A DNA stretch of 53,859 bases from Bdellovibrionales bacterium (GTDB lineage Bacteria > Bdellovibrionota > UBA1018 > CAIMNF01): contig JBEIJY010000015.1 in NCBI GenBank assembly GCA_040380025.1, positions 1 through 53,859 of the forward strand, given 5' to 3'. Of the stretch, positions 1 to 53,859 are shown one piece after another. A program made the translations under genes and the position numbers. The notes under the pieces were generated by a model. It was not told where the DNA came from, ran no database searches, and worked only from the letters and a program-made list of their open reading frames with translations. Each line of letters opens with the position of its first letter. Positions within the stretch are counted from its first letter, which is position 1.

Positions 1-680
1 ACCGCAAGGCTCATGGCATCGAGATCGACCGATAAAAGCACGATGTCTGATTTTTTCGAAAGAGCGGCCAGAGCAGACTTGAACGCCGGAACCGCGCGGC
101 CGCCTCGGAGTCGCTCGAACGGAACCGTTTGGATTTTCTTTTTTTTGGCATACTCCCAAAGCTCGGCAGCGTTGCAGTGATTTTGAATTCCGAACTCGAT
201 CAAACGGCGGGGATCGAGAATGTCCTCCTCAATGAGACGCCGAAACGGCGCTCCGCTCGTCATGACCGGGAACGGATCGCGAAGATCAAAGTGCGCATCG
301 AGATTCAGGCACGCGAGTTTCTTTTTCGGTCCGAGCTCCTCGACCACTGCCTTGACCCAGGGGTAGGCATAATCATGACCGCCACCCACGACCACAAGCG
401 CGTCGGTTTTTTGGTTCAACTCGCGGGTCAATTCACGGGTGAGCGCGACCGCCGTCGTGAGATTCCGCTCCAGATCAGCCCCTGTCTCGGCAAGCTCCCG
501 TCGATGCAGCGCCGAAGCGACCGGAGTTCTTCCCCGGAGCTTCATGAAAAATTCCCAAAACCTCGCCGGCCCTTCTGCGGCCCCGGGCCGTCCATTCACA
601 TTCCGGATGCCGAGGTCGTCGGGGTATCCTGCCACGCTGAACTTTCCGAGTCGGAAATTGCCTAACCCGTGCTTTTCCAT
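1..680 (-). CDS. hutG: Formimidoylglutamase (arginase family), truncated at window edge
   Basis: Not in the ORF track because it has no stop in the window. Manual translation from ATG at 680 gives MEKHGLG...GYPDDLGIRNVNGRPGAAEGP...VVVGGGHDYAY...LNLDAHFDLR...TSGAPFRR...EFGIQ...SVDLDA, which are ureohydrolase/HutG motifs. Confidence 0.88.
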   Translation of the reverse strand, partial: MEKHGLGNFRLGKFSVAGYPDDLGIRNVNGRPGAAEGPARFWEFFMKLRGRTPVASALHRRELAETGADLERNLTTAVALTRELTRELNQKTDALVVVGGGHDYAYPWVKAVVEELGPKKKLACLNLDAHFDLRDPFPVMTSGAPFRRLIEEDILDPRRLIEFGIQNHCNAAELWEYAKKKKIQTVPFERLRGGRAVPAFKSALAALSKKSDIVLLSVDLDAMSLA

Positions 681-711
681 TAAGGTTAGAGTGAACGGAA
701 AGCCCAAAAAA

Positions 712-2229
712 ATGAACTCTGAAAATGAAAAATTGTGGTTTGTGTACGTCGGCGATCACCATGAGGGACCTCTCAGCATCGAGGAGGTTTTTGTAAAAAA
801 ACAACAAGGGCATCTGACCCCCGAAAGCTATGTGTGGCGCGAGGGGATGGCCGACTGGCTCATGCTCCATCAGGTTCCCGATCTCGAATCGGCATTGAAT
901 GAATTACTTTCCGCTCCGGCCGAAGAACCCGCCCCCGTTGCGGAACAGAATCCGGCAGAAGAGAAAGCCCCGGTCGATGCGACCGGAGAACCCGCACTCG
1001 ATCCGGCAAAGACTTCGGCGGCGACTCCGGCACCCTCGTTGGCATCGATTCCGGCTTCTGCCGCCAAGGATCGAAGACCCATGGCGAAGATTCTCGTTCG
1101 CGGTCTTTTCTTGTCGGTGTTCATCGGTGCGATCGTCTCGGCCGGCGCGCTGATCGCGATCAGTCGCACTTCAAATCCATCGCTCCACGAACGCGCCCGC
1201 CCGATTCTCGAGACGGCCGTGACGAGAGCACCATTTTTGCGGAACACCGTGAAGCTCGTGCCCCGGATCGCCGACATCTCGGCCTCCGATCTCGCCGAAC
1301 TCGATTCCGCCCGCACGGCTCCCATCGACTCGGGTGCGAGCATCGGGCTGGCCGTCTCGACCACCGATCCGAATCGGCCCTTCTTTTATGTGGCGAGCAA
1401 TCTGCCCAACCGTACCAAGCTCGTTCTTTTGATCATCGGAGAACCCGAGACCCTGCTGAACCGTCTGCAGTTCTCGACCCGCGCGGACATCACCCTCTCG
1501 CACGGATTCGCAAAAACCGAGACGATCCTGATGGAAGGCGGTCAGCCGATTCCGAAGGGTGAATACATGGTTTACTCCTTCGAGGCCGACACCCAGGAGG
1601 ACGAGCTGAAGGCGTCCCTCGAGGCGATCCCCGCAAGTCGGGCGCAGATCCGTCTTCCGACTGATGTGCCCGCGAGCGCGAAATTCGTATCGGCAAAGAA
1701 ATTATTCCTCGGAGGCCAGCGTGATGAGGTCTATCTGACCCGCCTGAAAGCGTTTCACGACAGCATCCGGCAAAAGGCAGAGCGAGAACTCAGCGAGCTG
1801 AAGCAATACGCCGAGACCCTGATCCTCCAGCATAATGCCCTCACCGGCGGATTCCAGAAGTTCTACCGCGCGAAAAAGCCGCAGGCGGCACTGCGATCGA
1901 AATGGAAGCAGGAAAGCGAAGCCTGGCTTCAGATCAGCGGCCAGCTCGAGCAGACCATCCAGACCTGGACTCCCGACACGCTCCAGAATGAGTTTTTTTA
2001 CGGCAAGGCCTATGAGCTGATCAAGAATGCCTATGAATCGATGCGGTCGCTGTTCCTGCTCGAAATGGAGTTTTTCGAAAAAGGCGGCGATCGCGACGCA
2101 TTCGACATCCGTCACGGAAAACTCCTGAGCGAGACCCGGCAGGCGCTCGACCTCATGCGCACGCGTACGGAAGTGCTCTTCAAGGCGCCGAAGACCGCGG
2201 GCGGGCTGCCATCGAGGGAGGGGCTATGA
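712..2229 (+). CDS. GYF_2 (DUF4339) domain membrane protein
   Basis: N-terminal WFVYVGDHHEGPLS...YVWREGMADW is a GYF_2 pattern, followed by a Pro/Ala linker, one TM helix and a large C-terminal domain. Start at ATG 712 chosen because the 439 extension overlaps hutG. Confidence 0.8.
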   Translation: MNSENEKLWFVYVGDHHEGPLSIEEVFVKKQQGHLTPESYVWREGMADWLMLHQVPDLESALNELLSAPAEEPAPVAEQNPAEEKAPVDATGEPALDPAKTSAATPAPSLASIPASAAKDRRPMAKILVRGLFLSVFIGAIVSAGALIAISRTSNPSLHERARPILETAVTRAPFLRNTVKLVPRIADISASDLAELDSARTAPIDSGASIGLAVSTTDPNRPFFYVASNLPNRTKLVLLIIGEPETLLNRLQFSTRADITLSHGFAKTETILMEGGQPIPKGEYMVYSFEADTQEDELKASLEAIPASRAQIRLPTDVPASAKFVSAKKLFLGGQRDEVYLTRLKAFHDSIRQKAERELSELKQYAETLILQHNALTGGFQKFYRAKKPQAALRSKWKQESEAWLQISGQLEQTIQTWTPDTLQNEFFYGKAYELIKNAYESMRSLFLLEMEFFEKGGDRDAFDIRHGKLLSETRQALDLMRTRTEVLFKAPKTAGGLPSREGL

Positions 2230-2600
2230 GCAAGACCGAGAAAAGACGGGTCCGGAGACGCGAGATCCTCGAGCGATTTTCGTTTCATGTGTGCGTGCCG
2301 AAACTGGGCTTCGCGCGGCATCAGGTGCGGGACATCAGCGAGCTCGGAATCGGATTTGAAATCGAGACCTTTGGCGAGTTCCGTCTCGATGCGGGGGAGA
2401 TCTGCGAATTGCGGTTTTACCTGAATCCCTCGCTGTTTCTGACCCTCTCGATCGAGGTGGTCCGGCAAAAAGACCATGGCGCCATCCAGGAAGTGGGCGC
2501 GGTGTTCGCGGAACAGCAGAGCGGGCAGTACTCGGCCTTCGTCACGCTCGTGAAGCTGGTCGATCAGCTCGCCATCTCAGGCGCGGCCGAAGACCACTAG
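2226..2600 (+). CDS. PilZ-domain protein
   Basis: KRRVRRR followed by DISELGIG (RxxxR and DxSxxG c-di-GMP motifs). ATGA overlap with the upstream gene. Confidence 0.75.
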   Translation: MSKTEKRRVRRREILERFSFHVCVPKLGFARHQVRDISELGIGFEIETFGEFRLDAGEICELRFYLNPSLFLTLSIEVVRQKDHGAIQEVGAVFAEQQSGQYSAFVTLVKLVDQLAISGAAEDH

Positions 2601-3052
2601 AACGAACCGAAGCCGACATTGCCGGAGTCTTTTTCGGAGATCTCGGCGAAGGCTCGCAAGAACTGCACGAACCTCTGCCAGGCGCCACTCGTTCTCTGTG
2701 CGGGCTTCACCAGGCAACCATAGCGCACGTAGCGGCTTCCGTTTTCGATGGTGGGCCGGGTGTTCTTCACCTCGACCTGGATCTCCATGAAGCTGTCCTC
2801 GCTGAAGTACATGCGGATCGTGACATCATCGCTCTTCGAGGGCCAGTTCCTGCCGGAGTCGTAGGGAACCTGGATTCCAAGCCCCTCCTCGCTCACGTCG
2901 GTCAGGTCGATCCGGAGCATCTTCCCCGGCTCGGTCATGCCGTACACTCCGACCAGATGATCGAAAAAGATCCGCTCGGTCCTGCGCTTCTTCTCTTCCT
3001 GCTTGCGGTTCCGGAACTGGTCGAGATTGATGATGTCGTCACGATCCTTCAT
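2597..3052 (-). CDS. PilZ-domain protein
   Basis: KKRRTERI...DLTDVSEEGLG motifs. SD AGGAG lies 7 nt before ATG 3052. Confidence 0.75.
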   Translation of the reverse strand: MKDRDDIINLDQFRNRKQEEKKRRTERIFFDHLVGVYGMTEPGKMLRIDLTDVSEEGLGIQVPYDSGRNWPSKSDDVTIRMYFSEDSFMEIQVEVKNTRPTIENGSRYVRYGCLVKPAQRTSGAWQRFVQFLRAFAEISEKDSGNVGFGSF

Positions 3053-3074
3053 GGTGGATCTCCTCTCACTACCC

Positions 3075-3101
3075 CTTTCGGAGGACACGGGGGTTTTCTG
3101 A
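3075..3101 (-). promoter_or_regulatory. Putative sigma28 (FliA) promoter of the PilZ gene
   Basis: TCAGA-N14-TCCGAAAG on the minus strand, similar to TAAAG-N14-GCCGATAA. Confidence 0.5.
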
Positions 3102-3119
3102 ATGGGCAATCTTTTCAGC

Positions 3120-3146
3120 TCGAGTCCGGCGGGCATCGGCCGATCA
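3120..3146 (+). promoter_or_regulatory. Putative sigma28 (FliA) promoter of the small-protein pair
   Basis: TCGAG-N14-GCCGATCA. Confidence 0.55.
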
Positions 3147-3203
3147 GGGAATTGTGCGGGGGATGAGCCCCGCGAAACCACCAAACCCGAGAGGAACGAC
3201 ACG

Positions 3204-3401
3204 ATGAGCGCAAAGAACGGAAACAAGCAAACCAACCGCGAGATGGATGTCGAAGTGCTGTATCAAAAACTTGGCGATCGCTGGTTCGCCTTTTCTCTGG
3301 TCGAAGGCGAGGTCTTCATGTCGCCCGTGTCGGACGAAGTGATCCAAGGGATCCGCTCTCCCGGAAACACCCAGGAATCCGGAACGGATGAAACAGCATA
3401 A
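3204..3401 (+). CDS. Small hypothetical protein (65 aa)
   Basis: SD GAGAGGA upstream of ATG 3204. Compact beta-rich core VEVLYQKLGDRWFAFSLVEGEVF. Confidence 0.7.
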   Translation: MSAKNGNKQTNREMDVEVLYQKLGDRWFAFSLVEGEVFMSPVSDEVIQGIRSPGNTQESGTDETA

Positions 3402-3564
3402 GGTGCCCTTGCGGCCCGCAAAGCCTCCCTCCCGCAAGGAACTCGAGGAACAGACGCGCCAGATTGCCGAACGGATCGTCAAGAATCCCGCCAAGGCCGC
3501 GCGGGTGTTCGAGCAGTGGCTGAAAAACGCCGATTCCGGAAAGAAAAAGAAGGACGCGGCCTAA
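3388..3564 (+). CDS. Small basic protein (58 aa) resembling the FliF C-terminal helix
   Basis: Below the ORF-track cutoff. Translation MKQHKVPLRPAKPPSRKELEEQTRQIAERIVKNPAKAARVFEQWLKNADSGKKKKDAA*. It overlaps the end of the previous ORF and has typical codon usage. Confidence 0.65.
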   Translation: MKQHKVPLRPAKPPSRKELEEQTRQIAERIVKNPAKAARVFEQWLKNADSGKKKKDAA

Positions 3565-3689
3565 TTATTTAAATAAAAACAATTTACTTGAGCAAATCCG
3601 GCGTTTTTGCTTGCAGCCCCTTCCAGGGCTCCCGTAAACTAAGAAAACGGGCGCAGGAAGTGCCCGGATTTTGGAGAAAGCGGTTCCCG

Positions 3690-3899
3690 ATGATGAAGTG
3701 GATCCTCGTTCTGATCGCAAGCTCAGGCCTGACCTCAGGCCTCTCCTCTCGTGCCAGCCCGTTCGGAGACCCCTCTGACGGCAATCGCATCACCGAGCCC
3801 GAGCTCCGGGACTATGTCCGTGCCGAACGGACTCCCGGCTTCTCGCCGCTCACCGGCGTCGTCGATTCGAACGGCGACCCCGCGAATGAATCGGATTGA
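3690..3899 (+). CDS. Small putative secreted protein
   Basis: MMKWILVLIASSGL... signal-like N-terminus, GGAG SD, and an upstream TTGCAG-N18-TAAACT promoter-like site. Confidence 0.5.
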   Translation: MMKWILVLIASSGLTSGLSSRASPFGDPSDGNRITEPELRDYVRAERTPGFSPLTGVVDSNGDPANESD

Positions 3900-3902
3900 T
3901 TC

Positions 3903-4319
3903 TTATTTTTTCTCGATTTGAATCGCAAAGCGGGTCAGCCCCGCACTCTTGATCAGATCCATCACCTGCACGACATCGCCATGCCTGGACTCCTGATCGG
4001 CGCTGATCACGGCCTGCGCGTTCGGATTCGACGCCAGGATCGACTTGATCTCGTCGACGAGATTCGCAACCGGAACCACTTTCTCCATCACCCGCACGGT
4101 CCCCGCCTTGTCGATCTCGATGCTGACCGCCTGCGAGGCGGATTTCTCGCCCGTGCTCGCCTTCGGCAGATTCACCGACATCTGTTCGCGCACGAGCATG
4201 GGCGCCGTGACCATGAAGATCACCAAAAGAACCAGAACCACGTCGACAAACGGGGTCACGTTGATCTCGGAGATCGCGGGCATTTCGTCATCGTTGTTGT
4301 TGAGCGAACCGCCGGCCAT
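3903..4319 (-). CDS. exbD: ExbD/TolR family biopolymer transport protein
   Basis: EINVTPFVDVVLVLLVIFMVTAP motif with the conserved TM Asp. ExbD versus TolR cannot be resolved. Confidence 0.9.
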   Translation of the reverse strand: MAGGSLNNNDDEMPAISEINVTPFVDVVLVLLVIFMVTAPMLVREQMSVNLPKASTGEKSASQAVSIEIDKAGTVRVMEKVVPVANLVDEIKSILASNPNAQAVISADQESRHGDVVQVMDLIKSAGLTRFAIQIEKK

Positions 4320-4925
4320 TCACTTCACCACTTTCGAAATGTACAGATCGCGCATCGCGCCCGCTTCGAGCGTGGCGTTGCGGAGCTTCTGGCCGAAATG
4401 GTTGTAGGCGATCGCCGCCGGAACGGCGACGAAGATCCCGATCGCAGTGGTGACCAGCGCTTCGGCAAGACCGAACATCACGGCGTTCATGGCCGATCCC
4501 TGCTGGGACGAAAGGATGCCGAAGCTCTGGATGATTCCGAGCACGGTCCCGAGGAGACCGATGAAGGCGGCGTTCGAGGCCATGGTGGCCAGAAAACTCA
4601 GCCCCTTCTCGAGCTTGATTTTTTGTTCGATCACGTAACTTTGCACGGCGCGATCGATCGACTCGCTGTCTTTCGATCCGGCCCCGAGCGCCGAGAGCAC
4701 GGCTCCCGCAAGAAACGACGGATTCGATTCGGCCCAGGATTTCAAAAGCTCTCCGTTGCCGGTGGCGATCATGCGCTTCAGCTCGTCCAGTTTTGCCGAT
4801 CCGAGCTCGCGCTTGAACACGGTCTTGCGATCGATCATCACCGCAACCGACCAGATGGAGAGAAGAAAAAGAATGAGCATGATGCCCCGGGCGCCAAGGC
4901 CCATGAGCTCGATCCAGTTCGCCAT
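4320..4925 (-). CDS. exbB: MotA/TolQ/ExbB proton channel protein
   Basis: LATMASNAAFIGLLGTVLGII...GLAEALVTTAIGIFVAVPA motifs, adjacent to exbD. Confidence 0.9.
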   Translation of the reverse strand: MANWIELMGLGARGIMLILFLLSIWSVAVMIDRKTVFKRELGSAKLDELKRMIATGNGELLKSWAESNPSFLAGAVLSALGAGSKDSESIDRAVQSYVIEQKIKLEKGLSFLATMASNAAFIGLLGTVLGIIQSFGILSSQQGSAMNAVMFGLAEALVTTAIGIFVAVPAAIAYNHFGQKLRNATLEAGAMRDLYISKVVK

Positions 4926-4963
4926 AGTAAACGCATTCTAAATGATGATAGGGTCTTTCGTAT

Positions 4964-6970
4964 ATGGAAAACGCATTTCACTCGGTGGACAGGCTCTGCA
5001 TCAACACGATCCGGACTCTCTCAATTGATGCGATTCAGAAGGCGAACTCGGGGCATCCCGGGCTTCCGCTCGGCGCGGCGCCGTTCGCGTATGTGCTGTT
5101 CCAGCGCCACCTGCGGTTCCAGCCGAAGAACCCCGGGTTTTTCAATCGCGATCGTTTCGTGCTTTCTGCGGGCCATGGGAGCATGTTGCTGTACAGCCTT
5201 TTGCACCTCTACGGCCATGACCTTCCGCTCGACGAGATCAAGGCCTTCCGCCAGCTCGGAAGCAAAACCCCGGGCCACCCCGAGGCGGGACTGACTCCCG
5301 GGGTCGAGGCCACCACAGGCCCCTTGGGCCAAGGGGCCGCAAACGCCGTGGGAATGGCGATTGCTGAGCGCAAGCTGGCCCACCTGTACAACACGCCCGC
5401 GTACACGCTGGTCGATCACTTCACCTATTGCCTCGTCGGAGACGGCGACCTGATGGAGGGCATCTCGACCGAAGCGGCGTCTCTTGCCGGACACCTGGGT
5501 CTCGGAAGACTCATCTATCTGTACGACTCGAACGACATCTCTTTGGATGGTCCGACCTCGCTCACCTTCACCGAAGACGTCGCGAAACGATACGAGAGCT
5601 ACGGATTCCAAGTGATCACCGTGAAGAACGCCGACACCGATCTCGAAGCGATCGATCGCGCAATCTCGGACGCAAAGTCCGACCTCTCGCGCCCCTCGCT
5701 GATCATCCTGAAGACCACGATCGGATACGGCTCACCCAACAAATCAGGAAAGAGCTCGGTGCACGGGTCTCCGCTCGGAGCGGACGAACTTGCCCTGACG
5801 AAACAATCCCTGGGCTGGACTCACCAGGAACCCTTTTTTGTTCCGGAAGAAGCTCGCGCGCACTTCGCGCTCGCCGTTGCACGCGGAACAGCGGCAGAGG
5901 AATCATGGAATCGGACCTTTCAGGCTTGGAGCTCGGCGAACCCAGAAAAGCGCGGCCTCTTCGAACAAGGCGCGAGTCTCGACCTGCCCGCGGACTTCGA
6001 GTCGCAACTCCCTGCGTTTCGCACGGGCGAGGACTTCGCCACGCGCGAATCGGCCGGCAAGGTGCTGAACGCGGTGGCTGCGGCTGTTCCGACCTTCTTC
6101 GGCGGTGATGCCGATCTTTCGTGTTCCACGAACACCTTGATTCGCGAGGGCGGATCGTTCGAGGGCACAACCGGTTCGGGCCGGAACATCCACTACGGCG
6201 TTCGCGAGCACGCAATGGGCGCGATCGCGAACGGCATCGCCTACCACGGCGGCCTTCGCACCTATACCGCGACCTTCTTTTGTTTCGCCGACTACATGAA
6301 GCCCGCGATCCGCCTTGCGGCGATGAATCATCTTCCCGTGACCTTCGTGTTCACCCACGATTCGATCGGGCTCGGAGAAGACGGTCCCACCCACCAGCCG
6401 GTGGAGCACTTGATGAGCCTTCGGGGGATTCCGAATCTGATCACCCTTCGGCCGGCCGATGCCTTCGAGGCGCGCGCGGCCTGGACCTTCGCGATGGAAC
6501 GCAAGAATGGTCCGGTGGCGATCGTGCTTTCGCGCCAAAAACTGAAAACCCTCGAAAGTGCGGGCGAGCATGCTCGCTCAGGTCTTTCGACAGGTGCCTA
6601 CGTGATCTCGGACCGCCCCGGATTTTCGGGCGTCGTGGTCGCGACCGGCTCCGAGGTGGGCCTTGCGCTGGATGTGCAAAAAACTCTCGATGCCGATGGA
6701 ATTCCCGTCCGCGTGGTTTCGATGCCCTCGCTTGAGCTCTTTTTGAAGCAACCCGAAGCCGTGCGCGAACGGGTGATTCCGGCGTCCTGCCGCAAAGTGG
6801 CCTCGATCGAAGCCGGAATCACGCTCGGTTGGGCCGAAATCACCGGTCGCGACGGACTACGCTTCGGCGTCGATGCGTTCGGCGCCTCGGCTCCCGCCTC
6901 GAAGATCTATGAAACCTTCGGGCTCACGGCGCCGAGGATCGCGGGAAAAATCCGGGAATGGATCCGGTAA
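4964..6970 (+). CDS. tkt: Transketolase
   Basis: [33 protein letters not shown] and [16 protein letters not shown] motifs. Confidence 0.98.
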
Positions 6971-7815
6971 GCATCCGCGAAGTTCCCCTTTCGAAAGCGC
7001 ATCCGGTGGACGCACTGGTCTCGCATGCGTTCTCGTATCCGGGCGAATCCCGGTATTTTGCTGACTTCCCCGTTTGGAATTCTGATTCGGTGACCCGTCT
7101 CGGGGCCTTTGCCGGTTCACGACTGGTGAGCCATGCGGGAATCCGCTTTGCATCGATGAAGACACCGGAGGGGCCGGTGCCGGTCGCGCTCATCGGAGCC
7201 GTTGCGACCGATTCTGCTTTCCGGGGACGGGGAATCTCTTCGATGGTGATGAAAGAGGCCTTGAAGCGCGCCGGCGATCGTGGCGCGGAGTGGACCCTGC
7301 TTTGGGGATCGGAGCTCGGATTTTACGAAAAATTCGGCTTCTCCCCCGAAGGCACCCAGGCACGGGCCCTCATTGCGGATCTTGCAATCTCGCCGCGCGA
7401 GCTCGAGAGCGGCAAGATCCGGAGTGGAATCGACGATTTGATTTTTTCTGCCCTTTTGAATCGAAAAAGCGGCCTCGCCTTCGCGCCCGAAGACAAGCCG
7501 TGGGTGACTGCGCACAAAACGGTCGAGTGGTATTGGTGCGAACAGCCCTTTGCCTATGTGGCCTACCAGCGGGGCATGGACCTGAAGAACATCATCCATG
7601 AGCACGGCGGAGATGTCGAAGGATTGAAGCGCCTGCTGTTCCATGTGTTCAAAAAGAACCCCATGGCCGAGATCCTTGGCCGGCCGTCGGAACTTCTTGC
7701 GCTCGGATTCCGACCGGATCAGTGGGTCGAAGAACCGCTCTGCCTTGCGCGTCCCCGCACCGTCGGAATGAAGTGGAATGCTTCTTTTTGGGTTTCGGGG
7801 ATTTCGGCGGTTTGA
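6958..7815 (+). CDS. GNAT family N-acetyltransferase
   Basis: [16 protein letters not shown] acetyl-CoA motif and FYEKFGF. Confidence 0.85.
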
Positions 7816-7816
7816 T

Positions 7817-8497
7817 TCATGCCCTCTCGCTGAAATACCAGCGCGAAAAATAAAACATCGAAACCGCCGAACACAGGTGCCAGAGCGTGTGCCCCTTCAG
7901 CAAGTCACATGAGGGGCAGTACCAGCGAAGATCATCGGCCATGAAGAGCGCGAATCCAGCGCCGATCCAGAACACAGCCGCAAGCAAACGCGGCTGCAGG
8001 AGCCGTCCCGCATTTTGACGGGCGATCTCGATGAACCCGTACAAGAACGAGACCACGCAAAGACCGACGGTGATCACGCTCGGGCGATTGTACAAGGCGG
8101 CCGAAAGGACTGCGCCGTACAAAAGAATGAACCGGAATGTCCCCTCTTCGCGCCCTGTGAACCGGGCGATCCTTCGATGCGCGGGCACGCACACCAGGGC
8201 CATCGAAATCCCTGCCATGTCGAGCGCGATCGCGAGCTCTGACATACTGGCATGGGTGAAGAGGCTCGCAAGTCCGACAAACAGCAAACTCAAGAACCAT
8301 ACTCGCGATTCGGCGGTTTTGACCCTGCATTGGCGCCAAGCAAGAAGGGCAGCGAGGAAGTAGGCGAAAGAAGTCCAGAAGGTGGCCGGCTGGGTGATCC
8401 ACGAATCCCGGATCGGCTCACAGTTGCAGTGATCCGGCAGGCAATGGGCCCGCGCCAGGAACTCCCACCACGGGTTCGAAATCTCCATTCCGCTCAA
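7817..8497 (-). CDS. Ceramidase-like (CREST superfamily) membrane hydrolase
   Basis: Multi-TM protein with CE...QPATFWTS, SLFTH (SxxxH), a conserved D and HTLWH (HxxxH). Alternative start ATG 8488. Confidence 0.75.
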   Translation of the reverse strand: MSGMEISNPWWEFLARAHCLPDHCNCEPIRDSWITQPATFWTSFAYFLAALLAWRQCRVKTAESRVWFLSLLFVGLASLFTHASMSELAIALDMAGISMALVCVPAHRRIARFTGREEGTFRFILLYGAVLSAALYNRPSVITVGLCVVSFLYGFIEIARQNAGRLLQPRLLAAVFWIGAGFALFMADDLRWYCPSCDLLKGHTLWHLCSAVSMFYFSRWYFSERA

Positions 8498-9633
8498 CCC
8501 GGAATCTGATACGAGAACTTCGCCATCAGGGTCTTCACCTCATCCTGCTCGGCGGGCTTCAGCTTCTTCAGCGGCTTCTTGAAGAGCCACTGCGCGACCA
8601 GTTCCTCGATCGGGCGGGTTTTGGAATTCTGATCGCGGATCATCATCGGGATGCGTTCCTCGCCCGCGAGCGCCGTCAGATTCACTCCCGTCTCGACTCC
8701 GTTCCGCACGCTGATCGCCATCACGACGGGTTTCGCGCCTTCCTCGAGCTCGAGGCGAACAAGATCAAAAGGAACCTTGTGGATTTCGACCTTTCCGCTC
8801 AGCTCCTGCGGCACGGACGGACCTTTTCCGAACCCCGCGATCTTTAGCTTGAATCCCAGCTCCCCGAACTCATCATTCAGCTTGAACCAAGAGTTCGAGT
8901 CGATCTCGGTTCCCTCCAACGAAAGCGCACCGGAGGCATCGAGCTTGCCTGTGGTTTTTGCTTCAAGGCCAGAAATTCCGATCTCCCCGCCGGGAAGGAG
9001 CTTCAGCTCGAACGAGACATCTTTTCGCAGAGTGGGTTCGACCGAAGCCTGCACCACATAGTCCATTGCCTCGGTCATCGTGACCGATCGATCGTTCGCG
9101 ATCGAGAGCGCGGGGATGGTCACCCGCGCGCCCGATAAAAGGAGCACCGCACCTGCCATGCGGATCCCCCCTTCTTCGACCTGCAGATCGCGAATCACAA
9201 GACCCTCGGCCACGAGAGGACGCTCCCGTCCGGGAATTGAGATCTCAGCGCGCTCCACCACGAGTTTTTTGATCTTGAGCGGCAAGGCCATGGCGAGCAA
9301 TCGCGCATCAGGGGCCGAACCCGAAGAGAACTTCGCCTCCTTCAGATCGACCTGTTCGATCACCCGCTCCGCTCCCGCCCGGAACAACAGCGCCGGATCG
9401 TACCGGAGCTCGGCACCGGTCAGCTCGTACCTCGAATTGCCCTCGGGTTGCCGGATCGATGCCACGCGGAAGGATCCCGAGAGATCGCCCTCGAATCCCG
9501 CGGTCTCGATTCCGAATTTGTGCAAAATGCGCGAGATGGCAAGAAAGGGAACCGCCGTATGGCGGACCACGAAGTATCCGCCCCCCACCGCAAGAACCGT
9601 CACGACAACAAGGCCGATCAAAAACTTTCTCAT
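8494..9633 (-). CDS. Hypothetical membrane-anchored beta-rich protein (AsmA/TamB-like N-terminus)
   Basis: N-terminal TM anchor followed by amphipathic beta strands. Family assignment is tentative. Confidence 0.6.
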   Translation of the reverse strand: MRKFLIGLVVVTVLAVGGGYFVVRHTAVPFLAISRILHKFGIETAGFEGDLSGSFRVASIRQPEGNSRYELTGAELRYDPALLFRAGAERVIEQVDLKEAKFSSGSAPDARLLAMALPLKIKKLVVERAEISIPGRERPLVAEGLVIRDLQVEEGGIRMAGAVLLLSGARVTIPALSIANDRSVTMTEAMDYVVQASVEPTLRKDVSFELKLLPGGEIGISGLEAKTTGKLDASGALSLEGTEIDSNSWFKLNDEFGELGFKLKIAGFGKGPSVPQELSGKVEIHKVPFDLVRLELEEGAKPVVMAISVRNGVETGVNLTALAGEERIPMMIRDQNSKTRPIEELVAQWLFKKPLKKLKPAEQDEVKTLMAKFSYQIPG

Positions 9634-9675
9634 ACCTTACAGTTTGAGGGCGAATGACAGGAATGGCAAGAGCGC

Positions 9676-11340
9676 CTACTTGCCGCCCGAACGAAGGGTG
9701 AGCGCCAATCCGATGGCGAGGAACACCAGCCCTGCGATCGGGAACTCATCCCAATGCGGCCCCTTGTCGGCATGAATGAGAATCGCGCCAACGAGCAAAA
9801 AACCGAAGCTCGAAATCGAACGGGCAATCCGACGTGCCCCCCGGTCGGTGACTTGGGCGAGGCGGGCGACCTCGGGCGACTTGAGCTCGATCGCGTAGTC
9901 GTTTCGCGCGAGCTTGCGAAGCGCCCAGCGAAGATTCCGCGGCAAGGTTTCGAGGAGCGCGCTCAGCTCTTTTGCGATCTTGAAGGCATCGCCCTTGAGC
10001 CGGGCGGGAGACATCTGGATCTTCACCAAATCGAGAATCAGGCTCTCGCCCATCGCGATCATGTCGAAGCGCGGGTCGAGGAGCCGCCCCATGCCTTCCA
10101 TGGTCAGGATCGCACGGAACACGAGCATCCAGTCACCCGGCACCCGAATGTTGTACTTTGCGGCGATCTTGGTGGCCTCGATCAGGACCCGGCCCGAATT
10201 CACATCGTCGATGCTGAGTCCGAGATAGGGCGAAAGCACATTCCGCACCTCGCGCTGGAACGAATCAAAATCGATCGTCGTATCGGCCGAGCCAAGGTCG
10301 GCGTAGGTGTAGCAAAGTGTCTCGTAGTCCTCTTGCAGGAGGGCCCAGACCATGGTCACGAGCTGATCGCGCGATTTTTGCGAAAGCCGGCCCACAATGC
10401 CAAAATCGATCACGCCCAAGCGGTCGCCCGGCAGGATGAACAGATTCCCGCCATGAAGGTCGCCATGAAAGAGCCCGTGCTTCAGCACGGAGCTCAAAAA
10501 CGCCTGCGCCCCGAGGGTCACGATCTTTGCGCGGTCGATATTCGACGACAGAACGGCCTCACGATCGTTCAGTTTGATTCCATCGAAGCGCTCAAGCACG
10601 AGCACCTCGTGGGTCGAAAGCTCGTGGTAAACCCGCGGAAACACCAGATCGGGGAACTCGGCCGAGTTCTTGCGGATTTTTTCGATGTTATTGGCCTCGA
10701 TCTTGAAATCCAGCTCGTACTGGAGGGCCTTGAAGAACTCCTCGACGAACACCTTCGGATTCAGCACCCGAAGCTCCGGGAAATACTTCTCGAACATCTC
10801 GGCAAGGAGCGAGAGGAGCGAAACGTCGGTTTCGATGACTTTGCGGATATCCGGGCGAAGGACCTTGATCACGACCCGCTCGCCCGAGATGAGCACGGCT
10901 TCGTGAACCTGACCGATGCTGGCCGCACCCAAGGGCACAGGACCGATCTCGCGAAAGGCCGTCTGCACCTTGGCACCGAGCTCGCGGTTCAGCACCTCGC
11001 GCACGGTCTCGAAGGGCATGGGGTTCACCCGGTCTTGGAGCTTCACGAGCTCATCGACCACGTGGTCGGGAACCAAATCAGGCCGCATCGAGAGCACCTG
11101 GCCGAACTTCACAAAGGTCGGGCCGAGCTCTTCGAACGCAAGCCGCATCCGTTCGCCGATGCTCCGGGATTCGTCGGTTTCGGCCCACTTGGCGATCCGG
11201 CCCGGAACCAGATTGTCGAGCTTCAGCCGCTGGACCACATCGCCGAATCCGTGCTTCGAAAGCACCGAGACGATCTGCCTGAGCCGCCCCGCGCCCTTCA
11301 TGGCCCTTGAAATCTGAATTCCCCGTCTGACGATTCCCAT
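9676..11340 (-). CDS. ubiB: ABC1/UbiB family atypical kinase
   Basis: LGPTFVKFGQVLS, AASIGQVH, VIKVLRP, FHGDLHGGN and DFG motifs, with C-terminal TMs. Confidence 0.9.
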   Translation of the reverse strand: MGIVRRGIQISRAMKGAGRLRQIVSVLSKHGFGDVVQRLKLDNLVPGRIAKWAETDESRSIGERMRLAFEELGPTFVKFGQVLSMRPDLVPDHVVDELVKLQDRVNPMPFETVREVLNRELGAKVQTAFREIGPVPLGAASIGQVHEAVLISGERVVIKVLRPDIRKVIETDVSLLSLLAEMFEKYFPELRVLNPKVFVEEFFKALQYELDFKIEANNIEKIRKNSAEFPDLVFPRVYHELSTHEVLVLERFDGIKLNDREAVLSSNIDRAKIVTLGAQAFLSSVLKHGLFHGDLHGGNLFILPGDRLGVIDFGIVGRLSQKSRDQLVTMVWALLQEDYETLCYTYADLGSADTTIDFDSFQREVRNVLSPYLGLSIDDVNSGRVLIEATKIAAKYNIRVPGDWMLVFRAILTMEGMGRLLDPRFDMIAMGESLILDLVKIQMSPARLKGDAFKIAKELSALLETLPRNLRWALRKLARNDYAIELKSPEVARLAQVTDRGARRIARSISSFGFLLVGAILIHADKGPHWDEFPIAGLVFLAIGLALTLRSGGK

Positions 11341-11349
11341 TATTCCGTT

Positions 11350-13548
11350 CTACTCTTCCAGCAAACGAAACTCAACGGTGCGCGAGTCGAGGTCGACCTT
11401 GACCACCTGGATCCTCACCTTCATGCCGATCGTGAACACCTTGCGCTTCTTCCGGCCCACGAGCATCATCCGTTCTTCTTGGAACTGGTACCAGTCGCCT
11501 TTCATGCTCGCGGTCGGGACCATGCCCTCGCAGTACGGGTGCCAGAGCTGGATGAACATCCCTTTTTCGGTGAGGCCGTTCACCTTTCCGTCGAACTCTC
11601 CGCCGATGTTCTTGGCCATCATCCGAAGCTGTTTGAACCGGATCGACTCCCGCTCGGCATCGCTTGCAACGCGCTCACGATAACTGCAGTGCTCGGCCAT
11701 CTCGTCGAGCCGCTCTTGCTCGGCCTGCTGTTGCTTGGTTCCCGGATGGGGGGTCTTTTGGGTCTCGCGGTGAAGCGCCGCCCGCAACAGCCGATGGACG
11801 ATCAGGTCCGGGTACCGGCGAATGGGCGAGGTGAAGTGGGTGTACCCTTCGGACGCAAGCCCGTAATGTTCGCCATGCGAAGCGCTGTAAATCGCCTGTC
11901 GCATGGACCGAAGGAGCGCGACGGCCAGAACAGGCTCGGCGGGGTGATCCTTCAGGCTCCGCACGAACTCGGCCATCACATGGGGCCGGGGCACTCCGGC
12001 CTTTGCGGCAATCGCTACCCCCATGTTCTTCGAGAGCCGGCGGAACTTCTCGATCGCCTCGACCGAGGGTTCCTCGTGGATCCGGTACACGAACGGGAGC
12101 TTCCGGTCGAGCATCCACTCAGTCACCGATTCATTGGCCGCGATCATGAACTCTTCGATGAGGCGGTGGGCGTCGTTCCGTTCGCGAACGACAATGTCGT
12201 GGGGCTCGCCGGTTTTTTCGTCGAGCTGGATCTCGGACTCGGGGAAGTCGAAGTCGATCGACCCCCGCTCATGGCGGGATTTCTTCAAAATCCGATACAG
12301 GTCGAAAAGATCCTTGTGCCGGGGATCGTCTTTCTCGGCCTCGATCTCAGTGTAAGTCGCGCGTCTTCGGGACTCGATGATCGCATCATACAGGCGCACC
12401 TCGCCCTTTTCGCCGTCACGGGTGTAGTCGATCGAGCAGGCCATCGAGAGCCGGGGCACATGGGGCTTCAGACTGCAAAGCTCCTCCGAGAGAGCCCGGG
12501 GAAGCATATGAAACGCCCGTTCGGGAAAGTAAACCGAGGTCGCCCGTGCATAGGCTTCGCGGTCGAGTGCCGTGCCCTCCTTCACGTAGTGCGAAACATC
12601 GGCGATCGCGACCCAAAGGCGATACCCGTGATGCTCGAGTTTTTCGACATACACGGCATCGTCAAAGTCGCGGGCCCGCTCCCCGTCGATCGTAAAAAAC
12701 GGGATCTGCCGCAGGTCCGTCCGGCCGATTTCGTCCTTGCCCGGAATTTCGAGGCGATACCCTTCGGCCTGTTTGACGGCATCGAACGAATGATGCTCCT
12801 TCAGGTTGAACTCGCCCGCAACCATTTGAATATCGAACGAGGCAGGGAGCTCGGGCCCGATCCGCTCGAGGATCTTGGCCGTGATCATGCCCTGTTCGCC
12901 GAATACCATTTCGGCCCTGACCCAATCGCCCTCTTTGACCTCGGCGGGCACGAGGGGCACATACACCTCTTCGCGGGCCTTTTTTCGCTCGTACACAAGG
13001 TACCCGGTGCGGGCCTTGCTTTTTGCTTTTTTGAATTCGCGGCCGAACTCATGGCCGTCGCCCAAAGAAACGCGGCCGAAGATCTCCTTGAACCGGTGCT
13101 CGAGCACCTTCAGGTCTTCGATCTCTCCGCGGTCGTTCACAAAGACCTCGACGCGGTCGCCATGAAAAAGCTGATCGACATAGTACCGGGGAATAAACAC
13201 GTCTTCGAGATCGGCGCGGTCAAAAATCAAAAAAGCCGAGCCGCGCTTGTTCTTATCGATGACCCCCTTCAGCCGGACCCAGTCGGGATTCGGGGCAACG
13301 GGAGAGCGGGGTCTCCTGGGCTCATGACGGGCGGGGCGATCGCCGCCACGACGGCGGTCGCCGGGATGATTCTTGTGGCGTCCCTCGGGGCGCTTTGCCT
13401 CGGGGCGCTTTGCCTCCGTGCGCCTTGCCTCCGTGCGTACGTGTTTTTTGCCGGATGGTCCCGGCTTCTGTTCTTCTTTTTGCGGTTTCTTCACCGGATT
13501 TCCGATGGTGTGGGCGCGGCCGGAACGATCATAAAAAACCTTCGACAT
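11350..13548 (-). CDS. rnr: Ribonuclease R
   Basis: TIDGERARDFDDAV, IEEFMIAAN and YTHFTSPIRRYPDL motifs with a C-terminal S1 domain. Start at ATG 13548 preferred (alternative GTG 13584). Confidence 0.93.
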   Translation of the reverse strand: MSKVFYDRSGRAHTIGNPVKKPQKEEQKPGPSGKKHVRTEARRTEAKRPEAKRPEGRHKNHPGDRRRGGDRPARHEPRRPRSPVAPNPDWVRLKGVIDKNKRGSAFLIFDRADLEDVFIPRYYVDQLFHGDRVEVFVNDRGEIEDLKVLEHRFKEIFGRVSLGDGHEFGREFKKAKSKARTGYLVYERKKAREEVYVPLVPAEVKEGDWVRAEMVFGEQGMITAKILERIGPELPASFDIQMVAGEFNLKEHHSFDAVKQAEGYRLEIPGKDEIGRTDLRQIPFFTIDGERARDFDDAVYVEKLEHHGYRLWVAIADVSHYVKEGTALDREAYARATSVYFPERAFHMLPRALSEELCSLKPHVPRLSMACSIDYTRDGEKGEVRLYDAIIESRRRATYTEIEAEKDDPRHKDLFDLYRILKKSRHERGSIDFDFPESEIQLDEKTGEPHDIVVRERNDAHRLIEEFMIAANESVTEWMLDRKLPFVYRIHEEPSVEAIEKFRRLSKNMGVAIAAKAGVPRPHVMAEFVRSLKDHPAEPVLAVALLRSMRQAIYSASHGEHYGLASEGYTHFTSPIRRYPDLIVHRLLRAALHRETQKTPHPGTKQQQAEQERLDEMAEHCSYRERVASDAERESIRFKQLRMMAKNIGGEFDGKVNGLTEKGMFIQLWHPYCEGMVPTASMKGDWYQFQEERMMLVGRKKRKVFTIGMKVRIQVVKVDLDSRTVEFRLLEE

Positions 13549-13610
13549 GCCCGAGAGCTTAACGAGGTTTTGATCAGAGTTCACTTCTTTTCATGGTAAA
13601 AGAAGAGCCC

Positions 13611-14567
13611 ATGTGGCCCCTCCTTCGATTCTTTCTTTTTTGGTTCGACCCCGAAGACGCGCACACGCTCGCAAAGCACGGGATCCGGCTTCTGGCCCGG
13701 ATTCTTCCGCTCCCGATCGACACCCGCGACAATCTGATCGGCCTTGCGGCCGGATTCGACAAGAATGCCGAGCTGATCGAGGCCCTCCCGAAGTTCGGAT
13801 TCGGCTCGGTCGAGGTGGGTACCGTGACGCCACTTCCACAGGGCGGGAATCCGCGGCCCCGGATCTTCCGGAATCCGCGCGAAAAAACCCTGTTCAACCG
13901 CATGGGATTCAACAATCTCGGAGCCGGCATCATCTCGGAACGGGTACGCGAGGCAAAAAAGCGCACCCCGGAGGGATTCCGGATTCGCGTGAACCTCGGC
14001 AAGAACCGCTCGACCCCCGATGAGTCCGCCCCCGCCGACTACGCAAATGCGGCCAGGCCTTTTTTGGATACCGCCGATGATTTTGTGATCAACGTCAGTT
14101 CTCCCAACACTCCCGGGCTTCGGGCCCTGCAAGCGCCGTCTGCGCTGATTCCGATCGTCCGCGCCGTCCGGGAGGTGATCGCCGGGGGCACCCGCACGAT
14201 CCCGCTCTGGGTGAAACTCGCGCCCGAGCTCACCGGAGAACCACTGAAGGAGCTGGTTTCGGCGCTCGAGGATGCGAAAATTGACGGAATCGTCCTCACG
14301 AACACGCTTGCCGGCACTCATATATATAGAGGAAGCGCTCTCACGGGCGGATGGAGCGGCGGCTCTTTGACCGGATTGGCGCTCGAGCGCCTGATCGAAG
14401 TGAGATCACTGACGAGCCTGCCTGTGATCTCGGCGGGCGGAATCATGACGGTCGAAGATGCCCTTGCGCGGATGAATGCAGGTGCGACAGGAATTCAACT
14501 CTATACGGGATGGATCTATGGCGGACCTTTCTTTGCCCGAAAAATTCTGCGCGCGCTCCGGCGATAA
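13611..14567 (+). CDS. pyrD: Dihydroorotate dehydrogenase (quinone)
   Basis: GLAAGFDKNAE, NRMGFNN, NVSSPNTPGLR, VKLAP and LTNT motifs. Confidence 0.95.
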   Translation: MWPLLRFFLFWFDPEDAHTLAKHGIRLLARILPLPIDTRDNLIGLAAGFDKNAELIEALPKFGFGSVEVGTVTPLPQGGNPRPRIFRNPREKTLFNRMGFNNLGAGIISERVREAKKRTPEGFRIRVNLGKNRSTPDESAPADYANAARPFLDTADDFVINVSSPNTPGLRALQAPSALIPIVRAVREVIAGGTRTIPLWVKLAPELTGEPLKELVSALEDAKIDGIVLTNTLAGTHIYRGSALTGGWSGGSLTGLALERLIEVRSLTSLPVISAGGIMTVEDALARMNAGATGIQLYTGWIYGGPFFARKILRALRR

Positions 14568-14600
14568 GCCCACCCCGATCCCCGCAGTCATGAAAAAGGC

Positions 14601-14636
14601 AAAAAAAAACCCCGGACTCTCGTCCAGGGTTTTTGC
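14601..14636 (-). terminator. Intrinsic terminator (possibly bidirectional)
   Basis: Minus strand reads AAAAACCCTGGAC-GAGA-GTCCGGGG followed by a run of T's. It lies between convergent pyrD and the microprotein gene. Confidence 0.85.
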
Positions 14637-14655
14637 AATTCTTGCTGGAAAAAAA

Positions 14656-14730
14656 CTACTTCTTAGCAGTTTTTTTCTTAGCGGTTTTTTTCTTTGCAGT
14701 TTTCTTTTTTGCTGCTTTCTTCTTAGCCAT
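14656..14730 (-). CDS. 24-aa lysine-rich microprotein (MAKKKAAKKKTAKKKTAKKKTAKK)
   Basis: SD GGAGG, ATG...TAG, an upstream sigma70-like promoter and a downstream terminator. Synonymous codons vary between the repeats. Confidence 0.75.
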   Translation of the reverse strand: MAKKKAAKKKTAKKKTAKKKTAKK

Positions 14731-14783
14731 TTTTCGTTTCCTCCATTTGGTAAAAATTGCCTGGGCAATTCCTTACACCTTCG

Positions 14784-14811
14784 ATGTTACAGTGCTTCCC
14801 GAGAAGTTCAA
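14784..14811 (-). promoter_or_regulatory. Sigma70-like promoter of the microprotein gene
   Basis: TTGAAC-N16-TAACAT preceded by an A-rich UP-like tract. Confidence 0.55.
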
Positions 14812-14850
14812 GCGTTTATTTTTCTTTTTTGCTTTTTTTAAAAAAATTTC

Positions 14851-14878
14851 TCAAGTCATCGCGGACACACTCCGATGT
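14851..14878 (+). promoter_or_regulatory. Putative sigma28 (FliA) promoter of flagellin 1
   Basis: TCAA-N16-TCCGATGT about 90 nt upstream of the flagellin start. Confidence 0.65.
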
Positions 14879-14885
14879 GTTCAGT

Positions 14886-14968
14886 GAGCACCTTGTACCG
14901 GTCACGGATTGACCACCAACTCGGGTGCTCGATGTGAAGAAGTGAGTTTGGCCTTCATGGAGGAAGGT
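14886..14968 (+). promoter_or_regulatory. Structured flagellin leader with two CsrA-type GGA hairpins
   Basis: GGTCA-CGGAT-TGACC (14900-14914) nested in the stem GAGCACC/GGTGCTC, plus CCTTC-ATGGAG-GAAGG over the SD. Confidence 0.65.
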
Positions 14969-14969
14969 T

Positions 14970-15815
14970 ATGGGATTGCGAATCAACACGAATGTTCCCT
15001 CGCTCGTTGCCCAGCGAAACTTGCGGTCAAACCGCACAGTTCTCGATCGAACGCTCGAGCGCTTGAGCTCCGGTTCGAGGATCAATCACGCGGGTGATGA
15101 TGCCGCGGGACTCGCGATCTCCGAAACCATGCGGGCACAGATCCGCGGAATCTCCCAGGCCGAACGGAACGCGCAGGACGGAATCTCACTGGTCCAGGTG
15201 GCCGAAGGCGGCCTCGTCGAAGTCTCGAACATCCTGATCCGCATGCGCGAACTCGGGGTCCAGGCGGCATCCGACACGGTCGGCACCCGCGAACGCAAAT
15301 TTCTCGACAATGAATTCCAGCAACTCTCCGAGGAAATCGACCGGATCGCGAATTCGATCGAATTCAACGGAAATCCCCTGCTGAACGGCTCCGGAAGTGC
15401 GTTCGAGGTCCAGATCGGAACCAAGAACAACCCCCTCGTCGACCGGATCAAGCTCTTCGACCCGTATTCCTCGAACGTGAACCTGGTCTCGCTCGGAATC
15501 AATCTTTCGACCGTCGGAGACAAGACCTCGGCCCAGAACTCGCTTGCGAGCATCGACCAGGCCCTGAACACCGTCACCTCGATCCGCGCCGGATTCGGAT
15601 CGATGCAAAACCGTCTGCAGTCGGTGATCACCAACTTGCAGGTGAACCGCGAAAATTTGATGTCCGCCAACAGCCGCATCCGCGACGCGGATCTCGCGGA
15701 GGAGACTTCGGAACTCACGAAGTCCCAGATCCTGAACCAGGCGGGCGTATCGGTTCTTTCCCAGGCAAACTCTTCGATCAAGAGCGTGCTCGGGCTCCTC
15801 GGTGCCCAAGGATAA
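14970..15815 (+). CDS. fliC: Flagellin 1 (281 aa)
   Basis: LRINTN, LSSGSRINHAGDDAAGLAISE, and SRIRDADLAEE...QAN flagellin termini. Confidence 0.97.
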   Translation: MGLRINTNVPSLVAQRNLRSNRTVLDRTLERLSSGSRINHAGDDAAGLAISETMRAQIRGISQAERNAQDGISLVQVAEGGLVEVSNILIRMRELGVQAASDTVGTRERKFLDNEFQQLSEEIDRIANSIEFNGNPLLNGSGSAFEVQIGTKNNPLVDRIKLFDPYSSNVNLVSLGINLSTVGDKTSAQNSLASIDQALNTVTSIRAGFGSMQNRLQSVITNLQVNRENLMSANSRIRDADLAEETSELTKSQILNQAGVSVLSQANSSIKSVLGLLGAQG

Positions 15816-16083
15816 GGGGCGCGTGGAGAGACAAACGATTTTTAGGACGTAGGCGTTGCCTCGTCTGTTTCCTGGATCGATTCCACCCCTCTTGCGTGAA
15901 GAGAGGATCTCCGGTGCGCAGGAGGGGGGATCGAAGGAAGGAAAAACGGTTTCGTTAAACCGCGGTTCGAACGGAGATCGGTGATCTCCGGGAGAACCGC
16001 ACCAGAAAATCGGCATGGATTGCCGGCCGCGGTTTTGGTCGACTGCGGGTGATCATGGAGGACGCTTTTTATGGATGGCTAGT

Positions 16084-16917
16084 ATGGGACTCAGAGTAAA
16101 TACGAACGTTTCTTCGTTGATTGCACAACGGAGCCTGGGCGGGACCCGGGCGGCCTTGAGCAAAAACCTCGAACGGCTTGCGAGCGGCAGCCGGATCAAC
16201 ACCGCAGGCGACGATGCCGCGGGGCTTGCGATCTCGGAGCATCTCCGGGCGCAGGTCCGGGGCCTGAAACAGGCGCGCCGGAACGCGCAGGACGGGATCT
16301 CGCTCGTCCAGGTTTCAGAAGGCGGCCTGAATGAGGTCACGAACATCCTGATCCGCCTCCGGGAACTTGCGATCCAGTCCGCATCGGACACGATCGGAGA
16401 CCGCGAACGGGGCTTCACCGACCGGGAATTCCAGGCGCTGAAGTCCGAGATCGACCGAATCGCGATGAGCACGAACTTCAACGGTACGCCCCTTTTGAAC
16501 GGGCGTGCGGGGATCTTCGAGATCCAGGTCGGAACCGGGAACAATCCCCTGACCGACCGGATCGTGTACGACGGCCAGAGCGCCGATGTCTCGCTCCAGT
16601 CGCTCCGGCTCTCGGGAGAAAGCTGCGGAACCAAACAAGGCGCCCAGCTCACTCTTGCGGTGATCGACGATGCGATCGGGCAGGTCAGCAAGGTGCGATC
16701 CGACCTCGGTGCGGTTCAGAACCGGCTCCAGTCCACCACGAACAACCTCGCGGTGAACGAAGAGAACATGACCGCGGCGAACAGCCGGATCCGCGATGCG
16801 GACCTCGCCGAAGAAGTGTCAGAAATGACGAAGAACAACATCCTGATGCAGGCCGGAATCTCGGTCCTGGGCCAGGCCAACCAAAGCGCGCAGATGGCGC
16901 TGAAACTCCTCGGGTGA
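16084..16917 (+). CDS. fliC: Flagellin 2 (277 aa)
   Basis: Flagellin N- and C-terminal motifs. Start MGLRVNTN chosen by alignment to the paralogs (alternative ATG 16075). Confidence 0.96.
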   Translation: MGLRVNTNVSSLIAQRSLGGTRAALSKNLERLASGSRINTAGDDAAGLAISEHLRAQVRGLKQARRNAQDGISLVQVSEGGLNEVTNILIRLRELAIQSASDTIGDRERGFTDREFQALKSEIDRIAMSTNFNGTPLLNGRAGIFEIQVGTGNNPLTDRIVYDGQSADVSLQSLRLSGESCGTKQGAQLTLAVIDDAIGQVSKVRSDLGAVQNRLQSTTNNLAVNEENMTAANSRIRDADLAEEVSEMTKNNILMQAGISVLGQANQSAQMALKLLG

Positions 16918-16935
16918 CGAGGGAAGGAGACTGAA

Positions 16936-17769
16936 ATGGGATTGCGAATCAATACGAATCTCTCCTCGCTCGCCGCGATGAGAACCTTGAACTCGAACAA
17001 ACACGCCCTCGACGGAGCCCTGGAGAGGCTCTCGAGCGGGAACCGGATCAACCGCGCCGGGGACGACGCCGCGGGTCTTGCGATCTCAGAGAACCTGCGG
17101 GCGCAGATCCGGGGAATGAGGCAAGCCAAACGGAATGCCCAGGACGGGATCTCGCTGATCCAGGTGACCGAAGGAGGCTTGAACGAGGTCTCGAACATGA
17201 TCATCCGGCTCCGGGAACTGGCGATCCAGGCCGCGTCGGACACGCTCGGCGACAAAGAGCGATCCTTCACGGATCGGGAATTCCAGGCACTGAAGAGCGA
17301 GATCACCCGGATCGCGGAGTCGACGAACTTCAACGGGACCCCGCTCTTGAATGGCAAGACGGGCTTGCTCGAGTTCCAGATCGGAAACCACAACAATCCG
17401 AGCACGGACCGGCTGGCCTACAACGCCAAGAACTCGGATGTGTCGCTCGAAGCGCTCGGACTGGTCGGAGAAAGCATCGCCACCAAGGTCGGCGCGCAAA
17501 CCACGCTCGCGAACCTCGATGATGCCCTGATGAAGATCAACTCGGTGCGAGCAGACCTCGGAGCCATGCAAAACCGGATGCAGTCGACGATCAACTCGCT
17601 TGCCATCAGCGACGAGAACCTTTCGGCCGCGAACAGCCGGATCCGCGATGCCGATCTCGCGCAGGAAGTCTCGGACATGACGAAGTACAACATCCTGATG
17701 CAGTCCGGGATCTCGGTCCTGGGCCAGGCGAACCAGTCCGCACAGGCCGCGCTCAAGCTGATCGGGTGA
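16936..17769 (+). CDS. fliC: Flagellin 3 (277 aa)
   Basis: Flagellin N- and C-terminal motifs, SD AAGGAG. Confidence 0.97.
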   Translation: MGLRINTNLSSLAAMRTLNSNKHALDGALERLSSGNRINRAGDDAAGLAISENLRAQIRGMRQAKRNAQDGISLIQVTEGGLNEVSNMIIRLRELAIQAASDTLGDKERSFTDREFQALKSEITRIAESTNFNGTPLLNGKTGLLEFQIGNHNNPSTDRLAYNAKNSDVSLEALGLVGESIATKVGAQTTLANLDDALMKINSVRADLGAMQNRMQSTINSLAISDENLSAANSRIRDADLAQEVSDMTKYNILMQSGISVLGQANQSAQAALKLIG

Positions 17770-17777
17770 CCGAAACG

Positions 17778-17827
17778 CAAAAAAGAAGGGGGAGGAGCCG
17801 ACGACCAACGGCTTCTCCCTCTTTTTG
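17778..17827 (+). terminator. Intrinsic terminator after the flagellin cluster
   Basis: GGGGGAGGAGCCG...CGGCTTCTCCCT hairpin followed by CTTTTT. Confidence 0.75.
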
Positions 17828-17843
17828 CTATACTGGAATCAGC

Positions 17844-18716
17844 ATGGAAAAAAAGAAGGTGTTGATCGTCGGAGGAAATGGCTTCGTGGGCTCGAGCCTC
17901 GCACGCAGTTTGAGTCGGGAATTCAAGGTCATCTGCACCCATCGCGCGCGGGTGACTTCCCTGCCCGGTGTCGATTATATGCAATTCGGGCAGTTTCACG
18001 AAAAAGACCGGTGCACGAACCTGGTCCAGACGATCGAGCCCGAAGTGGTGATTTATGCCGCAGGCTCGAACGATCCCGCCCGATGCGAAAAAGACCCTTC
18101 GCTCACCACCCTGACCCATCTGACGGGCCCGAACCACATGCTGATCGCAAGCGACTATGTGAAGGCGAAATACATTTACCTTTCGAGCGACTGGGTGTTT
18201 TCGGGGGTGGAGGGGAATTTTTCAGAGACCGACACGCCGATCCCCTCGTCCGCGCTCGGTAAAACCAAACTGAACGCCGAGAACTACATCCGGAGCCGCT
18301 CGCTCAATCACATCATCATCCGCTCGGCGCCCCTGCTCGGACGCGGAACGCTCGATCACCCCTCGTGGCTCGATCTGCTCCGCGAAAACGAGATCACCGG
18401 CAGGCACAAAGGCTACCCGGGCAACTCGGTTCACAACCCCGTGCATGTGGGGGAGCTTGCCCGGATGATTCAAAAAATCATCGAAAATGATGTCCGCAAC
18501 AAGACGCTCCACCTGGGCGGACTCACGAAGCTATCGCTTTTGGGGTTAGGAGAGCGGTTTCTATCGGAGTTCGGGTACGGTCAGAAGCCCCTGCCCGACA
18601 GCGCCTCCTCGGGGAATGTGCTGAAGCAGGATTACTCTTTGAACTTCACGCAAACCCTGAAGCTACTCAAGACTGAGCCCTTGTTCCTGAAGCAAAGCCT
18701 TGATCTGCTCGAGTAG
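17844..18716 (+). CDS. RmlD-like SDR (dTDP-4-dehydrorhamnose reductase family)
   Basis: GGNGFVG Rossmann motif and LSSDWVFSG..G.FSE.D.P.P. The YxxxK motif reads LGKTK. Confidence 0.8.
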   Translation: MEKKKVLIVGGNGFVGSSLARSLSREFKVICTHRARVTSLPGVDYMQFGQFHEKDRCTNLVQTIEPEVVIYAAGSNDPARCEKDPSLTTLTHLTGPNHMLIASDYVKAKYIYLSSDWVFSGVEGNFSETDTPIPSSALGKTKLNAENYIRSRSLNHIIIRSAPLLGRGTLDHPSWLDLLRENEITGRHKGYPGNSVHNPVHVGELARMIQKIIENDVRNKTLHLGGLTKLSLLGLGERFLSEFGYGQKPLPDSASSGNVLKQDYSLNFTQTLKLLKTEPLFLKQSLDLLE

Positions 18717-19241
18717 GACCTTCTGATTCGGCTTCGCCCGCTTTTGCTCGCGGGTCAGGCGCGTGAACTCCGCAAAGAAGTGGCGGGCGACCTGCTCGCT
18801 CTCGACTTTTTCAGATCGATACGTCCAGTGGACTTTGCCGAACGCGCCCACATGAGCCAGAAGCTCCTCATGCGCCGGTATTCCGGCTTCGGCACCGTTC
18901 TGTCCCTGGGTGTGACGATCATACGAAACCTGGATCGCCCCGTGGGTGGTGTTCGAGAAGATGATCTTCACGCCGTTCCGGTAGAGCATGAAGTCGGCCG
19001 CGCCTTGGGTGAGATTGAAGATCTTGATCTCGGCGAATTTCTTTCCTGCCTCCGAGAGCGAGTTGAACACCCGCGTGAACTCCTGGCAGTAGGCGCGAAG
19101 GTCGGTCAGGAAGTCGACCGTGCTTTCTTCGATCGCCTGCTGGGGCCCCGCTCCCTGGGTGAGCTGATACAGGGCTTCTGCCTCGGGGGAGGCCTCGGCC
19201 CGTGCGATTTCATGGATCCATCCGTGGTTCATTGAATTCAT
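18663..19241 (-). CDS. Hypothetical protein
   Basis: 192-aa ORF with its own TTGACT-N18-TAAAAT promoter. It overlaps the 3' end of the SDR gene by 54 nt. Confidence 0.75.
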   Translation of the reverse strand: MNSMNHGWIHEIARAEASPEAEALYQLTQGAGPQQAIEESTVDFLTDLRAYCQEFTRVFNSLSEAGKKFAEIKIFNLTQGAADFMLYRNGVKIIFSNTTHGAIQVSYDRHTQGQNGAEAGIPAHEELLAHVGAFGKVHWTYRSEKVESEQVARHFFAEFTRLTREQKRAKPNQKVLLEQIKALLQEQGLSLE

Positions 19242-19283
19242 ACTCTTATCATTTTAGGAATCGGGAGAAAGGGAAGTCAAGAA

Positions 19284-19456
19284 AAGGCTTGGGAGTACCA
19301 GCTAGACATTGGAGCCCCAGAATTTTACGTGGGCGCCGTATGCTCACTTCAGGCTTCCTGCTCGATTGGCAGGCATGCACACCATGAGACAGGCACAGCC
19401 CCCTGGGTCAATGACTGTCGGGTCCAGATGTGTATTCGGCTGGACCCCCAAACCTG
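19284..19456 (-). ncRNA. ssrS: 6S RNA
   Basis: About 172 nt. The ends pair (AGGTTTGGGGGTCCAGC with GCTGGTACTCCCAAGCCT). Internal GGACCCGAC...GGGGGC...GTGTGCATG...GGAAGCCTGAAG...GCGCCCAC...GGGCTCCAA follows the 6S pattern. Extended -10 TGGTAAAAT lies immediately upstream. Confidence 0.8.
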
Positions 19457-19596
19457 CTTTCATTTTACCATTTTCAGAGAAGCGGGGAAAATTCTTTTTT
19501 GAAAAGACGCAATCGACCACTCGCAAGGAGAACACTCGAAGGCGACATTCTTTTTGATTTACACAGGGTTAATAAGCTGTCACGATAGGATTACGC

Positions 19597-20529
19597 ATGG
19601 CAGGGAAGAAAATCTTGGTCGCCGATGACAGCTTAACGATCCAGAAGGTAATCCGTCTGGCTCTTTCTGGGGACGGCTACGAGATCCAAACCGTCTCGGA
19701 CGGGCGGGAGGCGCTCGAGCAAGCATCGCTCTTTCGTCCCGACATCTGCATTGTCGATGTGTCTCTTCCGAAGTATGACGCCTACGAAATCCGCGAGCGG
19801 TTTCTTCAGGCCCCGGACCTGAAAAACATTCCCGTCATTTTAATGTCCAGCGCGTTCGAAAAAATCGACGAAGCCCGCATGCGCTCGCTCGGATTCTCGG
19901 GCCATCTGGTGAAGCCCTTTGATCCCTCCCACCTGCGGTCGACACTCCTCTCGGTTTCGGATTCGGCGCCCGAGAATGACCCGATTCTTCAAACGATCAA
20001 CACTCCTGCCGAGTTCGATCCTGACCTCGAAGTCGAAGTCATGGGAATGGACGACTTCGCACCGATCGCTCCCCCGCCGCCCAGCAATGATTTTCAGGGC
20101 GGAACCGACGAGATTCAACGCCTTGCCCGCAACACGTTCGAGATGAGCGGCCTGAACCAACATGACTGGGGAATGATCGAGCCCGGCAAAGCGCCGGAAG
20201 AGACTGCATTCCAGGCACCTCCGTTTCAAGCATCGGCTTTTCAAACGCCCGTGTACGAAGAGCCCGTGTTTCAGGCACCCACTCCCCCGCCCGCCCCCAA
20301 GGCCCAGGTCCCTGCCCAGACCCCTGCCCCGGCACCCTCGATCCATCCCGCCGAAATCGAGGCGATGATCAAAATGGAAGTCGCGCGAGTGCTCGAAGAG
20401 ATGCACTTCCAGATTCAGGACCGGATCCAGCACGAGCTAAAAGAAATCACCAAAGAAGTCATTCCGAACATCGCCGAACGGATCATCAAAGAAGAGATCC
20501 ACCGATTGCTTTCGAATCCCCCCGTATGA
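19597..20529 (+). CDS. RomR-like response regulator (receiver, Pro-rich linker, Glu-rich C-terminal helix)
   Basis: ILVADDSLTIQKVIRL receiver, KPFD, a Pro-rich linker, and C-terminal EVIPNIAERIIKEEIHRL typical of RomR. Confidence 0.82.
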   Translation: MAGKKILVADDSLTIQKVIRLALSGDGYEIQTVSDGREALEQASLFRPDICIVDVSLPKYDAYEIRERFLQAPDLKNIPVILMSSAFEKIDEARMRSLGFSGHLVKPFDPSHLRSTLLSVSDSAPENDPILQTINTPAEFDPDLEVEVMGMDDFAPIAPPPPSNDFQGGTDEIQRLARNTFEMSGLNQHDWGMIEPGKAPEETAFQAPPFQASAFQTPVYEEPVFQAPTPPPAPKAQVPAQTPAPAPSIHPAEIEAMIKMEVARVLEEMHFQIQDRIQHELKEITKEVIPNIAERIIKEEIHRLLSNPPV

Positions 20530-21248
20530 GAACCAACCGCAGTCCTGATGAACCCCGTCCCTGCAAGATCGAGACGGATGTCTCGAAATACGCCGAAGGC
20601 TCCTGCCTGATCGAAACCGGTAACACCCGCGTGCTCTGCACGGCGAGCGTCGAAGAGACGCTTCCGTCGTGGCTGAAGGGCAAGGGTCAGGGCTGGATCA
20701 CGGCCGAGTACTCGATGCTCCCGCGTTCGACCCACACGCGCAGCAAACGCGATCGCGAAAAGGTCTCGGGCCGGACGCAAGAAATTCAGCGCCTGATCGG
20801 ACGCGCCCTTCGCGCGATGGTCGATCTGAAGAAGCTCGGCGACCGGCAGATCATCGTCGATTGCGATGTGCTGCAAGCCGACGGCGGAACGCGCACGGCC
20901 TCGATTTCGGGCGCATGCGTTGCGGTCGGCATCGCGATCGCGAAGCTCGCCAAAGAAGGCAAGGTCGGGAAAGACGCCTTTTCGGACACGATTCAGGCCG
21001 TGAGCGTCGGCATGCACGATGGCGTCGCGCTCGTGGACCCCGATTACGACGAAGATTCGGGCGGCGATGTCGACATGAACTTCGTGCGCACGGGCTCGGG
21101 CCTGTTTGTCGAGATTCAGGGAACGGCCGAAAAGAAGGCGTTCTCGGAACAAGATCTGGCCCTCATGATGGCAGGTGCCCGTCGCGGGCTCGACCGCATG
21201 AAGGGAATCCAGCTCGAAATCCTGCACCGCTACGGAATCGGCTCATGA
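20526..21248 (+). CDS. rph: Ribonuclease PH
   Basis: GWITAEYSMLPRST, GRTQEIQRLIGR and CDVLQADGGTRTASI motifs. Confidence 0.97.
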   Translation: MRTNRSPDEPRPCKIETDVSKYAEGSCLIETGNTRVLCTASVEETLPSWLKGKGQGWITAEYSMLPRSTHTRSKRDREKVSGRTQEIQRLIGRALRAMVDLKKLGDRQIIVDCDVLQADGGTRTASISGACVAVGIAIAKLAKEGKVGKDAFSDTIQAVSVGMHDGVALVDPDYDEDSGGDVDMNFVRTGSGLFVEIQGTAEKKAFSEQDLALMMAGARRGLDRMKGIQLEILHRYGIGS

Positions 21249-22120
21249 ACGCGCTCATTCCGGCCTGGAAGAAATGGCTTTCGATCGGCCTCGAAGAAGA
21301 CTCGGCCGGGTTCGACTGGACGGCGCGCGCAACCGCGCGCGCGCGGGGTGCAGAGGCCGAAACGCACATTCGTGCCTCGCTCGTGGCGAAAGCGCCCGGC
21401 ATTTGGGCCGGAGCATTGGGGCTCCGTGCGCTCTCGCTTTTGAGCGCCGAACACGGACTGCCGCTCGAGATCGAAGAATTGGTCCGCGACGGCGAGGAGC
21501 TGAAGCCGGGGCAGACTGTGTGCACCTGGCACGGCACCCAAGAGGCGATCGTGACCTTCGAGCGGACATTCATCAATCTCGCCTCGTACACCTCGGGAAT
21601 CGCAACCCAAACCGCAGAGCTGGTGCGAGTGGTGCGTGCGGCACCGCTTGCAAGCCCGCCCCGGATCACACCGACCCGCAAGACTTTGCCTGGGTATCGC
21701 GACCTTGCCATTCAAAGCGCGCTCATCGGCGGAGCCCACCCGCATCGGTTCAACCTTGCGGGCGGATTGCTCTTGAAAGAAAACCACATCGCGGCCGCGG
21801 GGAGCGTGAGCGGCGCGATCTCGAATGCGCGTGAGGTGATTCCGCATCTCCTCAAGGTCGAAATCGAGGTGAAGAACCTGCTCGAGCTGAAAGAGGCGAT
21901 CGCGGCCGGTGCCGAGGTGATCATGCTCGACAACTTCGACCCGGCCCTGATCCGGCAGGCAGTGCTCCTGAAGCCCAAGACGGGGGTCGTATTTGAGGTC
22001 TCGGGCGGCATCAATGCCTCGAATCTTGACCGCTACCTGATCGAGGGAATCGATGTGATCTCGGTCGGTTCGCTCACCCACTCGGTGAAGGCCCTTGATT
22101 TGTCGCTCCTTGTGGGGTGA
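21245..22120 (+). CDS. nadC: Quinolinate phosphoribosyltransferase
   Basis: SGIAT, TRKTLPGYR, HRFNL, LKENHI, EIEV, IMLDNF and EVSGGI motifs. Start ATG 21245 overlaps the rph stop. Confidence 0.94.
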   Translation: MNALIPAWKKWLSIGLEEDSAGFDWTARATARARGAEAETHIRASLVAKAPGIWAGALGLRALSLLSAEHGLPLEIEELVRDGEELKPGQTVCTWHGTQEAIVTFERTFINLASYTSGIATQTAELVRVVRAAPLASPPRITPTRKTLPGYRDLAIQSALIGGAHPHRFNLAGGLLLKENHIAAAGSVSGAISNAREVIPHLLKVEIEVKNLLELKEAIAAGAEVIMLDNFDPALIRQAVLLKPKTGVVFEVSGGINASNLDRYLIEGIDVISVGSLTHSVKALDLSLLVG

Positions 22121-22168
22121 GGAAGAAACCCCCGTGCATTTTACCGGGACCGCGATTAAGGTTCTCGC

Positions 22169-22723
22169 ATGTCTCGATCGAACCTTCGTCTTGTCGACTG
22201 GATCTCTGAAAGCATCACCCCGGACCCGCGTGCGCTCGAGTGGTTCGGGCGGGGCGAAAAGCCCGACCCCGAAGAAGAGCTTGTTTGCGAAAAGCGCGTG
22301 GTCAAAGCGTACCGCGAGCTTCTTTCGGGGTACGAGACCGATCCCGCACGCATCCTGAAGACCACCCGCAAGGTCGAGCCCGGCGAGCGCGTCTCGAAGG
22401 TCACCATCGCCGACATCAGCTACTACTCGCTGTGTGCGCACCATTTTTTGCCGTTTTTCGGCAAAATCAGCATCGAGTACCTTCCGGGCGACCGGATCCT
22501 CGGACTCGGCAAATTCCCGCGTCTCGTGCAGGCGTATGCCAGGCGGTTCCAGATTCAAGAAGACCTCGTAAAAGACATCGCCGAAGAGATCCTCCGCTCG
22601 GGGCATGCGCGCGCGGTGCGGGTGGTCTCGGACGGACGACACCTTTGCATGTGCAGTCGGGGGCCGTCTGATCCGAATGCCTACACGCGCACGGAGTACG
22701 AAGCAGGTTCATGGAGTTTGTAA
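22169..22723 (+). CDS. folE: GTP cyclohydrolase I (divergent)
   Basis: SLCAHHFLPFFG, RRFQIQE and HLCMCSRG carry the Zn ligands. Confidence 0.88.
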   Translation: MSRSNLRLVDWISESITPDPRALEWFGRGEKPDPEEELVCEKRVVKAYRELLSGYETDPARILKTTRKVEPGERVSKVTIADISYYSLCAHHFLPFFGKISIEYLPGDRILGLGKFPRLVQAYARRFQIQEDLVKDIAEEILRSGHARAVRVVSDGRHLCMCSRGPSDPNAYTRTEYEAGSWSL

Positions 22724-23589
22724 GGGCTTGCCGCGCCGTCCTTGCGATCATGGCGCTCTGTCTCGCACTGGGAGTGCGATCCTCGCGGGCCGGAGAAGCC
22801 CTGCCCGTTCGGTTCCTCGATGCAGAGTCGTCTCAGACCGGGTCGATTCACACCGAGTCCGCTCCCGCCAAACCCGCGCTTACCCTCAGGCGCCTTCGGG
22901 TCTGGGACCCGTACGAGCAAGCCGAAATCGAGTTTGAGGGATACCGGCTCGTGGATGTGCTCGATCGTACCTACGGGGCCTCATGGAGGACCCTCGAATC
23001 GACGCATCAGCTTCGAATGAAGTGCCGCGACGGGTACAGACTAAGTGTGCCGCTTGCACGGGTTCTGAAACACGAATCGCTGATTGCAATCCGACGCTTA
23101 GAAGATCCCAAGTTTTCGTTGGTAAAAAAAGACATCACTCCGCACAAGCAGGTCGAACTCGCGCCGGCGTACCTGGTCTGGGAGAACATTCGCGATCGCG
23201 CGATTCGCGCCGAGGGCGACTACTGCTGGCCCTTTCAGTGGACGGAGGCCTCGCTCGAAGCACTGGGCACGGGTGATTCGCTCCTGCTCCCCAAAAAAGA
23301 CGCTTCTGCCCGTGCTTTTCGCGGGTACTCGCACTTCAAAGCGCATTGCCTGAAGTGCCACTCGATCGGGGGCGAAGGCGGAAAAGTCGGGCCCGAGCTC
23401 CACTCGCCGAAGAATGTGACCCGGTACTGGCGTCCGGGAATGATCGAGGCGTGGATTTTGAACCCCGCGGAGTTTCGCATTCCGAACGGCATGCCCCCGC
23501 TGGCTCCGACGCATCCGAACCGGGCCCGCATCGCACGCGACATCGTCGAGTATCTTTCGAGTTTGCCCGCGGTGAAGGGAGGGCTATGA
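22711..23589 (+). CDS. Exported monoheme cytochrome c with an N-terminal molybdopterin-oxidoreductase-like domain
   Basis: Signal peptide, CxDGY and PAYLVW...WPFQ in the N-domain, then CLKCH...GPEL...MPP in the C-domain. Confidence 0.75.
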   Translation: MEFVRACRAVLAIMALCLALGVRSSRAGEALPVRFLDAESSQTGSIHTESAPAKPALTLRRLRVWDPYEQAEIEFEGYRLVDVLDRTYGASWRTLESTHQLRMKCRDGYRLSVPLARVLKHESLIAIRRLEDPKFSLVKKDITPHKQVELAPAYLVWENIRDRAIRAEGDYCWPFQWTEASLEALGTGDSLLLPKKDASARAFRGYSHFKAHCLKCHSIGGEGGKVGPELHSPKNVTRYWRPGMIEAWILNPAEFRIPNGMPPLAPTHPNRARIARDIVEYLSSLPAVKGGL

Positions 23590-24260
23590 ATCTTGGTTTT
23601 TTTGAGGCGTTTTATCAGAGTCCGATCCAGCACCCGATCTTGCTTTGGGTCTCGAATCTTTTAGGGACCGCTCTTGCGCTCAGCGCCCGACCGGTGCGCG
23701 AAGACCATTCCGGCCGAACCCGGCGATTCATTCTGATTTGGAGCGCGATCTCGGCGCTCGATGCCTGGGCAACGGCGAACTTTGTGTACGGCATCGGCGT
23801 GCTCTCGTCGCCGTGGAGCGCGGTGGTTCCTTTTTTATTCGTGTGGCTCGGCGATTTTCGGATCTTTTACGCGATGGAGGCATTTGCCACCCCCAAGCGG
23901 CCCGGGATTCTTCGCCCCCTCCTCGCATGCTTTTTGGTGCCAGTCCTTGCGGGCGCGCTTACGCGGGGGCAAGAGGCGCGGATTTTGTTCTTGGTGTACG
24001 AAGGGATGTTTCTCGTTTGGATTGCGCTCTACGGGCGCTGGACCTGGCTTTCGGCCCATCCGGCATCGCGGACGATCCGGAATCTCGCACTGGTGTTTTA
24101 CTCGCTTTGGGTATTTGCCGATTGCTCGATTTTGTTCCTGCCCGCCCCGTGGCGCGACCTCGGGTTCGGAATCAGGGTGATTCCGAATTTCATTTATTAC
24201 GGCTGGTTCGGGTGGGCGGTGGCGCGGGCGCTCGAGGGGCGGGCCTCATGGAAACACTGA
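23586..24260 (+). CDS. Hypothetical multi-pass membrane protein
   Basis: Several hydrophobic segments. ATGA overlap with the cytochrome gene. Confidence 0.75.
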   Translation: MNLGFFEAFYQSPIQHPILLWVSNLLGTALALSARPVREDHSGRTRRFILIWSAISALDAWATANFVYGIGVLSSPWSAVVPFLFVWLGDFRIFYAMEAFATPKRPGILRPLLACFLVPVLAGALTRGQEARILFLVYEGMFLVWIALYGRWTWLSAHPASRTIRNLALVFYSLWVFADCSILFLPAPWRDLGFGIRVIPNFIYYGWFGWAVARALEGRASWKH

Positions 24261-24632
24261 TCATCCGGCGAACGCAAATTCGATCCCATCAAACTTTGCC
24301 ACTGGTACGAGAGTTCTTCGTGATCCCTCTTTGCGCAAGTCGATCAGGCCGAGGTCAGCAAGAAATTTCACATCGGAATGCACATTCTTGAAATCTTTCT
24401 TCATTGCCTTTGCCAAGGCCGATATGGACTTTGGTTTGAGCGATGGAATCGCGGTGAGAATCTGCAATCTTGGCGCCGAAAGAATTTTGTTCAAAACATC
24501 CCAGCTCGAAACCGTGATCACGTCTTCCGCTCCCATGTCCCTGCGTGCGGCCTTGCCCCTCAAAGCGGCAGTCCATCGAGCTTTGGTGGTTTCAATGTCT
24601 TCGACTCTGATTTTCACTTTTCTCAACTTCAT
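24261..24632 (-). CDS. HTH DNA-binding protein (HVO_A0114-like), putative antitoxin
   Basis: LSAPRLQIL...PKSISALAKAMKKDFKNVHSDVKFLADLGLI wHTH pattern. Confidence 0.8.
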   Translation of the reverse strand: MKLRKVKIRVEDIETTKARWTAALRGKAARRDMGAEDVITVSSWDVLNKILSAPRLQILTAIPSLKPKSISALAKAMKKDFKNVHSDVKFLADLGLIDLRKEGSRRTLVPVAKFDGIEFAFAG

Positions 24633-24928
24633 GATTCAAACCCGGCCTTTCTTACAAAATCCCAAAAATCCTCAATTAGCTTTTCATCTGATCGAAACAC
24701 ATATGATAGCTCAACCGGACCGATATGAAGGTGCGGACCTTTTGGTTTGTGGTTATCAAAACCGACAACGACTTCACCATTGCAAACCAAAAACAATGAA
24801 TACTTTCTGCCCCTCGGATAATCCTCGGATTCGGGCACATTCCAGATTTTCAGTTCCACCACGGCTGATTTACCTGTTTCAGGATTCAGCACAAGCCGCT
24901 TTTCACGAAAAACAAGTTCTGCCTTCAC
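24629..24928 (-). CDS. DUF6516-like putative toxin
   Basis: IWNVP...YPRGRKYSLF...GFDNHKPKGPHLH...YVF...LIEDFW pattern. ATGA-coupled to the HTH gene. Confidence 0.78.
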   Translation of the reverse strand: MKAELVFREKRLVLNPETGKSAVVELKIWNVPESEDYPRGRKYSLFLVCNGEVVVGFDNHKPKGPHLHIGPVELSYVFRSDEKLIEDFWDFVRKAGFES

Positions 24929-24931
24929 TAA

Positions 24932-24965
24932 TTATGGTTATATAACCATAAACTAAAAAAATCAA
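24932..24965 (-). promoter_or_regulatory. TA operon promoter with a 20-bp palindromic operator
   Basis: TTGATT-N17-TATAAC. The perfect palindrome TTATGGTTAT/ATAACCATAA (24932-24951) covers the -10. Confidence 0.8.
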
Positions 24966-24989
24966 GCCTCACTTCGCACAGCGGGCCCC

Positions 24990-25215
24990 AATACCGGAAT
25001 GCCGGCAATTCGTAATTGCCATCGGGAGTCCAAACATCTCGAATCTTGGGCATGGGAACATCATGAAGAAACACAGTGAAACCAAACCCATGATCGAGGT
25101 ACTTATATTGAATTTTCTGCTCTTTTTCTGAATTTTCTTTGTTTGTTCTCACGATGAATCGCACTCAGGTACGATTTCTATCGCTGTGATGATCAACAGG
25201 CGCTCAGGCCTCGGC
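24990..25215 (-). pseudogene. Relic of a second TA pair (DUF4258-like tail plus N-terminus of an HTH antitoxin)
   Basis: Fragments LLIITAIEI and KIQYKYLDHGFGFTVFLHDVPMPKIRDVWTPD, with no HTH and no toxin start. Confidence 0.45.
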
Positions 25216-25248
25216 AAAAATGGAACCCAGTTATAATTTTCGATCAGT

Positions 25249-25279
25249 TGATTTATTTTATTTTCAATAAAATAAATCA
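25249..25279. repeat. Perfect AT-rich 14-bp inverted repeat
   Basis: TGATTTATTTTATT-TTC-AATAAAATAAATCA, overlapping the birA stop codon. Confidence 0.85.
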
Positions 25280-25996
25280 CCCCCGCACCCGACCGACCTC
25301 TTCTCCGAACAACGCGCGCACGGCGGGAGTGCCCGACTCGCGTGTCTCGACCAACAGCTCGCCATGCTCGCCGAGCGAGAGCACCGTGCCCGAGCCCTTC
25401 GCGCCGGTTACGGGGTCTTCCCAGCTCACATGCTCGCCGGTCCGAAAGAGCGCGCGCGCCTCGTAACGCGTCTTCAGCTCTTCGATCGCGGGCTCATGCG
25501 CAAGCTCACGCAAAATGTGCTCGAGGAGCTCTCGCGCGAACTCCTCGGAGAAATCCCGGCCGAGAGCCCTCGCAAACGATTCGATCTCGCGGCCCTCGAC
25601 CTCGGGGGCATGGGCGAGATTCAATCCGATTCCGACGATGACTCCCGCTCCGGCGGTCTCGCACAAAATCCCGCCGAGCTTCGCGCGGGACTCCCACACC
25701 ACATCGTTCGGCCACTTCAGACGAATCCCGGGGTTGTCCACCCCGAGCGATTCCAGCGCCCGAAGCACCGAGACTCCGATCCAATGCGGAACCCAAGTGA
25801 GGGGGAACGCCGGAGCGCGCAGATAAATCGAGGCCGCGAGATTCCCGCGCGGGGATTCCCACTGGCGGCCGAGGCGTCCGCGGCCGCCGGTCTGGATGCC
25901 GGCCAGTACCGCATCGAGGGGGCGGGCTTCGCCGGTCGAGATCATGCGTTTCATCTCGTCCTGGGTGCTCGGAAGGGCCGAAAAAGAGTGAATCAT
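25277..25996 (-). CDS. birA: Biotin-protein ligase (no N-terminal HTH)
   Basis: STQD, QTGGRGRLGRQWESP, LKWPND, KLGGILCE and GIGLN motifs. Confidence 0.95.
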   Translation of the reverse strand: MIHSFSALPSTQDEMKRMISTGEARPLDAVLAGIQTGGRGRLGRQWESPRGNLAASIYLRAPAFPLTWVPHWIGVSVLRALESLGVDNPGIRLKWPNDVVWESRAKLGGILCETAGAGVIVGIGLNLAHAPEVEGREIESFARALGRDFSEEFARELLEHILRELAHEPAIEELKTRYEARALFRTGEHVSWEDPVTGAKGSGTVLSLGEHGELLVETRESGTPAVRALFGEEVGRVRG

Positions 25997-26233
25997 CTCG
26001 AAAGGGATATCACATCCGGGTCTCGAGTTGAGAGTGGTCTGAGGCTCGGTAATCCTGGCACTCCGAACCCCAGCCACTTCACCTTGATCCCCGGCCGTTC
26101 CCCGTAGTAGGGTCTACGACTGTCGTCGAAGGAGCTCCGATGCGCGGTAATCTGGTCGGGTCACTCATTTTTGTCGCTCAAAATCTGCTCTCTTGGAGTG
26201 CGCGGAGGAATCAGAGCGGACGAAGGGAAAGAT

Positions 26234-26332
26234 CCGGAAAGAATTCGGGTTTTACCTCCATGCCGCCTCCTGCGGCCTCGCTTTCGCGCATCCCGCGCTC
26301 GCGAGAGTCGGCAAAACCCGAATTCTTTCCGG
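26234..26332. repeat. Dispersed structured repeat, copy 1 (perfect 20-bp terminal IR)
   Basis: CCGGAAAGAATTCGGGTTTT...AAAACCCGAATTCTTTCCGG enclosing a core shared with 53640-53720. Confidence 0.8.
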
Positions 26333-26352
26333 CCATTCCCTCCCCCGCACCC

Positions 26353-29300
26353 ATGACTCGCGCGCACTCCAACAGAGTCGCTTTCGCGCTCCTTTTCCTT
26401 GCGATCAGCATTTCCTCATCCCCCGCCGCAAGCGCCTCACAGGGATCGTGCGCGGTTCCGCTCGACGAAACCAAAAGCGCGCCCGCGATCGATCTTTTGC
26501 TCGACGGCGTGCCGGTCGATCGCGATCGCCTGATCGACAAAATCGCCTCGGGCCTCGATTCCTCGCTCCTCGAACCCCAGTTGAGCCGCATTTACCGGCG
26601 CGAGCCGCTTCCGATCGCCGAGGGCCCCGCGCTCTCGTACCCGGCCGAATCGGCACTCGTCGAATTCGAGTCGCCCCTTGCCAGCACGGCGGGGCTCGTG
26701 CGGGCGCGCGTTTCACTTCCCGGCGAGCCGAACCGCGCCTTCCAAATGAACCTGAGCCTTGACACTCACGCGGCGCTTGCGCGAAACGCCCTTCTTCGTC
26801 GCTTGGGCTATGCCGTCACCCCGCCACGCCATTATTTTTTGCTGAAGGTGCGGTTCCCCTCGCCCGAGGTGCGCGATTCGTTCCTCGATCAGCTCTCGAA
26901 CGACACCCTCACTGCCCGAAGCCGCTGGGTGATCGAAGACCTCTCCTCGCCCGCGCGCGATCTCCTGACCCTCACCTTCCGCGATCTTGTGCTCGAACCC
27001 GCCCTGATCGAAATCCCCCAGCTCCACTGGGGAATCTTCCCCTCTTCTTTGCTCGCCTCAAGGCGGCCGCTTCGCGCGCTCCTAGTACCGCTCACCGTGC
27101 TCGAGCTCCCCGAGAGCGTGAATCTTTTTTCGCCCGAGCCCGCCAAGATCTTCAACGACTCGCTCGTATTCACGCGGCCGCGCGCCGAGGTGTTCCAAGC
27201 CGAAACCTCGATCGGCGATGTGCGCTGGATTGCGCGCAAACTCGCCAAACTCTCGCGCTCCGAATGGAGCGAGATTCTGCGCGCCGCGCGCTACCCGCCC
27301 GACATCGAGGCCCTTTTGCTCGAAAAAACCCTCTCCCGCGTAAACCGCCTCATCCGGGTTGCGAGCATCAGCGACTTCACTCCGCACGCGGTGAATCTGA
27401 ATCTTTCAACCGGGGCCGTGATTCGCGGAAAGGCGACGCGCGAGCAATACGAGGGCTATGCGCTTCGCTTCACTTATGGTGACCCCGAGAGTCCGCTTCG
27501 GGCCTCCGAGCTTGCGCGATTTTTCGGGATCTCCGCGATCGGCGGGGTCCTCTCGTCGATTCTTGAACTCGGGAGCTCGTATTTGCAAGCGGTGACCCCT
27601 TCGTGGTGGGTGCAAAAACACCAGGAGCGCGCTTGGCGCGATCTGCTGAATCATGTGCAAACGCGGCCGAACGAGCCGTATTCCCAGCCCGTGCAAATCT
27701 GGGGTGGTCCGGTGGCGGGTGCGAATTTGAGTGCAGCCCGCACGATCCTGACCGGCACCTACTACGGGTCAACGAGCGGAATCCAACTCGTCGACTCGCT
27801 TACCGCCTCGGCGAATTTTGGCGGATTTTTCGGCATCTCCGGAATCCCGGGCGCGGGGCTTGCCCTCTCGCCCACGGTGCAAGGGAGCCGGACCTTCGTG
27901 CGGGTGCGCCCCATGCCTGACGTCAAGACCGCCTGGAAGGAGTCCTGGTCGCGCGTTGCGGTTCCGGCGTATTTTCAGGCGCTCCTGAAGCGTCTTGATG
28001 GTCCCGACGCGACCGCGGCCGCTTCGGCCTTGTTTGAATCTCTTGCGCCGGGCGAGCTTTTGATCGTTTCGGATTCGGTGATCTCGGGCGCGCGTGCCTC
28101 GGTGCAGATTCCCCTCGGGGCCCTGATCGGGTTTTTGCCCTCGTTCGGGAGCGTCGACGGATCGGCCTCTCTTTCGGGGAATTTCACGGTTCTATCGCGT
28201 ACGACGATCGCGCGCACCGACGAGGGCCTGCAGATTTATCTTCAAAATGCGCACTCGGGGACGCTCGATCTCGATCTCTCTGCGCGGATCATCCTGCGCG
28301 CGGTCGATCTGAACACCACCGCGTACCGGGGCCGGGCCCGCACCGAGGCGTATCTGATTCCCGAGGCCCTTCCGGACGGGGCAACGGCGGAATCGCTCCG
28401 GCGCGCCCTTCGCGCGCTCTTATTGAAGCAAAACCCCGAAGTCCTGCGCGAGGAGTTCGCGCCTTGGAAGCTCGATCATCGGGTCAAGGGGCACCGTCTG
28501 CGCCTCGGAATCGGGCCGTTTTCGTGGCTGAAGCGCGAGACGATCCATCGGGTGACGATCGTGCCGCCCGCAGACCCCGAGGGTCGGTATCGTGCCGAGG
28601 AGTTTCGGCGCACGGTCCTCGAGGCGACGCGAACGCGCGTGCACGGCTCGGACTGGTACGGATTCGCGGGTGCGACGGTGCGCGATTTTGCTCCGTTCTT
28701 GAATCTCGCCGGGCCGGCCCGGGGCGATGATCCTTCGGCGAACTTCGGGGGCCGCTCGACATCGACCGTCGTGAATGCGCAAGTCGAGCTCACACCGGGT
28801 CGTGAATCGGACGTGTTTTTGCGCGTCGATCACGCGTTCTCGGGGTGGCATCTTTCAAAAAAACGGTTCCTTGGGCTTTGGGATGCGCTTCTTCGGCCCC
28901 TCGAAGGCCTGCGCCTCGCCCCTGGCGAGCTCGTGAATCGCGATGAGTTCCACCAAACGCGCGCGGTTCAGGCGTTTCGCCTGGGGTACACCCTGCTGAT
29001 CGATTCCGAAGGGGCACGGCGGATTCTTGCGCTCGTCGATTCGCGCACGACCGGAACGATCGAGGCATTTCGACGCCTGGTCGCGTTCATGGGGAAGAGC
29101 CAGTACGAGGCATTTTGCAAGCAATCGGGTTATGAACCTCGAATTTACCAAGGCACGCGCATTCCCGACGGATTTTCGGTGCCGGTGGGATCGGTCCTCG
29201 AACAAGTCGACAAAACCGCCGTGCTCCTCGGCTGTGCCACGGAGTTCATGAAGAGCGTGTTTCGGTTGCGCGCCGAGATCGCGCGCGAGAGGGAGCAAGA

Positions 29301-29610
29301 CCAAGAGCAAGAGCAAGACGAAGAGCAAGCAAAGGACCGGCTTCGCCGTTTGATTCACGTCACCGATCGACTCCTAAGCGCGAGCGATGTTGCCATGATG
29401 ATTCGAATCGCCGGAGAATCGCACTCGTTCTTTCAGGCGAGCCTGAGCGGGTTCCGCACGCACGACGAGAACGGCGATTCGCAGTACTTCTCGAACACGA
29501 TCGGGCTCATCGAGCAGGAGCCCGTCGGCGGGCCGCTCTCGGACATCGCCGCAGGAAGCGGGATTTCTTCGAACGAGATCGAGGCGAGGTATCTTTCGAA
29601 TGGGTATTAA
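26353..29610 (+). CDS. Large secreted hypothetical protein (~1085 aa)
   Basis: Signal peptide MTRAHSNRVAFALLFLAISISSSPAASA, a long open frame, and overlap with the downstream protease start. Confidence 0.8.
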   Translation: MTRAHSNRVAFALLFLAISISSSPAASASQGSCAVPLDETKSAPAIDLLLDGVPVDRDRLIDKIASGLDSSLLEPQLSRIYRREPLPIAEGPALSYPAESALVEFESPLASTAGLVRARVSLPGEPNRAFQMNLSLDTHAALARNALLRRLGYAVTPPRHYFLLKVRFPSPEVRDSFLDQLSNDTLTARSRWVIEDLSSPARDLLTLTFRDLVLEPALIEIPQLHWGIFPSSLLASRRPLRALLVPLTVLELPESVNLFSPEPAKIFNDSLVFTRPRAEVFQAETSIGDVRWIARKLAKLSRSEWSEILRAARYPPDIEALLLEKTLSRVNRLIRVASISDFTPHAVNLNLSTGAVIRGKATREQYEGYALRFTYGDPESPLRASELARFFGISAIGGVLSSILELGSSYLQAVTPSWWVQKHQERAWRDLLNHVQTRPNEPYSQPVQIWGGPVAGANLSAARTILTGTYYGSTSGIQLVDSLTASANFGGFFGISGIPGAGLALSPTVQGSRTFVRVRPMPDVKTAWKESWSRVAVPAYFQALLKRLDGPDATAAASALFESLAPGELLIVSDSVISGARASVQIPLGALIGFLPSFGSVDGSASLSGNFTVLSRTTIARTDEGLQIYLQNAHSGTLDLDLSARIILRAVDLNTTAYRGRARTEAYLIPEALPDGATAESLRRALRALLLKQNPEVLREEFAPWKLDHRVKGHRLRLGIGPFSWLKRETIHRVTIVPPADPEGRYRAEEFRRTVLEATRTRVHGSDWYGFAGATVRDFAPFLNLAGPARGDDPSANFGGRSTSTVVNAQVELTPGRESDVFLRVDHAFSGWHLSKKRFLGLWDALLRPLEGLRLAPGELVNRDEFHQTRAVQAFRLGYTLLIDSEGARRILALVDSRTTGTIEAFRRLVAFMGKSQYEAFCKQSGYEPRIYQGTRIPDGFSVPVGSVLEQVDKTAVLLGCATEFMKSVFRLRAEIAREREQDQEQEQDEEQAKDRLRRLIHVTDRLLSASDVAMMIRIAGESHSFFQASLSGFRTHDENGDSQYFSNTIGLIEQEPVGGPLSDIAAGSGISSNEIEARYLSNGY

Positions 29611-32335
29611 TTCGTTTTTGACCCTTGCGTGGGGACTCCTGAACACCGGCGCGCCCCAGCCGGTGGTGATCGATCATTTCACCTCGGGCTATGTGCAGGG
29701 AATTCGGGGCGAGGACATCGGGCTCGAGACGGCTGGTGCCGGGGTAGCTGGTGCCGCGACCAGCGATGCAAACCGAGAACCTCGCACGCCCGTGATCGTC
29801 GCCGTCCTCGACACGGGCGTCGATGCGACTCATCCGGCGCTTCAGGGCGCGCTCGCCTTGCCGGGATTCAACGCGATCGATCGCTCGACCGATGTGCGCG
29901 ACACCCACGGGCACGGGACACACGTCTCGGGCATCATCGCCGCACGCGCGGGTCCGAGCGGATTTCGCGGAGTCAGCCCGAATGCGATCATTTACCCCGT
30001 CAAGGTCGTACAAACAGGACCGAACGGGCCCGCGCGTCCGCAACAAACCACGGGCGAGGCCGGAACAGCCCTGACCGAGACGGTCGCCGCCGGAATCGAA
30101 GCCGCACTCGATCGGGGCGCGCAGGTGATTCAGCTTTCGCTTGCCTGGCCCGCCTCGATTCGATCAAAACGGGTCGAGCGGGCCCTCGCGCGCGCCCGCC
30201 AAAACCAAGTGCTCGTCGTCGCCTCGGCCGGAAACGACAGCACGCTTGCCCGCGTTGATCCGTGTTCGTACGAAGAGGTCCTTTGCGTGGGAGCGCACGG
30301 TCCCGATGGCGCGTTCACGCATTTTTCGAATCACGGGCCGATGGTCGACCTTCTGGCCCCGGGCCTTTCGATCTTGAGCCTTTGGCCCCTCTCCAAATCC
30401 CCGACTACCTTTGCCGGGGGCTCGGGCTTTGAGCTCCGGAACGGCACCTCGATGGCGGCGCCCTTTGTGAGCGGGGCCGTGGCCGAGCTTCTTTCGCGTG
30501 GGATTCCGCCGCGCGAGGTGCGCAGTCGCTTGCTCTTGGGCGCGAGGGCGGTGCGCGCGGAATCGCTGTTTCAAAGCGAGGTCGTGGAGCGGGCCTCCCC
30601 CGCCCTTGCCAAGCCCCGAAAAACCCTCGCCTTCGGGAACCTCGACATCGGGCGTGCTCTGGCGATGCGTCCAGTGCCCTTTCTTCGGCTCAAAGAAAAG
30701 CACGAGCGGGAAGTGCTCTGGGATGGCAAAACGCCCGAGATTTCGCTCCCGATTACTCTTACGAATGACTGGGCCACGGCGACGAATATTCGTGTGCGCG
30801 TATCGGGCCAGACCATGAGTACTCGTGCGCTTCGTGCGGGAGAGTCGTTCGAGTTTGTGGCGCGAATTCCAATCTCGCTCGATCACGAAAGCTCTTTTTT
30901 CGTCTCTGCGCGCATCGAGTGCGATCAGGCTCCGGCGCGCGAGGTGGTGATTCCCGTTTCGGTCGCGCGCCCCGTCTCGGCAAACGCGGTTCCAGGCGAA
31001 GCAATAATATATTCCATTCCGGGGTTGATCCAAACCCCCGAACGGGTGATTCGCTCGGTGAAGCTCGCACGCGCAGGCGATTCGCCCGAGTTCGTGGTTC
31101 TTTCGGATCAGCCCGAAGGGGTGCTTCTTCAGCCTGTGGCTGTGAGTGGGGCTGGGCCCGATGGAGCCGGGCCTATGCGCCTATTCCGGGCCGCTCAGCC
31201 GGTCCTCGTAACCGGATTCCGGGCCGAGCACCTGTACCAAATCGAACGGCTCCCCGATCAGAGCTACTCCTCGGTCTGGATCAGGCGCGACCCGAAGAAG
31301 CCCCGCCCGAGCACTTTTTTTCGCAGGTTTTCGCCGGACTTTCAGCCCGTCACCGGCTACGAGCTCGAGCCCGACGTGACGAATCTTCCCGAGAATTTTC
31401 GATTCATGCCCATGAACCACGCGCTTGCTCCCATGTGGGTGTCGTATGGGCTCCTCCCGGCCGCCGACCGGCCGCCCTTCGACCCTTGGGCACGCAGGGA
31501 GCCGAATGAGGTGTTGCCGCGCATTTATTTTGTTCATCAGAACGCACTCCGAGTCGTACCCACAGGCAAAACCGAGATTCCCCTTGCGCTCATTGCCGAC
31601 GGGCGGGTGTTGGCCTCTTCGGGCGAGTCGTACCTTCAGAGATACACGCTTTTGACCATCACCGAGGGCGCGATCTCGAAGCGCGAGGAGCTCTCCCTGC
31701 CGGGGTATCGCATGCTGATCGGCGCGCGGTTTGGCGAGGTGCTCGATTTGCGCTCGAAACGCGACCCATCCGATCCGTCCCACCGATTCGAAGGGAGCGT
31801 GCAAAGTACGGTGGTCACGACTCCGTCGACTCCGGGGAGTCTTCGCATTTCGAACCTCGCGGGGCGCGGGCAATCTTGGGATCGCGAGCTCGTGCGTCCC
31901 TCGGTGCTCGATTCGCTGATCTCGGTGCCGGGGGTGTATCAAGAGGCCCTGGGAGTCGGGTTTTTTATCGAAGGACAGTATGATCTTTGGTTCGCGCCCG
32001 CCACGGGGGAACCGATGATTTCGACCTCGATGAACCGGTACAGTTATCTTCCGTCGATGGTTTTTTCGCGCGGGTGGTTTCCGCTCGCTCTGCGCGGGCA
32101 AAATCAAGCCGAGCTCCCGGCGCTCTATTCGCCCGCCTCGCTTGCGAACGGGAATCGCTCCGAGGTGCTGGTGTTCGATCGCGCGAATCAGCGCATCCGG
32201 CGCCCCGTGCGCTTTCGATTCGCGGCGGGAAAAGACTGCATGCCGGTCGGCAACCTTGTGCGCGCGCCCGACGCGCCGGCAAGCCTCGCCTTTTTTTGCG
32301 GCGATTCGCTTGTGCTGGTGGCGGCGAGGGAGTGA
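29600..32335 (+). CDS. S8 subtilisin-like serine protease with long C-terminal extension
   Basis: Catalytic motifs VAVLDTG, HGTHVSG, SAGN and GTSMAAP. Confidence 0.92.
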   Translation: MGINSFLTLAWGLLNTGAPQPVVIDHFTSGYVQGIRGEDIGLETAGAGVAGAATSDANREPRTPVIVAVLDTGVDATHPALQGALALPGFNAIDRSTDVRDTHGHGTHVSGIIAARAGPSGFRGVSPNAIIYPVKVVQTGPNGPARPQQTTGEAGTALTETVAAGIEAALDRGAQVIQLSLAWPASIRSKRVERALARARQNQVLVVASAGNDSTLARVDPCSYEEVLCVGAHGPDGAFTHFSNHGPMVDLLAPGLSILSLWPLSKSPTTFAGGSGFELRNGTSMAAPFVSGAVAELLSRGIPPREVRSRLLLGARAVRAESLFQSEVVERASPALAKPRKTLAFGNLDIGRALAMRPVPFLRLKEKHEREVLWDGKTPEISLPITLTNDWATATNIRVRVSGQTMSTRALRAGESFEFVARIPISLDHESSFFVSARIECDQAPAREVVIPVSVARPVSANAVPGEAIIYSIPGLIQTPERVIRSVKLARAGDSPEFVVLSDQPEGVLLQPVAVSGAGPDGAGPMRLFRAAQPVLVTGFRAEHLYQIERLPDQSYSSVWIRRDPKKPRPSTFFRRFSPDFQPVTGYELEPDVTNLPENFRFMPMNHALAPMWVSYGLLPAADRPPFDPWARREPNEVLPRIYFVHQNALRVVPTGKTEIPLALIADGRVLASSGESYLQRYTLLTITEGAISKREELSLPGYRMLIGARFGEVLDLRSKRDPSDPSHRFEGSVQSTVVTTPSTPGSLRISNLAGRGQSWDRELVRPSVLDSLISVPGVYQEALGVGFFIEGQYDLWFAPATGEPMISTSMNRYSYLPSMVFSRGWFPLALRGQNQAELPALYSPASLANGNRSEVLVFDRANQRIRRPVRFRFAAGKDCMPVGNLVRAPDAPASLAFFCGDSLVLVAARE

Positions 32336-32382
32336 GAGGGATTCAAAAAAACACTCAACTTTGCCCTCAAATGAAAAAGCAC

Positions 32383-32421
32383 AAAAAAAGGAACGGCCGG
32401 ATGAATCACCTCAACCGGCCT
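32383..32421 (-). terminator. Putative terminator after hutH
   Basis: Minus strand GGCCGG...CCGGCC hairpin followed by GTTCC and a T-run. Confidence 0.5.
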
Positions 32422-32459
32422 GATCTTGACTCAATCGCAAACCCATCCGAGCCACGCCA

Positions 32460-33956
32460 TCACCACTCCCCTGTCATCGCCTCAATCTTCGCGATCGCCT
32501 CATAAAAGGGCGCATCTTCGGTAAAGAAGGGCACGTCCTTTCGCACCCGGGCCTTCACGCGCTCGAGGGCCGGCGTGGTCTTGAGCGGGGCGAGCAAATC
32601 CACTCCTTGGGTCGCGGCCATGAGCTCCATCGCGAGCACCCGCCGCACGTTGGTGATCACCTTCAGACACTTCCGCGCGGCCCAGGCCCCCATGCTCACA
32701 TGGTCTTCTTTGTCGGCCGAGGTCGGAATCGTATCGACCGAGGCCGGGTGGCACAGGGTCTTGTTCTCGCTCACGATCGAGGCCGCCGCGACCTGCACGA
32801 TCATGAACCCCGAGTTGATCCCTGACTTTTGGATCAAAAACGCGGGCAGTTCCGAAATCGCGGGGTTGATGAGCTTCTCGATTCGCTGCTCCGAGATCGA
32901 ACCGAGCTCGGCCACCGCGATCGAAAGATAATCCATCGCAAGCGCCAGATACTGCCCATGAAAATTCCCGCCGCTCAGAATCTCGTCGTCGTCCGCGAAC
33001 ACGAGCGGATTGTCGGTGACCGAGTTGATCTCGCGCTCGACCGTCGCGCGCACGAAGCGAATCGTGTCGAGCGTCGCCCCGTGGACCTGCGGAATGCACC
33101 GGAGCGAGTACGGGTCCTGCACCTTTCCGCATCCCACGTGACTCTTTGCGATCGGGCTCTTTTTCGGTTGGTTCAGGATCTCGCGGAACTGCCGCGCAAT
33201 CTCGATCTGCCCGGGATGCGGTCGCACCGCATGGATTTTTTTATCGAACGCGACACTCGTCCCACGCAGGGCCTCGAGGGTCATCGCGCCCGAGAGGGTC
33301 GCCACGCGCAGCAATTGCTCGGCCTCGACCACCGCAAACACCGCGAGCGCCGCCATGAACTGCGTGCCATTGATGAGCGCAAGGCCTTCTTTCGGCCCGA
33401 GCGTGACCGGTGCGAGCTTGCGCCGACGAAGCGCCTCGGCTCCCGACACGAGCTCGCCCTTCACATACGCGCGGCCCTCGCCGATCAGCACGAGCGCCAA
33501 GTGGGCAAGGGGCGAGAGATCGCCACTGGCGCCGACGCTTCCCTGCTCGGGGATCCACGGCGTGATGTCATGATTCAAAAGTTCCAACAGCGCATGCACG
33601 ACACCGACGCTCACGCCCGAGTTCCCTTGGGTGAGGGTCGCCGCCCGAAGGAGCGTCATCGCGCGGACCTGTTCGCGACCAAGAGCCTCGCCCGTGCCCA
33701 CGGCGTGCGAGCGAAGCAGGTTCACCTGCAATCGCGCCAGGTCCGCCTCGTCGATCTTCACATTCGAGAGCAGTCCGAAGCCGGTATTCACTCCGTACAG
33801 GGTCTCGCCCGAGCGTGCTTTTTTTAGCAAATACGAATGCGCCTTTTGAATGCGCTTTTTTGCCGCAGGCGCAAGCGTGACCTTCACTCCGCCCTTTGCC
33901 ACCGCGCAAACTTGTTCGAGGGTAAGAGGTGCCTTGCCGAGCTCGAGCGTCTTCAT
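32460..33956 (-). CDS. hutH: Histidine ammonia-lyase
   Basis: YGVNTGFG, GSVGASGDL (MIO), QDPYSLRC and EDHVSMG motifs. Confidence 0.97.
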   Translation of the reverse strand: MKTLELGKAPLTLEQVCAVAKGGVKVTLAPAAKKRIQKAHSYLLKKARSGETLYGVNTGFGLLSNVKIDEADLARLQVNLLRSHAVGTGEALGREQVRAMTLLRAATLTQGNSGVSVGVVHALLELLNHDITPWIPEQGSVGASGDLSPLAHLALVLIGEGRAYVKGELVSGAEALRRRKLAPVTLGPKEGLALINGTQFMAALAVFAVVEAEQLLRVATLSGAMTLEALRGTSVAFDKKIHAVRPHPGQIEIARQFREILNQPKKSPIAKSHVGCGKVQDPYSLRCIPQVHGATLDTIRFVRATVEREINSVTDNPLVFADDDEILSGGNFHGQYLALAMDYLSIAVAELGSISEQRIEKLINPAISELPAFLIQKSGINSGFMIVQVAAASIVSENKTLCHPASVDTIPTSADKEDHVSMGAWAARKCLKVITNVRRVLAMELMAATQGVDLLAPLKTTPALERVKARVRKDVPFFTEDAPFYEAIAKIEAMTGEW

Positions 33957-34603
33957 CGAATCGCGGCCTCCAGCTCGTGGTATGCGGCTTTTCGGTCTTT
34001 GGCACCGAAGATGGCCGAACCCGCCACAAACACCTCGACCCCGGCCTCGCGGCAGGGCACGGCGGTCACGGCATTGATTCCGCCGTCGATCTCGATCCAG
34101 TAGCCGAAGCCTTGCGACTTCTTCTTTTCGGCAAGCCAGCGCACCTTTTCGAGCGACTCGGCCAAAAAGCCCTGCCCGCCAAAGCCCGGCTCGACACTCA
34201 TCACGAGCACCAAATCGAGAACCGGCAAGAGCGGCTCGAGCAGTTCGACCGGAGTGCCGGGCTTGATCGAAATTCCCGCCTTTTTGTTCGAATTGCGAAT
34301 GAGCTCCAACAGCGGACGCGGATCGCGCGTGGCCTCGTGGTGGATCGTGATCACGTCGGCGCCCGCGCGCAAAAACCAGGGAATCATCTTCTCGGGCTCG
34401 TTCACCATCAGGTGGCAGTCGAGCACCGATTTGGTGCGGGGACGGATCGCGCTCACGACGACCGGTCCGATCGTCATGTTCGGAACAAAATGCCCGTCCA
34501 TCACATCGACATGAAGCCAGGTGGCTCCGCAGGCCTCGACCTCCTCGATCTCACTCTGGAGCTTCGAAAAATCCGCAGACAAAATCGACGGTGCGATGAT
34601 CAC
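33953..34603 (-). CDS. rpe: Ribulose-phosphate 3-epimerase
   Basis: IAPSILSADF, HVDVMDGHFVPN, MSVEPGFGGQ and IDGG motifs. GTG start with SD GGAGG. Confidence 0.96.
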   Translation of the reverse strand: MIIAPSILSADFSKLQSEIEEVEACGATWLHVDVMDGHFVPNMTIGPVVVSAIRPRTKSVLDCHLMVNEPEKMIPWFLRAGADVITIHHEATRDPRPLLELIRNSNKKAGISIKPGTPVELLEPLLPVLDLVLVMSVEPGFGGQGFLAESLEKVRWLAEKKKSQGFGYWIEIDGGINAVTAVPCREAGVEVFVAGSAIFGAKDRKAAYHELEAAIR

Positions 34604-35556
34604 AACACGCCTCCCTCTTTCAGCCCGAGCGGAAGCGTGATCCCCCGCCCCTGAAGCCCGTTCAAGAAGTCCTGCCCGCCGACCGCGCGCTTGCCCTCTT
34701 CCTGAAGCTCCATCACTTGATAACTCCCCTGCCCGCACTGCAAAAAGAGCTCCCCGCCGAACGACAACAGCGTGCCGGGCTCGAGCGACCTTCCGGGCGT
34801 GAACGCGACCGGGCGGCCTTTTTTGATCTTGATCTTCAGTCCGTCGGCGGTTTCGATGCGCGTCCCGGGCCAGGGGTTCAATGCCCGCACCGCAAGGTCG
34901 ATCTCGCGCGCGCTTTTCTTCCAGTCCAAAAGCTCCATCTCTTTCGTGAGCTTGTGCGCGTAGGTCACCAGCGACTCGTCCTGTGGTGTGCCCCGCAGGG
35001 TTCCTTCAGTGATTCCCCGAAGTGTCGGCAGAATCATCTTCGCGCCAAGCTCGCTTAGGCGATCATGCACGGTTTCAGCCGTGTCTTCGGGTCCGATCGC
35101 GATTTTTTCTTGCAGGTACATCTCGCCCGCGTCGAGTTTGGGCACAATTCGCATCGTCGTGATGCCCGTTTCAGCATCGCCCGAAAGAATCGACCACTGA
35201 ATCGGGGCCGCTCCCCGCCAGCGCGGAAGAAGCGAAGAGTGAATGTTGATGGTGCCGAATTTTGGCGCCTCGATGACGGGGAGCTTTAAAATCTGCCCGT
35301 AGGCCACGACCACGATGAAGTCGGGCGCAAGGTGCTGAAGCCGCTCGATCTCTTCGGGAATCGAGACTTTTACGGGTGTATACACGGGCACACCTGCCTC
35401 GAGCGCCGTTTGCTTCACGGGCGAATGCTGGAGCTTCAACCCCCGACCCACCGGCTTGTCGGGCTGGGTGTAAACCGCCAGCACCTCGGTGTTTGCGAGC
35501 AGGGCTTTCAGTGTCGGAACCGCGAACTCCGGGGTTCCCATGAATACGACTTTCAT
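34600..35556 (-). CDS. fmt: Methionyl-tRNA formyltransferase
   Basis: FMGTPEFA, YTQPD and NIHSSLLPRWRGAAPI motifs. Confidence 0.97.
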   Translation of the reverse strand: MKVVFMGTPEFAVPTLKALLANTEVLAVYTQPDKPVGRGLKLQHSPVKQTALEAGVPVYTPVKVSIPEEIERLQHLAPDFIVVVAYGQILKLPVIEAPKFGTINIHSSLLPRWRGAAPIQWSILSGDAETGITTMRIVPKLDAGEMYLQEKIAIGPEDTAETVHDRLSELGAKMILPTLRGITEGTLRGTPQDESLVTYAHKLTKEMELLDWKKSAREIDLAVRALNPWPGTRIETADGLKIKIKKGRPVAFTPGRSLEPGTLLSFGGELFLQCGQGSYQVMELQEEGKRAVGGQDFLNGLQGRGITLPLGLKEGGVL

Positions 35557-36137
35557 TCTTGTTCCTCGGTTTTTCGGGCGCGAAGGAGCTTCTTTTTTGC
35601 GAAGGACTTCTTCAGCTGGCTCAGGCGGTCGATGAACAAAAACCCGTTCAAGTGGTCCATCTCGTGCTGAAGACACACCGACAGGAGCCCTTCGGCCGAA
35701 AGGGTTTTGGTGAGCCCGTCGATGTCGACATAGCGGAGCTTGATCTTGTCGGCGCGCTGGACCTCGGCCGAGTAATCGGGAACCGAGAGGCAGGCTTCCT
35801 TCATCGATGAAGTGCCTTCTTTTAGGATGATTTCGGGATTGATCAGAATCAGCGGTTTTTTTCCCGACACGATCTGCCCGTTGATCACCTCGCCCTCGGG
35901 CACGGGCTCGCCCGGCCGGAGCTCTTCGGGGTCGATCGCCTCGTACTCGGTGTCGACAACGATGATGCGCTCGAGGATCCCGACCTGGTTTGCGGCAAGG
36001 CCGATTCCCGGGGCGTGATACATGGTCTCGAGCATGTCGTCGGCAAGACGATGGTGCTCCTTGCCCACGCGATCAATGGGCTGGGCTTTTTTGGCAAGAA
36101 CCGCATCTGGAAACGTGTAAATCTTGAGCTTGGCCAT
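35553..36137 (-). CDS. def: Peptide deformylase
   Basis: GIGLAANQ, EACLS and QHEMDH motifs. Confidence 0.96.
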   Translation of the reverse strand: MAKLKIYTFPDAVLAKKAQPIDRVGKEHHRLADDMLETMYHAPGIGLAANQVGILERIIVVDTEYEAIDPEELRPGEPVPEGEVINGQIVSGKKPLILINPEIILKEGTSSMKEACLSVPDYSAEVQRADKIKLRYVDIDGLTKTLSAEGLLSVCLQHEMDHLNGFLFIDRLSQLKKSFAKKKLLRARKTEEQE

Positions 36138-36143
36138 GGGGTT

Positions 36144-37214
36144 TCAGACTTTCATCCGTCTTAGCAAATGCACCGCCAAAAGGCCAAAAATTCCAGATGG
36201 GAACCAAGCCGCGAGCGCCGGCGGAACCGTACCATTCCGGCCGAGCGACATACTGATCGAATATCCGAGCCAGTAAAAAAACGTGATCGCAAAGGCGATC
36301 GTCATGTCGCGGCCCAGGCGGCCCTCACGCGCACGGGACACCGAGAACGGCACCGCGATCAAGAACATGATGATCGGAATGAAGCTCAGGCTGAAGCGCG
36401 ACTGGAGCTTGACCTCGAGCGCCTTCGAGTCGATTCCGCTCGCCTTGTTGGAGCGGATGAAGCGAATCAGGTCTTTGATGCGAAGGCGATCGACCTCTTT
36501 TTCGATCAGCTTGAAGTCCGCGGGGGTTTCTTTGATTCGGAACTCCCGGCTCTGGAAGGTCTCGGTTTTGGGATATCCCTTCGGGTCGTCGTAGCGCACG
36601 AGCTTGCCCTTGCTCAATTCCCAGTGATTGTTCACAAAGGTCGCCTCATCCGCGCGAATCTCCGCCTGCAAGCGGAACTCATCATCGAACTCGTACACCC
36701 CGATGCCGTAAATCCGGCCCTTTGCGGGGTCGAAGTTCCGCAGGTGGTAAATGATGCGGTTGGAGCGGTACCAGATCTTCTCTTGCCGGACGTCCAAAAA
36801 GAAGTCCTGTCGTTTTTGGATTTCCTTCCAGTAGAACTGGCTCTTTTTGTCATGAAAAGCCGGAATGATCCGGTCCTGGAGGATCAAAAGGAAGCAACAA
36901 AACACAAACACGATCGGGAACACCACTCCCATGATCTGGCGGATGCCGATGCCGATCGAATAACAGGCGACGAGCTCGTTGGTTTTACTGAAGCCCGAAA
37001 GGGTGAGCACGGTCGCAATCAGCACCGAGGGGGGCGCCACCATGACCCCCATCGCCGGGAGGTCATACAAATTCATGATGAGCTTTTGCAGTAAAGTGAA
37101 CTCATTGACCTGCGTGATCACCGTCTGGAAGAAAAAAAGGAGCGTCAGGCCGGCGACCGACAAAAGAAGATTCTTAAAAAACGAGCCGGCAATGTAACGC
37201 GCTAGAATTTGCAT
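36144..37214 (-). CDS. lptG: LPS export ABC permease, LptF/LptG family
   Basis: ILARYI start, 3 TM + periplasmic beta domain + 3 TM layout, NELVA motif and C-terminal AAWFP. lptG versus lptF is tentative. Confidence 0.85.
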   Translation of the reverse strand: MQILARYIAGSFFKNLLLSVAGLTLLFFFQTVITQVNEFTLLQKLIMNLYDLPAMGVMVAPPSVLIATVLTLSGFSKTNELVACYSIGIGIRQIMGVVFPIVFVFCCFLLILQDRIIPAFHDKKSQFYWKEIQKRQDFFLDVRQEKIWYRSNRIIYHLRNFDPAKGRIYGIGVYEFDDEFRLQAEIRADEATFVNNHWELSKGKLVRYDDPKGYPKTETFQSREFRIKETPADFKLIEKEVDRLRIKDLIRFIRSNKASGIDSKALEVKLQSRFSLSFIPIIMFLIAVPFSVSRAREGRLGRDMTIAFAITFFYWLGYSISMSLGRNGTVPPALAAWFPSGIFGLLAVHLLRRMKV

Positions 37215-37241
37215 GGATTCAAAGGTAACTTGCTCTTTACT

Positions 37242-38027
<786 letters not shown>

Positions 38028-38717
38028 TCGCGCGAACAGCGCCTGAATGCGATCCGGCATGCGGATCACGACTCGCGCGAGCAAAGGACCGACCGCGTAG
38101 TACACCCTCACGAACGCGCGTCCGCCCCGACTCGTCAGCAGAACCCGATCGCGAAACAAGCGGAGCCGCGGGAGGGTCGCAGGATCGAGATGCTCTTCGA
38201 CCGCGGTCGCAAGAAAGCATTTTCCTCCGCCGAGGCGGATGTGCGCGTCTTTGAAGTCGCGGCGGTTTCGCGGGCTTCCGTTCACCAGGAACTTCCGGAT
38301 CAGCTCGGCCGAAACATGCTGGAAGGGCATTCCCTTCGAAAACGTCACGAAGCGATCGAGGTAATACTTCAGCTTCTCGTGGGTCTTTTTGCCGCCCATG
38401 TCGTGCATCTTGCAAAGGTCCCAGTACACCCCGGTCAGCAAAAGAAGCTCTGCGATCTCTTTTTTTTGGTCAAACTGGTTGGGCTGCAAGCCGTCCTTCG
38501 CGACTTCCTTCGATTTTTCGAGAACATCGATATAACCGAAGTAGTTTTGAATCGACTCGCGGAATTTCCCCTGCCGGAAGGCGATCGCCCCGAGGCGTGC
38601 CATCTCCATGCGTTTCTGGAACATCTTGGCGGTGCGCTCGCGCTCCGCTTTTTCCATCTGGGCTTTTACTTTTTTTCGGGCGCGTACCGATAACGATCCG
38701 TCTTCCACGGGCTGATC

Positions 38718-40733
38718 TTACGAATTATACGGGTCCACGTCCACCACTACGTTCATCCCGCGTTCGGAGGCAATGGCACGCACCCCCTTCGAGACCCGGT
38801 ACAAAAGATCAAGCGACGGCGCCTTGAAGTACAAGTCGAAGCGGTAGCGGTTTTGGGCGCGAAACAACAGCGCCTCCGAGGGGCCAAGAACCCGGTGCTC
38901 CTCGCCTCCGCCCGGAGCCGACGCGAGCATCGCGCGCACGCGCCCTGCGACCTCGAGCGCGAACTCGCGGCAGGCATCTTCGGCTTCATGGTCGAAGCGA
39001 AAGCGCACAAGCCGCGAAAACGGCGGGTAAGAGAGCATCTCGCGCATCGAGAGCTCCTCCTGCACGAACTCCTCGTGCGAAAGCTCCCCCTGCACCACGC
39101 GCACCACGGGATGCTCAAGATCGTACCCCTGCAGGTACACATTGCCCGGAAGCTCCGCGCGTCCGGCGCGCCCCGAGACCTGAATCAGCGTCTGAAGCGC
39201 ACGCTCGGAGGCGCGAAAATCAGGCCACTTCAAGAGCGAATCGACACTCACCACCACGACACAGGTCACCCGCGGAAAATCATGTCCCTTGACGAGCATC
39301 TGGGTTCCGATCAGCACATTCGCCCGCAGGCTCCGGAATTCCTCGAGCGTCTCTTCGAGCCGTTTTTGCGAGGTGATCTGATCGCGATCAAGCCGCAGGA
39401 TCTTTGCGCCCGTCAGCACCATCGCGAGGTCATCCTCGAGCGATTCGGTCCCCGAGCCCATGCCGAACACCTCGGCCGATCCGCACTCCCCGCACTGCGA
39501 AGGCACTCTCGCTCGCGAGGCGCACACATGGCACCGGAGCTCGCCTCGCTTTTGATACAGAGTCATCGAAATCGAGCATTGCGAGCATTTTTGCACCCAA
39601 CCGCAGGCCTGACACAGCAAAAACTGCGCATAGCCCCGCCGGTTCAAGAAGATCATCACCTGCTCGCCGCGGTCGATCGCCCCCTGCATGGCTCGAATTG
39701 TCGTGGGCGCAAGCGGCGTGCGCACGGTCCCGGCCCCGACCGGCGACTCATCGATGAGCGAGACCGCGTGAATCGTGGGAAGCGTGCTCTTCGAGTATCT
39801 CGACTTGAGCTTCAGCGGAACGAGCTTTCCCTCGCGCACGCGCTGGATGCTCTCGAGGCTCGGCGTCGCGCTCCCGAGCACGATCGGGATTTTTCGTTGC
39901 TTTGCACGGAACATTGCGAGATCGCGGGCCTGATACCGGAACCGCTCTTCTTGTTTGTAGGTCGAATCGTGCTCTTCATCGACGACGATCAGGCCCAGGT
40001 TGCAAAACGGCGCAAACAAAGCCGAGCGCGCGCCGATCACGACGCGAATCTGCCCCTCCTTGACCTGCCTCCACTGGGTCTGCCGGACGCCGTCCGAGAG
40101 CGCCGAGTGCCAGAGCGCGACCCGCTCGGGAAGGCTCGACTGGAAGCGGTCGCGAAGCTGGGCGGTGAGCGAGATCTCGGGCACGAGAATGAGCACGGAC
40201 TTTCCCTGTGCAAGCGCATCCCGCGCAAGCTCGATGTACACCTCGGTTTTTCCGCTGCCGGTGATGCCCTCGAGTAAGAAGGCCGCGTCCGGCCGGGACT
40301 CGCATCGGGCTCGAATTTCGGCCACCACGCGGGATTGCTCGTCCGAGAGCACGCGGTTTTTGCGGGAATCATCGAAGGCGGCCGTTTTTTTGGCCCGCGC
40401 CGAGAGCACCTGATCGGGCTTCGGGGGCGCGGCCGCGAAGAGCGCCTCGCCGATCGGGTACTGGTAATATTCCGAGCCAAAACGGCAGAGCGCAAGAACC
40501 TCTTCGGGAAGCCGGAACGAAGCATCGAGCCGCTCGATCACGGGCTTGGCCTTCACCCCCTCGGGCAAAGCGGGAGCTTCGCTCGAGGTCTCGATCACGC
40601 ACGCGTTCAACTTGGAGTTCCCGAACGGAACACGCACCCAATCGCCGGCCTGAACAGAACCAAGAGTCACCTCATCGTACTCGTAATCAAAAAGCGCGTC
40701 GATCGGACGCGGAACGGCGACTTTAACGTACAA
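38718..40733 (-). CDS. priA: Primosomal protein N' (replication restart helicase)
   Basis: GITGSGKTEVY, DEEH, four CxxC pairs and QVSGRAGR. Confidence 0.97.
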   Translation of the reverse strand: MYVKVAVPRPIDALFDYEYDEVTLGSVQAGDWVRVPFGNSKLNACVIETSSEAPALPEGVKAKPVIERLDASFRLPEEVLALCRFGSEYYQYPIGEALFAAAPPKPDQVLSARAKKTAAFDDSRKNRVLSDEQSRVVAEIRARCESRPDAAFLLEGITGSGKTEVYIELARDALAQGKSVLILVPEISLTAQLRDRFQSSLPERVALWHSALSDGVRQTQWRQVKEGQIRVVIGARSALFAPFCNLGLIVVDEEHDSTYKQEERFRYQARDLAMFRAKQRKIPIVLGSATPSLESIQRVREGKLVPLKLKSRYSKSTLPTIHAVSLIDESPVGAGTVRTPLAPTTIRAMQGAIDRGEQVMIFLNRRGYAQFLLCQACGWVQKCSQCSISMTLYQKRGELRCHVCASRARVPSQCGECGSAEVFGMGSGTESLEDDLAMVLTGAKILRLDRDQITSQKRLEETLEEFRSLRANVLIGTQMLVKGHDFPRVTCVVVVSVDSLLKWPDFRASERALQTLIQVSGRAGRAELPGNVYLQGYDLEHPVVRVVQGELSHEEFVQEELSMREMLSYPPFSRLVRFRFDHEAEDACREFALEVAGRVRAMLASAPGGGEEHRVLGPSEALLFRAQNRYRFDLYFKAPSLDLLYRVSKGVRAIASERGMNVVVDVDPYNS

Positions 40734-41478
40734 GCTGAACCCACTCCTTGACGGCAGAGGATTCGATGGGCGCGGCCTCGAATTTTTCTTTTTTTGCGGG
40801 GGTGTCGGCCTTGATTGACTTCAGCTCGAACTGAAACGCCTGATCTCGTCCCGCATGTCGAACCTCGACCAATTTTGGGACCTTTGCGGTGGCGCCCGGA
40901 ATCGCAAACGATCGCACGGTGACTCCGTCGAGCTTCAGGCCCTCGCGGTACCGAAGCGGAGCAAACTCGTCCTTCTGGAAATCAATCTCGGCGATGGGAT
41001 CTCCGGGACTCATCCAACCCCATGTGACCTTTTGCTCGATTCGCGAAAGACGCACCTCTTGAATCGCCTTGGGCGAAACCCGGAGCTCTCCGAGCGCCGC
41101 ACGCACTCGCACCGCATCGGGATCGAGCGCGATTACGAGCCAGAACCGCCCGAACGGAGAAAGCCTTGCCAGGGTGGTCTCGACCGCGCCCAGAGGCTCA
41201 TCCGAGGGCGAAAAATACGAAATCTGCACTTTTCCGGTGGAGTAATCGACACGGAGGGTTTCTTTGAACATCACCGCAGGGGCTGGCGGGACCATGTCTT
41301 GACCTGCCGGTGCTTGACTCGGATTCGCTACTGCTTGAGCCGTGACCCTCGCCGACCATTCGAGGCTCTTCAGCCCTGCGCGTTCGGAAACCGCGTGCGA
41401 AACCACAAAATCGGGGTCGGGAAGATACGCCTGCGCCGCTTGAGCGAAAAACAATCCTGCGAGCAGGAAGGTCCTCAC
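40723..41478 (-). CDS. Secreted hypothetical protein (beta-rich, possibly LolA-like)
   Basis: Signal peptide ending AQA. Coupled to galU and priA. Confidence 0.7.
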   Translation of the reverse strand: MRTFLLAGLFFAQAAQAYLPDPDFVVSHAVSERAGLKSLEWSARVTAQAVANPSQAPAGQDMVPPAPAVMFKETLRVDYSTGKVQISYFSPSDEPLGAVETTLARLSPFGRFWLVIALDPDAVRVRAALGELRVSPKAIQEVRLSRIEQKVTWGWMSPGDPIAEIDFQKDEFAPLRYREGLKLDGVTVRSFAIPGATAKVPKLVEVRHAGRDQAFQFELKSIKADTPAKKEKFEAAPIESSAVKEWVQLVR

Positions 41479-42353
41479 TTGGTCGCCCTCATGTGTCGCT
41501 CCATGATCTTGAGCAATCCGTCCCGAAGCTCCGGCCTTCTCAAACCAAACGTGAGGGTCGCATCCAGATACCCCAGGCGATCGCCCGTATCATACCGGTC
41601 GCCCTCAAAACGGTGGGCAAGGAGGCCCTTCGTTTGCGCCAGGTTCAAGAGCGCATCGGTAAGCTGGATCTCGCCGCCCTTGCCGGGCTTGGTTTGCGCG
41701 ATCGAATCGAAAATCGCGGCATCGACCACATAGCGTCCCGGAATCGCAAAGCGCGAAGGCGCATCGGCCGGATCGGGCTTCTCGACCATGGTGCTCACGC
41801 GAATCGTGCGGGAGTCGATCGAGTCTCCTCCGACGATGCCGTATTTGCGGGTGTCGGCGAGCGGAACCTCCATCACGCCGACCACACTGAGCCCGTGTTC
41901 GTCGTACACGTTCATGAGCTGGCGGGTGCAGGGAACCGGAGCGTCGATCAGATCATCGCCGAGAAGGATCGCGAACGGATCCCGTCCCACGACCGTGCGG
42001 GCACAGCCCACCGCGTGGCCGAGGCCGGCCGGCTCTTTTTGGTACACACAAATGATGTTGCAACTCTCGGCGATTTTTTTGATCGACCGCGCAAGCTCCT
42101 CTTTGCCGCTCTTCATCAGGCGATCTTCGAGCTCGTAGTTGTAATCAAAATACCGTTCAAGATCTTCTTTGTGGCGCGAGGTGATGAGAACAATGTCCTC
42201 GACTCCGCTCTGAATCGCCTCTTCGACGATGTAATGAATCATCGGCTTGTCGATGATGGGGATCATCTCTTTGGAGACCGTCTTGGTGACCGGAAGAAAC
42301 CGGGTGCCAAGTCCGGCCGCAGGAATCACGGCCTTCTTGATTTTGGCTTTCAT
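41475..42353 (-). CDS. galU: UTP-glucose-1-phosphate uridylyltransferase
   Basis: KAVIPAAGLGTRFLP, GLGHAV, VEKP and GEIQLTDA motifs. Confidence 0.96.
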   Translation of the reverse strand: MKAKIKKAVIPAAGLGTRFLPVTKTVSKEMIPIIDKPMIHYIVEEAIQSGVEDIVLITSRHKEDLERYFDYNYELEDRLMKSGKEELARSIKKIAESCNIICVYQKEPAGLGHAVGCARTVVGRDPFAILLGDDLIDAPVPCTRQLMNVYDEHGLSVVGVMEVPLADTRKYGIVGGDSIDSRTIRVSTMVEKPDPADAPSRFAIPGRYVVDAAIFDSIAQTKPGKGGEIQLTDALLNLAQTKGLLAHRFEGDRYDTGDRLGYLDATLTFGLRRPELRDGLLKIMERHMRATK

Positions 42354-42392
42354 ATTGCCAGCCCATCTTATCCACGGTAACCCTAGAATAGA

Positions 42393-43232
42393 ATGAAAAA
42401 AACGAGCCTCCTTCTTGCGGCGTACCTTGCGGTTTTCGTGGCGTTTTCAGGCGCAGGGGCGGTGGAGTTTCAAAGCCCGAGGACCCTCGCCCTGGGCGGT
42501 GCGGGACGGGCGGGCCCGTGGCTGACCGATTCGATCTATCTGAACCCCTCCTTCGCCTCCTACACCCCCCGATACGTGCTCTCGGGTGCCTATACGGGGT
42601 TCGGCACCGGCCGCAACTACAATGTCTCGGTGCAGGACTCGCGCGCCGAGGTGGTCCAGGCCGGAGTGGGCTATACCAAGCGCGAACAAAACGCATCGGT
42701 GAATCTGGGCGCGAGCAAGGCGTTCTTCAAGAAACTCGGCGTCGGGCTCGGGAGCAAGTTCATTTTTGACAACGAGACAGGAACCATGACCCCGGACTTC
42801 AGCCTCTCGGGCTCCTACATCGCGCTTCCGTGGATGTATGCCTCGCTGATCATCGACAATCTCGTGGCCGGGCAGGACCAGGTCGCGCGCAAGCTCCATC
42901 GTACATTTCACCCGTCCTTCAAGTTCATTCCCACCAAGCAGATCGGCATCTTTTTTGATCCCTTTTACTCGCCCGCATACTCGGACGGAAAAAAGTCGGG
43001 CTACAGCGTTGGGATCGAGGCTGGAATTTTGAACGATTTTTATCTTCGAGTCGGAAAATTCCAGGATGCCGACATCACTCACCTGAACACCCGCGGAAGC
43101 GGCTTCGGGTACGGACTCGCCTGGGTCGGCCCCCGCCTGAGCGCCGAGTACGGCGTGAGCCGTGCCCTCTCGACTCATTCGGGTGCGGGCTTCACCACCG
43201 CCCACTCGGGTTCGGTGATCATTTACTTCTGA
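42393..43232 (+). CDS. Outer-membrane beta-barrel protein (FadL/PorV-like N-terminus)
   Basis: Signal peptide, PRTLALGGAG...DSIYLNPS plug motif, amphipathic strands and a terminal Phe. Confidence 0.72.
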   Translation: MKKTSLLLAAYLAVFVAFSGAGAVEFQSPRTLALGGAGRAGPWLTDSIYLNPSFASYTPRYVLSGAYTGFGTGRNYNVSVQDSRAEVVQAGVGYTKREQNASVNLGASKAFFKKLGVGLGSKFIFDNETGTMTPDFSLSGSYIALPWMYASLIIDNLVAGQDQVARKLHRTFHPSFKFIPTKQIGIFFDPFYSPAYSDGKKSGYSVGIEAGILNDFYLRVGKFQDADITHLNTRGSGFGYGLAWVGPRLSAEYGVSRALSTHSGAGFTTAHSGSVIIYF

Positions 43233-43252
43233 TCACCGATATTGGTCGTCGC

Positions 43253-44044
43253 TTAGAATCGGCCCTGATCGTGTTTCCACTTTCTGAATTTCCGGACCCA
43301 TCGGGGAATCAAACGGTTCTCTGATTTTCTGGGATCAAACCCCCATTTCTCGATAAAAAGCTCCAAGCCCTGACGCTCGTACCCCTGGGCCAGTAGGCCA
43401 GGCGAAGAGCGGGTCCCCATGGACTGATGCCAAATGAACGCGTTACTGGTCTGCCCGTACCGAAGGCCCGACAAATCCATGCGATGGCGAAGATCGGTGT
43501 CCTCGTAGGTCACAAAAAATCGCTCATCAAAAATTCCGCCGTGATCGAATCGCAGGCGATCGACCGCGGACCTTCGAAAGCACATCAAAATCGGAACAAA
43601 ATGCCTCCGGCTCCGATCCCGGTTGCCGGCGACAAACTCTTCAGCCCGTTGCTCCATTGATTCCGTCCAAGGACGCTCATCAAAGTGTGGCCCGATCACA
43701 TCGAACCCGAGACGGTCGGCATCGCGAACCAGCCGGAGATCCCACTCGGCAGAGAGCCAGGTATCGTTGTTCAGGACCACGATCCAGTCTTCTTTTATTT
43801 TTCGAATGCCTTGATTGCAGGCGCGCCCGAAGCCTTGGTTTTCCTCGTTCCGGATGAAATCGAATGCGATCCCCCGGGCCAAAAACGACTCTTTTGCCTC
43901 GGCAAGAAATGCGGGAGTCGAATCGACCGAGGCGTTGTCGACCACCACCACCGACGAAACCGCACGGGAGTTTTGAAGCAAGGACTCGAGGCATCGACGG
44001 GTCAGCTCGACCTTGTTGAATACGGGAATCACCACACCGATCAT
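43253..44044 (-). CDS. Glycosyltransferase family 2
   Basis: VVIPVFN, VVDNAS, NQGFGRACNQG, LNND and YEDTD motifs. Confidence 0.92.
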   Translation of the reverse strand: MIGVVIPVFNKVELTRRCLESLLQNSRAVSSVVVVDNASVDSTPAFLAEAKESFLARGIAFDFIRNEENQGFGRACNQGIRKIKEDWIVVLNNDTWLSAEWDLRLVRDADRLGFDVIGPHFDERPWTESMEQRAEEFVAGNRDRSRRHFVPILMCFRRSAVDRLRFDHGGIFDERFFVTYEDTDLRHRMDLSGLRYGQTSNAFIWHQSMGTRSSPGLLAQGYERQGLELFIEKWGFDPRKSENRLIPRWVRKFRKWKHDQGRF

Positions 44045-44054
44045 CGGCACTCCC

Positions 44055-44588
44055 TCACCCTTCGCGAATCACACCCAAAAAATGCTCGTGCATGCGATCG
44101 AGCATGTTCTCATTCAGCACCAATTGCCGGTACGGGAGCCCGATCAGACCAAAAATGCGCTTGGCAATGCGGTTCATCTCGAGGTGCTGGTGCTTGTCCG
44201 AAAGATAAATCACCTCGCTGATTTTTTTCGACGCCACGAGCTTTGCGCACTCGTGACACGGAAAGTGCGTCACATACAGCTTTGAGCCTTCGAGCCGACC
44301 GTTCGCGTGCAAAATCGCATTCGCCTCGGCATGAACCACATAGCCGTATTTTTGATGTTCGAGGCTCACGGCCGAGTCCTTGCCCCACGGGAGCTGGCTC
44401 TCGTCGATGCCGGCAACGAACCCGTTGTACCCCATGCTGATCTGGTGGTTGTCTTGATCGACGAACACGGCGCCCACTTTGGTCGAGGGATCCTTCGATC
44501 GATACGAGGCAAGAATCGCCTGGAGCATGAAGTACTCATCCCAATTGATGGGCGAGCGGGCCTCGATGAAATTGATCTTTGAATCCAT
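44055..44588 (-). CDS. dCMP deaminase
   Basis: WDEYF, RSKDPSTKVGA, GYNG, VHAEANAI and FPCHEC motifs. Confidence 0.93.
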   Translation of the reverse strand: MDSKINFIEARSPINWDEYFMLQAILASYRSKDPSTKVGAVFVDQDNHQISMGYNGFVAGIDESQLPWGKDSAVSLEHQKYGYVVHAEANAILHANGRLEGSKLYVTHFPCHECAKLVASKKISEVIYLSDKHQHLEMNRIAKRIFGLIGLPYRQLVLNENMLDRMHEHFLGVIREG

Positions 44589-44646
44589 GCCGGAACAATA
44601 GAGAAAAACCCCCTGCGAGTCAAAGGCGCACGAAGGAATCGGCGCC

Positions 44647-45423
44647 TTAGTACACGATCTTCTTTTTGCCCGAGGCGGCTTCGACCACCTGGGGCACGGC
44701 CCGTTCAAACAGGATTTTCAGGTTCCTGTCCTGAAGCACCTCTTCGGCAGGTCCCTGCGCCACCGCGCGGCCTTTCTTCAAAAACAAAAGCTGATCCGAG
44801 ACCTCCGACAAAAAATTCAAGTCGTGCGAGGCGATCACGAACGCCATGCCCGACATGGCCCAAGCGCGCAAGATTCCCGCAACGAGCATGAGCCGATCGA
44901 GATCGAGCTTCGAGAAGGTCTCGTCGAGCACGAGTGCCTTCGGGGCCTGCATGAGCCCGCGTGCGAACATCATGAGCTGTTTTTCGCCGTCACTCAGGGT
45001 CTGAAACGACCGCCCCAAAAAGTCCTGAATCTGAAGCGCCTCGACGACTCCCAAAATCGCCTCGCGCTCCTTGCTCGTGATTCCGGGCCAAAGCCGGTTC
45101 GAGCACGACTCGACTCCCATCTCGAACAAATCGCGCACGCTCAGGTCGAACGGCGCCCGAAAATCACTCCCCAAATAAATCACCCGCGAGGCCCGCTCGC
45201 GCGCCGAGCTTCCGCGCTCCAAGGGCGCTCCCGCCACCCGCACCTCGCCCTGAATCCGGCCGCTCCCGTTCATGCCGGCAAGCGCCCGAAGGAGCGTGCT
45301 CTTGCCCGACCCGTTCGGGCCATACACGCCCAGCACCGTCTCGGCCTCGACCGTAAAATCGATCGGCTCGAGCACCGTGGCACCGCCTGCGTACTCGACC
45401 GAGAGCTTGCTTGCGCGGATCAT
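44647..45423 (-). CDS. ABC transporter ATPase (cobalamin/Fe-siderophore type)
   Basis: GPNGSGKS, LSDGEKQ, LDE and SHDLN motifs. Confidence 0.9.
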   Translation of the reverse strand: MIRASKLSVEYAGGATVLEPIDFTVEAETVLGVYGPNGSGKSTLLRALAGMNGSGRIQGEVRVAGAPLERGSSARERASRVIYLGSDFRAPFDLSVRDLFEMGVESCSNRLWPGITSKEREAILGVVEALQIQDFLGRSFQTLSDGEKQLMMFARGLMQAPKALVLDETFSKLDLDRLMLVAGILRAWAMSGMAFVIASHDLNFLSEVSDQLLFLKKGRAVAQGPAEEVLQDRNLKILFERAVPQVVEAASGKKKIVY

Positions 45424-46373
45424 TCGATCGCCCCTTTGGTTTTGCGCAAAAACAGCCGAATCAACAGCGGCGCCCCGAGAAGGGCCGTCACCGCTCCGAC
45501 CGGAAGCTCGCGGGGCTCACCCGCGGCGCGCGCAATCGAATCGCTCAGGGTCAGAATCACCGCCCCTCCCAAAAAACAAAGCGGGATCAGATGAAAATGC
45601 CGGCTCGTCCTCGTCCACTGGCGCATCAGGTGCGGAACCATGAGGCCCACAAAGCCGATCACGCCCGCCGCGCCCACACAAAACCCGACCACGACCGAAA
45701 CGAGCGCAATCGCCGTCTTGCGGGTTTTCGGAAGCGAAACACCGAAGCTCTCGACCCACTCCTCGCCGAACAAAAACGCATCGAGGGTTTTCGAGCGCAC
45801 CAGGAACCAGGCGCTCACGGCGGTCACGAGGCCCAAGAGCGAAAGGGCCGTTCCGGTTCCGGCGCGCGATAAGTCTCCCAACAGCCAAAAATTAAGGCTC
45901 TGCACACCCATCGGGTCCGCAAGGGCCATCCAGATCGCAAGCAAGCTCGCGGCCGTCAGGCTCACCATCACGCCGACCAGCACGATCGATTCCTGCCCGC
46001 GCCCCCCGCGCGAAATCACCGTAAGAAGCAAGGCAATCACCACCCCGGCCCCCATCACGGCCCCGGCATTCCAGCCCAAAAACGAGGCAGAGCTTCCGAC
46101 TGTGGCTCCGATTGCGGCTCCGAGGGCCGCGCCCGAGGCGATTCCGAGGGTATAGGGCTCGGCAAGCGGATTCCCGAGCACGGTCTGCAACACGAGCCCC
46201 GAAACCGAAAGACCCGCACCGACCGCCAAGGCCAAAAGAAGCCGCGGGAGCCGGAGCTCCCAAATCAAAAGCGAGGCGTTTTCGAAATCCAGCCGAAGCA
46301 AGAGCGACAAGGCCGCCGACGCGGCCAGCGCGCACGCCAAACCAAGATAAGCGATTTTTGGCTTACGGGGCAT
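45420..46373 (-). CDS. FecCD/BtuC family permease
   Basis: LRLPR, NPLAEPYTLG, IGFVGLMVPH and ELPVG motifs. Confidence 0.92.
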   Translation of the reverse strand: MPRKPKIAYLGLACALAASAALSLLLRLDFENASLLIWELRLPRLLLALAVGAGLSVSGLVLQTVLGNPLAEPYTLGIASGAALGAAIGATVGSSASFLGWNAGAVMGAGVVIALLLTVISRGGRGQESIVLVGVMVSLTAASLLAIWMALADPMGVQSLNFWLLGDLSRAGTGTALSLLGLVTAVSAWFLVRSKTLDAFLFGEEWVESFGVSLPKTRKTAIALVSVVVGFCVGAAGVIGFVGLMVPHLMRQWTRTSRHFHLIPLCFLGGAVILTLSDSIARAAGEPRELPVGAVTALLGAPLLIRLFLRKTKGAIE

Positions 46374-47241
46374 GGCCCGAGTTTAGCTGTTTCAGGGCAT
46401 TTAACAACCGAAGACTGCACCGGGCGAAGTCGTCGCCCGAGAGGGCCACCACGCGGCCGGCCCTCACGGCTCGAAGCGCCCGAAAGCGCGCCCAGCGTTT
46501 TTTTGCGACCGCCAAGGTGGCCTCCTCGCCCCCGTGGGTCAGAACAAAAATCCACTCAGGATTACGCCGCAAAACCGCCTCGATCGACACCTTCGGGTAG
46601 CCCGAGTCGAGGTCATCGAACACATTCCGAAATCCCGCGGCGCCCAGGGCCTCGGTCAAGATGCTTTGCTTTCCGGCCGTGATCAGGGGCTCGGCCTGAA
46701 TCTCGATCAGGTACGAGCGGTTGTTTTTTATGGCAGCCGAGCCATTCGGGCCCGATGCGCCAGCAGGCCCCGCTTGGGCCAGAGTCTCTTGCAGGGTCTT
46801 CTCCCAGCGCTCGCGCTCGCGCTTTGCGCCCGCGGGCTCCCCGAGCGCGTCTCCGAGCTTCGTGATCCACTCACCAAACCCGGCAAATCGCTCTTTCGGG
46901 AGCACCCGCAGGTTCAGCCTGAGCCGCCGCAACTGCTCGAGTTGGTCGGGGCGATTGTATTCTTCTGAAGCGAGCACGAGGTCGGGCTTCAGGGCGGCCA
47001 CGCGCTCGATGTTCACGAGCGAATAGGGCCCGACGGTGGGAATGGACTTCAGGAGTGCGGGATGATGCGAGTACTCACTGACTCCGACGATCGCGGTCCG
47101 TGAGTAGTCGTCGCCCAGAACCGCGGCCGTCCATTCTGAGAGGAGCGGATTCAGGGCCACAATGCGCCGGGGCGCCGCCTCGGCCCAAGCGGCGATGCAC
47201 ATCGAACTGACCAAAAGGACGATCCTGAACGTCATGATCAA
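46363..47241 (-). CDS. BtuF-like periplasmic binding protein
   Basis: Signal peptide, RIVALNP, NIERVAALKPDLV, and YPKVSIEAVLRRNP. Confidence 0.88.
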   Translation of the reverse strand: MIMTFRIVLLVSSMCIAAWAEAAPRRIVALNPLLSEWTAAVLGDDYSRTAIVGVSEYSHHPALLKSIPTVGPYSLVNIERVAALKPDLVLASEEYNRPDQLEQLRRLRLNLRVLPKERFAGFGEWITKLGDALGEPAGAKRERERWEKTLQETLAQAGPAGASGPNGSAAIKNNRSYLIEIQAEPLITAGKQSILTEALGAAGFRNVFDDLDSGYPKVSIEAVLRRNPEWIFVLTHGGEEATLAVAKKRWARFRALRAVRAGRVVALSGDDFARCSLRLLNALKQLNSGHAP

Positions 47242-47299
47242 AGCGAGCTCCTTTGATTGCGCATGATGGGTTGAGACGCACTAAAATGGGGTCTGGGAA

Positions 47300-48085
47300 T
47301 CATTTTTTCTGTGCGGACTTCAGACGCATGGCGAGCACCCCGTAGGCCCCCGCAAACACCAAAATCGAGATGAACTGACTCGTCGACAGCACCCCGTCGA
47401 TCACGAATCCCCGAAGCGAGTCGCCCCGAAAAATCTCGATCACGCTTCGAATGAGCGGGTAGGTCATGAAGTACGTCAGCCCGACCTGGCCCTGCATTTT
47501 GCGGTGCCGGAATACCCAAAGAAGCCCGAAGTACAAAACCAAAAGGGCGCAGAACTCATACAGCTGAGTCGGATGGAGCGGAATCCCCCGAAGCGACTCC
47601 TCGACAAGCTCGGACGAAAGCGGCACGCCCCACGGAAGCCCCGTCGGCCTGCCGTAACAACAGCCCGCCGCCAGACACCCGAGCCGCCCGAAGGCATGCG
47701 CGATCACCAGCCCGGGCGAGAGCACGTCGATCATCTGCCACGGGTTCAGCCGGTGCTTTTTGAAATGCCAGAACGCGTAGGCGGTCGAAAGAATCAGCCC
47801 GCCGAAAAAGACAAGCCCACCCTCCCACACCCTGAAGATGTCGCCCGGATGTTCCAAAAAATACGGCAGACGGGTCAACACGAACAGAATCCGCGAACCC
47901 ACGAACCCGTACACCAACAGCCAGAAGGCCAGATCGGCCGTCTGGTCGGGGTTGATGTTGCTTTTTACCGAGAGCCTCCGCACGGTGGCGATCCCGAGCA
48001 AAAAGCCGATCGCGATCATGAGCCCGTACGAATGAAAAGGAATCGAAAGACTTCCGAGATGAAGCTCAAACAGGAGTGGGTGCAT
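47300..48085 (-). CDS. lgt: Prolipoprotein diacylglyceryl transferase
   Basis: SYG, WEGGLVFFGG, GRLGC..AGCCYG and HPTQLYE motifs. Confidence 0.96.
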   Translation of the reverse strand: MHPLLFELHLGSLSIPFHSYGLMIAIGFLLGIATVRRLSVKSNINPDQTADLAFWLLVYGFVGSRILFVLTRLPYFLEHPGDIFRVWEGGLVFFGGLILSTAYAFWHFKKHRLNPWQMIDVLSPGLVIAHAFGRLGCLAAGCCYGRPTGLPWGVPLSSELVEESLRGIPLHPTQLYEFCALLVLYFGLLWVFRHRKMQGQVGLTYFMTYPLIRSVIEIFRGDSLRGFVIDGVLSTSQFISILVFAGAYGVLAMRLKSAQKK

Positions 48086-48566
48086 TCAGCTCCCGGTTCG
48101 TGAAGGTCGAAAGAAGCAGAATTCCAACCCCCACGCAAATCGCCGAATCGGCCACATTGAAGGCAGGAAAGTACCAATCCGTGCGGTAGTGAAAATCCAA
48201 GAAATCGACCACATAGCCAAGGCGGATCCGGTCGATGAGGTTGCCGATCGCTCCACCCGAGACCAAGCCCAGCGCAAGAGCGCGCCAGCGAGCCTTCGGG
48301 GGCAGATCGCGATACAGAAGGCTCAAAAACACCATGGCGAAGATCGGAACAAGAAGAAAAAACGGAACCCGAAAGGCCGGGTTCGCCGTCGCCAGAAGCC
48401 CGAAGGCGGCGCCGGTGTTCCGGACATACGTAAAGCTGAAAAAATCGCGGATGATCACGATCGTCTCGCCCGGCACTTCAAAGCGGGCCAGGACTAAAAG
48501 CTTCGTCCACTGATCGAGAACCAAAATGACAAAAATGCTCAAAAAGAAGAAGAGCGCTTTTACCAC
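48066..48566 (-). CDS. lspA: Lipoprotein signal peptidase
   Basis: DQWTK, NTGAAFG, GAIGNLIDR, VVDF and FNVAD motifs. Confidence 0.96.
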   Translation of the reverse strand: MVKALFFFLSIFVILVLDQWTKLLVLARFEVPGETIVIIRDFFSFTYVRNTGAAFGLLATANPAFRVPFFLLVPIFAMVFLSLLYRDLPPKARWRALALGLVSGGAIGNLIDRIRLGYVVDFLDFHYRTDWYFPAFNVADSAICVGVGILLLSTFTNRELNAPTPV

Positions 48567-49132
48567 GAAGATCCCCAGAGCGTGATCCCGGTATCGAGAT
48601 GGCGGGACAGCTCTTTGTTCTTCGCGTCGACCGCCGAGAACTCATCGGGGGTCATCACCATCGGCTCGAGCTTCTTGCCGAGCGGGTGGCGCGAGGTGAT
48701 CTTTTTGATCTCGTCCGGGGTCTCCGAGACCACAAGCAGATTGTAGTTGCTGTCCGAGCGGGAGCGGCCCGAAGCACGGCTTCCGAACAGGACTCCGCGG
48801 GTCGACATCGGCTCGATCATTTGCTTCAGGCCTTCGAGATCCGAGATCGCGCAAAAGGCCTTCAAGAGTTGAATCGCGGGGTGGTCGTTCTGAAGACAGA
48901 CCTCACGGTTGTTGTTCAAGAAGATCACCAGGCCCAATTCCTGGAGCGTCTTTAAAATGCGGGTGATGCCCTCGACTCCACCTAAACCGCGAACTCCTTT
49001 TAACTTCGACGAGAGCACCCGCGGGGTGAACGCCGTCGTTGGCTCCGTCATCAGAAACCGAAGAAGCTTCTGCTCTGGAGTGACAAAACAAATACTGTCC
49101 AAAGTGATCTGAGGTTTCGTAGTCCGTGCCAT
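48560..49132 (-). CDS. wHTH plus degenerate minimal nucleotidyltransferase (MNT)-fold protein
   Basis: N-terminal wHTH-like segment, then VLFGSRASG...SDSNYNLLVV where DxD is replaced by NxN. Confidence 0.75.
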   Translation of the reverse strand: MARTTKPQITLDSICFVTPEQKLLRFLMTEPTTAFTPRVLSSKLKGVRGLGGVEGITRILKTLQELGLVIFLNNNREVCLQNDHPAIQLLKAFCAISDLEGLKQMIEPMSTRGVLFGSRASGRSRSDSNYNLLVVSETPDEIKKITSRHPLGKKLEPMVMTPDEFSAVDAKNKELSRHLDTGITLWGSSW

Positions 49133-49370
49133 AGAAGCAAAGACCTTACCCGATAATCGGCAAAAACTCAAAAACTAGCCCCTGAATTGCGCCCGTGCAC
49201 CCTGAATGTGCGTCTTCGCGCGGCGGGTTGCCGCTTTTGGTAAAAAAGAAGCGGTGACGTTCTGACACCTCCTGATCAATTCAAGGGGTTGAATAATTCC
49301 GACGCGCGCCGTTTCTTCATGATTTCAATATCTTACAATAAAATCCGCCCTCTGCGCTAGCTTGGGCGCG

Positions 49371-49387
49371 TTGGCACGGGACTCGCA
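49371..49387 (+). promoter_or_regulatory. Sigma54 (-24/-12) promoter of dksA-1
   Basis: TTGGCAC-N5-TCGCA, with IHF-like AT-rich sites upstream (ATTCAAGGGGTTG ~49270 and TTTCAATATCTTA ~49323). Confidence 0.7.
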
Positions 49388-49478
49388 CTAGGTATGGGTG
49401 TGAGGCGGCCACGATGGCGGCACCACTCTAAAGATCCCCACGGAGCCGGGAAAACCTCAACAATCAGGAGTGAGAGCC

Positions 49479-49892
49479 ATGATGAATCAGGAACTGGTAA
49501 TGAAATTCAAAAAACTGTTCGAGGACCAGAGGTCGGCACTTCTCTACTCCTACAAGCTCGTGAACGAGGACTTCACCATCAAGAGCGAAGACCTCTCGGA
49601 CGAAGTCGACCTGAGCTGTGCCGAGCTCGAGCAGAACATGAAGATGCGTCTGCGGAGCCGCGAGGCGCTCTTCCTGAAAAAAATCGACGAAGCCTTATTC
49701 AAGATTCAAGCGGGAACCTTCGGTGTCTGCGAGTGTTGCGAGCAAGAGATCGAACTGAACCGTCTTGAAGTCCGTCCGACCGCGAACCTGTGCCTGGGCT
49801 GCAAAGAGGAACAGGAAATGCGGGAAACCCGCTCCGCCGACGGACGGAAATCCAAAAGCAACGGCATGAAGACGAACCTTCAGATCGCCTGA
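49479..49892 (+). CDS. dksA: DksA/TraR family protein 1
   Basis: Coiled-coil tip DEVDLS, C4 Zn finger CECC...RPTANLCLGC, SD AGGAG. Confidence 0.9.
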   Translation: MMNQELVMKFKKLFEDQRSALLYSYKLVNEDFTIKSEDLSDEVDLSCAELEQNMKMRLRSREALFLKKIDEALFKIQAGTFGVCECCEQEIELNRLEVRPTANLCLGCKEEQEMRETRSADGRKSKSNGMKTNLQIA

Positions 49893-49929
49893 TGCTCTCT
49901 GGCCACTCTGCCAAAAAACTCAAGACCAA

Positions 49930-50092
49930 ACCCGCTTCAGGATGAGGCGGGTCAATACCGGAATCTCACGGACGAGACGCCCGGTCGCTCAAACGGATTT
50001 GAGCGCATGACCTGAGTTACGGACCGGATGGTCCGGCAAGATGGAATGAAGAACCCCTGGTTCTCATGGATGAGAACCGGGGGTTCTTCATT
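49930..50092 (+). ncRNA. Putative CsrB/RsmY-like GGA-hairpin array (3' UTR or sRNA)
   Basis: Five stem-loops each present GGA in the loop, with three further GGA motifs between or within them (see findings). Confidence 0.65.
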
Positions 50093-50099
50093 TCGAAAC

Positions 50100-50483
50100 C
50101 TAGTGTGCGAGCTGAACCCGTTGACCGGGAATCACGAATCCCATCAGCTTCTCTTCTTCTTCTTTGCAAGAAATGCAGAGAGTCGCCGTCGGGCGCGCAT
50201 GAAGCCTGCGGAGCTCGATGAACTCGTCGCAAGAATCGCAACGGCCGTAGGTGCCGTCCTCGATTCGCTTCAGTGCTTCGTTGATTTTTTTGAGCGTGAA
50301 GATCTCACGGTTCTTGAGCTGCATCCGCATGCTCTGTTCGATGTCGGCGTTCGCCTGATCGACCTCGTCCTTGTCTTCCGGACGCTTCGCGATCTCGACG
50401 CTCCCCGCTCCAACGTTGGTCAGGATCTGGTTTCGCTGTTCGGTAAAGATTCGCTTGAATCTTTCCAGTTCTGTCTTTCGCAT
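50100..50483 (-). CDS. dksA: DksA/TraR family protein 2
   Basis: DEVDQA tip, CDSC...RPTATLCISC Zn finger, SD GGGGAG. Confidence 0.9.
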   Translation of the reverse strand: MRKTELERFKRIFTEQRNQILTNVGAGSVEIAKRPEDKDEVDQANADIEQSMRMQLKNREIFTLKKINEALKRIEDGTYGRCDSCDEFIELRRLHARPTATLCISCKEEEEKLMGFVIPGQRVQLAH

Positions 50484-50535
50484 GGACTCCCCAATCTCAA
50501 ACCCCCGGGTGTTATACTGCGTTGTAAAACTAAAT

Positions 50536-51132
50536 TTAGGGATTTGCCCTCAACCCTCTTAATGCATCCATGACCATTTGGCTAATACTTTCTAACGTCT
50601 CCATCACACCCTCTCCGCGGTTCGCAACCGCCTCGAAGTACGGACGCTTGGTCAGATTGAAGGTTTTTTCGAGCTCTTCGATCGATGCCGCATTTGGCAA
50701 GTCGCGCTTGTTGTACTGGAACACGATCGGTATACGCGCCAAATCATATCCTTGGCGAACCAGGGCCTGCTGAAAGTGGTCCCAGGCCTCGAGGTTCGAA
50801 TCCATCCGCTCGGGAGCGGAATCGACGACAAAAACAACTCCGTCGACGCCTTTTAGAATAAAATCCCGCGAAGCCTCGTAAAAGGTCTGGCCGGGAATCG
50901 TGTACAAGTGGAAGCGCGTTTTGTAGCCGCGAACCTCACCCACGCTCAAGGGAAGAAAATCAAAGAACAGGGTCCGTTCGTTCTCGGTGCTCAGACTGAC
51001 GAGCTTTCCCGAGCGATCGGTCTGGGTGTTTTCGTACACATACTGCACGTTCGTGGTTTTTCCCGAAAGCCCGGTTCCCACGTATACGATTTTGCAATTC
51101 ACCTCTTTCGAAACCGAATTGACAAAGCTCAT
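50536..51132 (-). CDS. mglA: MglA family small Ras-like GTPase
   Basis: NCKIVYVGTGLSGKTTN, ERTLFFDFLPL, FHLYTIPGQ and QYNKRD motifs. Confidence 0.95.
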   Translation of the reverse strand: MSFVNSVSKEVNCKIVYVGTGLSGKTTNVQYVYENTQTDRSGKLVSLSTENERTLFFDFLPLSVGEVRGYKTRFHLYTIPGQTFYEASRDFILKGVDGVVFVVDSAPERMDSNLEAWDHFQQALVRQGYDLARIPIVFQYNKRDLPNAASIEELEKTFNLTKRPYFEAVANRGEGVMETLESISQMVMDALRGLRANP

Positions 51133-51737
51133 CTGCCGTTATCCGTCCTGTGCATTTCCGTTCTGTTCTCGAGCGCCCGGCCCAGGGTCTGGCGATCGGT
51201 GAACTCGATCGTCCCCCCCACGGGAATTCCATAAGCGACTTGAGAAACCTTAACCCCGATCGGTCTTAAGAGTCGAGAAAGATAAAGCGTCGTGGCCTCG
51301 CCCTCGACCGAGGGATTCAGCGCAAAGATCAGCTCGGCCACATCGTGGGCCTTGAGCCGCACGAACAGCTCCTTCATGCGCAAATTCTCGGGTCCGATTC
51401 CGTCGAGGGGCGACAAAAGCCCGTGAAGCACGTGATACACCCCGCGATACGAGCCCGTGCGCTCGATCGGCACCACGTCTCCCGGGCGCTCGACGATGCA
51501 AATCAGGCCTTGGTCCCGTTTCGGGTCCGAGCAGATCTCACAGCGCTCTTGCTCCGAGAAATTAAAGCATTCCGCACAGGTTCGAAGCTTTTTCTTCGCG
51601 TCCCGGATGGCCTGGGCCAGGCTCTCGGAGTACTCCTCGTCTTGGTTCAGAATGTGATACGCGAGGCGGGTTGCGCTTTTTTCGCCGATTCCGGGGAGCT
51701 TCGAAAGCTCAAAGATCAACTTCGAAAGAGGATTCAT
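51129..51737 (-). CDS. recR: Recombination mediator RecR
   Basis: LPGIGEKSA.R, a C4 Zn finger, YHVLHG and EGEATT motifs. Confidence 0.97.
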   Translation of the reverse strand: MNPLSKLIFELSKLPGIGEKSATRLAYHILNQDEEYSESLAQAIRDAKKKLRTCAECFNFSEQERCEICSDPKRDQGLICIVERPGDVVPIERTGSYRGVYHVLHGLLSPLDGIGPENLRMKELFVRLKAHDVAELIFALNPSVEGEATTLYLSRLLRPIGVKVSQVAYGIPVGGTIEFTDRQTLGRALENRTEMHRTDNGR

Positions 51738-53521
51738 GCGCCCTGCCCTGTCATGCGGATTTCGACCAAATCAGCCCCGAACAACGAGCGGGCCTCTTGC
51801 ACGATCTCGTGGCCCAGAATCGATCGCATCTTGGCCTCGCGTCCCTCGCGGTGGAGTCTCGCGTTCCGTTCGGCCACGCTTTCTTCGTTCCGGCTCGAGA
51901 CAAAGCTCTCGGGAATCGCTCGGAATCCGAAGTAACCCTCGGTGAGCTGAGCGAACTGATCGCGCGTCGCCTTCATGTTGACCTGCTCGCTCTTTGCCCG
52001 GTCGGACTCGCGAAAGCCGATCCGGAAGCGATCGGCAGGAGTCTTCGGAAGCTCCCACTCCACGACCGACTCGAGCAAAATCGCCAGAACCGGCTTGGTC
52101 CGGGAGCAAAGCTCAAGCAAGCCCTCCCAGCTCGCCCCTTGTGCGAGAGCGCGAGGGGCTTCGGTCTTCGGGGGAAGGGCTGGGGAGGGATCTCTTTTTT
52201 CGGAGCGGAACGAGAACCCGAGCCCTGCCTCGGGGGGCGGGGCGGGATGGACGGGGGCGGGATTCGCGGCGCTGGCATTCGCAGTGCCAGCGCTCGCTGC
52301 GGCCGACACCTTCGAGAACATCTCGGCAAGTGCGGGATCGCGGCGAGAGCCCGAGGAGGGCCCGCCGCCTTGCGGGGGTCTGCTCGGATCGGCCGGCCTG
52401 TTCGGGTCAACAGGCACGATGGCATCGGCGAGGGTGGTCTTCACGATCAGAAGATCAAAAATCAGCTTCGGTTGGGCCGCTCGTGCCACCAAGTCCAAGC
52501 CATGATGAAACACCTGAAAAATCAGCTCGTTTTCTTCGATCTGTCGATCGGGCAAAAGCCCCCGGAGCTGTTCGAGCTCGTCCGGGGTGAACTGCGTCTC
52601 GGGGCGCTCGATCCCCGCCTGCATCAAAATGAGCGCGTGGGTCATCTCGATCAGGGATTTCAAAAGGAGCTTCAGGTCGACCCCTTGGTGGAACGCGTCT
52701 TGTGCAATGCCGAGCGCGGTCTTGGCGTCCCTCTTTACGATTCCGCGCAACAGCTGGAACACGAGCTCGGTGCCAATCAGGCCGATGCTCTCGCGAACCG
52801 CCGTGGTCGTGATGTGCGCTCCCGAGAACGAAATGACCTGATCCAAGATCGACAAGGCATCGCGCATCGACCCCTCGGCCGAGCGGGCGATGAGCCCGAG
52901 CGCCGCCTCTTCGGCCTCGATTTGCTCGGCCGAGAGCACCTCTTTTAACCGCCCGGTGATCTGGGCGACCGTGACGCGCTTAAAGTCGAACCGCTGACAG
53001 CGGCCGAGAATCGTCTCGGGGATTTTATGGGGCTCGGTGGTCGCAAAAATGAAGACCACATGGGGAGGCGGCTCCTCCAGCGTCTTTAGCAGTGCGTTAA
53101 ACGCCTGGGTCGTGAGCATGTGGACCTCGTCCACGATGAAAATCCGGTACTGCCCGCTCGACGGCAGGAACTTGGCACTCTCGCGGATCTCGCGAATGTT
53201 GTCGACCCCGTTGTTCGAGGCGCCGTCGATCTCGAGCACATCGACGCTCGTTCCGGCCGCGATCTCGATGCAGTCGGAGCACTGGTCGCACGAGTGCAAA
53301 ATGCCGTCGCGAAGCTCGACACGGGGACATCGAAGGGCTTTCGAAAAAATCCGTGCAATCGAGGTCTTACCGATGCCCCGCGACCCCGAAAACACATACG
53401 CCTGATGGGTGCGGTTCATTTGAATCGCATTCACCAGAGTCCGGACCACGGCCTGTTGTCCGACCATGTCGGAGAACTGTTTTGGACGGTACTTGCGCGC
53501 TAAAACCAAGTAAGAACTCAC
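51734..53521 (-). CDS. dnaX: DNA polymerase III subunit gamma/tau
   Basis: LARKYRP, GSRGIGKTS, EIDGASN, DEVHML and LLKTLEEPP motifs. Confidence 0.97.
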   Translation of the reverse strand: MSSYLVLARKYRPKQFSDMVGQQAVVRTLVNAIQMNRTHQAYVFSGSRGIGKTSIARIFSKALRCPRVELRDGILHSCDQCSDCIEIAAGTSVDVLEIDGASNNGVDNIREIRESAKFLPSSGQYRIFIVDEVHMLTTQAFNALLKTLEEPPPHVVFIFATTEPHKIPETILGRCQRFDFKRVTVAQITGRLKEVLSAEQIEAEEAALGLIARSAEGSMRDALSILDQVISFSGAHITTTAVRESIGLIGTELVFQLLRGIVKRDAKTALGIAQDAFHQGVDLKLLLKSLIEMTHALILMQAGIERPETQFTPDELEQLRGLLPDRQIEENELIFQVFHHGLDLVARAAQPKLIFDLLIVKTTLADAIVPVDPNRPADPSRPPQGGGPSSGSRRDPALAEMFSKVSAAASAGTANASAANPAPVHPAPPPEAGLGFSFRSEKRDPSPALPPKTEAPRALAQGASWEGLLELCSRTKPVLAILLESVVEWELPKTPADRFRIGFRESDRAKSEQVNMKATRDQFAQLTEGYFGFRAIPESFVSSRNEESVAERNARLHREGREAKMRSILGHEIVQEARSLFGADLVEIRMTGQGA

Positions 53522-53639
53522 AAAATCCCTCGAATTGGCTGAGCCTGAACCCTAGCCCATCCGGAGGGCAAATTCAATTCAAACCGCCCCCCGTGGCGGG
53601 GCTTCATCATCCCCGCTCGAGTGCGGATGTGTCCGATAT

Positions 53640-53720
53640 AAAAAGTGTTTTGGCCTCCGAGCCGAATCCTCCGGCCTCGCTTTCGCCATCCTGGCTCGCG
53701 AGAGTCGGCAAACCCTTTTT
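53640..53720. repeat. Dispersed structured repeat, copy 2
   Basis: Shares CGGCCTCGCTTTCGC and GCTCGCGAGAGTCGGCAAA exactly with the 26273-26315 core. Terminal IR is imperfect. Confidence 0.75.
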
Positions 53721-53772
53721 GTTTTCCAAGCCCTTTCCTGAAACGCAGTACTGGACCAAGAACAATCAAGGG

Positions 53773-53859
53773 ATGCAATTCAGTCTCGGCCAGATCTTAA
53801 AAATGGAACTCGCGGATGCGGTAAATCCCCTGGCCCGTGGGGGCGGGATGATCACTGCT
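53773..53859 (+). CDS. 5' end of an unknown gene running off the window
   Basis: AAGGG then ATG, with open frame MQFSLGQILKMELADAVNPLARGGGMITA to the edge. Confidence 0.4.
   Translation, partial: MQFSLGQILKMELADAVNPLARGGGMITA

What the first reader, a model, noticed from the sequence alone, without database searches (positions are those of the whole stretch)
49930..50092. Candidate CsrA-sponge RNA (CsrB/RsmY-like) behind a dksA paralog with a sigma54-like promoter
Seen: in ~165 nt between two convergent dksA genes, the + strand forms five hairpins with GGA at the apex. They are ACCCGCTTCA-GGA-TGAGGCGGGT (49930-49952, containing CAGGATG), TCTC-ACGGAC-GAGA (49964-49977), CGCTCAAA-CGGA-TTTGAGCG (49986-50005), CGGACC-GGAT-GGTCCG (50020-50035), and a ~20-bp stem with an ATGGAT loop (50046-50091). 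Further CCGGAA, ACGGAC and ATGGAA motifs lie between or within them. The stems are unrelated in sequence while the loops are conserved. Established: ANGGA in hairpin loops is the CsrA/RsmA binding element, and arrays of them define the CsrB/RsmXYZ sRNAs of Gammaproteobacteria. Many other lineages antagonise CsrA with the FliW protein instead. Inference: no separate promoter is visible after the dksA-1 stop, so this may be a dual-function transcript that encodes an RNAP regulator and carries a CsrA decoy in its 3' UTR. That would link sigma54 activation to release of CsrA-repressed mRNAs such as the flagellins. I do not know of a described example in this lineage. csrA itself is not in the window.
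Basis: partly seen in the sequence, partly recalled or inferred. Interest (0 to 1): 0.88.

Follow-up and report, generated by a model that had tools for sequence, protein, structure and literature searches.

The report
CsrA-decoy hairpin array behind dksA
The tail of a regulator gene's messenger RNA in an uncultured Bdellovibrio-like bacterium carries a conserved string of hairpins that each display the binding motif of the global regulator CsrA, so it probably soaks up CsrA in a bacterium that also has CsrA's protein antagonist FliW.

Summary
Window 49930-50095 (+) folds into five hairpins, and every loop holds GGA (MFE -100.7 kcal/mol, z -8.9). I folded 3,504 GGA-rich 200-nt windows of this genome. 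This is the only one with 5 GGA loops; the next best have 3.

The array follows the orthologous dksA paralog in 16 of 17 genomes of the genus. There, 54 of 92 MFE loops hold GGA on the + strand against 3 of 83 on the - strand. Stems covary: 17 of 50 pairs show compensatory changes, 0 of 500 shuffles reach this. The GGA triplets stay fixed. The loop consensus is (C/A)A-GGA-UG.

The genome has csrA next to fliW in a flagellar cluster. A sigma-54 promoter and an upstream inverted-repeat site are conserved before the gene. The scans found no sigma-70-type promoter or terminator-like hairpin between the stop codon and the array. The 5' leader carries the same kind of hairpin.

No Rfam family matches. 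Best reading: a CsrA-binding 3'UTR that acts as a decoy, most like RsmW. CsrA binding and expression are untested.

This scan noted the same kind of element earlier on another Bdellovibrionota genome (e1-3376921).

The parts
49253..49268 (+). Conserved upstream site GGTG(A/C)-N5-6-GACAC, an imperfect inverted repeat about 113 bp before the -24 element. It is a candidate binding site of a sigma-54 enhancer-binding protein.
   Evidence: In a MAFFT alignment of 16 genus loci, GGTGC.....GACAC is kept in at least 13 of 16. The protein that binds it is not identified.
49321..49336 (+). A/T-rich conserved stretch GATTTCAATATCTTAC between the upstream site and the promoter. It may be an IHF-type bending site.
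   Evidence: Partly conserved columns (T..TT.CA.....TT). The likeness to the IHF consensus is recalled, not tested.
49372..49387 (+). Sigma-54 (-24/-12) promoter TGGCAC-GGGAC-TCGCA.
   Evidence: It matches TGGCAC-N5-TTGCA at 10 of 11 positions (consensus recalled). A site with the GG-N10-GC spacing lies 91-133 nt before the ATG in 16 of 16 array-bearing genus loci: 13 at 10/11, 2 at 9/11, 1 at 8/11. rpoN is present.
49395..49478 (+). 5' leader of dksA-1. It holds a 5'-proximal hairpin (49395-49430, loop CACGAUG in this genome) and a Shine-Dalgarno region AUCAGGAGUGA.
   Evidence: In 13 of 16 genus loci the 5'-proximal hairpin has a CAGGA(U/A)G-type loop. This genome and two others have GA in place of GGA. 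Relatives carry further GGA hairpins, and all have AAGGAG or CAGGAG at the Shine-Dalgarno site.
49479..49892 (+). dksA-1: a 137-aa DksA/TraR-family protein with a C4 zinc finger and an N-terminal coiled coil.
   Evidence: Pfam zf-dskA_traR E 4e-11 and DksA_N E 2.3e-7. Orthologues at 63-81% identity in the 15 other array-bearing genus genomes.
49899..49929 (+). Conserved unstructured C/A-rich box (CCAnUCUGCC..ACCAAACC) between the stop codon and the first hairpin.
   Evidence: TCTGCC is invariant and the flanks are conserved in 9 of 9 aligned genus sequences. Its function is unknown; a processing site or a Rho-loading site are guesses.
49930..49952 (+). Hairpin 1, loop GGA within UUCAGGAUGAG.
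   Evidence: Eight pairs were counted, 5 of them with compensatory changes, and GGA is invariant in 9 of 9.
49958..49963 (+). Single-stranded CCGGAA in the linker.
   Evidence: CCGGAA or a neighbouring GGA is kept in 5 of 9 aligned sequences.
49964..49977 (+). Hairpin 2, loop ACGGAC.
   Evidence: Relatives have CUUCAGGAUGAAG at this position (helix 6).
49986..50005 (+). Hairpin 3, loop CGGA.
   Evidence: GGA is invariant in 9 of 9. Pair 203/212 switches A-U to G-C in 4 of 9. More distant genus members have ACUCAAA/UUUGAGU, UCUCAA/UUGAGA and CUCAGA/UCUGAG.
50020..50035 (+). Hairpin 4, loop GGAU. It is an insertion specific to this genome, and ACGGAC lies in its 5' arm.
   Evidence: Only G000 has letters in these alignment columns.
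50042..50095 (+). Hairpin 5: a 24-25-bp terminator-type stem with loop UGGA (UCAUGGAUGA) and AUGGAA at its foot. It probably serves as a two-way terminator for the convergent dksA-2.
   Evidence: Fifteen pairs were counted, 8 with compensatory changes, and GGA is invariant in 9 of 9. The orthologous hairpin is called as a + strand terminator in G002 and G004. In this genome the U-run is weak and the scan did not call it.
50100..50483 (-). dksA-2, the convergent DksA/TraR paralog downstream of the mglA-like GTPase gene (50536-51132, - strand). It is not part of the element.
   Evidence: Pfam. In G002 and G010 it lies 1.9-2.8 kb away, yet the array stays behind dksA-1. The 3' sides of mglA-linked paralogs in other families hold GGA in 1 of 34 loops.

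Best explanation
The 200 nt after the dksA-1 stop codon are the 3' untranslated region of a sigma-54-dependent dksA-1 mRNA. They are built as an array of CsrA binding sites: five hairpins that present (C/A)A-GGA-UG in their loops, three further GGA motifs between or beside them, and a terminator hairpin whose own loop is also a site.

When an enhancer-binding protein switches on the promoter, each transcript, or a stable 3' fragment cut from it, can hold several CsrA dimers. That lowers free CsrA and relieves CsrA-repressed mRNAs. Flagellin mRNAs are the obvious candidates, because their leaders in this genome carry the same hairpins. The same mRNA is probably also a CsrA target through its leader, as seen in relatives. 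FliW, encoded next to csrA, would act in parallel.

Shown here: the structure, its uniqueness in the genome, its conservation with covarying stems and fixed GGA, its strand and its fixed place behind dksA-1, the conserved sigma-54 promoter with an upstream site, and csrA and fliW in the genome. Inferred: co-transcription with dksA-1, CsrA binding, and a decoy effect on other mRNAs. My odds are about 0.8 that CsrA binds this RNA and about 0.5-0.55 that titrating CsrA in trans is its main job.
For: Structure and uniqueness.

Conservation by position. The array lies behind the dksA-1 orthologue in 16 of 17 genus genomes. There, 54 of 92 MFE loops hold GGA on the + strand and 3 of 83 on the - strand. 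The genome background is 4.7-6.7%.

Covariation in 9 aligned sequences. Of 425 cells, 97.2% are paired. 17 of 50 pairs show changes on both sides, and 0 of 500 shuffles reach this. Controls with the partner slid by 1-3 columns give 36-51% paired and at most 6 such pairs. The GGA of hairpins 1, 3 and 5 is invariant.

Motif. Over 66 GGA loops of 16 arrays, position -1 is A in 46, position -2 is C or A in 61, and position +2 is G in 51. CAGGAUG is the commonest form, 16 of 66. This is the high-affinity CsrA/RsmE site as I recall it from Dubey 2005 and Schubert 2007.

Module turnover. This genome lost the first hairpin that 8 relatives have and gained hairpin 4.

Partner protein. csrA has a canonical sequence, and its best solved relative is the FliW-bound Geobacillus CsrA (5DMB). 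It sits in flgN-flgK-flgL-csrA-fliW.

Targets. Flagellin leaders have a GGA hairpin plus a GGAGGA Shine-Dalgarno site.

Co-transcription. Only 37 nt separate the stop codon and hairpin 1. In relatives a GGA hairpin starts about 17-21 nt after the stop. The scans found no sigma-70-like site or terminator-like hairpin in between in the 4 loci scanned.

Promoter.

Wider spread. Sigma-54-driven dksA paralogs of other families of the order carry GGA hairpins downstream, among them a MAG labelled Bdellovibrio sp. The mglA-linked paralogs do not: 9 of 29 loops against 1 of 34.
Against: - There are no RNA data, so + strand transcription past the stop codon, transcript ends and abundance are unknown.
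- There is no binding test.
- One genus genome (G006, a 620-contig MAG) has the promoter and a 56%-identical gene but no array (0 of 4 loops).
- FliW is present, and the classical view is that FliW-bearing lineages do not use RNA antagonists.
- The array might act only in cis on dksA-1.
- In this genome the leader hairpin has lost its GGA, so the 'target and decoy' picture rests on relatives.
- The terminator's U-run is weak here.
- Other trinucleotides also reach clusters of 4-5 loop hairpins somewhere in the genome by the crude count.
- Outside the genus the MFE-loop enrichment is modest: 9 of 29.
Confidence: 0.55

Rival explanations
1. The array is a cis-acting CsrA platform. CsrA bound to the 3'UTR, possibly bridging to the leader sites, controls stability, 3' decay, Rho access or translation of dksA-1 itself. 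It has no meaningful titration of CsrA away from other mRNAs.
For: The same mRNA has GGA hairpins in its leader in 13 of 16 genus loci, and a GGAG Shine-Dalgarno site. CsrA represses dksA post-transcriptionally in E. coli (review PMC7652899, passages read). In P. aeruginosa RsmA changes the level of the PA4570-rsmW co-transcript (PMC4950607, passages). A C-rich unstructured box precedes the array.
Against: Five to eight sites ending in the terminator are far more than known cis sites use, and they match decoy RNAs. The number of hairpins is kept by gain and loss of modules. This genome keeps the array while its leader hairpin has lost GGA. The two roles do not exclude each other.
Confidence: 0.25
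2. The array is an independent small-RNA gene with its own promoter, inside the end of the dksA-1 reading frame or of a non-sigma-70 type. It only happens to sit behind dksA-1.
For: Classical CsrB and RsmY/Z are independent genes. Relatives have 60-100 nt more between the stop and hairpin 1, including a conserved box. The promoter scan covers only sigma-70-type sites.
Against: In this genome only 37 nt separate the stop and hairpin 1, with no promoter-like site. In relatives a GGA hairpin already starts about 20 nt after the stop, upstream of any such promoter. The linkage to dksA-1 holds in 16 of 17 genus genomes and in other families whatever the downstream gene.
Confidence: 0.08
3. The element is unrelated to CsrA. 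It is a stack of stabilising or terminator hairpins for two convergent genes, or the site of another RNA-binding protein, and the GGA loops are incidental.
For: The last hairpin is a plausible two-way terminator. The - strand folds as well as the + strand. No binding data exist.
Against: GGA is invariant in loops while stems change. The strand asymmetry is 54 of 92 against 3 of 83. The extended CANGGAUG motif is present. The array persists where the downstream gene is not convergent (G002). It is a genome-wide outlier.
Confidence: 0.1

Closest known systems
RsmW of Pseudomonas aeruginosa (Miller et al. 2016, PMC4950607; abstract and passages read)
   Same: It is an RsmA-binding RNA with several GGA motifs on stem-loops. 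It lies less than 30 nt behind a small ORF (PA4570), with no terminator in between, and is not expressed without the upstream gene's promoter. The authors conclude that it is processed from the 3'UTR.
   Different: There is no sequence or Rfam match. The phylum differs. The host gene here is a DksA/TraR paralog driven by sigma-54. FliW is present. Here all five hairpin loops hold GGA, against 3 of 7 GGA on outer loops in RsmW.
CsrB/CsrC and RsmX/RsmY/RsmZ decoy sRNAs of Gammaproteobacteria
   Same: They are arrays of GGA motifs shown in hairpin loops and linkers, ending in a Rho-independent terminator, that bind several CsrA/RsmA dimers.
   Different: Those are independent genes activated by BarA-UvrY/GacS-GacA, in lineages without FliW (review PMC7652899, passages). 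No homology was detected. Here the array is fused to an mRNA, and the terminator loop itself is a site.
flaA mRNA of Campylobacter jejuni (Dugar et al. 2016, PMC4894983; title and start of abstract seen in the listing)
   Same: In a FliW-bearing bacterium, an mRNA is described as dual-function within the CsrA-FliW network.
   Different: As I recall, the CsrA sites there are in the flagellin 5' leader. Here the multi-site array is in the 3'UTR of a transcription-factor mRNA, with far more sites.
hag leader and the Hag-FliW-CsrA partner switch of Bacillus subtilis (as described in PMC7652899 and PMC13443453, passages)
   Same: csrA and fliW lie together in a flagellar cluster. Flagellin leaders have one GGA hairpin plus a GGA Shine-Dalgarno site.
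   Different: No RNA antagonist is described there. The element studied here would add one.
E. coli Csr-stringent response circuit (Edwards et al. 2011, as cited in review PMC7652899)
   Same: It is a regulatory tie between CsrA and DksA: CsrA represses dksA, and DksA with ppGpp activates the decoys CsrB/C.
   Different: In E. coli the tie runs through separate genes. Here the dksA paralog and the candidate decoy are one transcript.
GGA-hairpin arrays noted earlier by this scan: e1-3376921 (dksA 3'UTR, another Bdellovibrionota genome) and the flgI-flgJ spacer RNA of the APsRNA1 type (e1-2212026, e1-2108097)
   Same: They show the same design in the same phylum. This genome's flgI-flgJ spacer is GGA-dense too.
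   Different: These are unchecked AI notes on other DNA. No look-alike sequence to this window is indexed.

Membership tests
CsrA/RsmA decoy RNA (functional class) | Several (three or more) GGA motifs, most of them in hairpin loops or single-stranded linkers | tested here: met
   Five of 5 hairpin loops plus 3 further GGA motifs in 165 nt. It is the only such window in the genome.
CsrA/RsmA decoy RNA (functional class) | The extended binding motif A(N)GGA / CANGGANG shown on a short stem | tested here: met
   66 loops of 16 arrays: A at -1 in 46, C or A at -2 in 61, G at +2 in 51; CAGGAUG in 16. The consensus itself is recalled from the literature.
CsrA/RsmA decoy RNA (functional class) | A csrA gene with canonical RNA-binding residues in the same genome | tested here: met
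   PF02599 at 92.9 bits at G000:C36:14459-14614. It aligns over its whole core with solved CsrA proteins.
CsrA/RsmA decoy RNA (functional class) | Conservation of the structure with fixed GGA loops in related genomes | tested here: met
CsrA/RsmA decoy RNA (functional class) | High-affinity, GGA-dependent binding of several CsrA dimers, and relief of CsrA targets | not testable with these tools
   This needs EMSA or ITC and reporter assays.
CsrA/RsmA decoy RNA (functional class) | Expressed as an abundant RNA | not testable with these tools
   No RNA run was listed for this sequence.
Rfam CsrB, CsrC, RsmX, RsmY, RsmZ, RsmW families (homology) | A match to the family covariance model at the gathering score | tested here: not met
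   Window 49300-50600 at E up to 10 gave only spurious terminator-type hits and none to these families. Nine related loci gave 0 matches at gathering.
Rfam CsrB, CsrC, RsmX, RsmY, RsmZ families (gene organisation) | An independent sRNA gene with its own GacA/UvrY-dependent promoter | tested here: not met
   Only 37 nt lie after the stop codon, with no promoter-like site. The array is always fused behind dksA-1. Presence of GacA/UvrY was not tested.
3'UTR-derived Rsm decoy (RsmW type) | Lies directly behind an ORF on the same strand, without a terminator or promoter in between | tested here: met
3'UTR-derived Rsm decoy (RsmW type) | A processed 3' fragment more abundant than the coding part | not testable with these tools
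   No RNA data.
Sigma-54-dependent promoter | -24 GG and -12 GC elements with the right spacing, conserved; rpoN present; an upstream activator site | tested here: met
   TGGCAC-N5-TCGCA in 16 of 16 loci. rpoN is present. The conserved GGTGC-N5-GACAC lies about 113 bp upstream. The activator protein is not identified.
FliW-CsrA partner-switch module | fliW next to csrA in a flagellar gene cluster; flagellin leaders with CsrA sites | tested here: met
   flgN-flgK-flgL-csrA-fliW. By my reading of the sequences printed, about 3 of the 8 flagellin leaders show a GGA hairpin plus a GGA-containing Shine-Dalgarno site.

The most novel reading that the evidence does not exclude
Across an order of Bdellovibrionota, one sigma-54-induced mRNA both encodes an RNA-polymerase-binding DksA paralog and carries a multi-site CsrA decoy in its 3'UTR. 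It is itself CsrA-controlled through its leader. This would be the first RNA antagonist of CsrA working side by side with FliW. [quoted passage not shown] It would also tie an enhancer-dependent transcriptional switch directly to global translational de-repression in predatory bacteria.
Probability: 0.45. Interest if true: 0.82.

Novelty: new variant of a known kind. Interest (0 to 1): 0.72.

Why it matters
RNA decoys for CsrA are characterised almost only in Gammaproteobacteria. There they are stand-alone sRNA genes under GacA/UvrY control. Lineages with FliW are thought to manage CsrA with that protein alone.

Here a FliW-bearing lineage shows a conserved, covarying array of textbook CsrA sites. 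It is fused to the mRNA of a DksA paralog and driven by sigma-54. If it binds CsrA, it shows three things. RNA and protein antagonists can coexist. Decoys can arise repeatedly as 3'UTRs. And a transcription-factor mRNA can double as a global post-transcriptional signal.

[quoted passage not shown] The element gives a concrete, testable entry point. A shorter version stands behind the equivalent gene of a MAG labelled Bdellovibrio sp., so cultured predators may be usable for the tests.

Tried and rejected
- **Rfam.** The region at E up to 10 and 9 related loci at gathering gave no relevant family.
- **DNA search in 40 relatives.** Only 3 genus genomes align at about 70% identity. The rest had to be found through the neighbouring protein.
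- **Covariance model R1 over 116 genomes of the order.** Strong hits came only in the genus: the 9 training sequences plus G009 and G003. G032 gave a weak hit behind its dksA. Of the 15 hits I inspected, 10 were plain terminators without arrays. The tally of 33 of 116 genomes therefore overstates the spread, and the model is not useful beyond the genus.
- **Crude hairpin counts with stems of 4 or 5 bp.** These were too noisy: many coding windows tie or exceed the locus. They were replaced by stems of 6 bp or more and by MFE folding.
- **RNA evidence.** No RNA holder was listed for window 49300-50200.
- **Sigma-28 idea.** I compared the conserved box with the GCCGATAA-type elements before flagellin genes by eye. 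The match is poor, and this genome has no room for a -35 element, so I dropped the idea.
- **Genome-wide sigma-54 pattern.** It gave 19 sites with no obvious flagellar set, so it gives no clue to the signal.
- **Earlier-findings index by sequence.** Nothing was found.
- **Karunker 2013 (PMC3627812, term search).** The text does not mention dksA or CsrA. I could not map its sRNA coordinates to this locus.
- **Literature.** 'CsrA' plus 'Bdellovibrio' gave 13 papers. From their titles and abstract openings none is about a decoy RNA; I read passages of only one. 'CsrA, FliW, sponge, UTR' gave 11 papers, none on Bdellovibrionota. This library lacks most subscription journals.

Full report
**1. What is there**

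Window 49479-49892 (+) encodes a 137-aa DksA/TraR-family protein, here called dksA-1. A second paralog, dksA-2 (50100-50483), runs towards it on the - strand, behind an mglA-like GTPase gene.

The energy is -100.7 kcal/mol against -62.2 +/- 4.3 for shuffles, z -8.93. Their loops read GGA, ACGGAC, CGGA, GGAU and UGGA. Three more GGA motifs lie in linkers or stem feet. The - strand folds as well, but its loops read UCC.

**2. Is it more than chance?**

GGA is a common triplet here: 7,054 of 93,714 200-nt windows hold 8 or more. Loose hairpin counts are noisy. Three stricter measures single the locus out.

- GGA is found in only 4.7% of loops of hairpins with stems of 6 bp or more (2,635 of 56,534) and in 6.7% with stems of 4 bp or more (31,850 of 477,530).
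- With stems of 6 bp or more, this is the only site with four GGA-loop hairpins within 170 nt. Some other triplets reach 4-5 at a few sites, and a repeat on another contig reaches 8.
- I folded all 3,504 windows with 8 or more GGA (step 100, both strands). 2,686 had no GGA loop, 721 had one, 93 had two, 3 had three, and only this window had five, which is all five of its loops.

The region is not a repeat. Within the genome it matches only itself.

**3. Relatives**

Record titles of related contigs name MAGs of Bdellovibrionales, Bdellovibrionia, Oligoflexia and Bacteriovoracaceae. All are uncultured.

At DNA level only three genus genomes align, at about 70% identity. Through the dksA-1 protein the locus is found in all 40 relatives sampled.

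In 16 of the 17 genus genomes (this one included) the 260 nt after the stop codon carry the array. 54 of 92 MFE loops (stem of 4 or more, loop of 9 or less) hold GGA on the + strand, against 3 of 83 on the - strand. The exception is G006, a 620-contig MAG. Its best match is only 56% identical, and it has the promoter but 0 of 4 GGA loops.

Nine sequences align well. They show a modular plan:
- a GGA hairpin about 20 nt after the stop, lost in this genome;
- an optional hairpin without GGA;
- a conserved C/A-rich box;
- hairpins 1, 2 and 3;
- a short box that in this genome is replaced by the extra hairpin 4;
- a terminator hairpin with UCA-NGGA-NGA at its tip.

RNAalifold recovers these helices. 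On its 50 pairs, 97.2% of 425 cells are standard pairs and 17 pairs show changes on both sides. No shuffle of 500 reaches the observed pairing, the number of covarying pairs or the covariation score. Controls with the partner slid by 1-3 columns fall to 36-51% paired with at most 6 such pairs. One caveat applies: the structure was derived from the same alignment, which favours it over the slid versions. The GGA triplets of hairpins 1, 3 and 5 are invariant.

More distant genus members cannot be aligned. They still show hairpins such as ACUCAAA-UGGA-UUUGAGU or CUGUGCC-AGGAA-GGCACAG.

Over 66 GGA loops of the 16 arrays the context is (U)(U)(C/A)A-GGA-U-G-A-G. CAGGAUG is the commonest form, 16 of 66. 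As I recall the literature, this is the high-affinity CsrA/RsmE site.

**4. The partner and its known targets**

The genome has one csrA (92.9 bits) directly followed by fliW (127.8 bits), in the order flgN-flgK-flgL-csrA-fliW. The CsrA sequence is canonical. It is closest to the Geobacillus CsrA solved with FliW.

There are eight flagellin genes, three of them in this window. Several leaders have a GGA hairpin followed by a GGAGGA Shine-Dalgarno site, the arrangement known from B. subtilis hag.

B. bacteriovorus CsrA has been shown to repress the B. subtilis hag reporter (PMC13443453, passages).

**5. How it is made**

A sigma-54 promoter, TGGCAC-GGGAC-TCGCA, lies at 49372-49387. The equivalent site, with the correct GG-N10-GC spacing, is present 91-133 nt before the start codon in 16 of 16 array-bearing genus loci. 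rpoN is present.

About 113 bp upstream lies a conserved imperfect inverted repeat, GGTGC-N5-GACAC. An A/T-rich conserved stretch lies between it and the promoter. This is the usual layout of an enhancer-dependent promoter. The likeness to that layout is my reading, and the activator is unknown.

Between the stop codon and hairpin 1 there are 37 nt. The simple scans found no sigma-70-like promoter or terminator-like hairpin there, nor in three relatives, while the last hairpin is called as a + strand terminator in two of them.

The array stays behind dksA-1 when the downstream neighbour changes. In G002 and G010, dksA-2 lies 2-3 kb away and other DNA follows the array.

I therefore read the array as the 3'UTR of dksA-1. 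This is an inference. A promoter of another type inside the reading frame is not excluded, and no RNA run could be found.

**6. The leader**

In 13 of 16 genus loci the first hairpin of the dksA-1 leader has a CAGGA(U/A)G-type loop. Many leaders hold further GGA hairpins, and the Shine-Dalgarno site is AAGGAG. In this genome that first loop reads CACGAUG, so the site is lost here. The mRNA thus looks like both a target and a reservoir of CsrA.

**7. Beyond the genus**

Close orthologues (E of 1e-33 or less) occur in 25 of 151 sampled genomes of the phylum, nearly all in the same order. Within the order there are two paralog types.

- Genes that follow mglA (the dksA-2 type) have no sigma-54 site, and 1 of 34 loops downstream holds GGA.
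- Their neighbours, four of which show a clear sigma-54 site within 220 nt, have 9 of 29. By eye these hold several CA-GGA-UG hairpins that the 260-nt MFE fold misses.

Further MAGs labelled Oligoflexia and Bacteriovoracaceae show arrays: L058, L064 (6 of 6 loops) and L066. In a MAG labelled Bdellovibrio sp., the second of two tandem paralogs has the sigma-54 site, a GGA leader hairpin and a short 3'UTR of two GGA hairpins, one of them the terminator.

**8. Comparison with what is known**

No Rfam family matches, so this is not a member of the CsrB/Rsm families by descent.

In design it is closest to RsmW, which is cut from the 3'UTR of PA4570 and binds RsmA (PMC4950607). It also resembles the classical decoys in its site architecture.

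It differs in four ways: the lineage, the sigma-54 drive, the dksA host gene and the presence of FliW. The 2020 Csr review notes that fliW is anti-correlated with the BarA-UvrY systems that drive decoy sRNAs. It says that whether FliW and sRNAs act together in any species 'remains to be determined'. It also records that in E. coli CsrA represses dksA while DksA/ppGpp activate CsrB/C (PMC7652899). My literature searches found no description of this element.

This scan has noted the same kind of array behind a dksA-like gene in another Bdellovibrionota genome (e1-3376921), and GGA-rich RNAs in flgI-flgJ spacers. The flgI-flgJ spacer of this genome is GGA-dense as well.

**9. Verdict**

I put about 0.8 on CsrA binding. 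I put about 0.55 on the full statement: a co-transcribed 3'UTR that acts as a decoy. A purely cis role is the main rival.

It is a new variant of a known kind of regulator. It makes an open question about FliW and RNA antagonists directly testable.

Noticed in passing
G000:C36:10490-10700 (in L173/L053), not in the window: The flgI-flgJ spacer of this genome is very GGA-dense, with more than ten GGA in about 150 nt and several as CAAGGA or CAGGA. Earlier notes of this scan describe such spacers as candidate CsrA-binding RNAs of the APsRNA1 type. If so, this genome may hold at least two such RNAs.
   Followed up: partly
G000:C36:22300-22390 (contig end; L053 about 11300-11391): Two adjacent hairpins, GAGCCA-GGA-UGGC and GCCGCA-GGA-UGCGGC, lie at the very end of the contig that also holds csrA and fliW. 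The contig end cuts them off, so their context is unknown.
   Followed up: no
L144 (G014:C105:666-804): A same-genus genome has a second GGA-hairpin RNA candidate at another locus. Three loops are of the CA-GGA-UG type, followed by a plain terminator. The covariance model found it at E 6e-9.
   Followed up: no
window 14842-14981 and 15956-16095 (leaders of the flagellin genes that start at 14982 and 16096): These flagellin leaders carry a GGA-loop hairpin (GGUCAC-GGA-UUGACC, CGGCAU-GGA-UUGCCG) followed by a CAUGGAGGA Shine-Dalgarno region. This is the two-site layout known from B. subtilis hag.
   Followed up: partly
window 49253-49268 and 49321-49336: A conserved inverted-repeat site and an A/T-rich stretch lie upstream of the sigma-54 promoter, giving a classic enhancer-dependent layout. 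The activator protein was not sought.
   Followed up: partly
window 49181-49214: A direct repeat CCCTGAAT(T)GTGCG occurs twice, 21 nt apart, further upstream of the promoter in this genome only. It is not conserved in the alignment.
   Followed up: partly
G000, five places: This 2.35-Mb genome holds five DksA/TraR-family paralogs. Two of them lie in this window, and one of those is always linked to the mglA-like GTPase gene across the order.
   Followed up: partly
window 49899-49929 and the relatives' box CCUUGUGA(A/G)A before the terminator (A3 columns 252-262): Two short single-stranded boxes are conserved in sequence inside the array. The second is replaced in this genome by the extra hairpin 4. 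No function is assigned.
   Followed up: no
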